Shown: positions 1 to 64,000 of the stretch, piece by piece
Layout: each line of letters starts with the position of its first letter
How positions within the stretch are numbered: position 1 is the first letter of the stretch
IMG/VR virus record: IMGVR_UViG_2974541498_000001
Span: 64,001-128,000 of that record
Source: a virus
Lineage: Duplodnaviria; Caudoviricetes
DNA length: 64,000 nucleotides
Direction: 5' to 3' (one strand)
Made by a program: the position numbers and the translations under genes
The notes under the pieces: generated by a model
Databases searched by the model: none
What the model was told of the DNA's origin: nothing
Seen by the model: only the letters and a program-made list of their open reading frames with translations

Positions 1-102
1 ATGGTAGACTTTGCCAACACAGTATAGCTTGTCATTACAGTACCAATCATCTCCAAATACTTTGTACCCCTTAATACTATTTTTTTCACTAATGGTTTCC
101 AT
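1..102 (-). CDS. partial hypothetical phage protein (N-terminus METISEKNSIKGYKVFGDDWYC...), runs off the window
   Basis: ATG at 102 overlaps the tdk 3' end; open to the window edge; KGYKVF..DW.C motif is common in phage hypotheticals. Confidence 0.6.
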   Translation of the reverse strand, partial: METISEKNSIKGYKVFGDDWYCNDKLYCVGKVYH

Positions 103-718
103 AAACAATATCACCAGCCTTAAATTTAACCCAATGGTCTGAACATACTACCTTATAGTTAGTATCGCCGATAACTACGTCACCCTTAGAGGTATCAAAT
201 ACTGGCTTACCATCGACTAATAATAAGTTATGAGTAGCCTTCTTACCACAATAATCGCAGATAGTTTTAACTTCTCTAATATCATCAGCATTCTCTAGCC
301 ATGCTTTAGACCCCTCAAATAGCTTACCACCAAAGTTGGTTAGCAATCCATATGCCATAATAACTCCATTTTCACTAGTATCCCTTTTAACCCGAATACT
401 ATTCCCCAAACATAGGGCATTAATAAATTCTGGACTAAAAAATTGGCATTCATCTAATAAAATAGGTCTATCCTGTTCCATAGCTGTTTCTAAAATGTAT
501 CCAGCAACTTCTTTAGGATGTTCCTTACCTACACTATATGTTGCTTCTTCTTCAATACCTACCCGGCTAGAAACAATAGTATCACCTGATCTAGTATCCT
601 GACTTGGCTTAACTAAAATAGGCTTAATACCCTTTTCAGTATAATTATGATAGACCATAAGAAGATTAGCGGTCTTAGAAGACTTCATCGTTCCATAATA
701 ATAAAATACTTTTCCCAT
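89..718 (-). CDS. tdk: thymidine kinase
   Basis: GTMKSSKT P-loop, LLDECQF, YGL, Zn-site C..CGKKATHN and YKVVC..H. Confidence 0.95.
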   Translation of the reverse strand: MGKVFYYYGTMKSSKTANLLMVYHNYTEKGIKPILVKPSQDTRSGDTIVSSRVGIEEEATYSVGKEHPKEVAGYILETAMEQDRPILLDECQFFSPEFINALCLGNSIRVKRDTSENGVIMAYGLLTNFGGKLFEGSKAWLENADDIREVKTICDYCGKKATHNLLLVDGKPVFDTSKGDVVIGDTNYKVVCSDHWVKFKAGDIVYGNH

Positions 719-1222
719 TTAGAATACCACATGTGTACATACTGGATTAGACGGAAAATGATTGAAATCGTAACTAGCTAATTGTTCCAAATCAGTATCC
801 CCATCGATAAAAGTAGTAGCCCCTCTAGCAATCATTAAGTTAACCTTTACATCTTTATTATGGGAGAAAGTAACTACAATAGCTGGCTTACCCATAGACC
901 GCATATAGCCAACTTCAAAGGCCGTACCATCATCCACATTATCTAAATCGTATAGGAATACACCGCAATCAGCAGTTCCCATAGCAGAAAGATCATTTTG
1001 ATAAGTAGCAACCTGCCATTCTAAACTACCAAATACCCCATCTTTATTGTCGATATTAGCATCTTTATATTGGTGGTCAAAAGGAAAATGAACTACCCCA
1101 ACGGTTGGGTTACCTGATAGCAACTCGCTTACTTCTTCTACTCGCTTTTTCTGTTCTTCATTAAACCAAGGAGTTGCTAAGTAAATCTTTGTATCATGAA
1201 ATACTTCTGTTCTTTTATTCAA
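719..1222 (-). CDS. ndt: nucleoside 2-deoxyribosyltransferase
   Basis: IYLATPWF, W..ATYQND, D.GTAFEVGY, NLM motifs of lactobacillus NDT/PTD; TTG start after GAGGA. Confidence 0.92.
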   Translation of the reverse strand: MNKRTEVFHDTKIYLATPWFNEEQKKRVEEVSELLSGNPTVGVVHFPFDHQYKDANIDNKDGVFGSLEWQVATYQNDLSAMGTADCGVFLYDLDNVDDGTAFEVGYMRSMGKPAIVVTFSHNKDVKVNLMIARGATTFIDGDTDLEQLASYDFNHFPSNPVCTHVVF

Positions 1223-1249
1223 AATATAATTCCTCTTTTCTTTTTTAAT

Positions 1250-1278
1250 AGTATAACACTGATTATATATTTTGTCTA
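1250..1278 (-). promoter_or_regulatory. sigma-A-type promoter for ndt-tdk
   Basis: TAGACA-17nt-TATACT with extended TG on the minus strand. Confidence 0.7.
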
Positions 1279-1322
1279 CTATACACTATACTATATTAGA
1301 GACGACAGAATTCGGAGGAAAT

Positions 1323-1688
1323 ATGATGAAAAAAAGTCAATATATGCAAGATCAACTTTGGTTAAGTATTAAGGATTCCTCTAGGGAACATGGTTTTGAA
1401 AATGACTGGATTACAATTGTTAGTTATTATAACTTGTATGAAGGAAAGCATGTACAAGTATATATTAATGATGCGGAAAAGCATGTTAGATACCGAGTAT
1501 TAGCAGTTACTGATGATAACTCCAAAGCGGTATGTTTAAATAAAAATAATGATGTAATCTATATAGATAGAGAAGAAGCTTTCTTATCAAAAAAGCTATT
1601 TATGTATAATGAAAATCCAAAAGAAGAAATCTCCTTGAAAATAAAAGGGGAAGTAAATGGGAGTAATAAAATCTCCTATTATGTATAA
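1323..1688 (+). CDS. hypothetical protein upstream of portal
   Basis: ORF 1272..1688; GGAGG RBS supports ATG at 1323/1326; position matches herellevirus pre-portal gene. Confidence 0.75.
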   Translation: MMKKSQYMQDQLWLSIKDSSREHGFENDWITIVSYYNLYEGKHVQVYINDAEKHVRYRVLAVTDDNSKAVCLNKNNDVIYIDREEAFLSKKLFMYNENPKEEISLKIKGEVNGSNKISYYV

Positions 1689-1699
1689 GAGGTGATTAT

Positions 1700-3409
1700 G
1701 TGAATATTTTTGAAAGACTAACGGGAACAAAATCTCCAAAAGAATCTGGTATATCAAATGACTTTGAACGCGTACCTGATGAAGTCCTTTATAAAAATGC
1801 AGAGTCAGTAATGAAAAGCAATGATATAGTTAAAAAAGGCTTTGGCGGCAGAGATAAAGCTATGAATGAGCCTATGGTATATAACTATGATATTGCTGGA
1901 ATTAACCCATTCTTTAGAGAAAAGCCCGGGGTATCTGGAGCAGGAACGATTAATAATGTTTTAAAGCAATATTCTACCGCTCCTCTTTTTCAAGCAATAT
2001 TAAGTACTCGGTCTGGGCAAGTCAGCCGATATACCCAACCAGTATCCCAGTCTAATGATGGATTAGGATATAGAGTTACTTTAACGGATAGTAGTATTAC
2101 TCCCACGGATAGCCAGCTTAGAACGATTAGAGAAGCTGAACATTTCATTCAATATATGGGCGTTGATGACCCTAGTATGAGTGGTTATAAAAAGCGTGAT
2201 GACTTCGATGACTTCTGTACTAAGCTAATTAGAGATACCTATACTTTCGATCAAGTAAATGCTGAAAAAACTTTTAATACTAAAGGTAAGCTTCATCATA
2301 TTAAAGCAATTGACCCTTCTACAATTTATCGAGCGGTTGATAGGGATTCTGGTAAAATAATTCCAGATAAATATGTACAAGTATTTGATGATAGAATTGT
2401 TAATAAATTTTCTGATGAAGATTTAATTATGGCTATTAGACGACCAAGAACTGATATATATAGTAGTGGTTATGGTCAATCGGAATTGGAAATAGCTTTG
2501 CAACAATTCTTGGCTATGAATAATACTATGATGTTTAATGATCGTTTCTTTAGTCATGGTGGCTCCGTACAAGGGATTATTAATATAAAGCCTACTGCGG
2601 ATACTTCTGGTATTGGTAAGTCAAGAAGGCAACTAGCAGACTTTAGAAGAAACTTTGAAAGCCGAGTAACGGGTGTGGCAAGTAGCTGGCAATACCCAGT
2701 AACTACTGCCGATGATGTTAAGTATGTTAACTTAACCCCTAACGCGCGGGATATGGAATTTGAAAAGTGGATTAACTTCCTAATTAATATTTGCTCATCT
2801 GTATTTAATATTGACCCAGCAGAAGTAGGATTCCCAAATAAAGGGGGTGCCACTGGTAGTAAGTCCAATAGTTTGAATGAAGGAAACTCTAAACAAAAGT
2901 TGCAGGCATCTATGAACAAAGGACTAGCTAGTCTTCTTAGATTTATTGAAAAGGTTATTAATAATGAAATAATTAAGCCTTATTTTGGTAATAATTATCT
3001 GTTCCAATTTGTTGGAGAAGATATCTCTGGGGAAACTGAAAGAGTACAGCTATTAGCAGAAGAAGTTAAAACGTATAGGACTGTTAATGAAATTAGAATA
3101 GAAAAGAATCTTGATCCTATTAAGGGTGGAGATGTGATTCTTAATCAATTTGCTATTCAAAGATTAGGCCAGTTACAACAGGAGAAACAAATAGAGCATC
3201 AATGGCAACAAGAAAAACTAAGTATGCTTTCTTCTGGTCCGCAACCTGATAGTGGATCGGGTATTTCCTTCCAAGATATTCAATCCGGATTAGATGGTAG
3301 CTCCGATAAAGTAAATGGTAAAGATACTTTTAATGGAGTTAAGAATGGGCAAGTAGCTGATAGTACAAGAACCGATAAGATAAACTATGGTGGTAAACCT
3401 GACGAATAA
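1700..3409 (+). CDS. portal protein
   Basis: RDTYTFDQVNAE, GYGQSELEIA, FNDRFFSHGG, DMEFEKWINFLINI motifs of Twort-like portals; synteny. Confidence 0.95.
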   Translation: MNIFERLTGTKSPKESGISNDFERVPDEVLYKNAESVMKSNDIVKKGFGGRDKAMNEPMVYNYDIAGINPFFREKPGVSGAGTINNVLKQYSTAPLFQAILSTRSGQVSRYTQPVSQSNDGLGYRVTLTDSSITPTDSQLRTIREAEHFIQYMGVDDPSMSGYKKRDDFDDFCTKLIRDTYTFDQVNAEKTFNTKGKLHHIKAIDPSTIYRAVDRDSGKIIPDKYVQVFDDRIVNKFSDEDLIMAIRRPRTDIYSSGYGQSELEIALQQFLAMNNTMMFNDRFFSHGGSVQGIINIKPTADTSGIGKSRRQLADFRRNFESRVTGVASSWQYPVTTADDVKYVNLTPNARDMEFEKWINFLINICSSVFNIDPAEVGFPNKGGATGSKSNSLNEGNSKQKLQASMNKGLASLLRFIEKVINNEIIKPYFGNNYLFQFVGEDISGETERVQLLAEEVKTYRTVNEIRIEKNLDPIKGGDVILNQFAIQRLGQLQQEKQIEHQWQQEKLSMLSSGPQPDSGSGISFQDIQSGLDGSSDKVNGKDTFNGVKNGQVADSTRTDKINYGGKPDE

Positions 3410-3457
3410 GTAAGCTTACCTATATTATTAATAGAATAAAGAAAGTGGGATATTAAT

Positions 3458-3736
3458 ATGCCTAAAATTAATGTTTTTAAGAAAAACGGTAGTTTAATTC
3501 AAACAGTAGATGTATCAGATGCCTCTAAGGGATTTGATATTACTGGATTAGGTTATAATACCGAGTATCAAGCAAATGATATATTTTTACAATGGGTTAG
3601 TGATGATGGGCGAACTTCTAATAAGGTTCCATTGCCTTCTGGATTTGTTACTGGGGAAGAAAGCGCAACCGTAGCTCCAACTACGGTAACCCCTACTACT
3701 GTAGCTCCTACAACTACTATAAATCCCAGTAAGTAA
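3458..3736 (+). CDS. small FN3/Ig-like putative head decoration protein with C-terminal PTTV repeats
   Basis: ITGL..NTEY FN3-like motif; tail ATVAPTTVTPTTVAPTT; sits between portal and protease. Confidence 0.65.
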   Translation: MPKINVFKKNGSLIQTVDVSDASKGFDITGLGYNTEYQANDIFLQWVSDDGRTSNKVPLPSGFVTGEESATVAPTTVTPTTVAPTTTINPSK

Positions 3737-3749
3737 GGGGGTATAGAAA

Positions 3750-4544
3750 TTGGAAGGATTAAAAGATTCTCAAAAGGTTGATATTGACTTATTCAAAGCG
3801 TATGTACCAATTAGTAAAACAGCATCCTCTGATAGTGAGTGGTATATATCAGGAGTTGCTTCTACTAACACAAAAGATTGGGATGGGGAAATAGTTGACC
3901 CAAGCACCTTAGATATTACTTATCTAATGAAGCAGGGGAAAATAAACTATGAGCATAATAATGAATTAGATCATATTATTGGGGAACCTACTGATAATAC
4001 CTATATTGATAAGTCAGGGCTTCATCTAGAAGCTATGCTATATAAAAATATGCCTTTAGCACAGGATGCTTGGAAATTAGCTAATGCTATGGAAAAGTCC
4101 CATGCTAAACGATCATTAGGATTCTCTATAGAAGGTATTGGTAAGCGATCAGCAAATCCTAATGTATTTTCAAAAGTAAAAGTAATGAATGTTGCTATTA
4201 CCGCTAACCCAGCCAATCCAGATGCTTCTTGGAAAACCTTTAAGAAATCAGTTGATGTTAATAGTGAATTAGCAAAAGCTTATTCTGAAATGTCAACAGA
4301 AACTGGATCAGAAATAAATCCAAGTGATATGCAAGGAATTTCTAGTTTTCGTAAGGAAGACTTACCGGGGGCACTTACAACATTAACTTATGCAATGAAA
4401 AGTGAAAATTGTTCAGAACTGCTAAATTATGCTCAGAAGGCCCTAGAAGATAGTGGAAATATTACTAAAGATGTTAAGCAATTAATTCTGCAAGTTGGCC
4501 GAGGAGTATCCAAAGAAACAGCTAAAAATTTTCTAGATGAATAA
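3750..4544 (+). CDS. prohead protease
   Basis: GVAST..KD.DGE, INYEH, LGFSIEG, NVAITANPANP. Confidence 0.92.
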   Translation: MEGLKDSQKVDIDLFKAYVPISKTASSDSEWYISGVASTNTKDWDGEIVDPSTLDITYLMKQGKINYEHNNELDHIIGEPTDNTYIDKSGLHLEAMLYKNMPLAQDAWKLANAMEKSHAKRSLGFSIEGIGKRSANPNVFSKVKVMNVAITANPANPDASWKTFKKSVDVNSELAKAYSEMSTETGSEINPSDMQGISSFRKEDLPGALTTLTYAMKSENCSELLNYAQKALEDSGNITKDVKQLILQVGRGVSKETAKNFLDE

Positions 4545-4561
4545 GAAAGGTGACTACCACA

Positions 4562-5416
4562 ATGGCAAAGTCTGTACTATCAGAATTTGATGAAGAATTA
4601 AATAAGAGTGAAGAAACTGTTGACAAAAATGAGGCAGGTAATGTAGAAGAAACTGCTGAAGAGGAAAAGGATAATAAGAAGGAGGTTTCTGGTAAAGAAT
4701 TGGAAGACAAGACAAATAAGAAAGATGCTAAAGAATCCGGCGATAGTGCATCTGTAAATAAGAGTAAAGTCGCTTTATCCGCAGAAAATGTAAAAGAAAT
4801 TATTAAGTCAGTTGTTACAGAAACTCTCGCAGAACAAAATGAAGAATTAGCAAAAAGTGTAAAGGGATTGGCAACTTCTGAACAATTAGATAAGACTATT
4901 GGCGTTTTTGCTAAAGCATATAGTGCTATGAAAGAACTTAATGAAAACATTGAAAAGAATGTTAACAAGTCTCTTGAAGATAACGTTAATAAGTCAATTA
5001 AGGATTCCCTAGCAGATATTTCAGAAAAGCTAGAAAAGTCTGCTGAAGATTCTACCTTGCTTACTGCTGAGGGCAAGTTAGCTAAATCTACGGACGTATC
5101 AGATGATGATAAGGCTGTAGACTATGTTGCTAAGAGTGCCTCTGAAACACCTAATGATGATGTTGAAGCGCCTAAAGATACGCCGGATGATAAAGAAGAA
5201 GTAGAGAAGAGTACGGTTAACCGGTTAGACTTGCTGGAAAGATATAATTCTCGAATGAAGAATGACATTTCTAAGGGAGTTTACGCCGCTTCTCCTGATA
5301 AGATGCAAGTAATCAAGAGTATTGGATCTTCACTGGCATTTAACCGGTTAGGTAGCGAAGATGAACTTGAATTTGCTAAGAATTATGCTGATGGTGGAAA
5401 TGTTACTTTAGAGTAA
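4562..5416 (+). CDS. putative scaffolding protein (acidic, coiled-coil)
   Basis: E/K/S-rich ORF between protease and capsid; AAAGGTG RBS favours ATG 4562. Confidence 0.7.
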   Translation: MAKSVLSEFDEELNKSEETVDKNEAGNVEETAEEEKDNKKEVSGKELEDKTNKKDAKESGDSASVNKSKVALSAENVKEIIKSVVTETLAEQNEELAKSVKGLATSEQLDKTIGVFAKAYSAMKELNENIEKNVNKSLEDNVNKSIKDSLADISEKLEKSAEDSTLLTAEGKLAKSTDVSDDDKAVDYVAKSASETPNDDVEAPKDTPDDKEEVEKSTVNRLDLLERYNSRMKNDISKGVYAASPDKMQVIKSIGSSLAFNRLGSEDELEFAKNYADGGNVTLE

Positions 5417-5484
5417 TTCGTATATGAATTAGTAATACTATATTAATTATAGAACATTAAAAAAGGATAATAGGTGATAAATTA

Positions 5485-6945
5485 ATGAGTGATGCAATTT
5501 TTAAGAGTAAATATACTCCTACAAAAACACAATTAGACCATTTGCAAGGAATGGCTGGTCCTAATGAAGATGTTACTAAGTCATTTGAAACAGGAACTGA
5601 AATTAATCCTGCAAACATGACCCAAGCGGCCGCTCTTCGTACTGAATTCTTGGCACCACGTTTAAGTCAATTGTCTTTTGGGTCAGAACAAATGGTATTC
5701 TTTAATATGATTCCTAAGATGCCAGCAAGTTCTACGGTAGCCCAATATATCACATTTGACCAACATGGGGAGACTGGGCACACTGCATGGGATACTGAAG
5801 CTGGTATCTCTGATGTTAAGGACCCAGATATCTCACGTAAGAGTGTTGTTATGAAGTTCGCTTCACATACTCGTCAAGTATCGTTGGTTGCGGAAGAAGT
5901 TAACAACGTTGAATCTCCTATTGATGTATTGACCGATGATGCTATTGTATCTATGGCCCGTACGATTGAACAAGGTAGCTTGTATGGTGACTCCAGTTTG
6001 TCTGCTGTCGGTGAAAAAGATGGTCTTGAACCAGATGGACTTGTTAAGTGGATTCCAGATGAAAACGTTATTGATTTACATGGAGCTACTATTGACATTG
6101 ATAGCTTTAACGATGCGGCTATTCGTATCCTGAAGTCTTATGGTAACCCTACTGCCGCATTTATGCCAAATGGTGTTCTTGCTTACTTTAACAACAACAA
6201 CAAGAATATCCAACGTCAATTCGTTAATACTGTAACGGGTGAAAACCAAATTAGCCTTGGTGTTAACATCAAGTCTGTTACTACCGTTGGTGGTGACATT
6301 CGGTTAGTTGGGTCAAACGTTATGGAAAATGACAACTTCCTGAACACTCGTAACTTAGGTAAGGGTGGCGCTCCTATGGCTCCTACTGTTACCGCAGAAA
6401 AGGTTGCCGGTGATGCTAAGGTATTTGGCCAATTTACAGACGGCGATGTTGCTACCGGCGCAACCTATAAGGTAGTTACGTATGCTGATAAGTCCGGTTC
6501 TCGTCCATCGGCTCCAGCAGTTGTTCCTTTGACTGACAAGACTGATACGGTTAAGTTGACTATCAACGTTCCTGATACGTATAATGATAAGCCACAATAT
6601 GTAGCTATTTACCGTACGGACGCTAAGACAGGTCAGGATTACCTAATCAAGAAGATTGGTCTTTATCAAGCGGTAGAAGCTGATGATGGTCAAAGCCAAG
6701 TTATTACCTTTACTGATACTAACGCGGTAATGCCTGGAACTACAGATGTCTTTGTTGGGGATATGTCTCCACAAGTAATTCGTTTGTATGAATTCTTACC
6801 AATGTTCCGTCTCCCATTGCCTTCCATGAACAAGCTTATTCAATGGTCTGTTGTATGGTCTGGTGGTTTAGCTGTTCTTGCACCTAACCGTTGGGTTCGG
6901 ATTACTAACGTTGGCTACAACGCCGTAACTCCTGTTCATATGTAA
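5485..6945 (+). CDS. major capsid protein
   Basis: KSF.TG..I.P....AAALR.EFL, HG.TGH, TDDAI, YGD..L motifs as in A511/K Cps; followed by terminator. Confidence 0.96.
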   Translation: MSDAIFKSKYTPTKTQLDHLQGMAGPNEDVTKSFETGTEINPANMTQAAALRTEFLAPRLSQLSFGSEQMVFFNMIPKMPASSTVAQYITFDQHGETGHTAWDTEAGISDVKDPDISRKSVVMKFASHTRQVSLVAEEVNNVESPIDVLTDDAIVSMARTIEQGSLYGDSSLSAVGEKDGLEPDGLVKWIPDENVIDLHGATIDIDSFNDAAIRILKSYGNPTAAFMPNGVLAYFNNNNKNIQRQFVNTVTGENQISLGVNIKSVTTVGGDIRLVGSNVMENDNFLNTRNLGKGGAPMAPTVTAEKVAGDAKVFGQFTDGDVATGATYKVVTYADKSGSRPSAPAVVPLTDKTDTVKLTINVPDTYNDKPQYVAIYRTDAKTGQDYLIKKIGLYQAVEADDGQSQVITFTDTNAVMPGTTDVFVGDMSPQVIRLYEFLPMFRLPLPSMNKLIQWSVVWSGGLAVLAPNRWVRITNVGYNAVTPVHM

Positions 6946-6957
6946 TATTATACGATA

Positions 6958-6985
6958 AAGGGCTAGTGTTTACTAGCTCTTTTTT
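6958..6985 (+). terminator. rho-independent terminator after capsid gene
   Basis: AGGGCTAGT-gttt-ACTAGCTCT + T run. Confidence 0.85.
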
Positions 6986-7034
6986 ATTGCACTAAATTAT
7001 ATCTAGCAAGAAAAACGAAAGGATGCTAATTAAA

Positions 7035-7289
7035 ATGATTATTAATAAATTCAATCCAAATGTTGATATATTTACAGAGGAAGGGGTCTTACATCTGGAT
7101 AAAGAAGGTAAGGGTAAGGGAACCGCTAAAGTAGAAAATATTGTATCAAAATTATCTGGATATACCTTAGTAAAAGAAAATAAGCCTACGGTAAAAGAAA
7201 ATAAGACTGCTGTAAAAGAAGAAAATAAAACAACAAAACGGGCAACTACTACTAAGAAAAGGGCCACCTCATCTAAAAAGGAGGAATAA
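7035..7289 (+). CDS. small basic virion-module protein
   Basis: K/T-rich tail; conserved position after capsid; AAGGA RBS favours ATG 7035. Confidence 0.7.
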   Translation: MIINKFNPNVDIFTEEGVLHLDKEGKGKGTAKVENIVSKLSGYTLVKENKPTVKENKTAVKEENKTTKRATTTKKRATSSKKEE

Positions 7290-7291
7290 CT

Positions 7292-8197
7292 ATGCCAGCA
7301 ACAGATCCAACAAATATTAATGCTTCGCCATATGGGCCAAATAATCCAAAGAGAATTGATGTTGACCAAATAGAAAAGCTAGTATTATCGGATTATGGTC
7401 TAACTCCTTCTGCTATAAAAGCATACATGTTTGGTATTAGGGTAATAGATGAAAATACTGGTGAAGAAATGCCAGATGACTTTTACTGGCAAATATTAAG
7501 TACGCAAGTATCAGAAGTTCAACATATGCTAGATATTCAAATATTACCAATGTCTGTTCAAAATGAAGTACATGACTACTATGAAAATGACGCGAATGCT
7601 TATAATAGAGTAGATACCTTTAAACGTCCTATTCTTCAACTAGATAGCTTTAAATTAAAATTTGGTAATCAGCCTCTAATTGATTTTGACCCTCAATGGT
7701 GGAAAATATATAACATAGAGGGAGAAATAGAAGTTTATCCTCTTAATTATGCTAGTATTGGTGCCGGACCTATGGGTGGTGGAAACCCATCTATTTCTGG
7801 ATTGACACAATTATATATGTCTAATTATGTTAGTTATCCTATGTATAGAAATCAGACATCTGCTCCCCAAGCATATAGTATTGATTACGTTGCAGGAATG
7901 CTTCCACCTAAAAGAGTAGGAGTAACGCAAGATTGGGAAATGCCAGCAGATTTACAACAGCTAATCCTATATAAATGTCTCAACCAAGTATTTATGCAAT
8001 GGGGCCGATTATTGGGTGTTGGTGCTGGTATTGCAAGTAAAGAGTTATCTATAGATGGAATTAGGCAAAACATTGTAACCACACAATCTGCAATGTATAC
8101 CGGATCTCGTGCCGATATTGATGTTATCAATGATGAGATAAAAGGCTTAACCGCAAGTTTGAAATCCTTCTATGGAAATTCCTATACGTCTGTTTAG
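7292..8197 (+). CDS. head-tail adaptor/neck protein
   Basis: YGLT..AIKAYMFG, APQ...IDYVAGMLP, GAGIA...LSIDG, TTQSAMY motifs of herellevirus neck protein. Confidence 0.85.
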   Translation: MPATDPTNINASPYGPNNPKRIDVDQIEKLVLSDYGLTPSAIKAYMFGIRVIDENTGEEMPDDFYWQILSTQVSEVQHMLDIQILPMSVQNEVHDYYENDANAYNRVDTFKRPILQLDSFKLKFGNQPLIDFDPQWWKIYNIEGEIEVYPLNYASIGAGPMGGGNPSISGLTQLYMSNYVSYPMYRNQTSAPQAYSIDYVAGMLPPKRVGVTQDWEMPADLQQLILYKCLNQVFMQWGRLLGVGAGIASKELSIDGIRQNIVTTQSAMYTGSRADIDVINDEIKGLTASLKSFYGNSYTSV

Positions 8198-8208
8198 GAG
8201 GATAATAT

Positions 8209-9174
8209 ATGACACAATATGATGAAAGTCAACCAGTAAACTTTGGTAAGTCATCTTCCGATAATACCCAAGGTGAACCCGTTAAGTTTAATGATTTAGG
8301 AATATCTAGTAATTCAACAAATGCTATTAAAAATGTTATTCATTCTAAGAATGAAAATTCCCAAACAGGGGGTACGGATAGCCCTCATAATTTAGGTAAT
8401 AACACAAATGTTGAATTCGATATCTCACAAATATTCGATCTTATTAATAAAACTGGATATCATGCAAAGTGGGAAAGATGCTTCTTGTGTACTTGTGTAA
8501 ACTCTTCTACAGGTATTCCTAAGTCTGATTGCCCTATATGCCACGGTAGCGGAATAGCGTACCTTCCTGCCACTGATTTGTCTATTACCATACAATCACA
8601 AGGGAAAGGCGTAAAGTATCAAGATATTGGTCTGATGGACTCAGGGAGTGCCCTAGGAACTGTCCAAGTAAATCAATATGTTAGCTTTAGAGATAGAATA
8701 TCTATTCCCGATCAAATGCTTGTACAATCTTATTTATTTAATATGGATGATAATAGAATGAAATATGGTATGAGAATACCTTATTCAGTTGCTAAGTTTA
8801 TGCTTGTTAAAAACTCTAATAATGAAGACTTAGTAGAAGGAGTAGACTTCTCATATAATAAAGATACTCATTTCTTTAAACCACTATCAAATAAAGTCTA
8901 TTCTGGGGTTAATATATCTATGAATATTCTAGTAGAGCTAAGATATATTGTAGTTGATTTATTAAAGCAGGCTAGATACCAGTATACTCAAAGTGAAATG
9001 CCTTCAGGTACTGCTAAATTTGATAGACTCCCTCAATATATTCTTTTAAAAAGAGAAGATGCATGGATAGGAAATGTTAGTTTTACTGGTACTTCTACGG
9101 TAGATAAAACAGGTATAGTAGATCCTAAACGCTCTATGGATACTAATAGCACTCTTAAAGGATTTGGTTTCTGA
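8209..9174 (+). CDS. head closure/neck protein
   Basis: WE..FLCTC...CPICHG.GIAYLP motif; synteny. Confidence 0.8.
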   Translation: MTQYDESQPVNFGKSSSDNTQGEPVKFNDLGISSNSTNAIKNVIHSKNENSQTGGTDSPHNLGNNTNVEFDISQIFDLINKTGYHAKWERCFLCTCVNSSTGIPKSDCPICHGSGIAYLPATDLSITIQSQGKGVKYQDIGLMDSGSALGTVQVNQYVSFRDRISIPDQMLVQSYLFNMDDNRMKYGMRIPYSVAKFMLVKNSNNEDLVEGVDFSYNKDTHFFKPLSNKVYSGVNISMNILVELRYIVVDLLKQARYQYTQSEMPSGTAKFDRLPQYILLKREDAWIGNVSFTGTSTVDKTGIVDPKRSMDTNSTLKGFGF

Positions 9175-9788
9175 TGGAAGAAATACCAGGATTATTTAAA
9201 GAACCTAAAAAGTATTTAGACGCCCTAGGAAGTTCAATATCTAACAGTATTATTAATGAAGTTGGAAAAGCTTCCATAGATGAAGGGGCAGATTCTTATC
9301 AAGTAGAGCCTAATTACCTATCAGTAACAGCACATAGAGTTAATAACTTAGGAATACTTGATTTAAAGCCATATTTTGAAAGTAGTCCCTTTGTTAAAAC
9401 TACTAAAGATGGTGGCTGGTATTTAAGAGTTCCTATTAGACGATTAACTTCTGGAATGTCTTCACAATTATATAAAGAAGCGAGACAAATTGAATTACAA
9501 TCCGATCAAACTATGAAAACCGCTTGGATAAATTCCTTATATTCCGGAAGACAAGAATCTTCTATTGCCTCTTTAAACTATACACCAGTATCTAATAACT
9601 TAACGAGAATTAAAAATGATGCAGGTAGCGGTACTAAATATATTGCCTTTAGAACGGTATCAAACAAGTCTAATCCAGCTAGTTGGATTCTTAATAGAGG
9701 TCAAGCAACAGAAGATAATATGAGTAAGACTTTATTAAAGAACTTAGATAGATTAATTAGCTATCGACTACAACATTTAAATGACTAG
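9174..9788 (+). CDS. conserved tail completion/neck protein
   Basis: GGWYLRVPIR, Y.AFRTVS.KS.P.SWI.NR motifs; synteny. Confidence 0.75.
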   Translation: MEEIPGLFKEPKKYLDALGSSISNSIINEVGKASIDEGADSYQVEPNYLSVTAHRVNNLGILDLKPYFESSPFVKTTKDGGWYLRVPIRRLTSGMSSQLYKEARQIELQSDQTMKTAWINSLYSGRQESSIASLNYTPVSNNLTRIKNDAGSGTKYIAFRTVSNKSNPASWILNRGQATEDNMSKTLLKNLDRLISYRLQHLND

Positions 9789-9805
9789 GTAAAGGAGGTA
9801 ATCTA

Positions 9806-10699
9806 TTGACTAATATTGCTTCACAAGATACATTCATTAAACAAAATATAGAAAATAGAATAAATGCCGTAATAGCTAGTGGATCTTCTAATTCTAAGAA
9901 CTATATTATAACTGAGGCATTAAAAAACATAGAATCCGATGTCTCGGAAAGCTTTATAAACACCTATTGCGGAGACAATCCAAGCAATCAAATAGAAGTT
10001 AGTTACTCGTTCCCTCAAAATCGAGAAAACTTAGACGCTTTGGTAATTGTCAATGCGGGTGCTATGACCGAAGATGATAAAAGCTTAGGAGACAACTATA
10101 GTTCTTATAATTCTAGAGGTACTGGATTATCTACAGAAACAGCAAAAGTTCAATACGATATAGATAATGATATTTACTTCATAGAAACATCAGAACCTGT
10201 TAGTGAATTCGTTAAATGTGATGTCTTCAGTCAAGGAATAGTATTAACAGATGAAAAGTATCTATATCAAAATAAGTTGTTCCTTAGTTCCGGGGCAAAA
10301 CCTGCTTTAGGTGTTGATGTTACATTCTCATATATTCCTTTAATTGAAGGGTCTAATAGTCAGGATATGGCAGGATATAATATTGGATTTAATGCCACAG
10401 AGACAACAACAGTCTCTATCGTATCTAACCATATAGATACCCTTCGTTGTTTATCTGCTATTGTTGCCTTCTCTCTAATATCATTAAGAGCTACTAATGA
10501 ACAAGATGACATATTTGCTATTCAAACTATTAGTAAAAAAGGTCTTAGTACTATCCAAGATACATTTGGGATAAAGAATGTTGATGAGAAGCCTTTATAC
10601 GCTATTCAATATTCTTTAAATACTAAATCAACCTATTCTATTAGTTATAATGACGTTAATGCAATTAAAGAATTAGAAATAAATTTAAGGAGCGAATAA
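9806..10699 (+). CDS. putative tail terminator
   Basis: synteny before sheath; AGGAGG RBS, TTG start. Confidence 0.65.
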   Translation: MTNIASQDTFIKQNIENRINAVIASGSSNSKNYIITEALKNIESDVSESFINTYCGDNPSNQIEVSYSFPQNRENLDALVIVNAGAMTEDDKSLGDNYSSYNSRGTGLSTETAKVQYDIDNDIYFIETSEPVSEFVKCDVFSQGIVLTDEKYLYQNKLFLSSGAKPALGVDVTFSYIPLIEGSNSQDMAGYNIGFNATETTTVSIVSNHIDTLRCLSAIVAFSLISLRATNEQDDIFAIQTISKKGLSTIQDTFGIKNVDEKPLYAIQYSLNTKSTYSISYNDVNAIKELEINLRSE

Positions 10700-10701
10700 T
10701 T

Positions 10702-10866
10702 ATGGAATATATGAGCATTGATACTTTCTTAGAATCAGCTAAATACTTATATCCCCTATCGGATTCAGAAAAGGCTAATTTTAAGCGCAGGATGAAAGGT
10801 AACTGGTATATGAAGTCGGAAGAAGATTTCTTACCACACCTTAAAGATTTTATTAAAAACAAGTAA
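10702..10866 (+). CDS. small conserved protein before tail sheath (54 aa, MEYMSIDTFLESAK...)
   Basis: not in ORF track; AAGGAG RBS; IDTFL..A and F.P.L motifs resemble the herellevirus pre-sheath protein. Confidence 0.75.
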   Translation: MEYMSIDTFLESAKYLYPLSDSEKANFKRRMKGNWYMKSEEDFLPHLKDFIKNK

Positions 10867-10882
10867 AGAGAGGTAATAATAA

Positions 10883-12721
10883 ATGGCAATATATGTATAT
10901 CCATCAAATCAGAATGATAACATTCCAGGAATTTCTGTAACTATTAATACAGACTCCTTTACAGGATCTTCTAGCAATTCAGAAAAACCTTTAATGATTA
11001 TTGGGGAAGCTGATGATGGTATTCCACAAACTGTTAGAACTTTTTCTAGCTATACACAAGCTAAACAAGAACTTAGAGGCGGGGAACTTCTTAAAGCGTT
11101 AGAACTTGCTTGGCAACCAGATTCAGATGGGACGTATTATGCAGGAAATATTATGGCAATGCGCTCACAACCAGCTACCCAAGCATCCTTGAAGAAAGGA
11201 ACTTTGACATTTACTTCAAAGTTGTATTCAGAAAAGGCTAATAATATTCTAGTTAGCTTACAACCAAACAGAATTACTAATACTCAGCGGTTGGTTGTTT
11301 CATTCCCCGAAGATGGTGTTACTAATACCTATGATAATCTAGGGAATATATTCTCATTGTCTTACACAGGTAATGAACGCTATGCCGCTTATAAGATTGA
11401 TACCGATGAAAATGGTTTTGCATCTCTTTTAACGCTATATGCTGGAGATAGTGTAAGTACAGCAGAACCTATCCAAAAGTTTATCCTTGGTGATAATTCC
11501 TTATATGTTAAGACTAACAGTCTTATTAATGCCATTAATCAAGTTGCTGGATTTACTGCTACTAGATTCTCTATTGGAAATAAGAATGTTTATACTAAGT
11601 ATTATCATGGCATTGATGAAACGCAATTAAGTGCTACTCCTAATAAACAATATGTATATGCTATTGAAGGAGACATTCTTAATACTGTTGGCGATTATGA
11701 TAGCTATGTTTCCATCGGGTATGTTCCAGAAGGTACTCCAGAAGATCCAACTAATATTAAAGAAACTTCTATTAGTGATGGTGTTCATATTGAACTTGAT
11801 GCTATGGCCGTTACAACTCCAATAGATAACTTTGAAACAACTGCTTTATCTGGAGCTTCCGTAGGAGTTTCTCCTGATTCTTGGACTAGCTTATTCAACC
11901 AGTTTACTGATTCATATGATAACAATGGATATCTTGGGTATTACTTGATTCCATTAACAGATGATGCGGCTATCCAAGCAGAAGCTACCGCCTTTGCTAA
12001 TAATCAGGCTAGAGTTGGTAATGCTATGAGAGTCATTGTGGGTGCAGGAATTTCTGAACCAAAACAACAATTGATTAGCCGGTCACTAGAGCTGGATGAT
12101 GCACGAGCAAACCTAGTAGGTAATTCTGCTATGGTAAAGATGTCTGATGGTACTACCCAAGACATGCCCGGATATATGCTTGCCGCTATGGTTGGTGGCC
12201 TTGCTTCTGGTATTGATATTGGAGATTCTATTACTAATAAGACGCTTAACCTTGTTAGCTTAGATCAGAACTTTACAACCGATGATATTAATGAGTTGAC
12301 AGGTTCTGGAATAGTAACTATTAAATACCTTCAAAATAGATCGAGTAGCTCATTTAGAATTGTTGATGATGTTACTACTTCTACTAGGGTAGATGAACCA
12401 TTAGAACATGAAATGGCTATTGGTGAGAGTTCTGACTTCTTAGTTGCAGGTATTCGTGAAAAACTAGATCCATTTATTGGGAGCAAGATAAACACTGCGT
12501 ATGCAAGTACTCTTTCTTCTTACGTGCTTGAATATCTTTCTGATGTTAAAACAGAAGGAATTATCATGGATTATGACTCTAGCTCAGTAACTGTAACGAT
12601 CGTTGGATCTACTGCTAATATTGGTGCTACTGTATATCCTGATAGAACATTGAAGAAAATGGATATTGCTCTTCAATATAATACAGAAACTCTTACAAGT
12701 AGCAATACAAGCATTGCCTAA
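10883..12721 (+). CDS. tail sheath protein
   Basis: SEKPL.IIG.A, GELL.A.ELAW, YDNLGNIF, FRIVDDVTT motifs. Confidence 0.95.
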   Translation: MAIYVYPSNQNDNIPGISVTINTDSFTGSSSNSEKPLMIIGEADDGIPQTVRTFSSYTQAKQELRGGELLKALELAWQPDSDGTYYAGNIMAMRSQPATQASLKKGTLTFTSKLYSEKANNILVSLQPNRITNTQRLVVSFPEDGVTNTYDNLGNIFSLSYTGNERYAAYKIDTDENGFASLLTLYAGDSVSTAEPIQKFILGDNSLYVKTNSLINAINQVAGFTATRFSIGNKNVYTKYYHGIDETQLSATPNKQYVYAIEGDILNTVGDYDSYVSIGYVPEGTPEDPTNIKETSISDGVHIELDAMAVTTPIDNFETTALSGASVGVSPDSWTSLFNQFTDSYDNNGYLGYYLIPLTDDAAIQAEATAFANNQARVGNAMRVIVGAGISEPKQQLISRSLELDDARANLVGNSAMVKMSDGTTQDMPGYMLAAMVGGLASGIDIGDSITNKTLNLVSLDQNFTTDDINELTGSGIVTIKYLQNRSSSSFRIVDDVTTSTRVDEPLEHEMAIGESSDFLVAGIREKLDPFIGSKINTAYASTLSSYVLEYLSDVKTEGIIMDYDSSSVTVTIVGSTANIGATVYPDRTLKKMDIALQYNTETLTSSNTSIA

Positions 12722-12742
12722 TAATAGAAAGGACTGATTTAC

Positions 12743-13186
12743 TTGGCAAAAGCGGCATCAGGTAGTTATGAACAAGGCTATCAGCAATCAGAAACAGGTA
12801 CAGTAACTACCATATTTATGAACTCAAAAGCAGTAGGTAGAGCAACATCGGCCACTGCCCAAATTGAGTATGGTACTACTGGTGTTTGGGGTATTGGTGA
12901 TTATATGCCATATGAATACGTATTTATGCGGTATAATGGTCAACTTACGGTAGAAGGAATTAGAATGCGGACTAATGATATGGTTAGTGCCGGAATTGTT
13001 GCTCTAGGAGAAGATGTCCTAAAGCAAGGAGATACTCTAATTACTATTCAAGATAAGTATACGCACAACCTATTGGCTTCCTACAGTCATTGTACACCAG
13101 TAAGCTATAACTTACAAGTTCGGGCTAATCAATTAGTTACAGAACAAGCAGTATTTAACTTCACAAGTGCTACACAAAAGAAGTAA
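12743..13186 (+). CDS. tail tube protein
   Basis: VGRA.SA....EYGTTGV.GIG..MP.E motif; follows sheath. Confidence 0.9.
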   Translation: MAKAASGSYEQGYQQSETGTVTTIFMNSKAVGRATSATAQIEYGTTGVWGIGDYMPYEYVFMRYNGQLTVEGIRMRTNDMVSAGIVALGEDVLKQGDTLITIQDKYTHNLLASYSHCTPVSYNLQVRANQLVTEQAVFNFTSATQKK

Positions 13187-13192
13187 TAATTA

Positions 13193-13219
13193 AAATCCCC
13201 CATGTACGGGGGATTTTTT
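13193..13219 (+). terminator. rho-independent terminator
   Basis: AAATCCCC-catgtac-GGGGGATTTTT. Confidence 0.85.
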
Positions 13220-13310
13220 AGTGCATATTTAGTGCTTATACTAATATTAATTTATATACTATAATATATTTAGAATCCGCAAATTATATTATTATTAAAG
13301 GTGGTTTATT

Positions 13311-13829
13311 ATGGAAAAAAATAGTTATACCAAAGAAGAAATAGAGGCATTAAAGTATCCTGGTAGCAACAAAAAGAAGGAATATACTGAGGACGAACTA
13401 TTAAAGCTTCGCCAGAGATCTGAAAATGGAGATAAGTTAACTGATGATGAAGCCAATGCACTTCATAAGCAAGATAGTGAGAAGTCAATTAAAGACATTG
13501 ACCAAATTCTTCAGGGAGTTAATGATATCTTCTCAAAAGACTATGTTTTCTCAGAAGACAATGAAAAGTTTCATGTAGAAATAAAGGCACCTAACGTTAT
13601 TGAGGACGCTAAGATTAAAGCACTTAGAGAGAAGTGGTTAGATGGAACAGGTCTAGATCAAAATATGTTTGATTATACTGCCTATACTGCACTAGCCACC
13701 CTAAATGTATGTGGAACTAAAGTACCTGTTCAATTAGCTGATAATGATAAGATTTATCCGCCAACTCTTTCGTGGTTATACGAGATTGGAGTAGACTTTA
13801 ATAATTGGATGTCTCGATTTCGATCATAG
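13311..13829 (+). CDS. tail assembly chaperone (G-like)
   Basis: I..ILQGVNDIFSKDY.F and ATL...G motifs; between tube and tape measure. Confidence 0.8.
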   Translation: MEKNSYTKEEIEALKYPGSNKKKEYTEDELLKLRQRSENGDKLTDDEANALHKQDSEKSIKDIDQILQGVNDIFSKDYVFSEDNEKFHVEIKAPNVIEDAKIKALREKWLDGTGLDQNMFDYTAYTALATLNVCGTKVPVQLADNDKIYPPTLSWLYEIGVDFNNWMSRFRS

Positions 13830-14283
13830 ACGAAATTATACACCCTTAGTAAAAACAGTTTATTTTCAAAATTTATTTACTATAATGGACCACTTTAAAG
13901 TCCTACCAACAGATGAACGCTTTAAAAATCTTACTGTTGACCAAATAAATATTATTTTATATGGAATGCAAGAAAAGTCACGTAGAGAGGCTATTGCTCA
14001 GGCTAACGCTAATGGTGAGCAAGTTGTATCTACCAGTTCATTCAATGACTTGGATGACTCTTGGCAATATTCTGAAGATTTTGATCCTACTGATGGAGCG
14101 GGTGAAGAAGACTTGTTAAAGCAGGTTAAAGATCAGCAATCAGATAACATGGATAAAATGGAAAACGTAGATACCTTAGAAGCAGATAATCTTGCTAAGC
14201 AACAAGATAAGTATATTAAGAGTAAAAATAATGAGACTAAGAAGACCATATCTAAGACTATAGCGGCATTTACGAAAAAATAA
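13819..14283 (+). CDS. tail assembly chaperone extension (GT-like), probably reached by +1 frameshift
   Basis: +1 frame open from TTC at 13819 through ATG 13885 (no RBS) to 14283; F.VLPTD.RF motif. Confidence 0.75.
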   Translation, partial: FDHRRNYTPLVKTVYFQNLFTIMDHFKVLPTDERFKNLTVDQINIILYGMQEKSRREAIAQANANGEQVVSTSSFNDLDDSWQYSEDFDPTDGAGEEDLLKQVKDQQSDNMDKMENVDTLEADNLAKQQDKYIKSKNNETKKTISKTIAAFTKK

Positions 14284-14300
14284 GGAAAGGGGGAATATAA

Positions 14301-17300
14301 ATGGCTGATAACTCTTATAAATTTAAAGTTGAGGCAGAAACAGACTCTGCACTTAATAATCTTTCACAAGTAGAAGAACAAGCTAGAAAAATATCTGAGT
14401 TACAAAGTAATTCCCATAATAAAGGTGACTTTGTTTCTGTATCCAATATTCAAGAAGCGGTTCAGTCAATGCGTCAATTGGAACAGGAAGCTCAAAGCTT
14501 ATTATCTACATTTGATAAGTTTAGAAGCAATGGTGCTGGAGGGAATGCTAGTATACTTAATGGCGCCTTAAATGGAATAATGAGTAACGCCCGTGACTCT
14601 TTTAATTCAATATCAGGAATGAACATTAGTACTCCAAGAGGTTACTCTGTTTTAGATAGACAAGATGCCGCAAATACTGGTTATACTAATACAAGCTCCT
14701 CTTATATCGATAAACTGGATACCAGAGAAGATAGAAGTTATATGAGAAGGCTAGCTAGTCGGCAATCCGCTAGATTCCGATCAGCTATGTCTGGTAATAG
14801 AATTAGTGCAGAAAGGTATGACCAATTTAATTACGATAATGAGCAAGGGTTATCTAACTTGTCTGATATTGCGAATAGAAATAATTACCGTATAGACTCT
14901 GCTAGAGAAAGAATAGCTAAGGCTAGAACTAACATCAATGAAGTTAACCATGATACTAGCATTGATGAATTTTCTAGAAATCAAGCCACTCAAAAGCTTA
15001 ATGATGAAATAAATGCTAATACTAAGCTTATAGAATCCATTAAAAATTTTAATAGTGAAATAGATAAAACTACTACAAAGTTAAAAGATCAGAAGTCCCA
15101 AATGGATGATAATAGTGATATGACGGTATCTGCTCGTAGAGGAACCTTTCAAGGGTTCTTAGCACAAAGAGCAGGTGCTATCGGATATCATACTGTTGCT
15201 GGAGGTCTTGGATTAATAAGCTCGCAATATCAACAAGGAAAGCAACTAAACTCTGCTACTGATGATACTAGTATTAACTTAGCTTATTCTACTAATAGTG
15301 CTAATGACCAGTCAATTAGAAACCAAATGTTTTCTATTAACCAACAGAGGTCTAATGGATATAGTTTGGAAGATAGCCTTAATATGTATCAATTAGCTAT
15401 TTCCAGAAATGGTTATTCTGGTGGTAATAGTGCCACTAATATGGGAATGGTTGACCAGATGGAACAAGCCGGTAACAACACAGGTATTGGCAGATCTGGT
15501 TATATGAATTATGCTTCTTCTTTATTTAATGCTGGTGCTATAAATAATAATAATGACTTAAAATCATTAGATAACTCTGTTACTGGTATGAATGTCTATG
15601 CAAGGACACAGGGTATTCAACAACAACAGGCACAAACTCTAACTTCATTAGTTAATCAAACAAGCCAAGATAGAACTCTATCTGCAAGTGATATTCAAAG
15701 GCTTGCTAGTGTAGAAGGAATAACTGCTAAAAATGGTGGGAGATCCCTTCAAAGTATCCAAGGGCAACAATCACTATCCCAGTGGAACAATAGCTATATT
15801 CAAGCTAGTGAAGGAGATAATCAACAGCTACTGCAACTGAAAGTTCAATCAAATCCAGAAAGATATGGAGGACTTAGAGGTGCCGTAAATGCTGAAAAGG
15901 ATTTAAGTAAAGGGTTAGCAGACCCAGATAATATTGATTTAGCTAGAAGAATGTCCGATATGTATGGTGGAGGAAAAGGTGGAGGAGCCTTAGTCCTCCA
16001 ACATAGTTTTGGGATAAAGTCTATTAAGAATGCTGATGAAATATCTAAAATACTAGATAATGGTGACCTTTCTAAATCAGAGCAAGATAAGGCTATTAAA
16101 GATTTTGAAAAAACAGGTAAATTTAAGCGGCAAGAAAATCAGGCTAAATATGATAGTAGTTCTACGGCAAAAAGAAACCAACAAGCATCTGAATATGAGA
16201 AAAGAATTAGTCAAAGTAATGATGTAATAGAAAAGACTGTTGGGGGAATACTTGGATTTATTGGGGGACTTCCTAGCTGGATGACTACTATAATATCACT
16301 TCTTTCTACTATTGCAACAACTGCGGGAACACAAGCCGCAGGAAGCTATGTTGGTAGTAAAATTCAGGATTATGCTGATGGAAAATTCTCAGGAAAAGGA
16401 GGAAAATTCTCTACTAAATCAGGCGCTTATAAAGAAGGAGAGTCCCTCGGCGGGTATTCTTCCTCTAATAAAACAGCAAAGGTTAAGGGGAATTTTGGGT
16501 CATCTGGTAGAGCTTCCTTTACTAACCGGGCTGAAGCTAGATTTAATAATTCTAAAATAGGCGGAAAGGCTAGAAATATACTTGGAAAAGTTAAAGACAC
16601 TAAAATTGGTGGATTTACCTCTAGAACTTTAGAAAAAGGTAAAGGAGTATTTGGAAAAGCCGGAGAATTTGCTGGTAAATGGGGAAACAAATTAGGAGTT
16701 GCTGGTAATGTTCTAGCCGCCGGTGCGCTTGCCTCAGAAGTTATTGGGTCGAAACACCCAGTTAAGCAAGCTATTAGATCAGGTTCACGAATGGCTGGTG
16801 GAATGGCAGGCTGGGCAGGAGGTGCCGCCGCAGGTGCCGCATTAGGGTCAGTGATACCGGGAGCTGGTACTCTTGTCGGTGGTGCTTTAGGACTTGCTGG
16901 AGGAATTGGTGGTTCCTTAATAGGATCTGATGTATTTGGAAAAGTTGGAGACTTTCTTACTGGAAAGGGAAGTAATAAGTCTGCTGATACTGCACAAAAA
17001 TATCAGGATAAAGAAAAGGAAGAAGCTAACGCCAGAGCTAGAAAAGAAAATATTGATTCTGATAATCGACAACTAGATAAAGCGGCTAACCTATTAAATG
17101 TATCTAGAGCACAAAATGGATTAATTGGTAAAAATGGTACAGGAACTTCTAGTACCAGTATTAAACAATCTAAATCTGATAAAGATAAGGCTAAGCAGAA
17201 TGCTAAAGTAACCTCTGCTATGCAACCTTACCAAAAAATTTCAACTTATATGCCTATGGATAAAAATAGTAAAAAGTCTCCTAGCAAAAGTAAGTCAACG

Positions 17301-17633
17301 AAAGCTAAATCTTCTAATACTTCAGATACTAATAGCAAGTCTGCGGCTAAAGCAACCCAAGATGGTTTAAACAAAATGTATCATCATACTAGTATGGCTA
17401 GCAGAATGCTTAACCAGCCTGTGGGGGCACAAGACTTCTCTACAAGCACAAATAAATCAAGTAAATCTTCTAATAAATTTGATATTAAAGTTAATGTTAA
17501 TGGTGATGTTAAAGATGGTCATAAGACCGGTAAAGAAGTTGGTGAAGGACTTATTGCTAGTCTAAAGAATAAAATGAATAATGGTATTGCTAATAATACC
17601 AGCAATTTATCATTGCTAAATGGATTAAGCTAG
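14301..17633 (+). CDS. tape measure protein
   Basis: long helical A/G/S-rich protein with GAAAGAALG hydrophobic segment; synteny. Confidence 0.88.
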   Translation: MADNSYKFKVEAETDSALNNLSQVEEQARKISELQSNSHNKGDFVSVSNIQEAVQSMRQLEQEAQSLLSTFDKFRSNGAGGNASILNGALNGIMSNARDSFNSISGMNISTPRGYSVLDRQDAANTGYTNTSSSYIDKLDTREDRSYMRRLASRQSARFRSAMSGNRISAERYDQFNYDNEQGLSNLSDIANRNNYRIDSARERIAKARTNINEVNHDTSIDEFSRNQATQKLNDEINANTKLIESIKNFNSEIDKTTTKLKDQKSQMDDNSDMTVSARRGTFQGFLAQRAGAIGYHTVAGGLGLISSQYQQGKQLNSATDDTSINLAYSTNSANDQSIRNQMFSINQQRSNGYSLEDSLNMYQLAISRNGYSGGNSATNMGMVDQMEQAGNNTGIGRSGYMNYASSLFNAGAINNNNDLKSLDNSVTGMNVYARTQGIQQQQAQTLTSLVNQTSQDRTLSASDIQRLASVEGITAKNGGRSLQSIQGQQSLSQWNNSYIQASEGDNQQLLQLKVQSNPERYGGLRGAVNAEKDLSKGLADPDNIDLARRMSDMYGGGKGGGALVLQHSFGIKSIKNADEISKILDNGDLSKSEQDKAIKDFEKTGKFKRQENQAKYDSSSTAKRNQQASEYEKRISQSNDVIEKTVGGILGFIGGLPSWMTTIISLLSTIATTAGTQAAGSYVGSKIQDYADGKFSGKGGKFSTKSGAYKEGESLGGYSSSNKTAKVKGNFGSSGRASFTNRAEARFNNSKIGGKARNILGKVKDTKIGGFTSRTLEKGKGVFGKAGEFAGKWGNKLGVAGNVLAAGALASEVIGSKHPVKQAIRSGSRMAGGMAGWAGGAAAGAALGSVIPGAGTLVGGALGLAGGIGGSLIGSDVFGKVGDFLTGKGSNKSADTAQKYQDKEKEEANARARKENIDSDNRQLDKAANLLNVSRAQNGLIGKNGTGTSSTSIKQSKSDKDKAKQNAKVTSAMQPYQKISTYMPMDKNSKKSPSKSKSTKAKSSNTSDTNSKSAAKATQDGLNKMYHHTSMASRMLNQPVGAQDFSTSTNKSSKSSNKFDIKVNVNGDVKDGHKTGKEVGEGLIASLKNKMNNGIANNTSNLSLLNGLS

Positions 17634-17671
17634 ATTATAGCTTTTTCTATACATAGTTAAGGAGGAATATA

Positions 17672-20600
17672 ATGGCTTCTAATAACGTAACTAGTATAAC
17701 TACTAATCAAACATCCGTTCCACTAATTGAATTAAAATTATATACCGAGCATAATATTATTAATTTAAAATATGATAATTCTATAAAAACTAATAATAAA
17801 AGTTTAACTTCTGGTGTCGTTAGTTTTCAAACAAAGAATGCTATGGAAGATGACTCATCTGCTTTTAGCATAATCTTATCTGGAGACTTTAAGTGGGACT
17901 ACGTTATCTTCCCTAATGATATTATTTCTCTAGGAGTCAAAACTAATCAAACTGGTGTTAAAAATGATAAAAATACTAAGTTAATTACTGGAATGATTAC
18001 GGAAGTCCATAGAGTTGACAACTATGATTCAGACAATGTTGTCTATCAGCTTAATGGCCGTTCTATGGCAAACGCTTTTATGCAATACAAAATTGGACTT
18101 ATTGAAGAAGTTCAAGAAAGTATTAGTTCTATGGGTTGGCTATGGGATACTAATATGGATTATCAGGCAGAAACAGTAACTAGTGAAAATTCTAGTTCTG
18201 GTAGCGCTTCCGGAGTTCCTAGCACAGAATTAGAATTTTGGAAGCTCCCCCTAGATAATGATTTTGGAATATCTGAAAGCAAGTTAATTAGCTTAGCTAA
18301 AAGCTCCACTAGAGTAAAAATGTATAATATGGGAGTATCCGATATAAAGAAAGCCAATCAAATAATTAGTTCTTATCATTTTTCCGTAGCACTATTTTGG
18401 GGATACGAGTTAGTAGAAGGACCGGGATCTGCTGGATGGCTTAATCATCATGATTATGGTGGCGGTTGGGAGCATCAACTTAAAAGCTGTCTAAGAGACT
18501 TAATTGCTACTAGTAAGCATCATGGGAGCTTAGCTACTGGTGGTGGATCAAATGTTACGAGTTCTTGGTTTGGAAAAAAAGAAAGAGATATTTATAAGTC
18601 TTTGCCTAATGGTAGTATAGGCGTTATGTATATGCAAGAAACAGCCGCCGCATCTGCAATGCTTACTGGTCATCGCGCAGGAGGAAGACCCGGAGGTTAT
18701 GGAGACCCTTTCAAGACAATTATGGATAAATTAAAAAGCATGGGGGCAAAAGGAGGAACATCTACTAAATCAGCAAATTCCTCTGTAAAATCTTCTGGAT
18801 CAGGAAATACAAACGCTACTCAGGCAGAAATAAATAATGAAAAAGAACATTCAAAAGGCGTTGCTTTTCTAGGAAATACTTGTGCAGTAATTGAATCTGA
18901 AATAATGGATAGATTTCTTCCGTATATGAAGTATTCATATGGTACTAAAGGATATAACTTATCCCATTTTATTAATTATAATAGTATGACTAGCTGGGAT
19001 TCTTATGAAAAATTACAAGATTCTTCTTCATTTGTTAACTTTAAAGGAAGCTTATATGAATTGCAAGATGCAATTCTTCATAAACCCTTTGTAGAAATGT
19101 TCTATGATACTGATTATAATGGATTAGCTCATCTAGTAGTTAGAAGAACTCCTTTTAACCCTTCTGATTGGAATGGTGTTGACTCAAAAGGAAATTATGA
19201 AATTCCACGAGTAGTATTAAACAGTAACCAAGTTATTAATGATGATTTGAGTAAAACAAACAGTGAAGCTTACTCAGTATTTAATGTCAATCCGGCCACT
19301 GCTAACTATACTGGTATTAAAAATGCTGGAGAACTAGGATCACTTCCACAGTTCAACCAACAGTTAGTTAATATATATGGATATAGCATTCTAGAAGTTA
19401 CTAGCCTTTATTTAAAAGGAAGTAGTACGGGGCCTTTAGCTAATAATACTAAATCAACCGGAAAGAATTCAAAAGTTTTAGCAAGCGCAGGAACTCCTTA
19501 TACCGCATCTGATATTAATAAGCTTTTAAATAAAGTTAAACTAAAAACACTTAGACAGAAGCAATCCACTTACGCTCAAAAAATAGCTAATAATGCTAAT
19601 AATATTTCTGGCCAGCAAGCCGCAGAATTAGTTAGTGCTTATTTAATTAATGAAAAGCATTTAACGCAAACTAAAATGAATGGGATATTAGATACAGAAA
19701 ATGGTGGCGGACAAAGTTGTATTGGCGGAGAAGGAATAAGCTATAAGAAATGGCTAGATATTGTTAAAACATATTCTGATGCTAAAACCTATATGCAAGA
19801 ATGTAAAACAACTTTTAATAATACAGATGATGAGGTATTATTTGAACTTCGAGGAAAGTATGCTAGTGGTGGTAACAAGCTTTCTCAAAAAGATTTTAAG
19901 TCACTTCTAAAAAAATATCAAATTGTTAGTCAAAATACAAAAGTTAAGGATGAAGCTATTGATTTAAAATTCTTTACTCAAATGTTATTTAATTGGTATT
20001 CAGATGATATTAATTTCTTAGCAGGAAACATAACAGTTCCCGGTGACTCTAAATATAGAATTGGGGAAATAGCAGAAGTAATTAATGAAAATGATCCTAA
20101 AGATTCAATGGAATTCTATATAGAGTCTGTTGAACACACTTTTAGCTTTACTTCTGGATGGCAGACTGTTTTAGGAGTTACTAGAGGGCTTAAAAACTTA
20201 GGAAAAGATAGGTTTAAGCATATGTGGGGTAAAAACCAAGACTTCTTAGGAGGATATATGGGAGAAGCCGCACTTAATATGCTTGCTTATGGTACGGAAC
20301 CTACTAAATCTTCTGGAGGAAGTGACTCAACAGGAGGTGCCGCTGGAGGAAAATGGGGGCTTCCTTTTAAAGGACATGGAACTGTTGATACCAACCCTGC
20401 ACAAAACTTCGGATCTCCTAGAGGACAAGGAACCCATGATGGAACAGACTTTGGATTTTCTAATTTCTCTAATGGGGGATCAATTAGGGCTATCCATGGG
20501 GGAACCGTAAAATACGTGGGATCTGGGGCAGGTTCTTGGACAAATTCTGTTATTATTATTACGGAATCTGATGATGGATATTCTGTATGCTATCAAGAAT

Positions 20601-20809
20601 TTGGAACAACGGCCAATGCTAAAGTTAAAAAAGGAGATAAAGTAAAAACAGGAGATATAATTGGAACAAGAAACTACAGTGGGCATGATCATGTACATGT
20701 AGGAGTAACCAAGCATGGATGGAGAAAATTATATAATGGTAGCTATTCTACTAGTGGGTTTGAAGACCCTTTAAAATTAATTGCTGGTAAAAACCATGGA
20801 AGTGTTTAA
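17672..20809 (+). CDS. baseplate hub / tail-associated lysin with internal glycoside-hydrolase-like and C-terminal M23 peptidase domains
   Basis: SFQTKNAMEDDS and RRTPF hub motifs; HDGTDF...VKKGD.VK.G..IG...HVH M23 motifs. Confidence 0.88.
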   Translation: MASNNVTSITTNQTSVPLIELKLYTEHNIINLKYDNSIKTNNKSLTSGVVSFQTKNAMEDDSSAFSIILSGDFKWDYVIFPNDIISLGVKTNQTGVKNDKNTKLITGMITEVHRVDNYDSDNVVYQLNGRSMANAFMQYKIGLIEEVQESISSMGWLWDTNMDYQAETVTSENSSSGSASGVPSTELEFWKLPLDNDFGISESKLISLAKSSTRVKMYNMGVSDIKKANQIISSYHFSVALFWGYELVEGPGSAGWLNHHDYGGGWEHQLKSCLRDLIATSKHHGSLATGGGSNVTSSWFGKKERDIYKSLPNGSIGVMYMQETAAASAMLTGHRAGGRPGGYGDPFKTIMDKLKSMGAKGGTSTKSANSSVKSSGSGNTNATQAEINNEKEHSKGVAFLGNTCAVIESEIMDRFLPYMKYSYGTKGYNLSHFINYNSMTSWDSYEKLQDSSSFVNFKGSLYELQDAILHKPFVEMFYDTDYNGLAHLVVRRTPFNPSDWNGVDSKGNYEIPRVVLNSNQVINDDLSKTNSEAYSVFNVNPATANYTGIKNAGELGSLPQFNQQLVNIYGYSILEVTSLYLKGSSTGPLANNTKSTGKNSKVLASAGTPYTASDINKLLNKVKLKTLRQKQSTYAQKIANNANNISGQQAAELVSAYLINEKHLTQTKMNGILDTENGGGQSCIGGEGISYKKWLDIVKTYSDAKTYMQECKTTFNNTDDEVLFELRGKYASGGNKLSQKDFKSLLKKYQIVSQNTKVKDEAIDLKFFTQMLFNWYSDDINFLAGNITVPGDSKYRIGEIAEVINENDPKDSMEFYIESVEHTFSFTSGWQTVLGVTRGLKNLGKDRFKHMWGKNQDFLGGYMGEAALNMLAYGTEPTKSSGGSDSTGGAAGGKWGLPFKGHGTVDTNPAQNFGSPRGQGTHDGTDFGFSNFSNGGSIRAIHGGTVKYVGSGAGSWTNSVIIITESDDGYSVCYQEFGTTANAKVKKGDKVKTGDIIGTRNYSGHDHVHVGVTKHGWRKLYNGSYSTSGFEDPLKLIAGKNHGSV

Positions 20810-20828
20810 AAGAAAGGAAGATTAATAT

Positions 20829-23800
20829 ATGGCTAAGCAAAAGGGGGATATCCGTAGACAAGCCTCTTTAGGAACAGAATTAAAAAGAAATATAAACAAT
20901 AATAATTCAACTTCTGATCTAGTATTAGCTAGAGTTTCTAAGGTAGACTATGAGAATAATAGTATTGAATATATTGTACAAACAAATGGTATGAATAACA
21001 GCTCGGGAGCTATATCCAATGGAGGCGCCAGACTTCCTGTTTCCTTTGGTGGTAAAAATGGCTATGGAAATCCTTATGGATCAGTTAATACGATTAGGGT
21101 TAATGATATTGTCTTAATTGGCTTTGTTGGGGGTAAAAAGAATTCCCCTATTGTAATAAGCAAATATTTGTCTGACGAAGATGCCTATATGCTATCCGAT
21201 TATTCAGGGGACCAATATATGGCTCCTAATGATGAAGATATGTATGATAAAACTAATTCATATAGAGATTTATATCCTGATTTAACTTACTCCTATCATA
21301 ATGGTAATGGATATTATGAGCATACTTTTAGTGGAAATAGCTTCCTAGTAATGGATGATTATGATATTAAGGGCAATTTTGTAGACTATCCAGTAGGCGA
21401 GGTTGATGCTTCTACTTACTACTCATTACGGGGAAATAAATATAAAGATGGAACAAACTTTGACACTTTAAATTATCTAGCTCCAAACATATTTTTTAAA
21501 CATCAAGGAAGCTATCTATTAGATGATAACGGAGAAGAAAAACTAGATCATCATCAAACAAATGTTTCTATATCACCCCAAGGAACGACTAGACTAACTA
21601 CTTTTCATGATGATGATAAATGGCTATCGTTGTTTTCTATAGATGGAGATAATGGGGAAATAAGTCTTACTAGAGAAAATGATAACTCTATCAATATTGG
21701 GGATACTTCTGATAGTAATGCCACATTTACAATTGATAAAGACAATAATTTAATATTATCATCAGGTAATACAAAAATGACGCTTTCTGACGGTCATCAT
21801 ATTATTGCTAGCGACTTAGATACTGATTCAGATAAAATAGATCTTTATCAATCGGCTTTAAATAACAAGAATTCAATATCTGGTATAAACAATAGTATAA
21901 ACTCTATTAATAATAATATGTCTTCTAGTTCCAGCTCATTATCTACTGTGAATGACCAAGTGAATATGTCAGCATCTTCTATTTCTCAAACAAATGCTAT
22001 AGCTAGTTCAATTTACGGGAATGCAACTACTTCTGTAAATATGTTTTCTTTAGCAAGTTCTATTGCGAATACTGAAATAGATAGTAATACTGGATTCTAC
22101 AAGGAAAATAATGGTAGCTTATCAACTCCCAAAATGGCGGCAATAAGAAACTTTAATTATATATTAACGGCTTACTCTGTTACTAGTCCAATTACTATAA
22201 AGATAGCCTTTTATGACTTAAATAAAAACTTTATAAATGAAAAAGAAGTTACAGGTAATTCAGGAGATATCTCTGTAACCGCGATTTCACCAGATAATGC
22301 TGTATATATTTCTGCAAGTGTAAGTAGTAACGCCTTTAAAGTAAAATTAGAGCAAGCAGATAAGGTTACTAGTTGGTCTCCATCAATTGTCGATTTATAT
22401 ACAAATAATAATACGGTATTAGAACTATTAAGTGCGGCTAAAATAGCACAAGCAGATACTAATGCCAAAATGTCTACGGTAACTAGCAACAATTATTTAA
22501 ATAGTCTATTACAGTATAATAATGATTCACAAATATTAGCCAGTGATAAAGATTCTTTAGCTAATTCTTGGGACTTATTCAAAGCAGATTATAAAGTAGT
22601 AGTATCCTATGCTACTAAATACTCAGTAGACTTAACAACTGCCAATAGCTACTATACCCCTTTGGAAAATTCTATTGAAAAAGATATTCTGGTTGATAGA
22701 ACGTCTAATAGCCCAGCAGGAGCTTATACAAGCAATATTAAAGGCCTTCAATCTGCACTTGATAAAGTTATACCTAATATAATTTCATCAGCCCTGAATA
22801 GTGTCATAACAGCTCAGAATACGCTTGCTACAAATACTAGCAGTTATAGAAATCTATTACTAGGAACCACTACAAATATTTCTGCAACTGGAGATCAGAA
22901 ATTATACTCCTTATCAAACGGAGCTAGTCAAATATCTGGAAGTACTATACTATCTTTTACTTTTAATACTACTGATGTTAATAGCAATTTTTCTATTAAT
23001 GAGGTTATTCTAAACAATGATGGATCTATTAATAAAGAAGTTGTTTTAATTGATAATCTTCCAAACAATATGACTAATAATGTTGTTTCTAGCTTTATAC
23101 AGCCTATTGTGCCTACTTTAAATCAAAAGGCGGACATTTATATAAGGTTCTCTTCTTATAGGCAACCTGTTCAAATTTCTAATATGATTATGGCAACATC
23201 AAATAATACTAAAGTAACATGGGTTGCGGCTCCTGAAGATATTTCTAGCACTACTACAGACAAACTAGCTACCTTTAAAATTACCGATGACCAAATTACT
23301 AGCGCTGTATTTGACCATCTTCTAGAACAGTCTGATGTATTTACACAAACGGCTGAAAAGGCTCAAATCGCCGTCACCCAAGGAGATGTTTCTGCGGGAT
23401 TATCAATTGAAGCAGGTAAGATGGTTTGGTTTGGTAAAGAAATAGATATTTTGGGAGATATTGTTGATAACAATAAAATAACAGGAGCTCAATTTGTAGA
23501 TACTTCTTGGTCTTCTACTACTGGAAACTTTAGTATTACTAATACTGGGGTAACTACTGGCATGTCGTTAAATAGTTCAACAATAACTAACACAACTTTT
23601 AACTTATCTGCATCTGGGGAAATAATTGGCAACTATAGCATAGCAGATAGTACTACTTCTAATATTCCTATTAAGTCTTCCGGTAAGTCAATAGAAGATA
23701 ACTCTGGTATTAAATCTTCTGGCAGTAAACAATCATATATTAATGGATCATGGTCTGGATATGATGATAGTTTAAACTTATCAAGTTCCGTTAGCAACAA

Positions 23801-24338
23801 GGAAGTATCCAATATTTCTCCTAGCTATTTAGAATATAAAATACTAAATACCTCGGGCAACAATTTGATGGATACCAAAGTATCTAGTGATGGTGTATAT
23901 TTAAGTGATATTAGTAATTCTATTAAATATACCAGTAAAGGGATATCTGCAAATAAGACATTATCAATAGAGTCTCCTGCTATTTCTAGCAAGGGAATAT
24001 ATAATAATACTTCTAGTGCTTCTGCAAACTTAACTATAGATGATTCTGGAATAATTCATAGAGTATCATCTTCTGAAAAGTATAAAAAGAATATTTCACC
24101 AATTGATGATATAATAGATAAAGGTAAAGCACTATTAACTATTACACCTAAGAAATGGCAAGATAAAAATAATGATAAAGATACCCAAGTAGGATTGATT
24201 GCCGAGGACTTAGAAAAAGTAGGATTATCTGATTTCTTATTTTATAAAGATGGTAAACCCGAAGGAATTCAATATGACCGACTATTCATTCTTTTAATGC
24301 CATTAATCAAAAATATTTTGGAGGAAAACAATGGATAA
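20829..24338 (+). CDS. central spike / tail fibre protein with C-terminal intramolecular chaperone (S74-like)
   Basis: N-terminal LARV.KVDY OB-fold-like region; C-terminal SSEKYKKNI...GLIAEDL...GIQYDRL. Confidence 0.8.
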   Translation: MAKQKGDIRRQASLGTELKRNINNNNSTSDLVLARVSKVDYENNSIEYIVQTNGMNNSSGAISNGGARLPVSFGGKNGYGNPYGSVNTIRVNDIVLIGFVGGKKNSPIVISKYLSDEDAYMLSDYSGDQYMAPNDEDMYDKTNSYRDLYPDLTYSYHNGNGYYEHTFSGNSFLVMDDYDIKGNFVDYPVGEVDASTYYSLRGNKYKDGTNFDTLNYLAPNIFFKHQGSYLLDDNGEEKLDHHQTNVSISPQGTTRLTTFHDDDKWLSLFSIDGDNGEISLTRENDNSINIGDTSDSNATFTIDKDNNLILSSGNTKMTLSDGHHIIASDLDTDSDKIDLYQSALNNKNSISGINNSINSINNNMSSSSSSLSTVNDQVNMSASSISQTNAIASSIYGNATTSVNMFSLASSIANTEIDSNTGFYKENNGSLSTPKMAAIRNFNYILTAYSVTSPITIKIAFYDLNKNFINEKEVTGNSGDISVTAISPDNAVYISASVSSNAFKVKLEQADKVTSWSPSIVDLYTNNNTVLELLSAAKIAQADTNAKMSTVTSNNYLNSLLQYNNDSQILASDKDSLANSWDLFKADYKVVVSYATKYSVDLTTANSYYTPLENSIEKDILVDRTSNSPAGAYTSNIKGLQSALDKVIPNIISSALNSVITAQNTLATNTSSYRNLLLGTTTNISATGDQKLYSLSNGASQISGSTILSFTFNTTDVNSNFSINEVILNNDGSINKEVVLIDNLPNNMTNNVVSSFIQPIVPTLNQKADIYIRFSSYRQPVQISNMIMATSNNTKVTWVAAPEDISSTTTDKLATFKITDDQITSAVFDHLLEQSDVFTQTAEKAQIAVTQGDVSAGLSIEAGKMVWFGKEIDILGDIVDNNKITGAQFVDTSWSSTTGNFSITNTGVTTGMSLNSSTITNTTFNLSASGEIIGNYSIADSTTSNIPIKSSGKSIEDNSGIKSSGSKQSYINGSWSGYDDSLNLSSSVSNKEVSNISPSYLEYKILNTSGNNLMDTKVSSDGVYLSDISNSIKYTSKGISANKTLSIESPAISSKGIYNNTSSASANLTIDDSGIIHRVSSSEKYKKNISPIDDIIDKGKALLTITPKKWQDKNNDKDTQVGLIAEDLEKVGLSDFLFYKDGKPEGIQYDRLFILLMPLIKNILEENNG

Positions 24339-24486
24339 AATACAAATAGATATAAATGATGTATTTAATTATTATTTAGATGAACTTTCTAAAAAGGATA
24401 AGAAGATAATTATGTTGATTTCAGAAAATAAAGCATTGGCTAAAAAGATACAAGAAAGAGAAAACAAAAATAAGCCTACTAAGTAG
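24331..24486 (+). CDS. small coiled-coil protein (51 aa, MDKIQIDINDV...)
   Basis: not in ORF track; GGAGG RBS; typical small gene after S74-containing fibres. Confidence 0.7.
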   Translation: MDKIQIDINDVFNYYLDELSKKDKKIIMLISENKALAKKIQERENKNKPTK

Positions 24487-24495
24487 GCTTTTTTC
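24471..24495 (+). terminator. rho-independent terminator
   Basis: AAGCCTAC-taa-GTAGGCTTTTT. Confidence 0.8.
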
Positions 24496-24534
24496 ATATT
24501 CAAGTTAAATTATAGATAGAAGGAAGGTTTTATA

Positions 24535-25134
24535 TTGAATTCGAGATATTCAGGAACTAGAAAAACTAGTGTAGGTAGCGGATTAGTTGCCTTTCAATGG
24601 GGAAGCAAGTATGTTCAACTTGCTATTAATCCACAACAGTATGAATATAGTTCTCCTCAACGTACTTCGACATTTAAAACACAATCAAACGTTGTTGTTG
24701 AAAACTTTGGGCAAGATCTCAGGACTATAACTTTTAGTGGAAATACTGGTGCTAAAGAACAAGGATCAGGAACATCCAGAATGAATGGTGAGCAAAGATT
24801 TCAAGCATTAAAGGATATAATAGTTGGGTATCAGCAAGCCAGTGATAATGGGAATGTGCCAGCAGATGAGCTTATATTCTATAACAATATGGATATAAAC
24901 CAACCAAGCTATACGGTAAATATTGCTCCACAAGGATTCCAATATAGCCGGGATAGTGACAACCCTTTACTATATAATTATGCAGTATCCTTACTAGTTA
25001 TAAAGCCTGCAAGCATTCCTCAAAGCAAAGTTAATGACCGGCAAGGGACTTCTGGGGGTAATGAAACTTCTCAGGCAGAACAAGAAGCTCAAAATAGTGG
25101 TAAAAAGGCTGGAACTATTGTAGGGGGTAAATAG
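24535..25134 (+). CDS. baseplate/tube-initiator protein
   Basis: INPQ.Y....PQRT..FKT......E.FG....I.FSG.TG motif; synteny. Confidence 0.75.
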   Translation: MNSRYSGTRKTSVGSGLVAFQWGSKYVQLAINPQQYEYSSPQRTSTFKTQSNVVVENFGQDLRTITFSGNTGAKEQGSGTSRMNGEQRFQALKDIIVGYQQASDNGNVPADELIFYNNMDINQPSYTVNIAPQGFQYSRDSDNPLLYNYAVSLLVIKPASIPQSKVNDRQGTSGGNETSQAEQEAQNSGKKAGTIVGGK

Positions 25135-25136
25135 AA

Positions 25137-25700
25137 ATGTCCTATATTGTGGGAATAACAGATCAGTCTGCGGAATTAATGCGATTCCTTTATTCCATAA
25201 AAATAACAAATAATCAATTAGTTAAAAACTTACTTGATGAAAAGGTTTCCTTTATATCAAGATTTTATACTCCAAATATAGATGTTACTAATTTATCCGG
25301 TAAGGTTGCGACACTTATTCAAGAATCTGATGCTGATTGGGTTAATAACATTAATTCTATTGATGAAAAATCCTTAGTATATTTACTAGATCAGTCAGAT
25401 ATAAAGAACAATCATAACGACCTATATAGTATTTTCCAAACAGTTATATTAGATGCTTTTAGCATTGGTTATGCGCAAGGATATGATAATTCTTTATATA
25501 CCTATTTAAGTACAGATGAGATAGATAGCTTACTAGTAAATATATCTTATTTAATAGACGCTTTAGAAAACATAAATATTTCCCAATATTCAGACATAAT
25601 TCTTAGTTCAACTGATTTATACAATAATATATGTTCGGTTAAATCAAATTTATCTTATCTACAGAATCAGCAAGAAATTGATAGCCAAACAATTATATAG
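25137..25700 (+). CDS. conserved baseplate-region protein
   Basis: L.RFL...FISRFYTP motif; synteny. Confidence 0.65.
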   Translation: MSYIVGITDQSAELMRFLYSIKITNNQLVKNLLDEKVSFISRFYTPNIDVTNLSGKVATLIQESDADWVNNINSIDEKSLVYLLDQSDIKNNHNDLYSIFQTVILDAFSIGYAQGYDNSLYTYLSTDEIDSLLVNISYLIDALENINISQYSDIILSSTDLYNNICSVKSNLSYLQNQQEIDSQTII

Positions 25701-25716
25701 AGAGGAATGGTAGTGA

Positions 25717-26406
25717 ATGGCTAGATACCTAAAATATACAGTTCGAGAAGGTGACACTCTTCAAAGCATTTCTCAAAGCACAACGGAGGATATCAACAAT
25801 TGGATAACCATTGCAGAATACAATAATCTAGAATATCCCTATATTGTAGAAACTCCAAAGGAAAAAGTTGCAAATGTTTCTCACCTAGTCACATGGGGTG
25901 ATGAAATTATTCTTCCTTTTCCTATAGAATCATTAGAACTATCAGCATTAAATATAAACAGACAGGATAAAGATGAAATTGAAAATATTGCGCTTGGAAC
26001 AGACCTTAATGTAAATATTATTGGTGAAGGTTCTTGGGATGGCATCTATAGATTATCTAGTAATGGTCATGGGGATATTGAAATATCTTCTGGTATGGAT
26101 AACATAAAGCAAGCAGTATTAAATAGACTGCTAACTGGTAAGGGAAGCTTAGAAGGACATCCTGATTTTGGATCTAATCTAGAACGAGATATTGGGTTGC
26201 ATACAAGTAATACCCTTCAAATGATTAATAACGATATTAGTAAAGCAATTTTATCAGATTCAAGAATAACAGCAGTTAACGTGTCTAATAGTTCTATACT
26301 AGGAGATACGTATAATGGAAAATGGCAAGTAACTGTAGAAGGACTCGACACTGCCTTTGAATGGGTGTTTTCTAGAGATTCTTCCGGAAACTTTACATTA
26401 GAATAG
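25717..26406 (+). CDS. baseplate wedge protein (LysM + gp25-like)
   Basis: YTVREGDTLQSIS LysM; G.DNIKQA...RL.T.KGSL..HP.FGS. Confidence 0.88.
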   Translation: MARYLKYTVREGDTLQSISQSTTEDINNWITIAEYNNLEYPYIVETPKEKVANVSHLVTWGDEIILPFPIESLELSALNINRQDKDEIENIALGTDLNVNIIGEGSWDGIYRLSSNGHGDIEISSGMDNIKQAVLNRLLTGKGSLEGHPDFGSNLERDIGLHTSNTLQMINNDISKAILSDSRITAVNVSNSSILGDTYNGKWQVTVEGLDTAFEWVFSRDSSGNFTLE

Positions 26407-26412
26407 AAAGAA

Positions 26413-28062
26413 GTGATTATTATCAAAATAAAAAGTTTATCTGAAATCGTTAGCAATCTAATAAATACTACTACTAGTTTAACTTCTGAATTGACAGACT
26501 TCACATTAGGATCATCAATCATTAGAAGTATTTATGAAGCCTTTGCTATGCAACTTCAAGAATATTATGTATTAACTCGTCAAAATATTATAGGGGGTAT
26601 AGAAGAAGGAGTTCAGAATGGCTTTGGATTTGAAAGAAGAAAAGCTACACAAGCCTTTGGGGATTTATTAATAACCTTTAGCTCTTCTACAGTATCAGAT
26701 ACAATAATTCCACAGGGTACTACCTTTACGTCAAATATTCAAGGTTATAATTATAGTTATGAAACTATTGAGCCTTACTTCGTGCCCTCTGGTTCTATTG
26801 ATGCAAAAGTTACGGTATATTGTAATACCGTTGGAGTAGCTGGTAATGTTCCGGCTAATGTTATTAATGCTGTTCAAAATTCTATTGGAAATGTAGCTAC
26901 CATTACTAATCCTGAAGAAATAATAACGGGGCAAGATGAGGAAAGTGAGTCTGATTTTAAGAACAGATTTAACCAATATATAACAGCTATTGGTAGATCA
27001 ACTGTTCAATCAATAGAGTACGCTACTCGAAAAGTTCAAAATATAACAGGAGTATATGTAGATGATAGTGAAACCGGACTAATAAAGATATATTGTCATG
27101 ATGCAAACGGTAATCTAGAAGAAAATGATTATGATAAAGTTGTTTATGCTATTTCAAATGAAAATGATGAGTATAATCCAGCAGGGATTGCTTGGGAAGT
27201 TCTTCCTGTAGATAAAGTATTGGCTAATATGGACATTAATGTCTATATAAAGGATTTTAACAAGTTAACAGAAACTGTTCAAAATAGTATAGAGAACATT
27301 GTCAATTCCTACTTAAATACTAAAGTTGTTGGAAGCGATGTTTCCTTATCTCAAATATCAAGATTAATTATGAACTTTGACCCATATCTAATAACTGACG
27401 TATCTGTAGAAATTCCTATTACTGACGATATGGATAGTCAAATTACTAGTGCTAGTTCTGACGTATCTAGCGTTAGTCAAGAACGATCAACAGTTTCCGG
27501 TTTAGTTTCTTCTGCACAATATGATAATTCATATACAGCAACGGATATGATTAATTATGGAAATGACTATTTAATCACTGTTAATGAAAAGGCAGAGATT
27601 AATAAACAATTAGTATCAATTAACTCTAATTATACTACAGACTCGTCATTAGCTGATAAATATTTTGTAAATAAATTTAGCTACTCCCAAGCGTATAACA
27701 ATATTGTTTCATTGCTAACTAATATATTGCCTACAGATAATAAGCCTTTCCAGATTGATTATACATCTTATCGGGAGACTATTATGAATTATTATGCTTC
27801 CAGAGTTACCCTTCTAAATAATATACAAGATAGTGTTTCAAACAAGCTAACTACTTTACAGCAATCTCTAGTATCTTTAAACCAAGAGGCATATAAACAA
27901 CAACACTCCAATATTCCTATTGGGCCGAGTCAAGTTGCTCGTCCAGGGGATGATGTTAACGTATTTTATTATAATACACAAGATGCTGAGCAAACTACTG
28001 TTACGAAGTATATAGATCAGCATACTACTGAGATGACTACAATTAATGATAGTCAGGAATAG
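26413..28062 (+). CDS. baseplate J-like protein with C-terminal insertion
   Basis: TDFT.GS.IRSIYEA, G..GNVPAN.I, G.DEES...F..RF motifs. Confidence 0.88.
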   Translation: MIIIKIKSLSEIVSNLINTTTSLTSELTDFTLGSSIIRSIYEAFAMQLQEYYVLTRQNIIGGIEEGVQNGFGFERRKATQAFGDLLITFSSSTVSDTIIPQGTTFTSNIQGYNYSYETIEPYFVPSGSIDAKVTVYCNTVGVAGNVPANVINAVQNSIGNVATITNPEEIITGQDEESESDFKNRFNQYITAIGRSTVQSIEYATRKVQNITGVYVDDSETGLIKIYCHDANGNLEENDYDKVVYAISNENDEYNPAGIAWEVLPVDKVLANMDINVYIKDFNKLTETVQNSIENIVNSYLNTKVVGSDVSLSQISRLIMNFDPYLITDVSVEIPITDDMDSQITSASSDVSSVSQERSTVSGLVSSAQYDNSYTATDMINYGNDYLITVNEKAEINKQLVSINSNYTTDSSLADKYFVNKFSYSQAYNNIVSLLTNILPTDNKPFQIDYTSYRETIMNYYASRVTLLNNIQDSVSNKLTTLQQSLVSLNQEAYKQQHSNIPIGPSQVARPGDDVNVFYYNTQDAEQTTVTKYIDQHTTEMTTINDSQE

Positions 28063-28071
28063 GAGGGAAAA

Positions 28072-30720
28072 ATGAACTTTAAAAGACTCTTACATCCAAA
28101 CTTAAAAAAAGGATATGTTGAAGACTTCAATACCAGCTCGGCAAATTATGCTTTTTTCTCAGCAATTGAAGATATCCTAAGCTCTACTGAAAAAGATACG
28201 ATTGATAGTAAAGTAGAGAGTTATTTAAACAGTGCTGATGGAGAATTCCTCGATGAGTGGGGAAGCTGGTTTGGTGTAGCTAGAAAAGATAATCAAAGTG
28301 ATGACGATTATCGGAAATGGATAATTACGTATGCAACATTGAAGCGTGGCACAAAAAAAGCCATAATTGATGCCATTAAAATGTATCTGGATATGTCGGA
28401 TGCTACAATATCTGTATATGAACCCTATAAGAATGTATTTCAACTAGATAAATCAAAACTAGATGGACTAGATCATCTATCAGGAGACTATTATAGATGG
28501 GGAATTATTAACATATATGTAGATAGACCAGTACCAGAATCAATATACCAGATAATTAGAGACTTTAAACCAGCAGGAGTTAACTTTTTTATCACTGTAG
28601 ATACTTCAACTAATAAAAATAATAAAGCATTAGCTATAACTACTGGAATTAAGGAATTCAATTCCGTAGAAGAAGCTTATATTGGTTTCTCTAAAAGTCA
28701 AAGCTACTATTTGGATTTAGGTGGTAGAAATAATAAGCAGGAACTTAAAAATCCCTTTATTCTAGATAAATCAAAACTAGATAGTACGGATGTTTTAGCT
28801 GGGGGATATAATGATGATATTAATTATGATGATATTCCTTCAAATTATAATAAGGCATTCATTTATGGGGTTTCTTATATCGGATCTGATGATGTATTTT
28901 CAGGTAATGATTGGAATTATCAAACTAATTCCTATGGATACAATGATGATCTTTGGAATTCAGCTACAGTCTTTGATAAAAGTTATTTCACTTCGGATAA
29001 ATACTCAGATTTAGACGGGTACACTAGAGCAAATTATTCTAGTCAAATAATAAAATTAGACTACTCTGGAATGCTATCACAAAATATTAATGGGAATAAT
29101 AGAGTATACGGTAGTGTACTATATGGGGATAATAACATAAGCACTATTAGTTATGATCCTAATAACTTAGTATCCCCAGATAAAGCCGTACCAGTAATTA
29201 CAAAGACGGATAAATATTACACCTATTCATTAGAGTATAATTCTATAGATAGCTCATATAATTCTATCCCGGATAAACTAAATATATTAATATCAGCAAG
29301 TAGTTTAAATTCTAACTCCAGCTACCAAGTAGATCTACTAGATAAATATGGTGTTCCTTTAAAAACTCAAATAATTAATATATCTGGTAATTCTAGCATA
29401 AATAAAATAGTTTTTGATAATGAAATAAAAACAGAACCAGCCAATCCTTTCACCATCAGTAAATCTAAAGTAAGTGAAGGAGTTATTGGAGTAACACCAA
29501 ATTTAATGAAAGCTGTTAAGCTGGTAAGAATTTATTGTGGTATACGAGGAGATAGCCTGAATAATAACATATCTTTTGGTGTACCATCTGCTACTATTTT
29601 TGATACGGATACTTGGCTACCTTTTAGTGGGGATAAGAATCAATTCCCAGTAATATTGGATGAGAACCTACAGAATCTGTCTAAGAAAGATGATAACCAA
29701 TTAACAATAAATCCTGTTGCTAATTATAATGTTTCCACCAATTCTTATACGAACGTTTCTCCAGCAAGTTTAAAAATAACTTTTAACCTAATAAACGATC
29801 TATATTCTAAGTATCTAAACTTCTGGGATTCTCAAGGAGTAATAGATAAAAAGGATATAATTAGTAAACTATTGCCAGCAATTAAAGGGATCAGTTTGGC
29901 ATTTGCTGGGGACTTAACTCATGCAAATATTAGTTATTCAAAAGGAGGAAACCTAACCCCTATTTCAGATAATTCAATATCTAATGATATAATTACTATA
30001 GATCCGAATTATATTGATGATGATGGAAATATCGTAATTGTAATATCAGGTAAAACAAATAGTGACAAAATAAATGTAGATTTTATTAGATTTTATTATT
30101 CTCTAAATGATAAAGCAATTCCAACATTTTCTCCAAACAAAGAAATGGGTAAGCCTTATCTTAAGTTCTTTGGTAAAGGAATAGACTATTCTTTCTATGA
30201 CGCACTTACTATGGGAAGCAATAATATTTATGTAAATTCTGATATTAAAGATAATAGTATTATTATTGCTATAAATGCAAGAAAACAATTAGAATACAGA
30301 TATGGTATAGATGAAAAGGATATAACTTCGTTTTTAAACAATAGTAATTCAAGTATACTATTAGAAATGTTAGCTGAAAACGCTGGAAATGCTAATTTAT
30401 CAATTGCTAATCTAAATACCGGAAATCCAGATTCTATTGGGAATGTTTCTTTTTCAAACGACTTTAGCTACGTTAATATTTCTAATAACCTAAATGATTT
30501 TGAAAACTATGTATCCAATTCTGGATTCATTTTCCTTTCAATAAATCCAGATACTGATTTAGGAGAAATACGAATTAAAAACTTGTATATTTTTGGAAAG
30601 TATCCAACAGCTCATTTAAGTACCCGTATAAAGACTGGTATCAGTATGGATATTACCGTTTTTGATTCCTATAGTAGTGCCGTTGATAAGGCAGTTGTAG
30701 ACAAAAGCAAGGTAAAATAA
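28072..30720 (+). CDS. baseplate wedge/tail protein
   Basis: A.GEFLDEWG.WFGV.RK....D..YR..II and FKPAGV motifs. Confidence 0.8.
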   Translation: MNFKRLLHPNLKKGYVEDFNTSSANYAFFSAIEDILSSTEKDTIDSKVESYLNSADGEFLDEWGSWFGVARKDNQSDDDYRKWIITYATLKRGTKKAIIDAIKMYLDMSDATISVYEPYKNVFQLDKSKLDGLDHLSGDYYRWGIINIYVDRPVPESIYQIIRDFKPAGVNFFITVDTSTNKNNKALAITTGIKEFNSVEEAYIGFSKSQSYYLDLGGRNNKQELKNPFILDKSKLDSTDVLAGGYNDDINYDDIPSNYNKAFIYGVSYIGSDDVFSGNDWNYQTNSYGYNDDLWNSATVFDKSYFTSDKYSDLDGYTRANYSSQIIKLDYSGMLSQNINGNNRVYGSVLYGDNNISTISYDPNNLVSPDKAVPVITKTDKYYTYSLEYNSIDSSYNSIPDKLNILISASSLNSNSSYQVDLLDKYGVPLKTQIINISGNSSINKIVFDNEIKTEPANPFTISKSKVSEGVIGVTPNLMKAVKLVRIYCGIRGDSLNNNISFGVPSATIFDTDTWLPFSGDKNQFPVILDENLQNLSKKDDNQLTINPVANYNVSTNSYTNVSPASLKITFNLINDLYSKYLNFWDSQGVIDKKDIISKLLPAIKGISLAFAGDLTHANISYSKGGNLTPISDNSISNDIITIDPNYIDDDGNIVIVISGKTNSDKINVDFIRFYYSLNDKAIPTFSPNKEMGKPYLKFFGKGIDYSFYDALTMGSNNIYVNSDIKDNSIIIAINARKQLEYRYGIDEKDITSFLNNSNSSILLEMLAENAGNANLSIANLNTGNPDSIGNVSFSNDFSYVNISNNLNDFENYVSNSGFIFLSINPDTDLGEIRIKNLYIFGKYPTAHLSTRIKTGISMDITVFDSYSSAVDKAVVDKSKVK

Positions 30721-30756
30721 GTGGACTAAATTATAGTAAGAAAGAAGGAAGAAATA

Positions 30757-31371
30757 GTGGCCTACGAAACCCCTACACCAGCAATTAATAGTAATGCGTT
30801 AGTTTTTCATGCTATTAATTACTTTAATAATCTAAATAACTGCTATATAGTAATTGGTAAAACAAGCTCTTGGCCGGTTGATGCTCAGCCTCCTGTTCCT
30901 GTTGATGGAGATAATGTCACGGAAGTTGCAGGATACTTTAAGCCAACTTGTTATCTTTGCTATAAAACAACCGCAGATAAAAAAGATGATTCAACATTAT
31001 CTTATGGAAATGACTTTTATCAGCCGGTTTCCTTAGCAGATGCTTATAGTAAAAAGGCTTCTTATGTATATTATACCGTAACAATAAAACCAGATGATAT
31101 TTCAAATGTTAATACATTCAGACAAGTAGGTCTTAACTTTGGGGTAACTCTTAAATCTGGGGTATCTGGGGTAATTTTGACTCCAAGCAATGTAGATAAT
31201 TCTGGATATACTCATTTTATTCTTAACAGTCAACCATTCATTGTTACTAATAATAGAAGCATTAAAATTAATATGCTCATTTCAGAAGAAAAGGATATTA
31301 GTGGATCTAATGTAGATACTGACGTTACCTCAGAAATAACAACAGTTTTGCCTACTACTGTAAATCAATAA
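30757..31371 (+). CDS. baseplate structural protein
   Basis: IGKTSSW.....PP.P and FRQVG motifs; C-terminal TTVLPTTV extension. Confidence 0.78.
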   Translation: MAYETPTPAINSNALVFHAINYFNNLNNCYIVIGKTSSWPVDAQPPVPVDGDNVTEVAGYFKPTCYLCYKTTADKKDDSTLSYGNDFYQPVSLADAYSKKASYVYYTVTIKPDDISNVNTFRQVGLNFGVTLKSGVSGVILTPSNVDNSGYTHFILNSQPFIVTNNRSIKINMLISEEKDISGSNVDTDVTSEITTVLPTTVNQ

Positions 31372-31397
31372 AAACATAAAAATTAGAAAGAAGTGAT

Positions 31398-33251
31398 ATG
31401 ATGGCAAAATATACGCCCGGAGATTTAGAGATATCTCCTTATTACGATAGATTTGATGACACTTCAAATATAACTTTTGTTGCTTTCGTAGCTAATAATA
31501 TCCTTCAAGGATCAGAAATGAATGAGTTACAATCCATCATTAGTTATTATATGCAATCATTAGGTAATTCCATCATGAGCGATGGTGATAAACAAGCAGG
31601 AATGGCCTATGTTCAAGATGGAACAAATATAACAATACAATCCGGGGAAGTTTATCTTGGAGGTAAAGTAAGACATTTCTTAGAGCAGACAGTTAAAATT
31701 ACCGGTGTTGGTATTGAAAATATTGGAATAAAATTAAATACGGAGATTATTACTCCCCAAGAAGACTCTTCTTTGTTAAACCCAGCCATTGGCACTCCTG
31801 GGTATCAATCACAAGGAGCTAATAGAATAAGAGAAACTGTTGAATTGGTAGCTAATGATTCTAGTGCCGTATCTATTTATACTTTCAAAGATGGTAAAAT
31901 ATATTATGTTCCAGAATCTACCCAACTAGCTAAAGTAAGCAACATGATGGCTAAACAAACATCTGAAATAGATGGAAACTTTAGAATTGGGTCATCTGGA
32001 TTCCAAATGTCTACGGTAGAAGACCCTAATGATAACAAAAAAGCCATTCTAAATATATCATCAGGGGTAGCCTATATCTTAGGTAAAAGAGTAAATAAAG
32101 CAGTTGCTACTCAACTGTCTGTTGACCGGGCTATTAATACTAGTACAATCACTAATGAACAAAATACATTTGCGACTGGAACGTTAAAATATCCTCTGGG
32201 GAATTTCCCAGTTCAAAGTATATCATCAGTTACGGCAAATGTTCAGAAAACAATTGTTGTATCAAGAGGAACTTCTGATGTTGATTCTTTAGCAGATAAA
32301 AATGTTATTTCTATTTCTAAAGTATACACAGAGGGTAGTAGTAGTGTTACCTATACAGAAAATACTGATTACAAGTTAATAAACCATCAAACAATTCAAT
32401 GGATTTCTACAGGAAGCTCACCTGCTAGTGGTACTAGTTATAAAGTCACATATGTATATAATAAGAGTCTTGACTCAACTAATGATTATGCGGTAACTAC
32501 CGATGATAATTCACTAATAACATCTATTGATTTCACTGGAAAAGGAATTGTGGGATCAGGAGATGCTACTGGTGGTGTTCTATTCAACGGTAGTATTATT
32601 TCTACAACTTATGACTATTATCTTGCTCGAATAGATATTCTAACATTAAATGATAAAGGCGACTTTATTATCCACGTTGGGCAACCAAATGATGCGGATT
32701 CTGTAGTTCCTCCATTAATTAATGACGGTAATGTCCTAGAAATAGGAAGTATTGCATGGCTACCAAATTCATATAAATCTACTTGTAAGACATATGCTAC
32801 TTCTAACTTAACTTTTAGAGATCTAACAATGCTACGGGATAGAGTTGATATTATAGAATTTAATGAAGCGCTTAATTCCCTAGATGATGTTGCTACCGCT
32901 AATTATGATCCTACTCAATTAAGAGGGGTGTTCTCTGATGGGTTCATTTCATTAGATAAAGCAGATTATACAAATGATGACTATTCCGTTATGATGAATT
33001 TTGAAGACGGAACTATTACCCTTCAATATTCTAGTAAAACAGAATTAGTTCCCGATATATTATCTGGGGAAAGCAATATTATCCTATCTGATAGTGGTAA
33101 GTTTGCGACTGCGGCATATACAGAAGTCCCAGCTATATCCCAGCCAACAGCTACCAGCGCCATATTAATTAACGAATACTCATACTTCGGTAAAGAAGGG
33201 GTATTAACATTAAAGCCTTCATCAGATAATTGGGTAACTAATGCAAGCTAA
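31398..33251 (+). CDS. adsorption/tail fibre-network protein (DUF4815/VrlC-like), N-terminal half
   Basis: SPYYDRFD, LQ.SE.NELQS, G.AYI.G, YLARID, LRGVFSDGF motifs. Confidence 0.85.
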   Translation: MMAKYTPGDLEISPYYDRFDDTSNITFVAFVANNILQGSEMNELQSIISYYMQSLGNSIMSDGDKQAGMAYVQDGTNITIQSGEVYLGGKVRHFLEQTVKITGVGIENIGIKLNTEIITPQEDSSLLNPAIGTPGYQSQGANRIRETVELVANDSSAVSIYTFKDGKIYYVPESTQLAKVSNMMAKQTSEIDGNFRIGSSGFQMSTVEDPNDNKKAILNISSGVAYILGKRVNKAVATQLSVDRAINTSTITNEQNTFATGTLKYPLGNFPVQSISSVTANVQKTIVVSRGTSDVDSLADKNVISISKVYTEGSSSVTYTENTDYKLINHQTIQWISTGSSPASGTSYKVTYVYNKSLDSTNDYAVTTDDNSLITSIDFTGKGIVGSGDATGGVLFNGSIISTTYDYYLARIDILTLNDKGDFIIHVGQPNDADSVVPPLINDGNVLEIGSIAWLPNSYKSTCKTYATSNLTFRDLTMLRDRVDIIEFNEALNSLDDVATANYDPTQLRGVFSDGFISLDKADYTNDDYSVMMNFEDGTITLQYSSKTELVPDILSGESNIILSDSGKFATAAYTEVPAISQPTATSAILINEYSYFGKEGVLTLKPSSDNWVTNAS

Positions 33252-33262
33252 GGAGGATATTA

Positions 33263-34930
33263 ATGGCTTTTGATTTTTATAATGATATGATGGCTAAACA
33301 GGCCGATATCACAATTAATACAGATAGATGGTGGAAACATGGTGGCACTGATAACTATGTTTTAAACAATACTACTTGGGATGCTTCTAGCTCTAAATAC
33401 ATTGGAAATATGGGCAGGCAAAAAGGTAAGCATCAATTAAATGGTACGTATACGACATCGACAACAGTATCTGTGGCACACAACTATAGTTATACTACTA
33501 TGGATCAGTTTATGCGAGTTAGAGATGTTGAATTTACTGCAACAGGATTAACTCCCTTAGCTACAGGATTTTATTTAACATTTAACGGGGTTAGAGTAAC
33601 TATTACTCCATCTTCTGGATATAGCACAGACACTTCTGGTAAAGGAACCGTTACTACTGATTCTAATGGTGCTTTTTCTGGGAAATTCTCTGTTCCATCT
33701 AATGTTCCTGTAGGCACCGTAGAAACTATTTTTACAAATGATAAAGATAGCTGTGTTACAACTTATACAGCATCAGGTATGACACAACATACTGGGGTTT
33801 ATTATACTGATGAAACATATTTCAACACACAATATGTTACTGCATACGTATCAGACCCAGTAGCAGAGACATTTCAATTACCACAGGACAGTTACGTAAC
33901 TAGTTTTGATATCCCATTTGGATCAGTAGACTTAACAGAACCAGTAAAGTTTCAACTTAGAGAAGTAAGCAATACTGGATATCCAACAAGTACAGTTTAT
34001 GCTAATGTCACAGTTCCTTCGGAAAATATTAAAACATCACAAGATGGATCAGTACTGACGAATATAAAGTTGCCAACACCTTTCTTAGCTAATGCAAATG
34101 TTCAATATGCCTTTGTTCTAGCTTCTCAGTCTGATAATTATACAGTATTTAGAGCTAAATTGGGTGAACTTTCTTTAGCAGATAAGAAAACTAAATGTAA
34201 TTCTCAACCATATGGTGATGGAGTAATGTTTACCTCTTCTAATTCTACCACATGGACCGCCGACCATACCGCCGATTTGAAGTTTAATATTAACATTGCC
34301 AAGTTTAACCCAACAGCAGAAATTGTTTTTGATGTGCTGAAAAATATTAAAATGGATACATTCGTAGCCTTTTCAAATTTCTTAACACCAAACAACACTA
34401 ACTGTACTTGGTACTATAGAATGATTGGTCAGGATGATTCTGGGGATGCAGATATTACTAAAAAGAATTGGCTACCATTAGCGCCTTTTGAAACAACTGA
34501 AGCAGATACTATTATTACTCAGTTCCAATTAAAGGCGGATTTCACGGCAACTGATTTCAGTTCTCCTGTAATTAATATGGATAGTCTAAGTTTAGGACAA
34601 TTCATTACTGCACTTAAAGGTAACTATATTGGAAGGACAATAGATGCTACCCAAGCACCCTTTAATACTATTCACACAGTATTTAGTGCACAACTTCCTA
34701 ATAATGCTGTAGTTACACCTTATTATAGTCTAGATGGTGGTAACACGTGGAAGCAATATACACAGGCTCCAACAACAACCACTCAGACTAATGGGTATGT
34801 TCAGTATGCTTATACAGAGAAGTTAAGTAATGATGCTACTAGCTTTAAGATTAAATTAACTTTATCTACACAAAGTAGTTTCTTAAAACCTTACGTAACA
34901 AACTTAATGAATACCTTTAACAAGGAGTAA
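33263..34930 (+). CDS. adsorption/tail fibre-network protein (DUF4815/VrlC-like), C-terminal half
   Basis: RWW.HG, FMR.R.V.F, DP.A.TF, G.MF.SSN..TWT....DLKF motifs; AAGGAGG RBS. Confidence 0.85.
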   Translation: MAFDFYNDMMAKQADITINTDRWWKHGGTDNYVLNNTTWDASSSKYIGNMGRQKGKHQLNGTYTTSTTVSVAHNYSYTTMDQFMRVRDVEFTATGLTPLATGFYLTFNGVRVTITPSSGYSTDTSGKGTVTTDSNGAFSGKFSVPSNVPVGTVETIFTNDKDSCVTTYTASGMTQHTGVYYTDETYFNTQYVTAYVSDPVAETFQLPQDSYVTSFDIPFGSVDLTEPVKFQLREVSNTGYPTSTVYANVTVPSENIKTSQDGSVLTNIKLPTPFLANANVQYAFVLASQSDNYTVFRAKLGELSLADKKTKCNSQPYGDGVMFTSSNSTTWTADHTADLKFNINIAKFNPTAEIVFDVLKNIKMDTFVAFSNFLTPNNTNCTWYYRMIGQDDSGDADITKKNWLPLAPFETTEADTIITQFQLKADFTATDFSSPVINMDSLSLGQFITALKGNYIGRTIDATQAPFNTIHTVFSAQLPNNAVVTPYYSLDGGNTWKQYTQAPTTTTQTNGYVQYAYTEKLSNDATSFKIKLTLSTQSSFLKPYVTNLMNTFNKE

Positions 34931-34934
34931 TAAG

Positions 34935-35096
34935 ATGACTATACAAAAACCAATTACTAATTCTAAGGGTAGACAAATAGCTAAATTATTTGTTCCAACT
35001 AGAGGTGAATTAACCTATATAAAGAATCAGGAAAAATTAGCTAAAGAGCTTAAAGAACTTGAAATATTAAAAAGAGATCTTAAAAAAAGTAAGTAG
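34935..35096 (+). CDS. small conserved protein after the adsorption protein (53 aa)
   Basis: not in ORF track; AAGGAG RBS; LFVPT motif followed by coiled coil. Confidence 0.75.
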   Translation: MTIQKPITNSKGRQIAKLFVPTRGELTYIKNQEKLAKELKELEILKRDLKKSK

Positions 35097-35100
35097 TGAC

Positions 35101-35127
35101 TAGCCGGTTAGAGATAATCGGCTTTTC
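35101..35127. terminator. terminator between convergent genes
   Basis: AGCCGGTTA-agaga-TAATCGGCT-TTT. Confidence 0.7.
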
Positions 35128-36592
35128 ATGTACAATCTATTTGCAATCTGTGGAATAGTTCTGAGAATACAAATTCACTAACAATATCATAGTCGTTCTT
35201 TAATACGTTTTCTTCCACACTTAAAGAGAACCATAGTCCGTGGTCTTTTGCATTCTTTAAGAACATTAATAATTCAGAAGCCTTTGCCCGATTAATATCA
35301 ATAAAAGAGTCAGTACCCATAATTTTTTCAGTTCTACGAAGAGTTCTCGTACTAATCTTTAATAGCCAAGCAATATGCTTTTTAGTACTATTAGATAATT
35401 CTGAAAATAATCCTTTTAGCAAGCTTACTTGCTTTTCTTTCTCAACTTTACGAGTTTCTTTTAGTTGATCCATTGACATATGGCCTTTTTCATACCAACG
35501 ATTCTTTTCCATTTCTCGCTTACGTTCTAACTTGATAGCATCTGAAGCAAAAGTTACTAGCTGTAATTGCTCTTCTTCTGTTATATCAAAATCTCGGATA
35601 ATTGTCTTTACTTTTTCAGGCTTAACAATACCATCATCTTGATTATATAGAATCACATTTCTGTTTTCTTTATAATACTTTAAAAATAATCCAGCTTCTC
35701 TCCAGCAACTCTTTAGAGTATTCTTAATTTCTGAAGTAGATAGACCCGGGACATACTTATCCTGAATCGTATTCATTTGATCTTCAAAGTCCCCTTGAGA
35801 AATATTCTTAGAAAGAAGATAATGAAATCCATACCAAAATAACCATTCATTTCGGTAACCAATCATTTTTCTAGTTCCCCGAATACTAGCGAGCTTTTCA
35901 AAGTCTTCTAATCTAGTCTTATTAGTCTTTACTCGATTACCAATAAGCTTAGTTTCTCTATCTTCTTCTGAAAAGTTATCTACAATGTAATCAGATAGTT
36001 GACTAAAATCATATTCATTATTATTCCAAATCTCAAATTTAATCTTAGAATTATTACGAGAGTTTACACTACCGGGAACACGGAATAGACGAGTTACATC
36101 AGTACACTTAGGATCTGCTCCCAAGTCGCTTAACTTATTAACGAAATTTGCTGTAATATTTTTAGTTGCCCAAGCCATACTAGCAGGTAACCCATTTTTA
36201 ATCGTCCAAATCAATTGAACACCATGACCAAACGTTACCATATTTGGCCCAGGAATATCTCCATTACCAATATGCTTAATAACTTCTTCAAACACTTCTG
36301 AAATAGCATTTTCATTAGTCATAGATGAATATTTATCCATCTTATAGAAATCTAGATCAATACCAATATTTCTAATCTGAGCTAACTCACTAGACCGTCT
36401 TACTCCATTTTTAAATGAATTCAAACTAATGTAAGTATCTGTATTATTATTTGATTTTTTAATTAGGTTATTGACTGTTTTTAATCGATAGTTATAATCG
36501 AATACTACTCCATTATAACCAAGCTTAGTTAATACTACGTTCCCATAATCCTTCTTATTATTGAACCATAAGTCTTCCCAAGAGTTTAACAA
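35126..36592 (-). CDS. plasmid-type replication initiator (AEP primase-like fold, C-terminal HTH)
   Basis: YISLNSF, IRNIGIDLD, G.G.QL, GADP.C.D..R.FR.PGS.N, G.RN.WLF, IAWLLKISTRTL (HTH). Confidence 0.75.
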   Translation of the reverse strand: MLNSWEDLWFNNKKDYGNVVLTKLGYNGVVFDYNYRLKTVNNLIKKSNNNTDTYISLNSFKNGVRRSSELAQIRNIGIDLDFYKMDKYSSMTNENAISEVFEEVIKHIGNGDIPGPNMVTFGHGVQLIWTIKNGLPASMAWATKNITANFVNKLSDLGADPKCTDVTRLFRVPGSVNSRNNSKIKFEIWNNNEYDFSQLSDYIVDNFSEEDRETKLIGNRVKTNKTRLEDFEKLASIRGTRKMIGYRNEWLFWYGFHYLLSKNISQGDFEDQMNTIQDKYVPGLSTSEIKNTLKSCWREAGLFLKYYKENRNVILYNQDDGIVKPEKVKTIIRDFDITEEEQLQLVTFASDAIKLERKREMEKNRWYEKGHMSMDQLKETRKVEKEKQVSLLKGLFSELSNSTKKHIAWLLKISTRTLRRTEKIMGTDSFIDINRAKASELLMFLKNAKDHGLWFSLSVEENVLKNDYDIVSEFVFSELFHRLQIDCT

Positions 36593-36629
36593 CTATCTCA
36601 CCTGCCTATTACTATTTTTATTTATATTT

Positions 36630-36658
36630 AGTATAGCACACTTATTTATATTCTACAA
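36630..36658 (-). promoter_or_regulatory. sigma-A-type promoter for rep
   Basis: TTGTAG-17nt-TATACT with TG extension. Confidence 0.65.
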
Positions 36659-36873
36659 GCTATCTATATATTCTATAATACCTATTTTAATATTAATTAA
36701 TAGCCTTATATATCTAATATAATTTCTCTAAAAGTCGGAGGGGCTTAGCAATAATAGTGTTTGTCGCAAGACATGTGTCCGCTTTTAAGAGAAACCTTGA
36801 TAGGCCGGTGTTTTGACCACTATGAAATATCTTAGAAGATTCTATAATAAATTATGGGATGTTAGTCTATTAA

Positions 36874-36902
36874 TTGACAATTGACTATTAATGTGATAGA
36901 AT
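36874..36902 (+). promoter_or_regulatory. sigma-A-type promoter for helicase
   Basis: TTGACA-17nt-TAGAAT with TG extension. Confidence 0.8.
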
Positions 36903-36920
36903 ATAGTAAAAGTATAGAAG

Positions 36921-39194
36921 GTGAAGAACATTAGATTAGAAGTTTATCCAATGACAACGAAGTTAGTTGGTAGAAAAGAAGATTTAACTAAATATGCTGA
37001 TCTAATTAGCGAAGATATAGATATTCCTGTTGATAACTATCAATTTAGTTTTTCTTATCAAAACTTTGGGGAAATACCTGTCAATCATTTTTATGATAAG
37101 AAAACTAATACTTTTCCTACTGGTTTACTAGAGAGTGTAAAAGGGTTATTAAAAGCTAATAACTTAGAATATGAGGTAGTTGATAAGCGTCCTAAAGGAT
37201 TATTTACTAGTGATGATTTATTAACGTCTCCTATAACTCTGGGAGGTCGGACAACAGAAGGAAAGTATGCCTATCAAATGGATGCTATTAATTCTATTAT
37301 TAAATCTAATGGGAAAGGTATACTAAACCTAAGTGTTGGTAGCGGCAAGTGCCTGCCGGTTGATACGTATTTATTAACAGATACAGGATATAAAACCATT
37401 AGGGATATTTTAAATAATGAAGGACTAGAAGAAAGTAGCAATGAATCTATTCATACTGCCAAGAATACTATTTTAGTTAATCGCTATGGGGAAAATGAAA
37501 AAGTAGATAAGATTACAATTAATGGTATTAAGCCAATTAATAAGGTTATTCTTAATTCTGGTATTTATGAAGAAATGACACCCAATCATCCCCTATTAGA
37601 ATTTCGTCCTAGCGCTGATGGATTTGTTTGGGTTAAGTCTAGTGATATAAAAGTTGGAGATATTATAGTTACTAGGGATCATTGTAGAAATTTTGGGACT
37701 TTTAAAGAAGATAATAAAGAAACTATTTTAAAAAGCGATAAGATAAAGGAAAAATATAATCTTTCAACCGCCTATGATTTAGTTTTTGATGAAGTATCTT
37801 CAATTGAATTTGTTGGATATCAAAGAACCTATGATGTAAGTATGCCAAAGACTCATAGCTTTATTGCTAATGGCATTGTAAATCATAATACTCTTTTATT
37901 CTCTGCATTAGCTAAGATTGCTTTACCTCATCTAAATGATGGAGAACATATTCTGTTTTTTACTAGTTCTAAGGAAATATTTAAGCAAACGTTGAAAGAG
38001 CTAGAAGATATGACCGGTCAAGAAATTGGTTATTATGCTTCTAAAAAGTATAAAGATCGTCCTATTATGGTAGTCATGTTGCAATCTGCTTATGCGTTAT
38101 ATAAAATTGATCCATATAAAGGATTAAAGTTAACTCCTAAAGATAGGGAGTTAAGAAAGATAAAGGATGTTATTCTACCGAAGATATCTAATGGAAATAG
38201 TATAAATGCTTTGAAAGCTTATTTAAGATTTATGAAGCTTGATACAAAAGTTGCTAAGAATTTCAAAGAAATGCTAGAAAATGAAATAGATACTTCCGGT
38301 AGTGATAAGGAGTTAGTAGATAAGCTGACAGCCTATGCTAATGAATTTGATGAGAGAATAGAAGATAAAGCAAAAGACTCTAAAGAAAAAAAGGATTTTA
38401 TTGTAAATCTACTAAATAGTGCCGTTTTTATCTGTAATGATGAATGTCAGCATTTGACAGCAGAATCCTATTATAAAGTAATATTAGCTTGTAAAAATGC
38501 TTTAGTATGCGTAGGACTATCTGGAAGCTTAGACCCCAAAAACAAGCTATTGCAACAAAGGGTTAAAGCAATTTTTGAAAAGATTACTTACCGAGTAAAG
38601 TTAGTAGATAATGTTAAGAGAGGCGTAAGTGTTAAGCCAATAATTCATATGTTATCTGTTAATTCGCCAAAGAATATTGCTAGTTTAAGAGAATGGCCGG
38701 AAGTTTATGCTACGGGAATAGTTCATAATGAATATAGGAATAATCTAATTGCTAAACTCGTAGCCGAAAAAGCCTATCCTTCTGGTAGAGTTACTTTAAT
38801 AATTGTTAATCAAATAGATCATGGTAAGGATCTTCTAAAAAGATTAACTGATCTAGGAGTACCTGCGGTGTTTATTTATGGTCAATCAGAAGATGAATAT
38901 AGAAGAAAGTCTATTCAAGCTATGAGAGATAATAAAGTAAAAGTTGCAATTGCCACATCTATTCTAGATGAAGGTGTTGACGTAAAAACTATTAAAGTTT
39001 TGATATTAGCGGCGGCAGGTAAATCTTATCGAACAACTATTCAAAGGATTGGGCGTAGTGTTCGTTTAGGTGAATTTAATGATGCACATATCTTTGACTT
39101 CTTTGATAATCAAAACTATATGTTATCACGTCAATCGTTAGAGAGAATGAACATATATAAGGAGCAACAATTAGAAATTAAAGAAAACAAGTAA
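36921..39194 (+). CDS. SF2 DNA helicase (UvsW-like) containing an intein
   Basis: YQ Q-motif, GSGK/T split Walker A, DECQH, GLSGS, ILDEGVD, QRIGR. Confidence 0.92.
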   Translation: MKNIRLEVYPMTTKLVGRKEDLTKYADLISEDIDIPVDNYQFSFSYQNFGEIPVNHFYDKKTNTFPTGLLESVKGLLKANNLEYEVVDKRPKGLFTSDDLLTSPITLGGRTTEGKYAYQMDAINSIIKSNGKGILNLSVGSGKCLPVDTYLLTDTGYKTIRDILNNEGLEESSNESIHTAKNTILVNRYGENEKVDKITINGIKPINKVILNSGIYEEMTPNHPLLEFRPSADGFVWVKSSDIKVGDIIVTRDHCRNFGTFKEDNKETILKSDKIKEKYNLSTAYDLVFDEVSSIEFVGYQRTYDVSMPKTHSFIANGIVNHNTLLFSALAKIALPHLNDGEHILFFTSSKEIFKQTLKELEDMTGQEIGYYASKKYKDRPIMVVMLQSAYALYKIDPYKGLKLTPKDRELRKIKDVILPKISNGNSINALKAYLRFMKLDTKVAKNFKEMLENEIDTSGSDKELVDKLTAYANEFDERIEDKAKDSKEKKDFIVNLLNSAVFICNDECQHLTAESYYKVILACKNALVCVGLSGSLDPKNKLLQQRVKAIFEKITYRVKLVDNVKRGVSVKPIIHMLSVNSPKNIASLREWPEVYATGIVHNEYRNNLIAKLVAEKAYPSGRVTLIIVNQIDHGKDLLKRLTDLGVPAVFIYGQSEDEYRRKSIQAMRDNKVKVAIATSILDEGVDVKTIKVLILAAAGKSYRTTIQRIGRSVRLGEFNDAHIFDFFDNQNYMLSRQSLERMNIYKEQQLEIKENK
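37350..37889 (+). mobile_element. mini-intein (180 aa) in helicase Walker A
   Basis: starts CLPVDT after GSGK; block B TPNHP; ends TYDVSMPKTHSFIANGIVNHN followed by Thr; no LAGLIDADG. Confidence 0.93.
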
Positions 39195-39198
39195 TTAT

Positions 39199-39239
39199 AG
39201 CGGGTAGCCCTTGATAAGCTACCCGTTTTGTATTATACT
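39199..39239 (+). promoter_or_regulatory. terminator overlapping a sigma-A-type promoter
   Basis: hairpin GCGGGTAGC/GCTACCCGT-TTT; TTGATA(39211)-17nt-TATACT(39234). Confidence 0.7.
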
Positions 39240-39262
39240 AATAAAAGGAAGGGGACAAACAT

Positions 39263-40078
39263 ATGGGTTTAGATAGTTTTTTAGAGGATATGCCAAAATC
39301 GGGCTTCAGCCCCTTCTTACGGCCTATTAAAGATAATAGGTATAATGACATTAAAAAGGATGTAGAGGCCCTCTATCGTCCTGTATTAGACGTTAAACGG
39401 TATCCTAGGGAGTTACCCCTGATTTACATGTTTGATAATGTAATTAACTTGAGAAAACGTAATAACGGAATCTGGTATAACAAAAAAGTTTTATATCAGA
39501 GCTGGGATAACTTTAGTAAATTGAATATTTTATTAGAAAATTACAATATTAAACCAAGTAATTTTTTATCTAATTTATTTTGGATGGCAGAGAATAAACA
39601 ATATCCTGCAACCTATAATAGAAAATTAGGGTATTACGTACCTGATATTACTATGTGGGAAAAGGTTTTAGAAAATATGTCAAGATATAAGAAAAGCGTA
39701 TTTTTTAACTCTCTTAATAAGTTCACTATAATCAGCGGATGGGAAGATGTTTATTTTGAGGAATCTTTTAACATAAATACCTATGATGAAAATATATCTT
39801 TATTTGTTAATAGGATGACATCTTTAAATGATTATAAAATGTTTGATAGAATTCCAGATAGATCCTTAAATGAAGATGAGAAAAAATATATTTTATTATA
39901 CTTGTGGAATTATAGTGATTCTATGAAAATAACTAGCAATTATTTTAGGGATTTATCGGGTATTTATGGTACTGGAAAGCAAGAAACCTTATTAGGATAC
40001 ATCTTAGGATATCATATTAACTTAGAAAATATAAATTTAAACAGTATAGAGGATGATATTAATGGAAGAGACAGTTAA
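39263..40078 (+). CDS. hypothetical protein between the two helicases
   Basis: 271-aa ORF with GGAAGGGG RBS; position of the herellevirus putative Rep/regulator gene. Confidence 0.7.
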   Translation: MGLDSFLEDMPKSGFSPFLRPIKDNRYNDIKKDVEALYRPVLDVKRYPRELPLIYMFDNVINLRKRNNGIWYNKKVLYQSWDNFSKLNILLENYNIKPSNFLSNLFWMAENKQYPATYNRKLGYYVPDITMWEKVLENMSRYKKSVFFNSLNKFTIISGWEDVYFEESFNINTYDENISLFVNRMTSLNDYKMFDRIPDRSLNEDEKKYILLYLWNYSDSMKITSNYFRDLSGIYGTGKQETLLGYILGYHINLENINLNSIEDDINGRDS

Positions 40079-41543
40079 GCAAGTTATCTATCGAAGTTTT
40101 ATGGATAATACTTATGCAAAAAGAATTAGCTCATTGCCTTTAACAGAAGATTATTTCTCTAAAGAAGTTATTCCTATTGTTAAGGTTATTAATTCACATT
40201 ATCGAAAAGAAGATACACCTATTTCTGGTGAAGCAATTAATCTTGATCTAGAAAAGTCATTATCAGATAATAAAAATTATAGTGAAGAAGATATTAAAGA
40301 AATTATGAGTAAAGTTTCTGATATATCTTTGCTATCAACCTATAAAAATTATAATAATGACCAGCCAATTAAAGAGAATACAGATTCTTGGTTAAGAAAA
40401 AAGCTTGCCATGAATACTTTAACAAGAACATTATCTAATCGGTCATTAGATGATAAAGATACTATTGATTATCTTGTTAATGACTTAATGGATATTTCTT
40501 CTATTGGTGAGGACTCTGAGATTATTCATGCACAAGATCTAGTAGGTGAAGAGAATGTACAGCCTATTCATGATACTATTGAAGACAGTGTTAAAGGTTC
40601 TATTTCTCTTGGTATACCAGAGTTAGATGCGGTAATGTCTGGGGGGTTAAAGCGTAAGGAACTTGGAATGGTTGTTGCTAAAAGTGGTGGTGGTAAAACA
40701 ACCTTCTTACTCAACTTATCCTGTAATCTAATAGCTGATAAGAGGAATGTTGTTTACTTAGAATTAGAAGAAAACGATGGGACTATGTTTGCTAAAGGAT
40801 TATCTATGTTAAATAGAAAAAATGTTAAAGATCTTTTTACTGACAATGGGGAGGGATTAAATGAATTTGCTTTTAATGACCTTATGAAAAATATAAAAAA
40901 AGGTAGTGATCTTGGAAGATTAGGCCAATTTACATTATGGACGGCAGAATCTTACACAGTAACTTTATCTGCTATTGAAAAGAAGTTGCAGAAGTATTAT
41001 CAGGACAAAGGATTTTACCCAGATATGCTAATAATTGACTATCCGGAGCTATTAAAAAATGATTATATTAATAGTGGTGTCCGAGAAGAACATGCGACAG
41101 AAATGCTTACTCATTCTATTCGTGATTTAGCAAAAAAATATAATATGATTTCTTTCATTGCTAGTCAAGCGAACAGATTCGCTTATAGTCAAGTTACTAT
41201 AAAAGAAGATGGAATAGAAGGAGCTAAGGCAAAGATTAACCCAACAGAATTATCTATTAGTGTTAATCATAATGCAGAAGAAAGAGCCGCCGGATTCACT
41301 AGATTGTATATTATGAAGGCACGTAATCGAGACGAAAATTTCCCTGATGATGGTATAATTAGATTAAAGACGGATAAATCGAGTGGTAGATTAAATTCAG
41401 AAAGTGCTGAAGAAAAGAAAGAACATCAGAAAATAATTGATGAGATGGGAACTGCCTTTGACACAAACTCAGCTAAGACTAATAACAAAATGAGTTATGA
41501 ACTAACTGAGCAGCAATTAGATAAGAAGAGGAATAAATTGTGA
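40062..41543 (+). CDS. dnaB: DnaB-like replicative helicase
   Basis: AKSGGGKT, YLELEE, IIDYPEL, ASQANR, RLYIMKARN. Confidence 0.92.
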   Translation: MEETVKQVIYRSFMDNTYAKRISSLPLTEDYFSKEVIPIVKVINSHYRKEDTPISGEAINLDLEKSLSDNKNYSEEDIKEIMSKVSDISLLSTYKNYNNDQPIKENTDSWLRKKLAMNTLTRTLSNRSLDDKDTIDYLVNDLMDISSIGEDSEIIHAQDLVGEENVQPIHDTIEDSVKGSISLGIPELDAVMSGGLKRKELGMVVAKSGGGKTTFLLNLSCNLIADKRNVVYLELEENDGTMFAKGLSMLNRKNVKDLFTDNGEGLNEFAFNDLMKNIKKGSDLGRLGQFTLWTAESYTVTLSAIEKKLQKYYQDKGFYPDMLIIDYPELLKNDYINSGVREEHATEMLTHSIRDLAKKYNMISFIASQANRFAYSQVTIKEDGIEGAKAKINPTELSISVNHNAEERAAGFTRLYIMKARNRDENFPDDGIIRLKTDKSSGRLNSESAEEKKEHQKIIDEMGTAFDTNSAKTNNKMSYELTEQQLDKKRNKL

Positions 41544-42562
41544 GAAAATATATAACATCCCCAAATAGTAATCAATTCTCTTATGATGGCGCTGTGAAGC
41601 CTAGGCTAGATACTGCGAATACTCTAGTTAGCTTAGGGTATGAAAAGATAAATTTTAATATGTATGGTAGAATAGAAACAGGATCAAATGAATATAAAGA
41701 AATAACGAAACAGTTGGATTCCTTAAAAACTGGGGATTTAGTTATTCAGCAAGTTCCTAGCTATTGTAGCAATGAATTTGATAAGTATCTTAGTAGATAT
41801 ATTATAGAAAAGGGTGCCTATTCAGTTGCTTTAGTACATGATGTAGATACTCTTAGAGGATTCTATCCTAACTTTGATTCAGAAAGGATAGTATTTAATT
41901 CTTATGACTTGTTAGTAGTTGCTAGTGATAAGCTAAAGAAATATTTAATAGATTCTGGGATAACTACTAAAATAATTATTCGAGGTCCTTGGGACTACCT
42001 GCAAAATTTACCATATAGAAACCATAAGATAATTAATAATATCTATTATGCGGGTAACTTATCTAAGAGAAAAGCAGGATTCTTAGAAACTTTTAATAAA
42101 AATACTGGTCTAGTTGTAACAGTTTGTGGTAATATAAATAATAGTAAGGATTATATTGATACAAGTTTGGTAGATTATTTAGGCCCGGTTAATCCTAATA
42201 GTATCTCGTTCTCTGCTGGATGGGGATTAATTTGGGATAATGAAAATGATGATTCCGATAATTACTACCATACCTATCAGGAGTACAATTGGCCGGCTAA
42301 GCTTTCTGTCTATTTAAGAAGTGGAATCCCTGTTATTGTGTCAAAAAAGGCGCAGACTTACTCATATATTAAAGATAATCATTTAGGAATTGGGATAGAT
42401 GATATTAAAGATATTCCTATTTGTTTAAATAAGTTATCTGAAAATGATAAGATGCTTATTATGAGTAGTTGTTTTCAAGAGGCTAATAAAATAGGGAATG
42501 GTTATTATGCAAAACAAATGTCAAACAATATATTAAAAGAACTAGATATTGAAGGGAACTGA
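41540..42562 (+). CDS. GT-B glycosyltransferase, Gtf3/galactofuranosyltransferase-like
   Basis: GD.VI.Q.P, LVHDV..LR, WDY, YAGNL, GWGLIWD, YNWP.KLS.YL..GIPVIV, G.Y motifs. Confidence 0.88.
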   Translation: MRKYITSPNSNQFSYDGAVKPRLDTANTLVSLGYEKINFNMYGRIETGSNEYKEITKQLDSLKTGDLVIQQVPSYCSNEFDKYLSRYIIEKGAYSVALVHDVDTLRGFYPNFDSERIVFNSYDLLVVASDKLKKYLIDSGITTKIIIRGPWDYLQNLPYRNHKIINNIYYAGNLSKRKAGFLETFNKNTGLVVTVCGNINNSKDYIDTSLVDYLGPVNPNSISFSAGWGLIWDNENDDSDNYYHTYQEYNWPAKLSVYLRSGIPVIVSKKAQTYSYIKDNHLGIGIDDIKDIPICLNKLSENDKMLIMSSCFQEANKIGNGYYAKQMSNNILKELDIEGN

Positions 42563-42564
42563 TT

Positions 42565-43302
42565 ATGATTATTACATTAGCAGGAATGATTGGTAGCGGT
42601 AAATCTACCTTAACAACTATTTTGTCAGATTATTTGGGGACACCCGCTTATTATGAGTCAGTTACAGATAATCCTATTTTAAAGCTATTTTATAAAGATC
42701 CTAAGAGATACGCTTTTTTATTACAAGTATATTTTCTTAATACAAGATTTAGTTCTATGAAGCAAGCGTTAAAGACTAATAATAGTATTATGGATAGAAG
42801 CATTTATGAAGATTCTCTATTTTTCCATACTAATGCAAGTTTAGGTAGAGTTGGTGTTGGAGATGATTCTAAGAATCAAGTTTCTGTTTATGATAACTTG
42901 TTAGACAATATGCTAGAAGAAATCAAGGGAATGCCAAAGAAGTCCCCAGATTTAATGATAGGTATTAAGGTATCCTATGAAACAATGATTAAACGTATTA
43001 ATTTACGTGGAAGATCATTTGAACAGCCTAAGAATGACCCCGGTTTAGTTAGCTATTATAATCGACTGTTGGATGAATATGAAAAGTTCTTTAATGGTGG
43101 ATATAATGCATCCCCTATTTTGATTATTGATGGAGATAAGTATGATTTTGTAGATAATGAAGAAGATCGAGAAGAAGTTCTTAATCAAATTTCAGATAAA
43201 ATGAAGTCTATGGGATTACTTGATAGCTCATTCATTGGTAAGGAATATTCTAGAAATCAAGTAGATAGTATGTTGAATAATGTTAAAGAAATAATTGTCT
43301 AA
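42565..43302 (+). CDS. deoxynucleoside (dA/dG/dC) kinase
   Basis: GMIGSGKST, FY.DP..YAF.LQ.YFL, DRSIYED, RI..RGR. Confidence 0.93.
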   Translation: MIITLAGMIGSGKSTLTTILSDYLGTPAYYESVTDNPILKLFYKDPKRYAFLLQVYFLNTRFSSMKQALKTNNSIMDRSIYEDSLFFHTNASLGRVGVGDDSKNQVSVYDNLLDNMLEEIKGMPKKSPDLMIGIKVSYETMIKRINLRGRSFEQPKNDPGLVSYYNRLLDEYEKFFNGGYNASPILIIDGDKYDFVDNEEDREEVLNQISDKMKSMGLLDSSFIGKEYSRNQVDSMLNNVKEIIV

Positions 43303-43306
43303 GTAG

Positions 43307-44347
43307 GTGATAGCTATTAGTAACGAAATTATGCTTTTTACAGACTTTCATGCATACTCTGGATTTACAGAATTCTCTGACTCCGATAAAGAATATAAGA
43401 ATTCTAGATTTAGAAATCAATGTGAAGTATTAGATGGAATCCTTAATACTGCTGAAAAAGAAAATATTCCTGTTATTTTTGGAGGAGATTTATTTCATGT
43501 TCGTCAAAAGGTAGATATATTTGATTTTAATAATATTTTTAGGATATTTGCTAATCATCCTAAAGTTGAAGTTTATTTACTAAGAGGAAATCATGATTCC
43601 ATTAATAATCTTATGGGTTCTCCATCTTCTATAGACTCTTTTAATTTCTTACCTAATGTAAAAGTTATCACTAATCCAGAAAAGATTAATATTAATCATG
43701 TAAATGTGTTCTTCATGCCTTATGGAGAAGATAAAGATTTTATTAGGAATAAGTTAAAAGAATTTTCTGATACTGCTAATAGGCAAGGTAATCAGTCATT
43801 ATTAGTAGGTCACTTAGGAATTAACGGTGCAGAATTAATGGGAACTAAAGCCGAAGGCGAGTTTAACGCAGGAGACTTTTATCCAGATATATTTGACTTT
43901 ATCTATATGGGACATTATCATAAGAGACAAAGGATTAATGGATTAGATACATTTATCTATGGTGGAAGCACTATTCAAAATACCTTTAGTGATGCGGGTC
44001 AAGATAAAGGATACGATATTTTATCCTTTGATGGTAATACAGTATATGATAAATTTATTACAAGTTCTTCTCCAAAGTTTTTTACCTTTAGTAATTATGA
44101 TGATACAGTAAAGGAAGTAATTGATAGAGGAAACTTTGTTAGAATTAATGCCCCCGAAGAAGAGGTTAAAAAAATAGCGCTATCGGAAGATGATGAAAGT
44201 AAAGTAAGAATTTCTCCAATAAAAAATTTTGATGTAAATTCTAGATTAGATATTTCCCCGGACGATTCAGTTACTGAGGTAGTTGCTAAGTTTCTTAAAG
44301 ATAAAGGAATAGACGCGTTAGAAGAAGCGAAAGAGGTTTTGCCATAA
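43307..44347 (+). CDS. sbcD: Mre11/SbcD-like nuclease
   Basis: DFH, GGDLF, GNHD, GH, GHYH metallophosphoesterase motifs. Confidence 0.92.
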   Translation: MIAISNEIMLFTDFHAYSGFTEFSDSDKEYKNSRFRNQCEVLDGILNTAEKENIPVIFGGDLFHVRQKVDIFDFNNIFRIFANHPKVEVYLLRGNHDSINNLMGSPSSIDSFNFLPNVKVITNPEKININHVNVFFMPYGEDKDFIRNKLKEFSDTANRQGNQSLLVGHLGINGAELMGTKAEGEFNAGDFYPDIFDFIYMGHYHKRQRINGLDTFIYGGSTIQNTFSDAGQDKGYDILSFDGNTVYDKFITSSSPKFFTFSNYDDTVKEVIDRGNFVRINAPEEEVKKIALSEDDESKVRISPIKNFDVNSRLDISPDDSVTEVVAKFLKDKGIDALEEAKEVLP

Positions 44348-44862
44348 TGAACATTGATAATACAGTAACATATGATTTTGATAATTCAATTGTAGCCATG
44401 AATAAGATTTTAGCTAATCTGCATGTTTTGTGGATTAAAACGCATCAAGCACATTGGTATTTAATTAGTGGATCTGAGGGAATGACCGATTTTCTTATCT
44501 TGCATGATTGGTTAGATAAGCCATTAGATTTCTTACTAGATATGATTGATGATGTAGCAGAAAGAATTGTAATGATTAATGGAAGACCAGTTTCTACTAC
44601 ATCAGATATTTCGTTATTATCCAGTATTAGTGAAGAGAAAATTGATCTATTAGAATATAGCTCGGATTCCCTTTTAAACAGAACTGTTAATGACTTTAGA
44701 TTATTACGAAACGAAATAGCTAATTCCATTAAAGTTCTCGATGACGATGGGGATGTATCCGATAGCAATAAGCTACAAGATGATTTAAGCCAAATCAATA
44801 AGTATATTTGGTTTATGCAAGCTACCCTAGGAAGAACAACCTTAGATAGTAACCTACAATAA
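44347..44862 (+). CDS. dps: Dps/ferritin-like DNA protection protein
   Basis: K.HQAHW, LH..LD, D.VAERI...G.P, K.IWF. Confidence 0.9.
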   Translation: MNIDNTVTYDFDNSIVAMNKILANLHVLWIKTHQAHWYLISGSEGMTDFLILHDWLDKPLDFLLDMIDDVAERIVMINGRPVSTTSDISLLSSISEEKIDLLEYSSDSLLNRTVNDFRLLRNEIANSIKVLDDDGDVSDSNKLQDDLSQINKYIWFMQATLGRTTLDSNLQ

Positions 44863-44889
44863 CAATAATTACAAATAAATAATACCATA

Positions 44890-44917
44890 AATAGCCGACT
44901 AACTATCGGCTATTTTC
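44890..44917 (+). terminator. terminator after dps
   Basis: AAATAGCCGA-ctaacta-TCGGCTATTTT. Confidence 0.85.
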
Positions 44918-44918
44918 C

Positions 44919-44947
44919 TTGCATAAAATAAAAATTAATGCTATAAT
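44919..44947 (+). promoter_or_regulatory. sigma-A-type promoter for sbcC
   Basis: TTGCAT-17nt-TATAAT with TG extension. Confidence 0.8.
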
Positions 44948-44971
44948 TAATAGCATAGAGGGGGCGTTTGC

Positions 44972-46846
44972 TTGATTAAGTATAAAAATGTGGAAGCCAA
45001 TAATTTTCTAAGCTATAATCATTTTAAGCTAGATCTAGATAATCAAGGATTAGTATTAATAGAAGGACTAAATAATTCTGATAATTCTTTTAAAAGCAAT
45101 GGTAGTGGAAAAACCTCTGCATTATCAGCAATAACTTATGCCTTATATGGAATAACCTTGAACAACACTAAAGGTAATGATGTTATTAATCGACAAGAAG
45201 GGAAAAATTGCTGGGTAAAGTTGACCTTTGAATCTGGCAAGGATACATTCATTATTGAAAGATATAGAAAAGATAAGGAAAATAAAAATAAAGTAAAGAT
45301 ATTTGCTAATGGTGAAGAGATAACCGAGTCTAGTAATGCTAAAACTGATGTAACTATTAACAAATTGATTGGTGTAGACTTTGATACTTATGTAAACGCT
45401 ATTGTTTACAGTAATAATTTTTCTGATAAATCTTTTATGCAAGCGACCGATAAAGGTAAAAAGGAAATTTTGGAATCGTTAGCTAACGCTACTATATATT
45501 CAACAGCTAAGGAAAACTCTATTGATAAGCGAAAAGAACTAGAAGATCTTATTAAAGATAATGAAAACAGATTGTATAAGATTAATACAGATATTGATAA
45601 AGAAAACGACTTGTTTAATTACAAAGTTTCTGAATACAATAAAAGTATTAATAGCAAGGATTCTCTAAAGTCTTCTTTAAAAGATAAAGAAAAAGAGTAT
45701 GATAGTTTTCATGAGAATAGTCAAGACGAGTTAAAAAGTCTTTCTGATAAAAAATCTAAGATATTAAAGTCTTTTAATCAATATAAGCTAGCTATTAGTG
45801 AAAAGAATAGTATTAAGAATAGTATAAATTCTGAAAAAATGACTATCAATAATTTAAAATCACAATATTCTCAATATCTTGAATTGTATAATGAAGAAAT
45901 AAAAAAGTATAAAAATCTTAATAGTTCCCCCTATTGTTATGTTTGTGGGGCTAAGCTAGATGAAGTTCATCTTAAAAATGAACAAGATATTATTGCTAAA
46001 AAAGGTAAAGAGTATCATTCTAAGCTAGATAATATTAAGAATGCGGCCTATACTTCTAATAGCAAATTAAAGGATCTAGAAGAAAAGTATAATAATTATA
46101 TAATTGATGATAAAGATTATAGCAGTGAATTGAATAGTATAGATAGTAAGGTTAATAAAATAAACTTGACTGAGTCAAACATTTCATCTAGCATAAATGC
46201 TTTAAAGGCTTCTATTAGCAATCTTATGCTAGTTAAACCAGAGAAAGATGTTGCTAAGCTATCTGATTTAGAAAAGGAAAAGAATAACCTAACTAATAAG
46301 AATAAGGATTTAAATATTCGTAGAGACAAGTTTGACATATTAGCTAAGAGAGTGTTTAGTGATAATGGGATAAAGTCTTATCTAATGGATATGATTACTC
46401 CTTTTATTAATACACATGCTAATAACTATTTAACTAGGTTGACTAACGGAGATATATCCATAGAGCTACAAACGCAGACGGAAACAAAATCCGGGGATCT
46501 TAGAGATAAAATGGATGTTATTGTCACTAGTAAAACTGGAGCGGATAATTATGATAGTTGTTCTGCTGGAGAAAAGAAGCGCATAGAATTAGCTATGGCC
46601 TTCGCTATCCAAGATTTACTATTAAGCCAATCCAATTTAAGTGTTAACACGGCAATCTATGATGAATGTTTTGATGGACTTGATTCAATTGGTTGTGAGA
46701 ATGTTATAGATATTTTAAAGGATAAGCAAAAGCAGTTAGGTAGTATTTATGTAATCAGTCACAATGAATACTTGAAACCATTATTTAACCATGTTATTAC
46801 TGTTGAGAAGGACAAAAATGGAATAAGTAAAATAAAGGAAAATTAA
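44972..46846 (+). CDS. sbcC: Rad50/SbcC-like ATPase
   Basis: NGSGKT, CYVCG zinc hook, SAGEKKR, YDECFDGLD, ISH. Confidence 0.93.
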   Translation: MIKYKNVEANNFLSYNHFKLDLDNQGLVLIEGLNNSDNSFKSNGSGKTSALSAITYALYGITLNNTKGNDVINRQEGKNCWVKLTFESGKDTFIIERYRKDKENKNKVKIFANGEEITESSNAKTDVTINKLIGVDFDTYVNAIVYSNNFSDKSFMQATDKGKKEILESLANATIYSTAKENSIDKRKELEDLIKDNENRLYKINTDIDKENDLFNYKVSEYNKSINSKDSLKSSLKDKEKEYDSFHENSQDELKSLSDKKSKILKSFNQYKLAISEKNSIKNSINSEKMTINNLKSQYSQYLELYNEEIKKYKNLNSSPYCYVCGAKLDEVHLKNEQDIIAKKGKEYHSKLDNIKNAAYTSNSKLKDLEEKYNNYIIDDKDYSSELNSIDSKVNKINLTESNISSSINALKASISNLMLVKPEKDVAKLSDLEKEKNNLTNKNKDLNIRRDKFDILAKRVFSDNGIKSYLMDMITPFINTHANNYLTRLTNGDISIELQTQTETKSGDLRDKMDVIVTSKTGADNYDSCSAGEKKRIELAMAFAIQDLLLSQSNLSVNTAIYDECFDGLDSIGCENVIDILKDKQKQLGSIYVISHNEYLKPLFNHVITVEKDKNGISKIKEN

Positions 46847-46848
46847 AG

Positions 46849-47433
46849 ATGAGAACAATATTTGATGAAAATTTAGGAAAACTATACGTACTTAATAAGT
46901 ATAACTACAAAGAAAAACTATTAAAATTTAATAAGGACAGTTTGATTAGATGGTATCCGTTTAACAATAACTACTCCTATTATTATTCAGAGGTACATGA
47001 TAGCGTTTATTTGAGTAAGGACAGTCGGCTAGGAAGCTTTGATAACTATGGAATATCTAGTGTAGGAAGGCATGATGATTCCGGAATTCTAATCCATAAC
47101 TCTTTAGATTTACATTGCAATCAAGTTGAGAAAGATAATTACAATCTATGTGATAAAATAAATGAACTGGGATATGCTAGTTTTAATAATTCTAGTAATA
47201 GTCTAGAAGGCATAACGGATCAGATAAAAGATACTCTTGATGGAATTACTAAGCTATCAGTAGATATTACTAAGAGATATGAAGACCGACATCATGTAAA
47301 TCCAGATATTATTAATAATTATTTTGGGATTAGCTTAGGTGAGACTACTAGTGAAGAAGATTATGATTATTTCCTATTAGGTTGCTCTTATACTATGCTT
47401 AAACTGAAAAAAGATATTTTAGAGAACAGGTGA
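46849..47433 (+). CDS. hypothetical protein
   Basis: RWYP...YSY motif; conserved position before primase. Confidence 0.7.
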   Translation: MRTIFDENLGKLYVLNKYNYKEKLLKFNKDSLIRWYPFNNNYSYYYSEVHDSVYLSKDSRLGSFDNYGISSVGRHDDSGILIHNSLDLHCNQVEKDNYNLCDKINELGYASFNNSSNSLEGITDQIKDTLDGITKLSVDITKRYEDRHHVNPDIINNYFGISLGETTSEEDYDYFLLGCSYTMLKLKKDILENR

Positions 47434-47437
47434 AATT

Positions 47438-48487
47438 ATGGACTACTTAGAAAACGCATTAACCGATAACTTAGGTGATCCTTTAAGAATAGAGGATGAA
47501 TTAAGATATAATTGTCCTTTTTGCGATGATGGGCGTAATCGGCACAAGCTTTATGTTTCTACTGATAAGCGGGTATGGAACTGTTTTAATTGTGGCCGTC
47601 ATGGGTATATTACTAGTCTATTAGCTAAGATATATGATGTGGATTACAAAGAAGCCAATAATATCGCTAACAGCTTGGGAATAAGTTCATTGTCTATTAG
47701 TCCAAATTCTGAAATATCTGATGAAGAGAAACTATTAGTATATGTTAAAAATACTACGGTTAATGAGAATAAGAAAGATGATGATAATTTGGAGCTTAAA
47801 CCAGCTCCTTTTATTCATGGCTATAAGTCTTTGAAAGACAACTATATGTTACCCGAAGCTAAGCCCTTTCTAAAATATATTAATAAACGGGGATTTACAT
47901 CAGATGATATTGTTAAACATGGAATAGGATACGTTACTGATGGATATTTTAGAAAGCCAGATAGTGACATTATTAGTGTAAACAATAGTCTGGTTTTTCT
48001 TACCTATGGACTAGATGGAAAATATATTTATTGGAATACAAGATCAATTGAGCCTAATCCTTATGTAAAATCTATTAATGCCCCGATATATGATGGCTGT
48101 TATTCTAAAAAGACAGCTATATTTAATTTTAATAGTGCAATAAAAGAAAAGAATATTGTTATTACGGAAGGTGTTCCTGATGCTATTACGTTAGGAAACT
48201 CAGGAGTTGGAACTTTTGGTAAACAAGTTACTTCAGAACAAATTAAGCTAATTATTGATAACGTTTTTAAAGATCAGAATATTTATGTTATGCTAGATAT
48301 GGATGCTAAGCCTTATATTGAAAGACTAGGAAGAAAGCTATCAAATTATCATAAGAATACTTATATGGTTATTAATCCAACTGGTAAGGATGCTAACAGC
48401 CTTGGTAGAGATAAGGCTTGGGAAATAATTAATGCTAATTCCGTAAAAGTTGATGACTATGGTATTATTAAGCTAAAGCTATCGTAA
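47438..48487 (+). CDS. dnaG: DNA primase
   Basis: CPFC...C..C zinc finger, YWNTRSI, TEGVPDA, MLD.DA, KDAN TOPRIM motifs. Confidence 0.93.
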   Translation: MDYLENALTDNLGDPLRIEDELRYNCPFCDDGRNRHKLYVSTDKRVWNCFNCGRHGYITSLLAKIYDVDYKEANNIANSLGISSLSISPNSEISDEEKLLVYVKNTTVNENKKDDDNLELKPAPFIHGYKSLKDNYMLPEAKPFLKYINKRGFTSDDIVKHGIGYVTDGYFRKPDSDIISVNNSLVFLTYGLDGKYIYWNTRSIEPNPYVKSINAPIYDGCYSKKTAIFNFNSAIKEKNIVITEGVPDAITLGNSGVGTFGKQVTSEQIKLIIDNVFKDQNIYVMLDMDAKPYIERLGRKLSNYHKNTYMVINPTGKDANSLGRDKAWEIINANSVKVDDYGIIKLKLS

Positions 48488-48500
48488 GAAGGGGTAAAAA

Positions 48501-48830
48501 ATGAAATTAAATAAGTATATTGAATTAATGCAAGAAGCTTCAAACAAGTTAGATTCAGAAAAGATGGAAGAATTAGATAAGTCCCACGGAGACGAGGTAG
48601 TTACTTACCGAGAAGCTGAACAGTCTATCGCAGAAACGGTTGATGCCTTGCTTAGATACTCAGCTAATATTAAGTCTATTGAAGTAGGACAGTTCGAGAT
48701 TCTTGTAGGATTGTTAGAAAAGCATAAGTTAGTAACACAAGAAGAAATTAATAATATTCGTAAGGCACATCATGATATGATTAAGGCGGCTAACGAAGAA
48801 TTGTTAAGTACGGAAAAGGGGGGCAAGTAA
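48501..48830 (+). CDS. hypothetical protein
   Basis: RBS and tight operon spacing. Confidence 0.75.
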   Translation: MKLNKYIELMQEASNKLDSEKMEELDKSHGDEVVTYREAEQSIAETVDALLRYSANIKSIEVGQFEILVGLLEKHKLVTQEEINNIRKAHHDMIKAANEELLSTEKGGK

Positions 48831-48832
48831 TA

Positions 48833-49228
48833 TTGGCAAATAAAAAGGTATCTGATGAAGATTTAGATTTAATTGTTAAGGTTATGAGTAATCCTGAAGT
48901 TTTACAAGATAAGGATACTTTTAATAAGTTTTATGAAGCAAGTACTAAGAGCATTCGGGTAGCAGACTTAGCTTATATTGTTCCTAATGTTATTGATCGA
49001 AGACTATTATCTATTATGAATGAGCAAGCTATTGTAGAAGAAATCCTTCATAAAAAGTTTAAAGTTACCAAGGAAGAATTTAAGAAGTACACGCAGGATT
49101 ATCAAGAACGTCTTAAAAAGGAAATGGAAAAGTCCAATAAGACACAAGAAGATACCCCTAAGGAAGATACTTCTAAGTCACGTGTTGCTTCCCCAGAAGA
49201 AAAACCAGTAGATTCCGAAGGAAAGTAG
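48833..49228 (+). CDS. hypothetical protein
   Basis: RBS, TTG start, tight operon spacing. Confidence 0.7.
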   Translation: MANKKVSDEDLDLIVKVMSNPEVLQDKDTFNKFYEASTKSIRVADLAYIVPNVIDRRLLSIMNEQAIVEEILHKKFKVTKEEFKKYTQDYQERLKKEMEKSNKTQEDTPKEDTSKSRVASPEEKPVDSEGK

Positions 49229-49237
49229 GGATAGATT

Positions 49238-49867
49238 TTGGCAGATATGCACAAAGTTGGGGCTAAGAATAAGCGATCTGGTAATTCATTAGAAGCGGCA
49301 ACTGCTAAGCAATTTTCTAAGTGGTATGGCAAAGGATTCCATAGAAGCCCCGGATCTGGCGCACTTGGTTGGACCGAAATAAACGTTTCTGCTGATGTGC
49401 TTCCTCCTAATGACCTAGACTTCCCTTTTATTATCGAGTGTAAGTCTGATAAATCTAGTAACTGGAATATCGAAAACTTTATGAATAGTAATAAACATTT
49501 TCCAGTATGGTCAGCCCAAGCAGTTAGAGAAGGAATTAATACGGATAGTAAAGTTCCTTTATTAGTATTCAAAAGGAACTACGTGCATTCTTATATATCT
49601 TTCCCATATACTAGGAAGATCGTAAATAAACTAGAAGAAAAGAATATTCCCTATGCAGTATCCTTTATTACTTATACCTCGGAAATTGATAAGAAAACAG
49701 TAAAATACAAGTGTGTTGCTATTATGCTGGACTACTTATTAGATATGTTCTCTACTAAAGAGTTCGAAGATTGCTTTGATAACACATGGATTAGCTCTCT
49801 TGATAAAGAGGATAATTTAGTAGAAGATAGCTCCCCAGGGGATAAAATAAACGAAATTGAATTTTAG
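49238..49867 (+). CDS. Holliday junction resolvase (Hjc-like)
   Basis: K..G...E...AK, R.PGSG, D, IECK. Confidence 0.88.
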   Translation: MADMHKVGAKNKRSGNSLEAATAKQFSKWYGKGFHRSPGSGALGWTEINVSADVLPPNDLDFPFIIECKSDKSSNWNIENFMNSNKHFPVWSAQAVREGINTDSKVPLLVFKRNYVHSYISFPYTRKIVNKLEEKNIPYAVSFITYTSEIDKKTVKYKCVAIMLDYLLDMFSTKEFEDCFDNTWISSLDKEDNLVEDSSPGDKINEIEF

Positions 49868-49875
49868 GTGAAACG

Positions 49876-50421
49876 ATGGATAAAAATAAATTTATTTCTG
49901 ATTTAGAAAATAACACCTATGAATTGGTTGAAAGCATTGCTAATTATGATAAAGCAAAGCGTATTAACAATCTTTATTCTTTTAATGTTGTACAAGATTA
50001 CGTACAAAAATTCAAAAATGATAATGACTCAAAATATATACCAGAAGTATTAGGATTCAGGTTTACTCCTAATGAAAAAGATGATGATTTTCAAGTATTT
50101 AGAAAGTTAACTTATGCCTATAGCGATTTAACTATTAGTTGGCTATTCTTATATCTATATGATGAAGAATGGGATAGAGATGTGCCAATTACTTTATTAG
50201 ATACCTTTGACTTTCTATATGCAAGGATAAAAGAATTCTTAAATATTGAAAATTATAAAACAAATAATCAGTTAGAAATAGGAAGTTCCTACCTTAGCTT
50301 TTACCTTTATTTAAAATATAATTATATTTTGGAAGATGAGGATTTATATAAGTTTTCTGTAGTATCTAATGAGTTACTTAGTCATTATGGATGGGGTAGA
50401 CCATTGCCGGAAGGGAACTAA
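49876..50421 (+). CDS. hypothetical protein
   Basis: 181-aa ORF, AGGTG RBS. Confidence 0.7.
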   Translation: MDKNKFISDLENNTYELVESIANYDKAKRINNLYSFNVVQDYVQKFKNDNDSKYIPEVLGFRFTPNEKDDDFQVFRKLTYAYSDLTISWLFLYLYDEEWDRDVPITLLDTFDFLYARIKEFLNIENYKTNNQLEIGSSYLSFYLYLKYNYILEDEDLYKFSVVSNELLSHYGWGRPLPEGN

Positions 50422-50430
50422 GGGAATTAA

Positions 50431-50715
50431 ATGAACGAAAAGGATAAACCATTTGCTATAATTTACCACACAAAGAATTGCCAAAAGTGTAGGCAAACTG
50501 CTAGAATGTTAAATATCAAAACCGAGCTTAGATTAATTGATAGGGCTAATGGAGATAATAGTGATATTATTGATTACATGGATATCCACGGAATGTCATC
50601 AGCCCCCTTAGTTAGAGTATATGAAGATAGTCAATTGGTCGATGAATGGAATGACTTTAACATTGATAAGATAAAATCAACTAATAAAAAATACGACTAT
50701 GAAATGTTTAAGTAA
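50431..50715 (+). CDS. nrdH: NrdH-like glutaredoxin
   Basis: Y.TKNCQKCRQT, SAP.V, W..F..DKI. Confidence 0.85.
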   Translation: MNEKDKPFAIIYHTKNCQKCRQTARMLNIKTELRLIDRANGDNSDIIDYMDIHGMSSAPLVRVYEDSQLVDEWNDFNIDKIKSTNKKYDYEMFK

Positions 50716-50777
50716 ATAAAACAATAATAAGTTCTCTGATATAATTAAACTATAAATTATATTAGGGGATTTTTTAA

Positions 50778-51548
50778 ATGAAAAGAAAAAAGAGACTATT
50801 AATTGGAAATTCAGACCGTTTTTATAACTTTTCGTTAATAAGTGAAAGCTTGTTTAACGATGTAGACAAGATTACTTTTAGGAATGTTAATAAATATCGA
50901 AAAGAAATGAGTAATATTGATAATAAGAATAAAAAGAATGATCCTTTAGGATTATATAAAAAAACGAGTAAAAATTATTGGCTATATTCTGATAGTGGTG
51001 CTAGTCTAGGAATGATTAAGGATCTATTACACTATGGTAATAGACTCACCTATATTACAGATAAAGAAATATCTAATTCGCTTATTAACCTTCTTGCTGT
51101 TGCTAAGCACCGAGAAGTTGTCTACTTATATAATTCTATTACCGAAGATATGGTAGCTAATATCATAGAAGCGCATAAAGCTTGCACAACTTCTGCCTAT
51201 ATTGAATTAGACCCATTAGATAACCCAGAAAAAATACTTTTTAATTTATATCGATTACGAACAAATTTAGACAATTTATATATTAGATTTAAAAAGTTAT
51301 CTGATGAAGAATATGCTAACTTATCACAAAGTGACAAGACGAAGTTTTCTAAGATAAATAACTATTGGGAATACACTCCTGAGAATAAATTTAAGAGATT
51401 TAAAGCTATAAAAACATCACTTTCTATTTGGGGGATCAATATAAAAATTATTTTAGGTGCAGATATTTATGATATGGAAAAGTTGGCTATTAATGATAAA
51501 AAGAAGGTTAAGACCCCTAAGCGAGTAGATATGAAAAAAGAAGGATAA
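50778..51548 (+). CDS. hypothetical protein
   Basis: 256-aa ORF at the herellevirus position before HU. Confidence 0.7.
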   Translation: MKRKKRLLIGNSDRFYNFSLISESLFNDVDKITFRNVNKYRKEMSNIDNKNKKNDPLGLYKKTSKNYWLYSDSGASLGMIKDLLHYGNRLTYITDKEISNSLINLLAVAKHREVVYLYNSITEDMVANIIEAHKACTTSAYIELDPLDNPEKILFNLYRLRTNLDNLYIRFKKLSDEEYANLSQSDKTKFSKINNYWEYTPENKFKRFKAIKTSLSIWGINIKIILGADIYDMEKLAINDKKKVKTPKRVDMKKEG

Positions 51549-51553
51549 AATTT

Positions 51554-51850
51554 ATGGACATTACGCATAGGGATATTGTTAATAGGATCGCTTTAACAAC
51601 AGGTATTAAGAAAAAGGATATTGATAAAGTTCTCAGGGGAAACTCTGAAGCTATTAATTACTTTTTATCTTCAGGCCAATCTATTAAGGTTCTAAAGGAT
51701 TTTAAGTTGCAACCTATTCACAGAAAAGAACGTAAACGAGTTTATGACGGAATCCATCAGAAGTATTATGACTCTCCGGCACACTATACACTATCAATCA
51801 CTCCTTTATCAAATATAAAAAATGCTATAGAGCGTTTAAACGAAAATTAA
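51554..51850 (+). CDS. HU/IHF-like DNA-binding protein
   Basis: I...IA..TGI.KKD...V.......I...L..G..I; arm region RK.R. Confidence 0.85.
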   Translation: MDITHRDIVNRIALTTGIKKKDIDKVLRGNSEAINYFLSSGQSIKVLKDFKLQPIHRKERKRVYDGIHQKYYDSPAHYTLSITPLSNIKNAIERLNEN

Positions 51851-51870
51851 GCCCTATGGCTTTTTTTATT
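51765..51870 (+). repeat. left copy of 106-bp imperfect direct repeat (HU 3' end + terminator)
   Basis: aligns without gaps to 53437-53542 with 14 mismatches by hand count. Confidence 0.9.
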
Positions 51871-51885
51871 CTAAATGAATTTCTA

Positions 51886-51913
51886 TTGACAAATAAATAA
51901 TATATGTTATACT
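51886..51913 (+). promoter_or_regulatory. sigma-A-type promoter
   Basis: TTGACA-16nt-TATACT with TGn extension. Confidence 0.8.
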
Positions 51914-51949
51914 CTAATTGTTATCGAAAACCAAGATAACTAATAAAAG

Positions 51950-52065
51950 TATATTAACTGGGCTGGAACGGCCCTTAGTAAAATAGCTATAATCTCTGTC
52001 TAATTCTATTAGACAAGCATGTAGTGTTACTAGAAGCCCATGGCTTTAACCCTGGTGTAGTTCAC
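51950..52065 (+). mobile_element. IS200/IS605 (tnpB) right-end / omegaRNA scaffold remnant, no tnpA/tnpB
   Basis: GGGCTGGAACGGCCC hairpin + TTAGTAAAATAG, internal hairpin TGTCTAAT/ATTAGACA, terminal GAAGCCCATGG-cttta-ACCCTGGTG-TAGTTCAC resembling IS605-group right ends. Confidence 0.7.
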
Positions 52066-52199
52066 AACACAGATTTAGATGAAGACTAGGACGAATAATT
52101 TGTTCAGATTATGTGTGATAAATGTGGTAAATATAAAGAGGTATCTAGCTGGGATTGGAAGATAATCAATAAACGGCAAGAACTATTGGAGGCAGAATA

Positions 52200-53348
52200 G
52201 TGAAATTCATTGATTTATTTGCAGGTGTTGGAGGTATTCGACTTGGAATGGAACAAGCCGGGCATGAATGCGTAGGCTGGGTAGAGTGGGATAAGTTCGC
52301 ACGCAAAAGTTATCAAGCTATTCACAAACCAGACGGAGAATTTACGGAAAAAGATATTAATGATGTTAAAGCGGAATTATTGCCCAAGGCTGACTGTTGG
52401 TGCTTTGGCTTCCCTTGTCAAGATATTTCGGTTGCAGGTAAACAAGGAGGATTTACAAATGGTAAAAGATCAAGTTTGTTCTTCAAAGTCACTGGGCTTA
52501 TTAGGGAACTCAAAGAAGAAAATAAGCCCAGCTACTTGTTCATTGAAAACGTTAAAAACCTACTTAGTATCAACAAAGGGTGGGACTTCGCAAAGTTGCT
52601 CATTGAAATGGATGAAATCGGGTATGATGTCGAATGGGACGTTCTCGACTCAGCAGAAGTCGTCCCTCAGCACAGGGAACGTATCTTCATTGTCGGACAT
52701 CTTAGAGGACGAAGTACCAGAAAAGTATTTCCTATCTTCAAAAGTAACGGAGAAGCTTCTGAAAGGTCAGACGCAACAAATACCCTTACCACCCGTTACG
52801 GGGAAGCACAGGGATCAGGATCGTACGTTGCTGAAAGCGAACCGTCGAAAGTAAGGCGGATTGGAAACAGTAGTAGTTCAAATCCATTTGGAAGAAATAC
52901 ACAAATTGGCTGGGTTTATGATCCTAGCGGTATTTCACCAACACTAAGCACTATGCAAGGTGGTGGTCAAGAGCAAAAAGTGTTGACAAAAGCAAAAACA
53001 GAATTTGGTCGAATGGGTCAACAAGCTATTGAGACGGTTAATAGTAATAATGTTACACCTGGTGACACCATTAACCCTTATTATATGAGGGTTGATAAGT
53101 CTAAAGTGTCACCAACGCTTACTACCCGGCCTGAAGGCATGAAGACCGCAATATTACCAGTAACTAAAGATCTACGCATCCGCAAGTTAACCCCACATGA
53201 GTGTTGGCGCCTACAAGGCTTCCCAGATTGGGCGTTTGATCGAGCAAAACAAGCTGGATTGAGCGACAGCCAGTTGTATAAGCAGGCTGGTAATAGTGTC
53301 ACTGTTCCTGTTATTACGGCGATTGCTGATAGAATGGCGTTAAATTGA
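52200..53348 (+). CDS. DNA (cytosine-5) methyltransferase, orphan
   Basis: DLFAGVGG, GFPCQD, ENVKNL, PQHRERIF, RKLTP.EC.RLQGFPD, YKQAGNSV; higher GC than flanks. Confidence 0.96.
   Translation: MKFIDLFAGVGGIRLGMEQAGHECVGWVEWDKFARKSYQAIHKPDGEFTEKDINDVKAELLPKADCWCFGFPCQDISVAGKQGGFTNGKRSSLFFKVTGLIRELKEENKPSYLFIENVKNLLSINKGWDFAKLLIEMDEIGYDVEWDVLDSAEVVPQHRERIFIVGHLRGRSTRKVFPIFKSNGEASERSDATNTLTTRYGEAQGSGSYVAESEPSKVRRIGNSSSSNPFGRNTQIGWVYDPSGISPTLSTMQGGGQEQKVLTKAKTEFGRMGQQAIETVNSNNVTPGDTINPYYMRVDKSKVSPTLTTRPEGMKTAILPVTKDLRIRKLTPHECWRLQGFPDWAFDRAKQAGLSDSQLYKQAGNSVTVPVITAIADRMALN
52360..52854 (+). CDS. overlapping +1-frame ORF resembling the M.EcoHK31I beta polypeptide
   Basis: 164 codons open inside the MTase; W..SGM..NG and SSLSDILE..VPEKYFLS motifs. 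Confidence 0.6.
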   Translation: MMLKRNYCPRLTVGALASLVKIFRLQVNKEDLQMVKDQVCSSKSLGLLGNSKKKISPATCSLKTLKTYLVSTKGGTSQSCSLKWMKSGMMSNGTFSTQQKSSLSTGNVSSLSDILEDEVPEKYFLSSKVTEKLLKGQTQQIPLPPVTGKHRDQDRTLLKANRRK

Positions 53349-53443
53349 TGAAAGCTGCTGAGTTGCCCGTGATTCCTAAAGCAAGGGCCGATACGATTGA
53401 AGAATATAAAGCCAATCATTACCGAGTGGAATTGGAATTATGA
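53348..53443 (+). pseudogene. truncated temperate-phage gene fragment (MKAAELPVIPKARADTIEE...)
   Basis: LPVIPK..AD.IE resembles DUF1642-type N-termini; cut off at the right repeat. Confidence 0.4.
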
Positions 53444-53542
53444 TTCTCCCACACATTATACTCTAGCAATTACACCATTATCTAATATTAAAAATGCTAT
53501 AGAGACTTTAAACGAAAATTAAGCCTTATGGCTTTTTTTATT
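53437..53542 (+). repeat. right copy of direct repeat (displaced HU 3' end + terminator)
   Basis: encodes YDSPTHYTLAITPLSNIKNAIETLNEN* with no start, versus YDSPAHYTLSITPLSNIKNAIERLNEN* in HU. Confidence 0.9.
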
Positions 53543-53579
53543 TGGTAAAACATGCTATACTTTAAAACAAAAGGGGCTG

Positions 53580-56500
53580 ATGAAAATAAAAGCACTGATT
53601 TTAAATGAGTTTGTTAGAGCAGACTATTTTGTTGGAGATAGCTTGGATTATTTTAATTCTAAGACAGGTAGTAAGTTCAAACAAGTTTTTAATAAGTATG
53701 GGCTAAAGGAGGGAGTAGACTACGATTGTAATTACTTTATTAGAGATATTCCCAAAGCCGCTAAAGTTTATAATAATCGAGTAGTTTCTTATAAATCGCC
53801 AACTAGCGCTCAACTAAAGAAAGCTAATGCTGAAATTAAAGAAAAAATAAAAGACTATGATATTATTTTAGTTACTGGAAAGTATGGATTAAGCTATTTT
53901 TATCCTGAGTATATTATTAATGGTAAACGAAAAGTATTACCAAAAATGACTAAGCTATTATCTCATGATAAAGTAGTTAATATTGATGGTAAAGATCATT
54001 TAATTCTCCCAATATTTTCACAAGAATTAGTAGATATGGATAATGAAAAAGCCTATCCACGGAACCTTGTTATTAGAAAATTAGCTTTATATCTAAAAGG
54101 CTACTGGAATATTAAAACTTCTAGAGTAGGTAATTATAAGATTGCTGATACAGTAGATAAAGTAAAAGCTGTTTTTAATGCCGCTAAAAAGCATGTAACT
54201 GCTTGGGATACAGAAGATAATGGATTTGATGCCCATAGAAAGAATAGTCGTATTTTATGTATGACATTATCCTTTAAACCGGGAACAGGTTATTATATTC
54301 CGTTAGCACATCGTCAATCCCCGTTCTCTAAAGATGAATTAGTAGAGGTAAAAAAGTGTATTAAAGGATTTCTAGAAGGACCTAACATTAAAGTAGCACA
54401 TAACTCCCGTTTCGATATTGACTGGATGATATATCGAGGAATTGCGGGCCATGTTCATAATATTAGAGATACTAAGATTGGCTATTGGCTATTAGTAGAT
54501 CAGCGAGTATCTGAAAGTCTTAGATTAACGGACTTAGCTTGGCAAGTAACTCCTATTGGTGGTTATGATGATCCTTTAGAAAGTTATAAGGACTGGATTA
54601 CTAGTACGTTAGCTTCTCTATGCTCCCAGATGCTAAAGAAAAAGTATAGAAAAACTCATTCTAATTTAAAAGAATTTGAAAAAGGGACTGAAAAGTTAGA
54701 TGAAGAGGATAAGAACTTTCTACTAGAAAACATTATTCCGGAAGAATTTAGTAAAGAGGATAATCCCTTGTTAAAGTTATTATCTAAAGCAAGTAGAGAA
54801 CAGCATATTAAACTAAATCAGAAAATATTTAATGAAGATTATATGGATGATGAAGTTTTAAATGATGCAGTTAATTCAGCTATTTCTTTAGCTAATAAGT
54901 GGCGAGTAGATAATAAAATAAAGTCTCACTTTAATTATGATATTTTCCCACTAAAAGTTATGCTTAATTATTCTGTTGGTGATGCTGATGCCTGTTTGCA
55001 AATATACCGTTGGGAAGAAATGGAAGTCAATAAGTCTACAGATAAAATTAAATTTTTATTTGAAAAGTTCTATCCTGAATTTGTTTATACTTTAGCTAGA
55101 ATGCAAAGTAATGGCGCACATATTAATTTGGATTACACCAAGGAACTTAAAAAAGCATATGCTGATGAGTCCGATAGGATATATAATGAGCTATTAAAGT
55201 TTTCAGATGTTAAACAGTTAATAGATATTAAACAGGAACTTTATTTAAAAGGATTAGCTGAGAAAGCAAAACCAGTTAAAGAAAGAGATAAGGATATCTA
55301 TAAGTATTATAATAGATATAAGGATGAGGAAGATAGAAAGTTTAAGCCTAATGCAGATAAGAAGACCTTGTTATTAGAGGTTATGGGAGTATCTATTCCA
55401 GACGAGGACAAGTTTAAGACTAATAAGGGTGAAATAAGCGTTGGATCGGAAACGATATCTTATCTATTAGATACATTACCAAAGGATTCAGATTCTTATG
55501 AAATTGTTAATCTATTAGATAAGTATGCACAATCTTCCAAGATTCAGACTACTTATACTGACACTATGTTAGATATTGTATCTGATGTTGATGATAGTGT
55601 TCATGGAACATTTAATGAAACCGGAACATCTACTAGTCGATTAAGCAGTAGTCATCCTAATATGCAAAATATCCCTTCTCCCCATTCTAATAATATTCAT
55701 GAATTTGGCAATAGGTATCCAATTAAGCGCCAGTATAATTCAAGGTTTAAGAATGGGATTATCTTTAACTGTGACTATTCAAACCTAGAATTAAGAATAT
55801 TGGGATTAATCAGTGGTGATGCGGGAATGTATCATACTTTCGTTACTGGTAAGGATATTCATAAAGCCACTGCCGCGGATGCTTTTAAAACCCCATTAGA
55901 TGAAGTTACTAAAAGCCAACGACAGGCCGCTAAGAAAGTTGGGTTCGGTATCGTATATGGAATTAGTAAATATGGTTTAGCAGTTCAATTAGGTGTTACT
56001 CCAGATGAAGCACAAGACTTTATTGACAAGTACCTAGATTCTAAGCCTGCGGTTGAAAAGTTAATATCCGATGTTCATAAGGCGGTTAAGCAGAATGGCT
56101 ATGTTGAATTATTATCTGGATTCAGACGACAATTACCTGGTATTTTTTCTACAGATAAAGCAAGTGTTAGTTCAGCTTTAAGAGAATCTGTTAACACTTT
56201 GATTCAAGGGTCCGGATCATATCTAACAAACAGTAGCTTATTATATATTCAGAATTATTTAGAAAGCAATAATAAGAACTCTAAGTTAGCTATTACTGTT
56301 CATGATTCTATCATGGGAGATGTTCCTGCTGATGAAATATCTGAGGTATTGCCACAAGTTCTTAGAATTATGACTAATCTTCCTTATGACTGGTTAAAAA
56401 TAGAGCATGACGGTAATATTGTTAAATACCCAATTAATGCAGAAATGACTATTGGATATAACTATAGTGATCAGGTTGATTTCGATTTAGAAGATTATAA

Positions 56501-56663
56501 TACTTTTAAATCCCCTAATGGATATATTGATTATTATATGGAAATAAGTAATTTAGAAGCTAAACATGATAGTAAGGACTTATCTGATGATGATTATAGT
56601 AGACTTTTAGAAGAAATAAAGGAATCTAAGAATAAATATCAAGATATTCCTTTACAAGAATAA
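53580..56663 (+). CDS. polA: family A DNA polymerase with N-terminal UDG-like and 3'-5' exonuclease domains
   Basis: WDTE, HNSRFD, Y..GD, TSRLSS..PNMQN, DYSNLELR, R..AK.V.FGI.YG, VHDS. Confidence 0.96.
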   Translation: MKIKALILNEFVRADYFVGDSLDYFNSKTGSKFKQVFNKYGLKEGVDYDCNYFIRDIPKAAKVYNNRVVSYKSPTSAQLKKANAEIKEKIKDYDIILVTGKYGLSYFYPEYIINGKRKVLPKMTKLLSHDKVVNIDGKDHLILPIFSQELVDMDNEKAYPRNLVIRKLALYLKGYWNIKTSRVGNYKIADTVDKVKAVFNAAKKHVTAWDTEDNGFDAHRKNSRILCMTLSFKPGTGYYIPLAHRQSPFSKDELVEVKKCIKGFLEGPNIKVAHNSRFDIDWMIYRGIAGHVHNIRDTKIGYWLLVDQRVSESLRLTDLAWQVTPIGGYDDPLESYKDWITSTLASLCSQMLKKKYRKTHSNLKEFEKGTEKLDEEDKNFLLENIIPEEFSKEDNPLLKLLSKASREQHIKLNQKIFNEDYMDDEVLNDAVNSAISLANKWRVDNKIKSHFNYDIFPLKVMLNYSVGDADACLQIYRWEEMEVNKSTDKIKFLFEKFYPEFVYTLARMQSNGAHINLDYTKELKKAYADESDRIYNELLKFSDVKQLIDIKQELYLKGLAEKAKPVKERDKDIYKYYNRYKDEEDRKFKPNADKKTLLLEVMGVSIPDEDKFKTNKGEISVGSETISYLLDTLPKDSDSYEIVNLLDKYAQSSKIQTTYTDTMLDIVSDVDDSVHGTFNETGTSTSRLSSSHPNMQNIPSPHSNNIHEFGNRYPIKRQYNSRFKNGIIFNCDYSNLELRILGLISGDAGMYHTFVTGKDIHKATAADAFKTPLDEVTKSQRQAAKKVGFGIVYGISKYGLAVQLGVTPDEAQDFIDKYLDSKPAVEKLISDVHKAVKQNGYVELLSGFRRQLPGIFSTDKASVSSALRESVNTLIQGSGSYLTNSSLLYIQNYLESNNKNSKLAITVHDSIMGDVPADEISEVLPQVLRIMTNLPYDWLKIEHDGNIVKYPINAEMTIGYNYSDQVDFDLEDYNTFKSPNGYIDYYMEISNLEAKHDSKDLSDDDYSRLLEEIKESKNKYQDIPLQE

Positions 56664-56696
56664 ATATTTGTGGTAATATCTAAATATAGATAGAAG

Positions 56697-57179
56697 GTGA
56701 CTACTCTGAAAGAAATTGTAGTTTCTAAGCTGGATTTTGATAGTTTTAGGTTAAGAGATGCCTATACTGGGGAGGTTGTTGATTATTCATTAAAAGATGA
56801 ACTAAAAGTTAATGAGAATAACTACAAGCAAGAATATTTAGATCAACCAGCTAAATATGTTTATTGGCAAGCAGTTTACCAGAACTTAAAATCTTATCAG
56901 GAGTCTGTTGAACGAGAAGCAAGCATTGTTCATGCTAATGCCTACAATGAAGCTTATAATTTTCTTAAACAGAAAAAGGGAATTACTAGGCCAACAAAGG
57001 ATTTAATAGATTCTGCTATTATGCAAGATAAGGACTATCAAAGTGAATTAGAAAAAGTTGAGGAAGCTCATAGAGCCGTAGGAATTATAGGATCTATTGT
57101 AAAAGCTTTCGAGCAACGTAAGGATATGCTAATACAGTTTGGTGCAGAGCAACGAGCTAATAGAAATAATTCAAATTAA
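56697..57179 (+). CDS. UvsY-like recombination mediator
   Basis: QPAKY.YW and VKAFEQRKDMLIQ.GA motifs; synteny. Confidence 0.7.
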   Translation: MTTLKEIVVSKLDFDSFRLRDAYTGEVVDYSLKDELKVNENNYKQEYLDQPAKYVYWQAVYQNLKSYQESVEREASIVHANAYNEAYNFLKQKKGITRPTKDLIDSAIMQDKDYQSELEKVEEAHRAVGIIGSIVKAFEQRKDMLIQFGAEQRANRNNSN

Positions 57180-57180
57180 G

Positions 57181-57228
57181 AAGGAGGTGTAAGTAGATAT
57201 ACTTTAAAAGGTATACTACAAACACATG
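57181..57228 (+). promoter_or_regulatory. hairpin-bridged (split) ribosome binding site of ssb
   Basis: AAGGAGGTG 36 nt from ATG; intervening stem 57193-57219. Confidence 0.6.
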
Positions 57229-58311
57229 GCAAATCAACTAGAAAAGATTCTAGCTAAGTATTCAGAACAAGAAAAGGAAAATAGTAATTCGGAAAGTCTT
57301 AACGTTTATGAAAAGCTAAATCATAAGGTTATTCGAGCTAATGCGGCGCCTACAATGACATTTCGTATTTTGCCTCCGGCAGATTTAGAAAATGGGCTAT
57401 TCTACAAGGATTACCGTAAGATTATGCTAAATTCACCGCAAGGTTATCAAAGTAGCTTTAGTAATTTCGTAACAGCTTCCCCAGAAGACCCAAATAATCC
57501 CTTAGAAAAAGCTGTTTCTGAATGGAAGTCTCAAGGAATTAAATTTAATAAATATAATACGGGTTTTCGTCAATCTTACTATATTCAGATTGTTCCTGTT
57601 AAAGCTAATGGTAATGTATTAGAAATGAAGACAGATGCTAATGGATTGCCAGATGTTTATGTACTAGATATCACTTCTTCCTTATTTGACTTATTAATGA
57701 AGGCTTTAGGAGAATCTGGGAATGACCCTATTAATAACAAGTATTTTGCCTCGGAGTTAGCTAATGATAATGCTAGTGATGCTAACCAAGGTAGTTGGAG
57801 TTTCTTGTCTCCTAATATTGCATATTCTGTTACCATTACGTATAATAAGAATGCGCAAAAGGCTTCTGATTATTATAACCTTTCTGTTAACGCCGGAAAT
57901 ATGTTGCCACCTTTGCCACAAGGATGGGAAACTAAGCTAGAAGATTTAGATTATCTAGCCACCCCTATTGATAAAGCTAACCCAGATTTTATGAATAGAT
58001 TTATTGATGATTTTAATAGTCAGCACGGATTGCAAGGAAATTCCGTAGAAACTCCAAGCAACCAAGTAACTCCCGGAACAACAGCAAGTTCATCACCATT
58101 CGATGACACGCCACAACAACCAGCACCACAGCAACCAGCACCACAACAACCAGCACCACAGCAACCAGCGCCACAACAACCAGCACCACAGCAACCAGCG
58201 CCACAACAACCGGAGCCACAATCTAATAACAATGGGTTCCCAGATATGCCAGATCCATTTAGTGATACTGGAAGTTCTGTTGATATTTCCGATGACGATT
58301 TACCATTTTAA
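57226..58311 (+). CDS. ssb: single-stranded DNA-binding protein (gp32-like)
   Basis: RILPP motif, acidic C-terminal ISDDDLPF, position before recA. Confidence 0.8.
   Translation: MANQLEKILAKYSEQEKENSNSESLNVYEKLNHKVIRANAAPTMTFRILPPADLENGLFYKDYRKIMLNSPQGYQSSFSNFVTASPEDPNNPLEKAVSEWKSQGIKFNKYNTGFRQSYYIQIVPVKANGNVLEMKTDANGLPDVYVLDITSSLFDLLMKALGESGNDPINNKYFASELANDNASDANQGSWSFLSPNIAYSVTITYNKNAQKASDYYNLSVNAGNMLPPLPQGWETKLEDLDYLATPIDKANPDFMNRFIDDFNSQHGLQGNSVETPSNQVTPGTTASSSPFDDTPQQPAPQQPAPQQPAPQQPAPQQPAPQQPAPQQPEPQSNNNGFPDMPDPFSDTGSSVDISDDDLPF
58111..58215 (+). repeat. 15-bp tandem repeat x7 encoding PQQPA linker
   Basis: CCACA(A/G)CAACCAGC(A/G) units. Confidence 0.92.
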
Positions 58312-58323
58312 TAGATAATTAAT

Positions 58324-58382
58324 AAGGGGGAGACAATTACGTCTCCTTTTTGCTTTACTGATTATATCGGGTGTGGTATAAT
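58324..58382 (+). promoter_or_regulatory. terminator followed by sigma-A-type promoter for recA
   Basis: GGGGAGAC/GTCTCCTTTT hairpin; TTTACT-17nt-TATAAT with TG. Confidence 0.75.
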
Positions 58383-58422
58383 TAAATAGGATAAAAATAA
58401 GTAAAAATAAAAGGATGGTAGT

Positions 58423-59709
58423 ATGGCAAAAAGTTCAGAAGAAATTAAAGTAGCTAAAGATTTAGGGTTTTCTTTAGTATCTGATAGTAACTATGCACAC
58501 GTTGACGACTTCATACCAACATTTTTACCACAAATTGATAAGATTATGGGTGGAGGAATTCCTTTACAGCGTATCTCAGAAGTATATTCTCCAGAAGGAG
58601 TAGGAAAGTCTACTTTTATGATTGAATTAACTAAGGCTTGCTCTTTGCTTGGAGTTAAAACATTCTATATTGATGGTGAAGGAACTGCTGATAGAGTTCG
58701 ATTTGAAGAGCTTGGTGTAGATCCATCAAATACTTTTGTTGCTTCTCCCAACGAAGGAGAACAAATGACGATTGAATTCGCCGCACAACGTCTAGAAAAA
58801 GTTATTGATAGCTTTACTGGTAGTAAGGAACCTCTTGTAATTATTATGGATTCTATTGGAGGAATTCCCGCTAAAGGTGAATTAGATTTAGATGCTGACG
58901 AGGAAGGCCAACGGGGAATGAAAGCAAAAGCAGTTACCCGAATGGTTACTAAATTAAATGCTAAAGTAAAAGATGCAAATGTAGCAGTTATATTTATTAA
59001 TCAGGTTAGAGATAATCAAAATAAGAAAGGAAAATTTGATGTTGATACTATCCGACCGGGTGGACGTGCGTTATCCTTTGCCGACAGTCTACGAATAGAA
59101 TTAAGAGCAGGATCTAAATACTGGGCAGGAACTGGTACTGATAGAGAATACGAAGGGCATATTCTTAGAGTTGTTATTGATAAGTCTAAGGTTAATCGGC
59201 CCCATCAAAAGAGGGAGACTTCTATATTTGCGGGTGCTCCTAGAAATACTACAACAATTACTAATGAAAAATATCAAGAAATGGACCCTAGTTTTGTTCC
59301 CGAATTAGAAAGTAATCCTAAAGACCCTATTCCATTTGTTCTAGATGGTATTGATTATGAGTATAACTTATTTCAAGAAGGATTTGCTCAAGATATTCTA
59401 AGCAAGGTTCATCGAGGATATGTTACTATGATTGATCCAAATACTGGAGAGGAACTATATAAGGAACGAGAAAATGATTTCCTGTTTTTACTAAAAAAGA
59501 ATTATAAAGGAATTCGTAAACAATTGTTTGAATTTGTTCTATTAGCAAACTTTCCAGAAAACTTTCCACCATTAGATAATAAGAATGTTAATGTAACCGC
59601 TTGGCCGGATATGAAAGATATTCAAAAAATCTATAAGCAAGTTCATAAGGATAAGCTATTAAGGGAAAAAGAAGCTAAGGAGGCTAAGTCTGATGCCTCT
59701 AGCAAATAA
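58423..59709 (+). CDS. recA: RecA/UvsX-like recombinase
   Basis: GGGIP..R.SEVY...GVGKST, IDGEG, DSIG, FINQVR, PGGRAL. Confidence 0.93.
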   Translation: MAKSSEEIKVAKDLGFSLVSDSNYAHVDDFIPTFLPQIDKIMGGGIPLQRISEVYSPEGVGKSTFMIELTKACSLLGVKTFYIDGEGTADRVRFEELGVDPSNTFVASPNEGEQMTIEFAAQRLEKVIDSFTGSKEPLVIIMDSIGGIPAKGELDLDADEEGQRGMKAKAVTRMVTKLNAKVKDANVAVIFINQVRDNQNKKGKFDVDTIRPGGRALSFADSLRIELRAGSKYWAGTGTDREYEGHILRVVIDKSKVNRPHQKRETSIFAGAPRNTTTITNEKYQEMDPSFVPELESNPKDPIPFVLDGIDYEYNLFQEGFAQDILSKVHRGYVTMIDPNTGEELYKERENDFLFLLKKNYKGIRKQLFEFVLLANFPENFPPLDNKNVNVTAWPDMKDIQKIYKQVHKDKLLREKEAKEAKSDASSK

Positions 59710-59962
59710 AGTGGAACCTTTTCAACAATATATTGATAAGTTAAATAAATATAAAGAGTCACAAAAAGAAGTATTAGTCGAAAATAGAGATCAGAAATAT
59801 ACACATTCTGATGTTATTAGGATTACCTATGTTGGCAATAGATTTGCTTTAGGTGAAACGGTTGATTATGGAATTCCCTATACACTTAACTACGCAGATA
59901 TGTATGCTAATAAGGGAAACACACTAAAAGTTAGATATAGAGACGAGGTTTTCGATGAATAA
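59693..59962 (+). CDS. hypothetical protein
   Basis: RFALG...PYT.NYAD motif; conserved between recA and sigma factor. Confidence 0.75.
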   Translation: MPLANKVEPFQQYIDKLNKYKESQKEVLVENRDQKYTHSDVIRITYVGNRFALGETVDYGIPYTLNYADMYANKGNTLKVRYRDEVFDE

Positions 59963-60848
59963 TTATTTACCAAGAGATTCTGAAAACTTACTAAAGAAAT
60001 ATAAACCATTAATTGATTCCACTTATGCTAGATATAAATATTTATTTACAAATACTATTGGATCGGAATCTTATATGCAGGGGGCTGAAGGCTCTCAAAA
60101 CAGAGAAATTCCTAATAAGTATGCCCAAGAAGATTTATATAGTTATATTTCAGAGCAATTTATTAAACTTATTAAGGAGTATGACCCTAATGGGGGTGTT
60201 GACTTACCTGGGTATTTAGCTAGTAAATTGCCTAGAAGAGTATTAGGATCTTATATTCATGGTAGAAGTAGAGATAGGCAACGAGAGAGTGTTTCCTATG
60301 AAAGCAATGGAATAGAAACTGCTATGGCTACTACTCCTTCGGTTGATAATAGTAGTGTTGTTCAAATTGTTCAATTAGTTGAAGGCGATCTTGAAACTCC
60401 TATGGATAAATATATTTTTAATCTATTAACGAGTAAGAATGAAGATTTAACTAAGACGGAAATGTATCATAGAGTTCTATCAGCATTCCCTGGTATAAAG
60501 AAATCGGAGTATACTGAGCGTCTTGACTATATTAAAGGTAGAGTTTCAGAAGAGATTTATGATAATCATTTGCGTTTATTTGGTAGTTATTCTAATAATG
60601 CCTATGCTAATAGTACGGGAACTTTGAAAAGAACCGACAGGGTCACACACAAGAAAGACAACCTAGATTATTTGCCAACGGCATCTGTTACTTCTATTAC
60701 TAAAGTATCTTTAAATGATGCTGTATTTACTAAGGATGTAGATTATTCATATGAGGGCAAAGGAATTATTAAATGGATCTCTTCAAATAGACCAAAGGTT
60801 GGAGAAAAATATGTTGTAGATTATATGTATAGATATTCTAGTGAATAG
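59955..60848 (+). CDS. phage RNA polymerase sigma factor with extra C-terminal beta-domain
   Basis: L..KY.PLI, EDL.SYI.EQFIKL.KEYDP...VD.PGY...KL..R region-2 motif; synteny. Confidence 0.85.
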   Translation: MNNYLPRDSENLLKKYKPLIDSTYARYKYLFTNTIGSESYMQGAEGSQNREIPNKYAQEDLYSYISEQFIKLIKEYDPNGGVDLPGYLASKLPRRVLGSYIHGRSRDRQRESVSYESNGIETAMATTPSVDNSSVVQIVQLVEGDLETPMDKYIFNLLTSKNEDLTKTEMYHRVLSAFPGIKKSEYTERLDYIKGRVSEEIYDNHLRLFGSYSNNAYANSTGTLKRTDRVTHKKDNLDYLPTASVTSITKVSLNDAVFTKDVDYSYEGKGIIKWISSNRPKVGEKYVVDYMYRYSSE

Positions 60849-60850
60849 AG

Positions 60851-61477
60851 ATGTTTATTTTGAGAAAGTCTAATGAAGCAGTTAAAGAAGATTTATCACC
60901 ATTAATTGAGGAGGCCATTATTGAGGTGGAAAAAGAAGAGTTAAAGGGTACTCAGACGGAAAATATTCCAGATAAGGTAACGATTAAAGTAGGAAATACA
61001 GAAACTACGGTAGATACTGATTTACCTAGTAAGTATAAGGCGGCAATTCCCTATATCGTTATTTTGATTTCTTGGGTAATTACTTTTGTTACTACTAAGT
61101 TTGGTTGGAAATTTCCGGGAACAAGTGAAGATATCACTACTTGGGTTACTTTATTAGTTTCCTTTGCATTAAGTATCTACGGAACTTGGCGGGATAATCC
61201 AATTACTAAGAAGGGCCAGTTCTTATCTATAATTGGTAAAGAACTAGAAGGATTATTGGGATCTATTGAGGGGCACACTAAGCCTACGACAGTATCCCCT
61301 AAGACTGCTGAAGAAACTACAGTGGAACCAACAACTGTTGAAGAAACTACAGTGGAACCAACAACTGTTGAAGAAACTACAGTAGCTCCTACGACTGTTG
61401 AAGAAACTACAGTAGCCCCCACGACAGTAGAACCAACAACCGTTGATGAAACTACAGTAAATGTTAAACAGGCATAA
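60851..61477 (+). CDS. holin-like membrane protein with T/E/P-rich repeat tail
   Basis: two TM segments, YGTWRDNPITKKG motif; EETTVEPTTV repeats. Confidence 0.75.
   Translation: MFILRKSNEAVKEDLSPLIEEAIIEVEKEELKGTQTENIPDKVTIKVGNTETTVDTDLPSKYKAAIPYIVILISWVITFVTTKFGWKFPGTSEDITTWVTLLVSFALSIYGTWRDNPITKKGQFLSIIGKELEGLLGSIEGHTKPTTVSPKTAEETTVEPTTVEETTVEPTTVEETTVAPTTVEETTVAPTTVEPTTVDETTVNVKQA
61310..61460 (+). repeat. 30-bp tandem repeats encoding EETTV(E/A)PTTV
   Basis: GAAGAAACTACAGT.G..CC.AC.ACTGTT units. Confidence 0.9.
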
Positions 61478-61506
61478 TAGAATAAGCAACATATATTATT
61501 AAAAAT

Positions 61507-61533
61507 TAGGACACTACGATTAGTGTCCTTTTT
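61507..61533 (+). terminator. rho-independent terminator
   Basis: AGGACACTA-cgat-TAGTGTCCTTTTT. Confidence 0.85.
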
Positions 61534-61595
61534 CTATTGTCTAAATTATAAGTGAGGGAACAAAGTAAACTACTATAAAAGAGAGGTAAAATTCA

Positions 61596-62153
61596 ATGGC
61601 AAGTATTAATGTAAATGATTATTTAACTGGGGCAAAGACAGTCCCCTTAGATGGAAAGTATTTAATAGCAAAAACGAGAGATGATGGATTTACTGGAACT
61701 TGGGCAGGAAATTATATTTATAAAGTCCAAAAGTCGGGCAATAACTATTATGTAATTGAACAAAAGTGGGACTTTGATAAGCTAGCATGGGTAGACAAGG
61801 ATGCTCCTATTATTAGATACGATGGGACTACTCTATTTTTTGCTACTAATACGCATATCGATCCATATAATGGGAGTGTCGGCAACTATAAAACAGTTAC
61901 TCCAGATAAGGTAGAACATAATATTGTATTAGCTTTCTTGGCTTTCATTGCTGATGAGTTTGCTAATGCTAACTATGATGTCTTCCTAACTCATGATAAC
62001 TTTATTGATGACGAACTTGTTTCTAAAGTAAATCCTAGTTCGGGTACTACAGTTAAGCCAACAACGGTAGCTCCAACTACAGTTAAACCAACTACAGTGG
62101 CACCCACAACGGTAGCCCCAACTACAGTTAAACCAACTACAGTTAAACCATAA
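61596..62153 (+). CDS. putative virion decoration protein with C-terminal TTV(K/A)P repeats
   Basis: late-type motif CTAAATTATA upstream; position of herellevirus tail/head decoration genes; 7 x TTVxP. Confidence 0.7.
   Translation: MASINVNDYLTGAKTVPLDGKYLIAKTRDDGFTGTWAGNYIYKVQKSGNNYYVIEQKWDFDKLAWVDKDAPIIRYDGTTLFFATNTHIDPYNGSVGNYKTVTPDKVEHNIVLAFLAFIADEFANANYDVFLTHDNFIDDELVSKVNPSSGTTVKPTTVAPTTVKPTTVAPTTVAPTTVKPTTVKP
62046..62150 (+). repeat. 15-bp tandem repeat x7 encoding TTV(K/A)P
   Basis: AC.AC.GT.(AAR/GC.)CC. units. Confidence 0.9.
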
Positions 62154-62168
62154 TAATAGGGGGCTAAT

Positions 62169-63146
62169 ATGGAAAAGAAGGTTAACTATATTTTCTGTGA
62201 CCCCCAAGAATATCGGTTTTATTGGCAGGAACTTAATTATGTTAGGAATCTTATAGATATTGGTGTTTCTACAGATAACATCTATATACTAAATATAAAA
62301 AATAATGAAGATTATGCTCAAAACATTGTTAATCATTTTCCGGGGGTTCACTTATTTGAATTTGAGGATAAGCGAGATCGTGCAGGGAAGCAGTATGCGG
62401 CAACGCTAAAGCCTTGGCTGATGTGGCAATTCTTTGAGTTCTTCCCCGATAAAAAGGATGATGTATTTTTCTATACAGATTCTGACATTATTCTAAGCAA
62501 AAAAATAGAAGTTCCTGATGATTTAGATATCCACCACTGGTATGGATCAGATTGTAATTCATATTTAGGGATTGAATATATAAATAGCAAGAATTACCAA
62601 GACTCTAATTTGCTGTCTGAGATGACTAGCAGTATCGGTTTAGATGAATCGTGGGTTATTAGTCACGATGATGCTTCTATTGGGGCACAATACCTTATGA
62701 CAGGGTTATCTGCTACGTACTGGAAGGATGTATATGATTCTTCCATAGCATTGAAAAAATACCTAGATAGCATTGAACCTAGATATTTAAAAAAGTATAA
62801 AAAGTATAATCTAGACATTGATAATCCAATACAAAAATGGTGTGCAGAAATGTGGGCTACTTTATGGGTTATGGGAAAGCATGGCATTACCCCGAAAGTG
62901 TCAGATAATCTTAAATTTTGCTGGATTGACTGGAAACTAAGTGATTGGACCTCAGGAAAGTATTCTATTATGCATGATGCTGGAGTTACTTCTAGTGATA
63001 ATGGTATATTTTATAAGTATGACTATGCAAATAAGGATATATTTAAGGATATGCCTAACTTGCTAAATAGATTAGATAAGGGAAAATGTGGTTATGCTTA
63101 TGCTTTAGAATTGAATAAGACAGGAAAAAGAATTAAGGCTATATAA
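62169..63146 (+). CDS. GT-A fold glycosyltransferase, candidate protein O-glycosyltransferase
   Basis: KPWL..QF, FYTDSDII (DxD), GAQY, W.AEMWA and late H motifs. Confidence 0.7.
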   Translation: MEKKVNYIFCDPQEYRFYWQELNYVRNLIDIGVSTDNIYILNIKNNEDYAQNIVNHFPGVHLFEFEDKRDRAGKQYAATLKPWLMWQFFEFFPDKKDDVFFYTDSDIILSKKIEVPDDLDIHHWYGSDCNSYLGIEYINSKNYQDSNLLSEMTSSIGLDESWVISHDDASIGAQYLMTGLSATYWKDVYDSSIALKKYLDSIEPRYLKKYKKYNLDIDNPIQKWCAEMWATLWVMGKHGITPKVSDNLKFCWIDWKLSDWTSGKYSIMHDAGVTSSDNGIFYKYDYANKDIFKDMPNLLNRLDKGKCGYAYALELNKTGKRIKAI

Positions 63147-63158
63147 TTAGCCTTTTTT
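63136..63158 (+). terminator. rho-independent terminator
   Basis: AAGGCTA-tataat-TAGCCTTTTT. Confidence 0.8.
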
Positions 63159-63183
63159 CTTTACATATTTTTAATAGATTCCC

Positions 63184-63212
63184 TTGAGTAATTACTAAAT
63201 CGGTGGTATAAT
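63184..63212 (+). promoter_or_regulatory. sigma-A-type promoter
   Basis: TTGAGT-17nt-TATAAT with TG. Confidence 0.7.
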
Positions 63213-63237
63213 TTAATTATTAAATCAGATGGAGTGA

Positions 63238-63582
63238 TTGAATATGTTTAAGAAATTACACAAGGGGTATCGAAGCTCTATCAATAGCCGATTAAAGACT
63301 TTCACTAATAATTTTAATCACCCTATTCATCATAAGAGAAAACCTAATAATGAAGTTTGCGCCTATTATTTCGTAGCTTATTTATCTAATAAAGGAAAAG
63401 TATTTATTACAGCATATAGTAATAATAACTATAGTATTAATCAAATTAGAAGCAAATGTGCTTCAAATAAAGGTAAATTAGTTGATGTTAAAATATTATT
63501 ACTCAAGGATGCTCAAAACTATTCACGGCAATTACAGAATAAATTAAAAGATATTCCATTTAAGGATATCAAAGTTGTTTGA
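63238..63582 (+). CDS. basic hypothetical protein
   Basis: ORF with GGAG RBS downstream of promoter. Confidence 0.65.
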   Translation: MNMFKKLHKGYRSSINSRLKTFTNNFNHPIHHKRKPNNEVCAYYFVAYLSNKGKVFITAYSNNNYSINQIRSKCASNKGKLVDVKILLLKDAQNYSRQLQNKLKDIPFKDIKVV

Positions 63583-63660
63583 CTCTGGTGCAATTAAAGC
63601 GGAGTAGCTAATCTAGTAAATAATAACTCTATGATTTAGCAATCTTAGGGTTATTTTTAC

Positions 63661-63689
63661 TTTACAAAAAATTAAATACATGCTATAAT
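63661..63689 (+). promoter_or_regulatory. sigma-A-type promoter
   Basis: TTTACA-17nt-TATAAT with TG. Confidence 0.75.
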
Positions 63690-63709
63690 ACAGTAAGTGA
63701 GGTGATTAT

Positions 63710-64000
63710 GTGAACTTTATTGTAGGAATAAAGTCCTTAGACTTAGAAATACTAAATAATGTACTATATAAAAATAAGAAATTTCATGTATTTATATCCT
63801 ATAATTATAAAGATTTTTTATTATCAATTGAAAATATAAAGGACACTATTAGTCTAGGAGACACTGTAATTATATATAACAATTTTCCTATGAATAGCTA
63901 TAATGATGATTTGAAAAGCATTAGTAATCTTGCAGAAATTAAATATTTTAGTAATTGGCATAACTCTACTGAAATAAATGATAATCATTCTGATGCTTTC
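63710..64000 (+). CDS. partial hypothetical protein, runs off the window
   Basis: GAGGTG RBS, GTG start, open to the end. Confidence 0.65.
   Translation, partial: MNFIVGIKSLDLEILNNVLYKNKKFHVFISYNYKDFLLSIENIKDTISLGDTVIIYNNFPMNSYNDDLKSISNLAEIKYFSNWHNSTEINDNHSDAF

Follow-up and report, generated by a model that had tools for sequence, protein, structure and literature searches.

A virion-protein module joined in frame to the late sigma factor of Tybeckvirus phages

The window analysed here (64,000 nucleotides, positions 64,001 to 128,000 of the tailed-phage record IMGVR_UViG_2974541498_000001) carries a sigma factor gene that does not stop where its sigma portion ends. This raises the questions of whether the extension is a real part of the protein, where it comes from, and what it could do for a late sigma factor. 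A preliminary description had proposed that the extra C-terminal domain is paralogous to part of a baseplate protein, and that it either tethers the sigma factor to the virion for injection or lets baseplate subunits titrate it. The features discussed below are listed in Table 1.

Table 1. Positions in the window of the sigma fusion, its neighbours and the tripod genes
Feature	Coordinates	Strand	Remarks
Whole fused ORF	59955..60848	+	297 aa; three parts (sigma core, linker, beta module)
Sigma core, residues 1–213	59955..60593	+	sigma-2 at ~54–110, sigma-4-like helices 149–209; SPO1 gp34 homologue
Asn/Ser-rich linker, residues 214–221	60594..60617	+	low pLDDT; missing in P0016 and P0017
Seven-stranded beta module, residues 221–295	60615..60839	+	homologous to mobile DUF4815 sub-domain
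Mosaic boundary between alleles	60600..60627	.	nucleotide identity to the L005 allele drops at module start
89-aa ORF	59693..59962	+	overlaps recA-like and sigma genes; phrog_1089, E 3.7e-14; in place of SPO1 gene 33
Probable transcription unit	58354..61529	+	recA-like gene, 89-aa ORF, sigma, TM/holin-like gene; consensus scans only
Promoter-like site	58354-58382	+	start of probable transcription unit; consensus scan
Terminator-like hairpin	61508-61529	+	end of probable transcription unit; consensus scan
Tripod N-terminal half, DUF4815, 617 aa	31398..33251	+	Pfam E 1.9e-141; vs residues 7–606 of 812 chain 9euf_0, E 2e-122
Other module copy, residues 267–357 of tripod N-terminal half	32196..32468	+	BLASTP, HMM; sole other copy in genome
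Tripod C-terminal half, 555 aa, separate ORF	33263..34930	+	vs residues 612–1149 of 812 chain 9euf_0, E 1.3e-96
Ferritin/Dps-like gene	44347-44862		counterpart of 521B ORF156; gene-order anchor

The fused reading frame and its sigma core

The gene is one uninterrupted frame in three parts, a sigma core, a linker and a beta module, and this uninterrupted fused frame, 295–299 aa long, occurs in at least four independent sources: the window, ENFP1 (L001:3001-3894, 93% amino acid identity), 521B (A0A4Y5FEN8, 295 aa, 92% identity) and the metagenomic protein P0015 (299 aa, 50 member sequences). In public databases the fused proteins are labelled merely 'RNA polymerase sigma factor' or 'hypothetical protein'. 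The recurrence of the fusion in ENFP1, 521B and metagenomic alleles, a check suggested in the preliminary description, argues against an artefact, be it a read-through, an assembly error or two neighbouring genes wrongly merged. What could be cited for an artefact is a metagenome contig (L005) on which only a 146-aa product is called, but this contig is chimeric at its 5' end, and no other support was found. Besides the recurrence, the artefact reading is contradicted by selection that acts on the fused module at the codon level (see below) and by a module start that lacks a methionine or any other plausible start: residues 206–290 contain no Met, and neither an internal start nor a slippery site was seen at the junction (60541–60660). 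It is effectively refuted.

The N-terminal part matches phrog_1025, 'RNA polymerase sigma factor' (E 4e-33). When the profile of its family (39 members) was run against the SPO1 genome, gene 34 was the sole match (E 2.5e-19), and pairwise BLASTP of the sigma core with SPO1 gp34 gave E 1e-9, with 32% identity over sigma-2. The general profiles stay below their cutoffs: Pfam Sigma70_r2 reaches 11.7 bits (E 0.23; cutoff 24) and TIGR02937 13.4 bits (E 0.044; cutoff 42.9), and they give sub-threshold hits in 4 and 7 of the 39 relatives, respectively. A PDB sequence search returned nothing significant for either the protein alone or the 39-member profile. In the AlphaFold2 model, residues 2–108 superpose on sigma-2 of SigE, FliA, AlgU and SigW (Z 6.5–7.8, and 7–7.8 for the first three; ~3 Å, ~80 residues), values that are below the decisive Z for helical folds; the sigma-4 region is modelled as three helices (149–159, 167–177 and 183–209) with pLDDT of 58–78 per spanning ten-residue block, and a whole-chain alignment to sigma-28 covers residues 6–208 with a high rmsd, because the domain orientation differs. 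By homology, residues 1–213 are assigned to a complete late sigma factor of the gp34 type of Herelleviridae, with sigma-2 and sigma-4; gp34 is the late sigma factor used experimentally in SPO1 (PMC13401047).

The surroundings of the gene recall SPO1 as well as the core itself does, since here too the sigma gene is immediately preceded by a small ORF that overlaps its start, in a position that fits the SPO1 gene order 33–34. The resemblance has its limits: the 89-aa ORF does not align with SPO1 gp33 and has no detectable similarity to it, and gp34, at 197 aa, ends after sigma-4, with no linker or beta module. Relatives without the module keep the small gene as a 91–92-aa ORF, and the order recA, small ORF, sigma, TM protein is kept in L002–L004 and L006.

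The fusion is limited to the Tybeckvirus group (this genome, 521B, ENFP1 and the metagenomic alleles). Two proteins with a 50% identical sigma factor and the same gene order (P0016 and P0017) end at 208–215 aa, without linker or module; in L002–L004 the sigma stop codon abuts the next gene, and 46 other sigma homologues are 192–228 aa long. Against 50,697 phage records, tblastn with the module found only ENFP1 plus a marginal Acidovorax phage VrlC match, and a word-based search for longer proteins with the module gave sheath and DUF4815 proteins only and no regulator fusions, which is weak evidence. We conclude that the fusion is a genuine, lineage-restricted domain accretion: in the Tybeckvirus lineage of Lactobacillus brevis myophages, the sigma gene has gained the module in frame at its 3' end.

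The C-terminal module and its family

BLASTP aligns sigma residues 209–295 with residues 267–357 of the genome's own 617-aa DUF4815 protein (27% identity, E 1e-6), at essentially the coordinates that had been read off by eye (about 60579–60839 against 32196–32468). Residues 221–293 match positions 272–346 of the 570 in Pfam DUF4815 (E 2.8e-7) at 29.7 bits, below the gathering score of 30, so that the sigma protein has a single sub-domain of this family without being a member of it. The module is also matched by phrog_877 (E 3.8e-8) and, in a profile comparison, by residues 266–360 of the phage-812 tripod (E 1.7e-6). As a control, an HMM was made from 10 module copies of other proteins, with the sigma factor and the own tripod protein excluded; it scored the sigma C-terminus at 66 bits (E 4e-20), the own tripod at 64 bits and the next-best of 382 window ORFs at 3 bits. 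The 10 copies had first been found with the sigma tail as query, hence the informative part of this control is that the tripod scores equally. Pairwise and non-self HMM alignments are both significant, and together with the sigma profile, the DUF4815 and PHROG matches bear out the preliminary description of a sigma factor extended by a further domain at its C-terminus.

In the AlphaFold2 model of the fused protein the module is all-beta with pLDDT of 73–95, while residues 205–221, which span the linker, are below 50; the monomer pTM is 0.41 and the module is not confidently docked against the core. The modelled module superposes on residues 266–360 of the phage-812 tripod (9eui_Q) with Z 11.6 and rmsd 2.5 Å over 85 residues, at 24% identity; modelling, another of the checks suggested at the outset, predicts a domain that folds separately. 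BLASTP, Pfam, PHROG, fold and HMM evidence all place the ~70-aa DUF4815 beta sub-domain (residues 266–360 of the 812 tripod) in the sigma protein, and the model and the length comparison both put an extra folded domain C-terminal to sigma-4 within one polypeptide. The extension is thus predicted to be one copy of an independently folding ~70-aa all-beta module that follows a short linker.

The whole 136,608-bp genome has two copies of the module, in the sigma factor and in the N-terminal half of the tripod protein. The two tripod genes (31398–34930), aligned here to a 1152-aa chain of the 812 tripod (9euf_0), come after TmpF-like and BW3TFN genes, and the sigma gene is ~27 kb downstream of this baseplate block, between the recA-like and TM/holin-like genes. 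A search for related loci with the tripod protein as query gave near-identical contigs only. In the 812 tripod (gp119; 1152 aa; PDB 9EUF, 9EUI; PMC13433997) residues 266–360 have the same fold and detectable homology, but there the module is internal to a large trimeric virion protein, whereas in the phage studied here it stands alone at the C-terminus of a cytoplasmic transcription factor, whose gene belongs to a replication/recombination block.

The preliminary description was right that the domain is homologous to a DUF4815 sub-domain, but its term 'paralogous', if taken to mean a copy of this genome's own gene, names only one possible origin. The module is widespread and mobile and not specific to this baseplate protein: besides tripods, it recurs in tail sheaths and in FliD and Kelch proteins. 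Four tail sheaths (P0003, P0005, P0006 and P0007) have four tandem copies each, individual copies scoring up to 105 bits with the HMM, and these share with the sigma module the motif VTRG..D.L....V..I.KV..G...YTK..DY......I.WL. Nine aligned copies have four invariant columns (D, V, D, W), all of which are kept in the sigma module. Despite the common family and motif, the sheath copies differ from it in being tandem surface decorations of a structural protein, in their acidic pI and in forming a separate clade, the only one set apart in a maximum-likelihood tree of 14 copies that otherwise has low support (44/63) and favours no donor; the sigma module falls outside it and bears WIS[ST], as do tripod-type copies, instead of the WL of sheath-type copies. 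Among the family members compared, the own tripod copy scores lowest (phmmer 18 bits, against 30–37 bits for proteins of other phages, which are the best picks from 1.8 billion proteins). Sigma-borne copies are basic (pI 7.8–9.2) and 9 of the 11 virion copies compared are acidic (4.1–5.5), the basic ones being the own tripod copy (8.2) and P0008 (8.8). The ESM Atlas gave only low-scoring leads (<=0.83), all virion-like. We conclude that the ~70-aa DUF4815 sub-domain is a mobile module in its own right.

One candidate family member was discarded: P0002, a 2093-aa T9SS protein, had 13–20 weak repeat matches (E 3.5e-16) in the representative search, but its repeats are Ig/PKD-like, score 0–10 bits per copy and vanish with an HMM of true copies, which marks it as a false positive.

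The fused module is under purifying selection. Its dN/dS is 0.076 against ENFP1 (dS 0.76), 0.19 against the L005 allele (dS 0.86) and 0.10 between ENFP1 and L005 (dS 1.5), and none of the copies in these three alleles contains a stop or a frameshift, in agreement with the earlier impression of a diverged, in-frame and probably maintained domain. It nevertheless diverges faster than the core (78–86% versus 96–99% amino acid identity). Alleles are mosaic at the junction: nucleotide identity to L005 is 96–100% upstream of the boundary given in Table 1 and 58–91% from the module start, and dS against L005 is 0.11 in the sigma-4 part versus 0.86 in the module. At 0.325, the module has the same GC content as the phage (0.33); the insert is therefore not recent or unassimilated.

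What the module may do for the late sigma factor

The reading that we favour, with a probability of about one half, is that of a selected in-frame accretion in which the module would serve as a tethered accessory binding domain, altering the sites, timing or partners of late sigma factor action. The module would hang just past sigma-4, close to the RNA polymerase flap and to the upstream part of the promoter DNA, and a putative partner bound to it there could recruit, sequester or stabilise the sigma factor; we do not regard it as a virion-packaging signal. It is possible, though unlikely, that the module is instead a passenger or stabiliser, a piece of a virion protein captured by illegitimate recombination and either tolerated or helpful for folding or half-life, with no partner and no regulation. 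Such a passenger would suit a mobile module that is found in many unrelated architectures, often as a tandem surface decoration, a fusion restricted to one small genus with 50% identical relatives that do without it, a faster rate of evolution than that of the sigma core, and a flexible linker with no predicted contact between module and core. It fits poorly with dN/dS values of 0.08–0.19 at dS up to 1.5 in three alleles free of stops and frameshifts. Compact phage genomes, moreover, seldom retain useless in-frame bases, of which there would be 250 here.

Several observations bear on the binding-domain reading itself and count against it. Close relatives and all other Herelleviridae lack the module, which is thus not essential to gp34-type function; the other contexts found are all extracellular or virion proteins, in which the module may be mere decoration; and AlphaFold does not dock it confidently on the core, than which it evolves faster.

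As for partners, the module could mimic the tripod domain and bind its baseplate partners, so that unassembled subunits titrate or release the late sigma factor. This proposal of the preliminary description we consider quite unlikely. It is encouraged by the fact that the tripod protein has the genome's only other copy of the module, by the tripod-type WIS[ST] signature of a module that lies outside the sheath clade, by the contacts that 812 tripod domains make with neighbouring tripods, RBP2 and the arm scaffold (PMC13433997), and by the fused sigma factor being the late one, which transcribes structural genes. On the other hand, 27–29% identity to the own tripod copy does not imply a common binding surface, and in related phages that share these baseplate genes the sigma factor lacks the module. 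It is doubtful whether a tripod-domain mimic tunes late transcription to baseplate assembly, which would make it a phage counterpart of FlgM/sigma-28 arisen by domain capture. A contact of the module with upstream promoter DNA or with the polymerase, strengthening a weak late sigma factor, also appears doubtful to us. In the holoenzyme, the region just after sigma-4 is near upstream DNA, and a module placed there would be too. The basic pI of the sigma-borne copies (7.8–9.2), when 9 of 11 virion copies are acidic, would suit such a contact, as would the report that SPO1 phage sigma factors bind promoters more weakly than sigma-A (PMC13401047); however, the own tripod copy and P0008 are likewise basic, and the fold-search matches include no DNA-binding relative of the module fold.

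Docking of the sigma factor into the baseplate or tail for delivery with the DNA, the other role proposed at the outset, is very improbable, even if the module family is otherwise found mainly in virion proteins. ESI-MS/MS of CsCl-purified 521B virions listed 26 proteins (ORFs 80, 81, 86, 88, 106, 121-147, 156 and 185; PMC6563214 Table 4). The 521B sigma factor, placed at about ORF173 by gene order with ORF146 and ORF147 (the tripod halves) and ORF156 as anchors, is absent from this list, although a low-copy protein may be missed. In addition, a gp34-type sigma factor acts late and SPO1 early genes use the host sigma-A (PMC13401047), which also counts against delivery with the DNA. The evidence thus goes against a virion tether.

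Precedents and implications

If the module is indeed a binding domain, there are precedents for how it could work. The late sigma factor of T4, gp55, is tethered by its C-terminus to the sliding clamp gp45; it is likewise a phage late sigma factor with a C-terminal tether to a partner other than polymerase, which couples late transcription to another process, but its tether is a short peptide motif instead of a folded domain, and the two proteins have unrelated sequences. The closest model of how an extension of this kind can function comes from bacterial sigma factors, in which fused regulatory domains are already known: ECF41, ECF42, ECF56 and others have sigma-2 and sigma-4 followed by an extra C-terminal regulatory domain (PMC3426412, PMC8999054). 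On these cellular sigma factors the extension is a SnoaL-like, TPR or zinc-finger domain that docks on the core, whereas the extension of the phage protein is a virion-protein beta module with no confident predicted docking. With this DUF4815-type extension, and with a TIGR02937 score (13.4 bits) far under the cutoff (42.9), the phage protein does not belong to the ECF sigma factors.

In the literature searched, we came across no phage late sigma factor with a captured virion-protein module, and the papers there that name DUF4815 do not concern sigma factors. Since the fusion occurs only in a single small phage genus, the finding has limited practical impact. The natural fused and unfused sigma variants, 50% identical, make a clean comparative system whatever the module binds. 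With a structural protein as its partner, the module would connect late transcription physically and directly with virion assembly in Herelleviridae; with polymerase or DNA as its partner, it would illustrate how domain capture can reinforce a weak phage sigma factor.

Sigma core and C-terminal module

The sigma part of the fused ORF (the core) is covered over residues 3-205 by phrog_1025, 'RNA polymerase sigma factor' (E 4e-33), but curated sigma-70 models gave only sub-threshold matches, and the assignment was therefore anchored on gene 34 of SPO1. Searched with a profile of 39 sigma homologues, the SPO1 genome gives a single match, at gene 34 (E 2.5e-19), and pairwise BLASTP against gp34, which SPO1 transcription assays use as late sigma factor (PMC13401047), gives E 1e-9. 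On these sequence comparisons the protein is assigned to the gp34-type phage sigma family. In an AlphaFold2 model, computed from an alignment in which fused sigmas were combined with close unfused ones and with 13 module copies from other proteins, the core is helical, with most ten-residue blocks at pLDDT 70-80 and some stretches below 50. Residues 2-108 of the model resemble the sigma-2 domains of SigE, FliA, AlgU and SigW (Z 6.5-7.8, ~3 Å over ~80 residues), and whole-chain structural alignments to sigma-28 cover residues 6-208.

The preliminary description had aligned the sigma tail by eye with part of the DUF4815 baseplate protein (the tripod), and this observation is real. In BLASTP, sigma residues 209-295 align to 267-357 of the 617-aa tripod half (27% identity, E 1e-6), phrog_877 matches the tail (E 3.8e-8), and residues 221-293 match positions 272-346 of the 570 in Pfam DUF4815 (E 2.8e-7). 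The Pfam score, 29.7 bits, is slightly below the 30-bit cutoff, as expected because only one sub-domain of a long profile is present; for the same reason the fused sigma is not itself a DUF4815 protein. A less circular test used an HMM of ten module copies from other proteins, built without the sigma or the resident tripod. Run on the 382 stop-to-stop ORFs that the window contains, it scored the sigma tail at 66 bits (E 4e-20), the tripod at 64 bits and the next-best ORF at 3 bits. Because a search with the sigma tail had originally supplied those ten copies, the control that carries information is the tripod, which scores equally well. The pairwise and HMM alignments proposed earlier as checks are thus both significant, and a profile search of the whole 136,608-bp genome finds exactly two module copies, in the sigma and in the tripod.

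In the model, linker residues 205-221 have pLDDT <50, and residues 221-295 form a confident seven-stranded beta domain (pLDDT 73-95). Its top structural match is residues 266-360 of baseplate chain 9eui_Q of Staphylococcus phage 812 (Foldseek probability 1.00, 2.3 Å; VIA Z 11.6, 2.5 Å over 85 residues, 24% identity). This chain is a 1152-aa DUF4815 protein and, from gene order and domain layout, most likely the 'tripod' protein gp119 (PMC13433997). Neck and tail-tube-type proteins from T5, DT57C and others match more weakly (Z 6-9.6), in our reading a fold-level resemblance only.

Genomic setting

The single 812 tripod chain corresponds in the window to two ORFs 12 nt apart, and both halves were found separately in virions of the related phage 521B, as ORF146 and ORF147 (PMC6563214). 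The scaffold-segment-tripod gene order is identical to that of phage 812, the 882-aa ORF being probably the arm scaffold given its position before the arm-segment and tripod genes. The 521B counterpart of the ferritin/Dps-like protein, ORF156, is present in purified virions at 48% coverage (PMC6563214).

Coordinates of the sigma, baseplate and associated features in the window
Feature	Position	Remarks
882-aa ORF	28072-30720	N-terminal 300 residues of 812 TmpF/ORF63 matched, E 5e-44
BW3TFN arm-segment protein	30757-31371	204 aa; Pfam E 1e-41
Tripod, N-terminal half	31398-33251	617 aa; aligns to 812 residues 7-606
Tripod, C-terminal half	33263-34930	555 aa; aligns to 812 residues 612-1149
Ferritin/Dps-like protein	44347-44862	Pfam Ferritin E 1.5e-15; among replication genes
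89-aa ORF	59693-59962	phrog_1089; directly upstream of sigma gene
Fused sigma ORF	59955-60848	297 aa, single frame
TM/holin-like protein	60851-61477	downstream of sigma
Ig-domain protein	61596-62153	next after TM/holin-like gene

The last 17 nt of the recA-like gene and the first 8 nt of the sigma gene lie within the 89-aa ORF. This ORF occupies the position of SPO1 gene 33, a small gene likewise directly upstream of gene 34, although similarity to SPO1 gp33 was not detectable, and a 91-92-aa counterpart is kept in relatives whose sigma is without the module. The recA-like gene, the 89-aa ORF, the sigma gene and the TM/holin-like gene appear to form one transcription unit, with putative bounds at a promoter-like site (58354) and a hairpin (61508) that are consensus matches only. 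The TM/holin-like protein carries C-terminal Thr-rich TTVxP-type repeats, and the Ig-domain protein also ends in such repeats.

Distribution, source and maintenance of the module

The same fused ORF is present in the closest accessible record, Levilactobacillus phage ENFP1 (Herelleviridae, Tybeckvirus; 297 aa, 93% identity), and in 521B, where it is annotated as RNA polymerase sigma factor (295 aa, 92% identity). The metagenomic cluster P0015 (299 aa) contributes another 50 sequences and P0001 a fragment, so that the fusion is indeed found in relatives. The next relatives, P0016 and P0017, share 50% identity and the same neighbouring genes, and their sigmas are only 215 and 208 aa long, with ends that align to residues 207-213 of the window sigma; the stop codon adjoins the next gene in the P0017 loci (L002-L004), and the P0016 gene overlaps it (L006). 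All 46 more distant sigma homologues are 192-228 aa long, and past about residue 258 ENFP1 is the sole match among 680 phage records. Because these homologues end before the module, it must have been added to the 3' end of the sigma gene within the Tybeckvirus lineage.

Searched against 1.8 billion representative proteins, the 92-aa tail gave 14 matches. Their contexts were assigned using an HMM trained on true copies, under which the T9SS repeat protein P0002 dropped out as a false positive. Copies occur in tail sheath proteins (P0003, P0005, P0006 and P0007, four in tandem), DUF4815 proteins (P0004, P0009, P0011 and P0012, one to four), a 374-aa phage protein (P0008, one), an 866-aa Kelch-repeat protein (P0010, L020:3001-5601; two, up to 38 bits) and, as inserted copies, the 894-aa FliD flagellar cap protein P0014 (up to 31.6 bits). 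The last two are cellular-type proteins bearing a phage-type module. The common motif is approximately VTRG..D.L....V..I.KV..G...YTK..DY......I.WL....P..G..Y.V.Y.Y. Thus, although the sigma tail is homologous to a part of the baseplate protein, the occurrence of copies in sheath, Kelch and FliD proteins indicates that the shared unit is a promiscuous mobile module not peculiar to that protein.

A tripod-type source is plausible. The WIS[ST] signature is common to the sigma copy and the tripod-type ones; in a tree of module copies only a sheath-type clade separates, the rest being without resolution, and the GC content of the module (0.325) equals that of the phage. Against the sigma module, phmmer scores the phage's own tripod at 18 bits, the lowest among the family members compared, although P0008 at 37 bits, P0009 at 35 and P0011 at 30 were best picks from the 1.8 billion proteins. 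The domain had been called paralogous: the homology stands, without establishing that the copy arose by duplication in this genome.

Between the window and ENFP1, residues 1-205 show a dN/dS of 0.041 and residues 206-297 one of 0.076 (dS 0.76 in the second segment); for the module it is 0.19 between the window and the allele on metagenome contig L005 (dS 0.86) and 0.10 between ENFP1 and L005 (dS 1.5). These low ratios show that the module is under purifying selection, evolving faster than the core, and bear out the earlier view that the extension is in frame and maintained. Identity to L005 drops sharply at 60600-60627, at the start of the module: upstream it is 96-100% at the nucleotide level (dS 0.11), and from there into the downstream gene 58-91%. 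This is likely a recombination breakpoint, which would put the module in a more variable downstream block. On L005, a JGI metagenome contig with the P0001 allele, bases 1-139 are GC-rich, unrelated to the phage and have many stops in the sigma frame; this 5' end is probably an assembly chimera, hence the truncated 146-aa gene call.

Possible roles of the module

We favour a model in which the module would be a tethered accessory binding domain, attached to a complete small sigma through a flexible linker. The position past sigma-4 lies beside the upstream DNA and the polymerase flap. The sigma-linker-folded domain architecture, with the module after sigma-4, resembles that seen where ECF sigmas carry fused regulatory domains, a precedent (PMC3426412, PMC8999054) on which this preference is based. 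The fused sigma is not of the ECF41/42 type, since the extension fold differs and its score is below the family cutoff, and any similarity of action would be by analogy only. We give this reading as a whole a probability of about 0.5; its structural and evolutionary part, taken alone, is close to certain.

That the module is a mere passenger would fit the narrow distribution of the fusion and the fact that other proteins use the module as decoration, but codon-level constraint makes this doubtful. Feedback from the baseplate on the late sigma through the module, as earlier proposed, is an attractive idea that we consider unlikely. Direct contact of the module with DNA or polymerase seems less probable again: the sigma copies have pI 7.8-9.2 versus 4.1-5.5 in most virion copies, but two virion copies are exceptions to this acidity and pI is the sole argument. 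Tethering of the sigma to the virion, also suggested previously, is barely credible. The 521B virion proteome comprises ORFs 80, 81, 86, 88, 106, 121-147, 156 and 185 (PMC6563214 Table 4), and the sigma, approximately ORF173 by gene count from ORF146, ORF147 and ORF156, is absent from it; the count was made on a sister genome with 97% identity, and a protein of low copy number could have escaped detection.

Public databases already contain fused-sigma sequences under generic names, and our literature search found no paper mentioning the fusion. The fused sigma represents an unusual domain capture that is sharply delimited and comes with good natural controls, though its occurrence is limited to one small genus.
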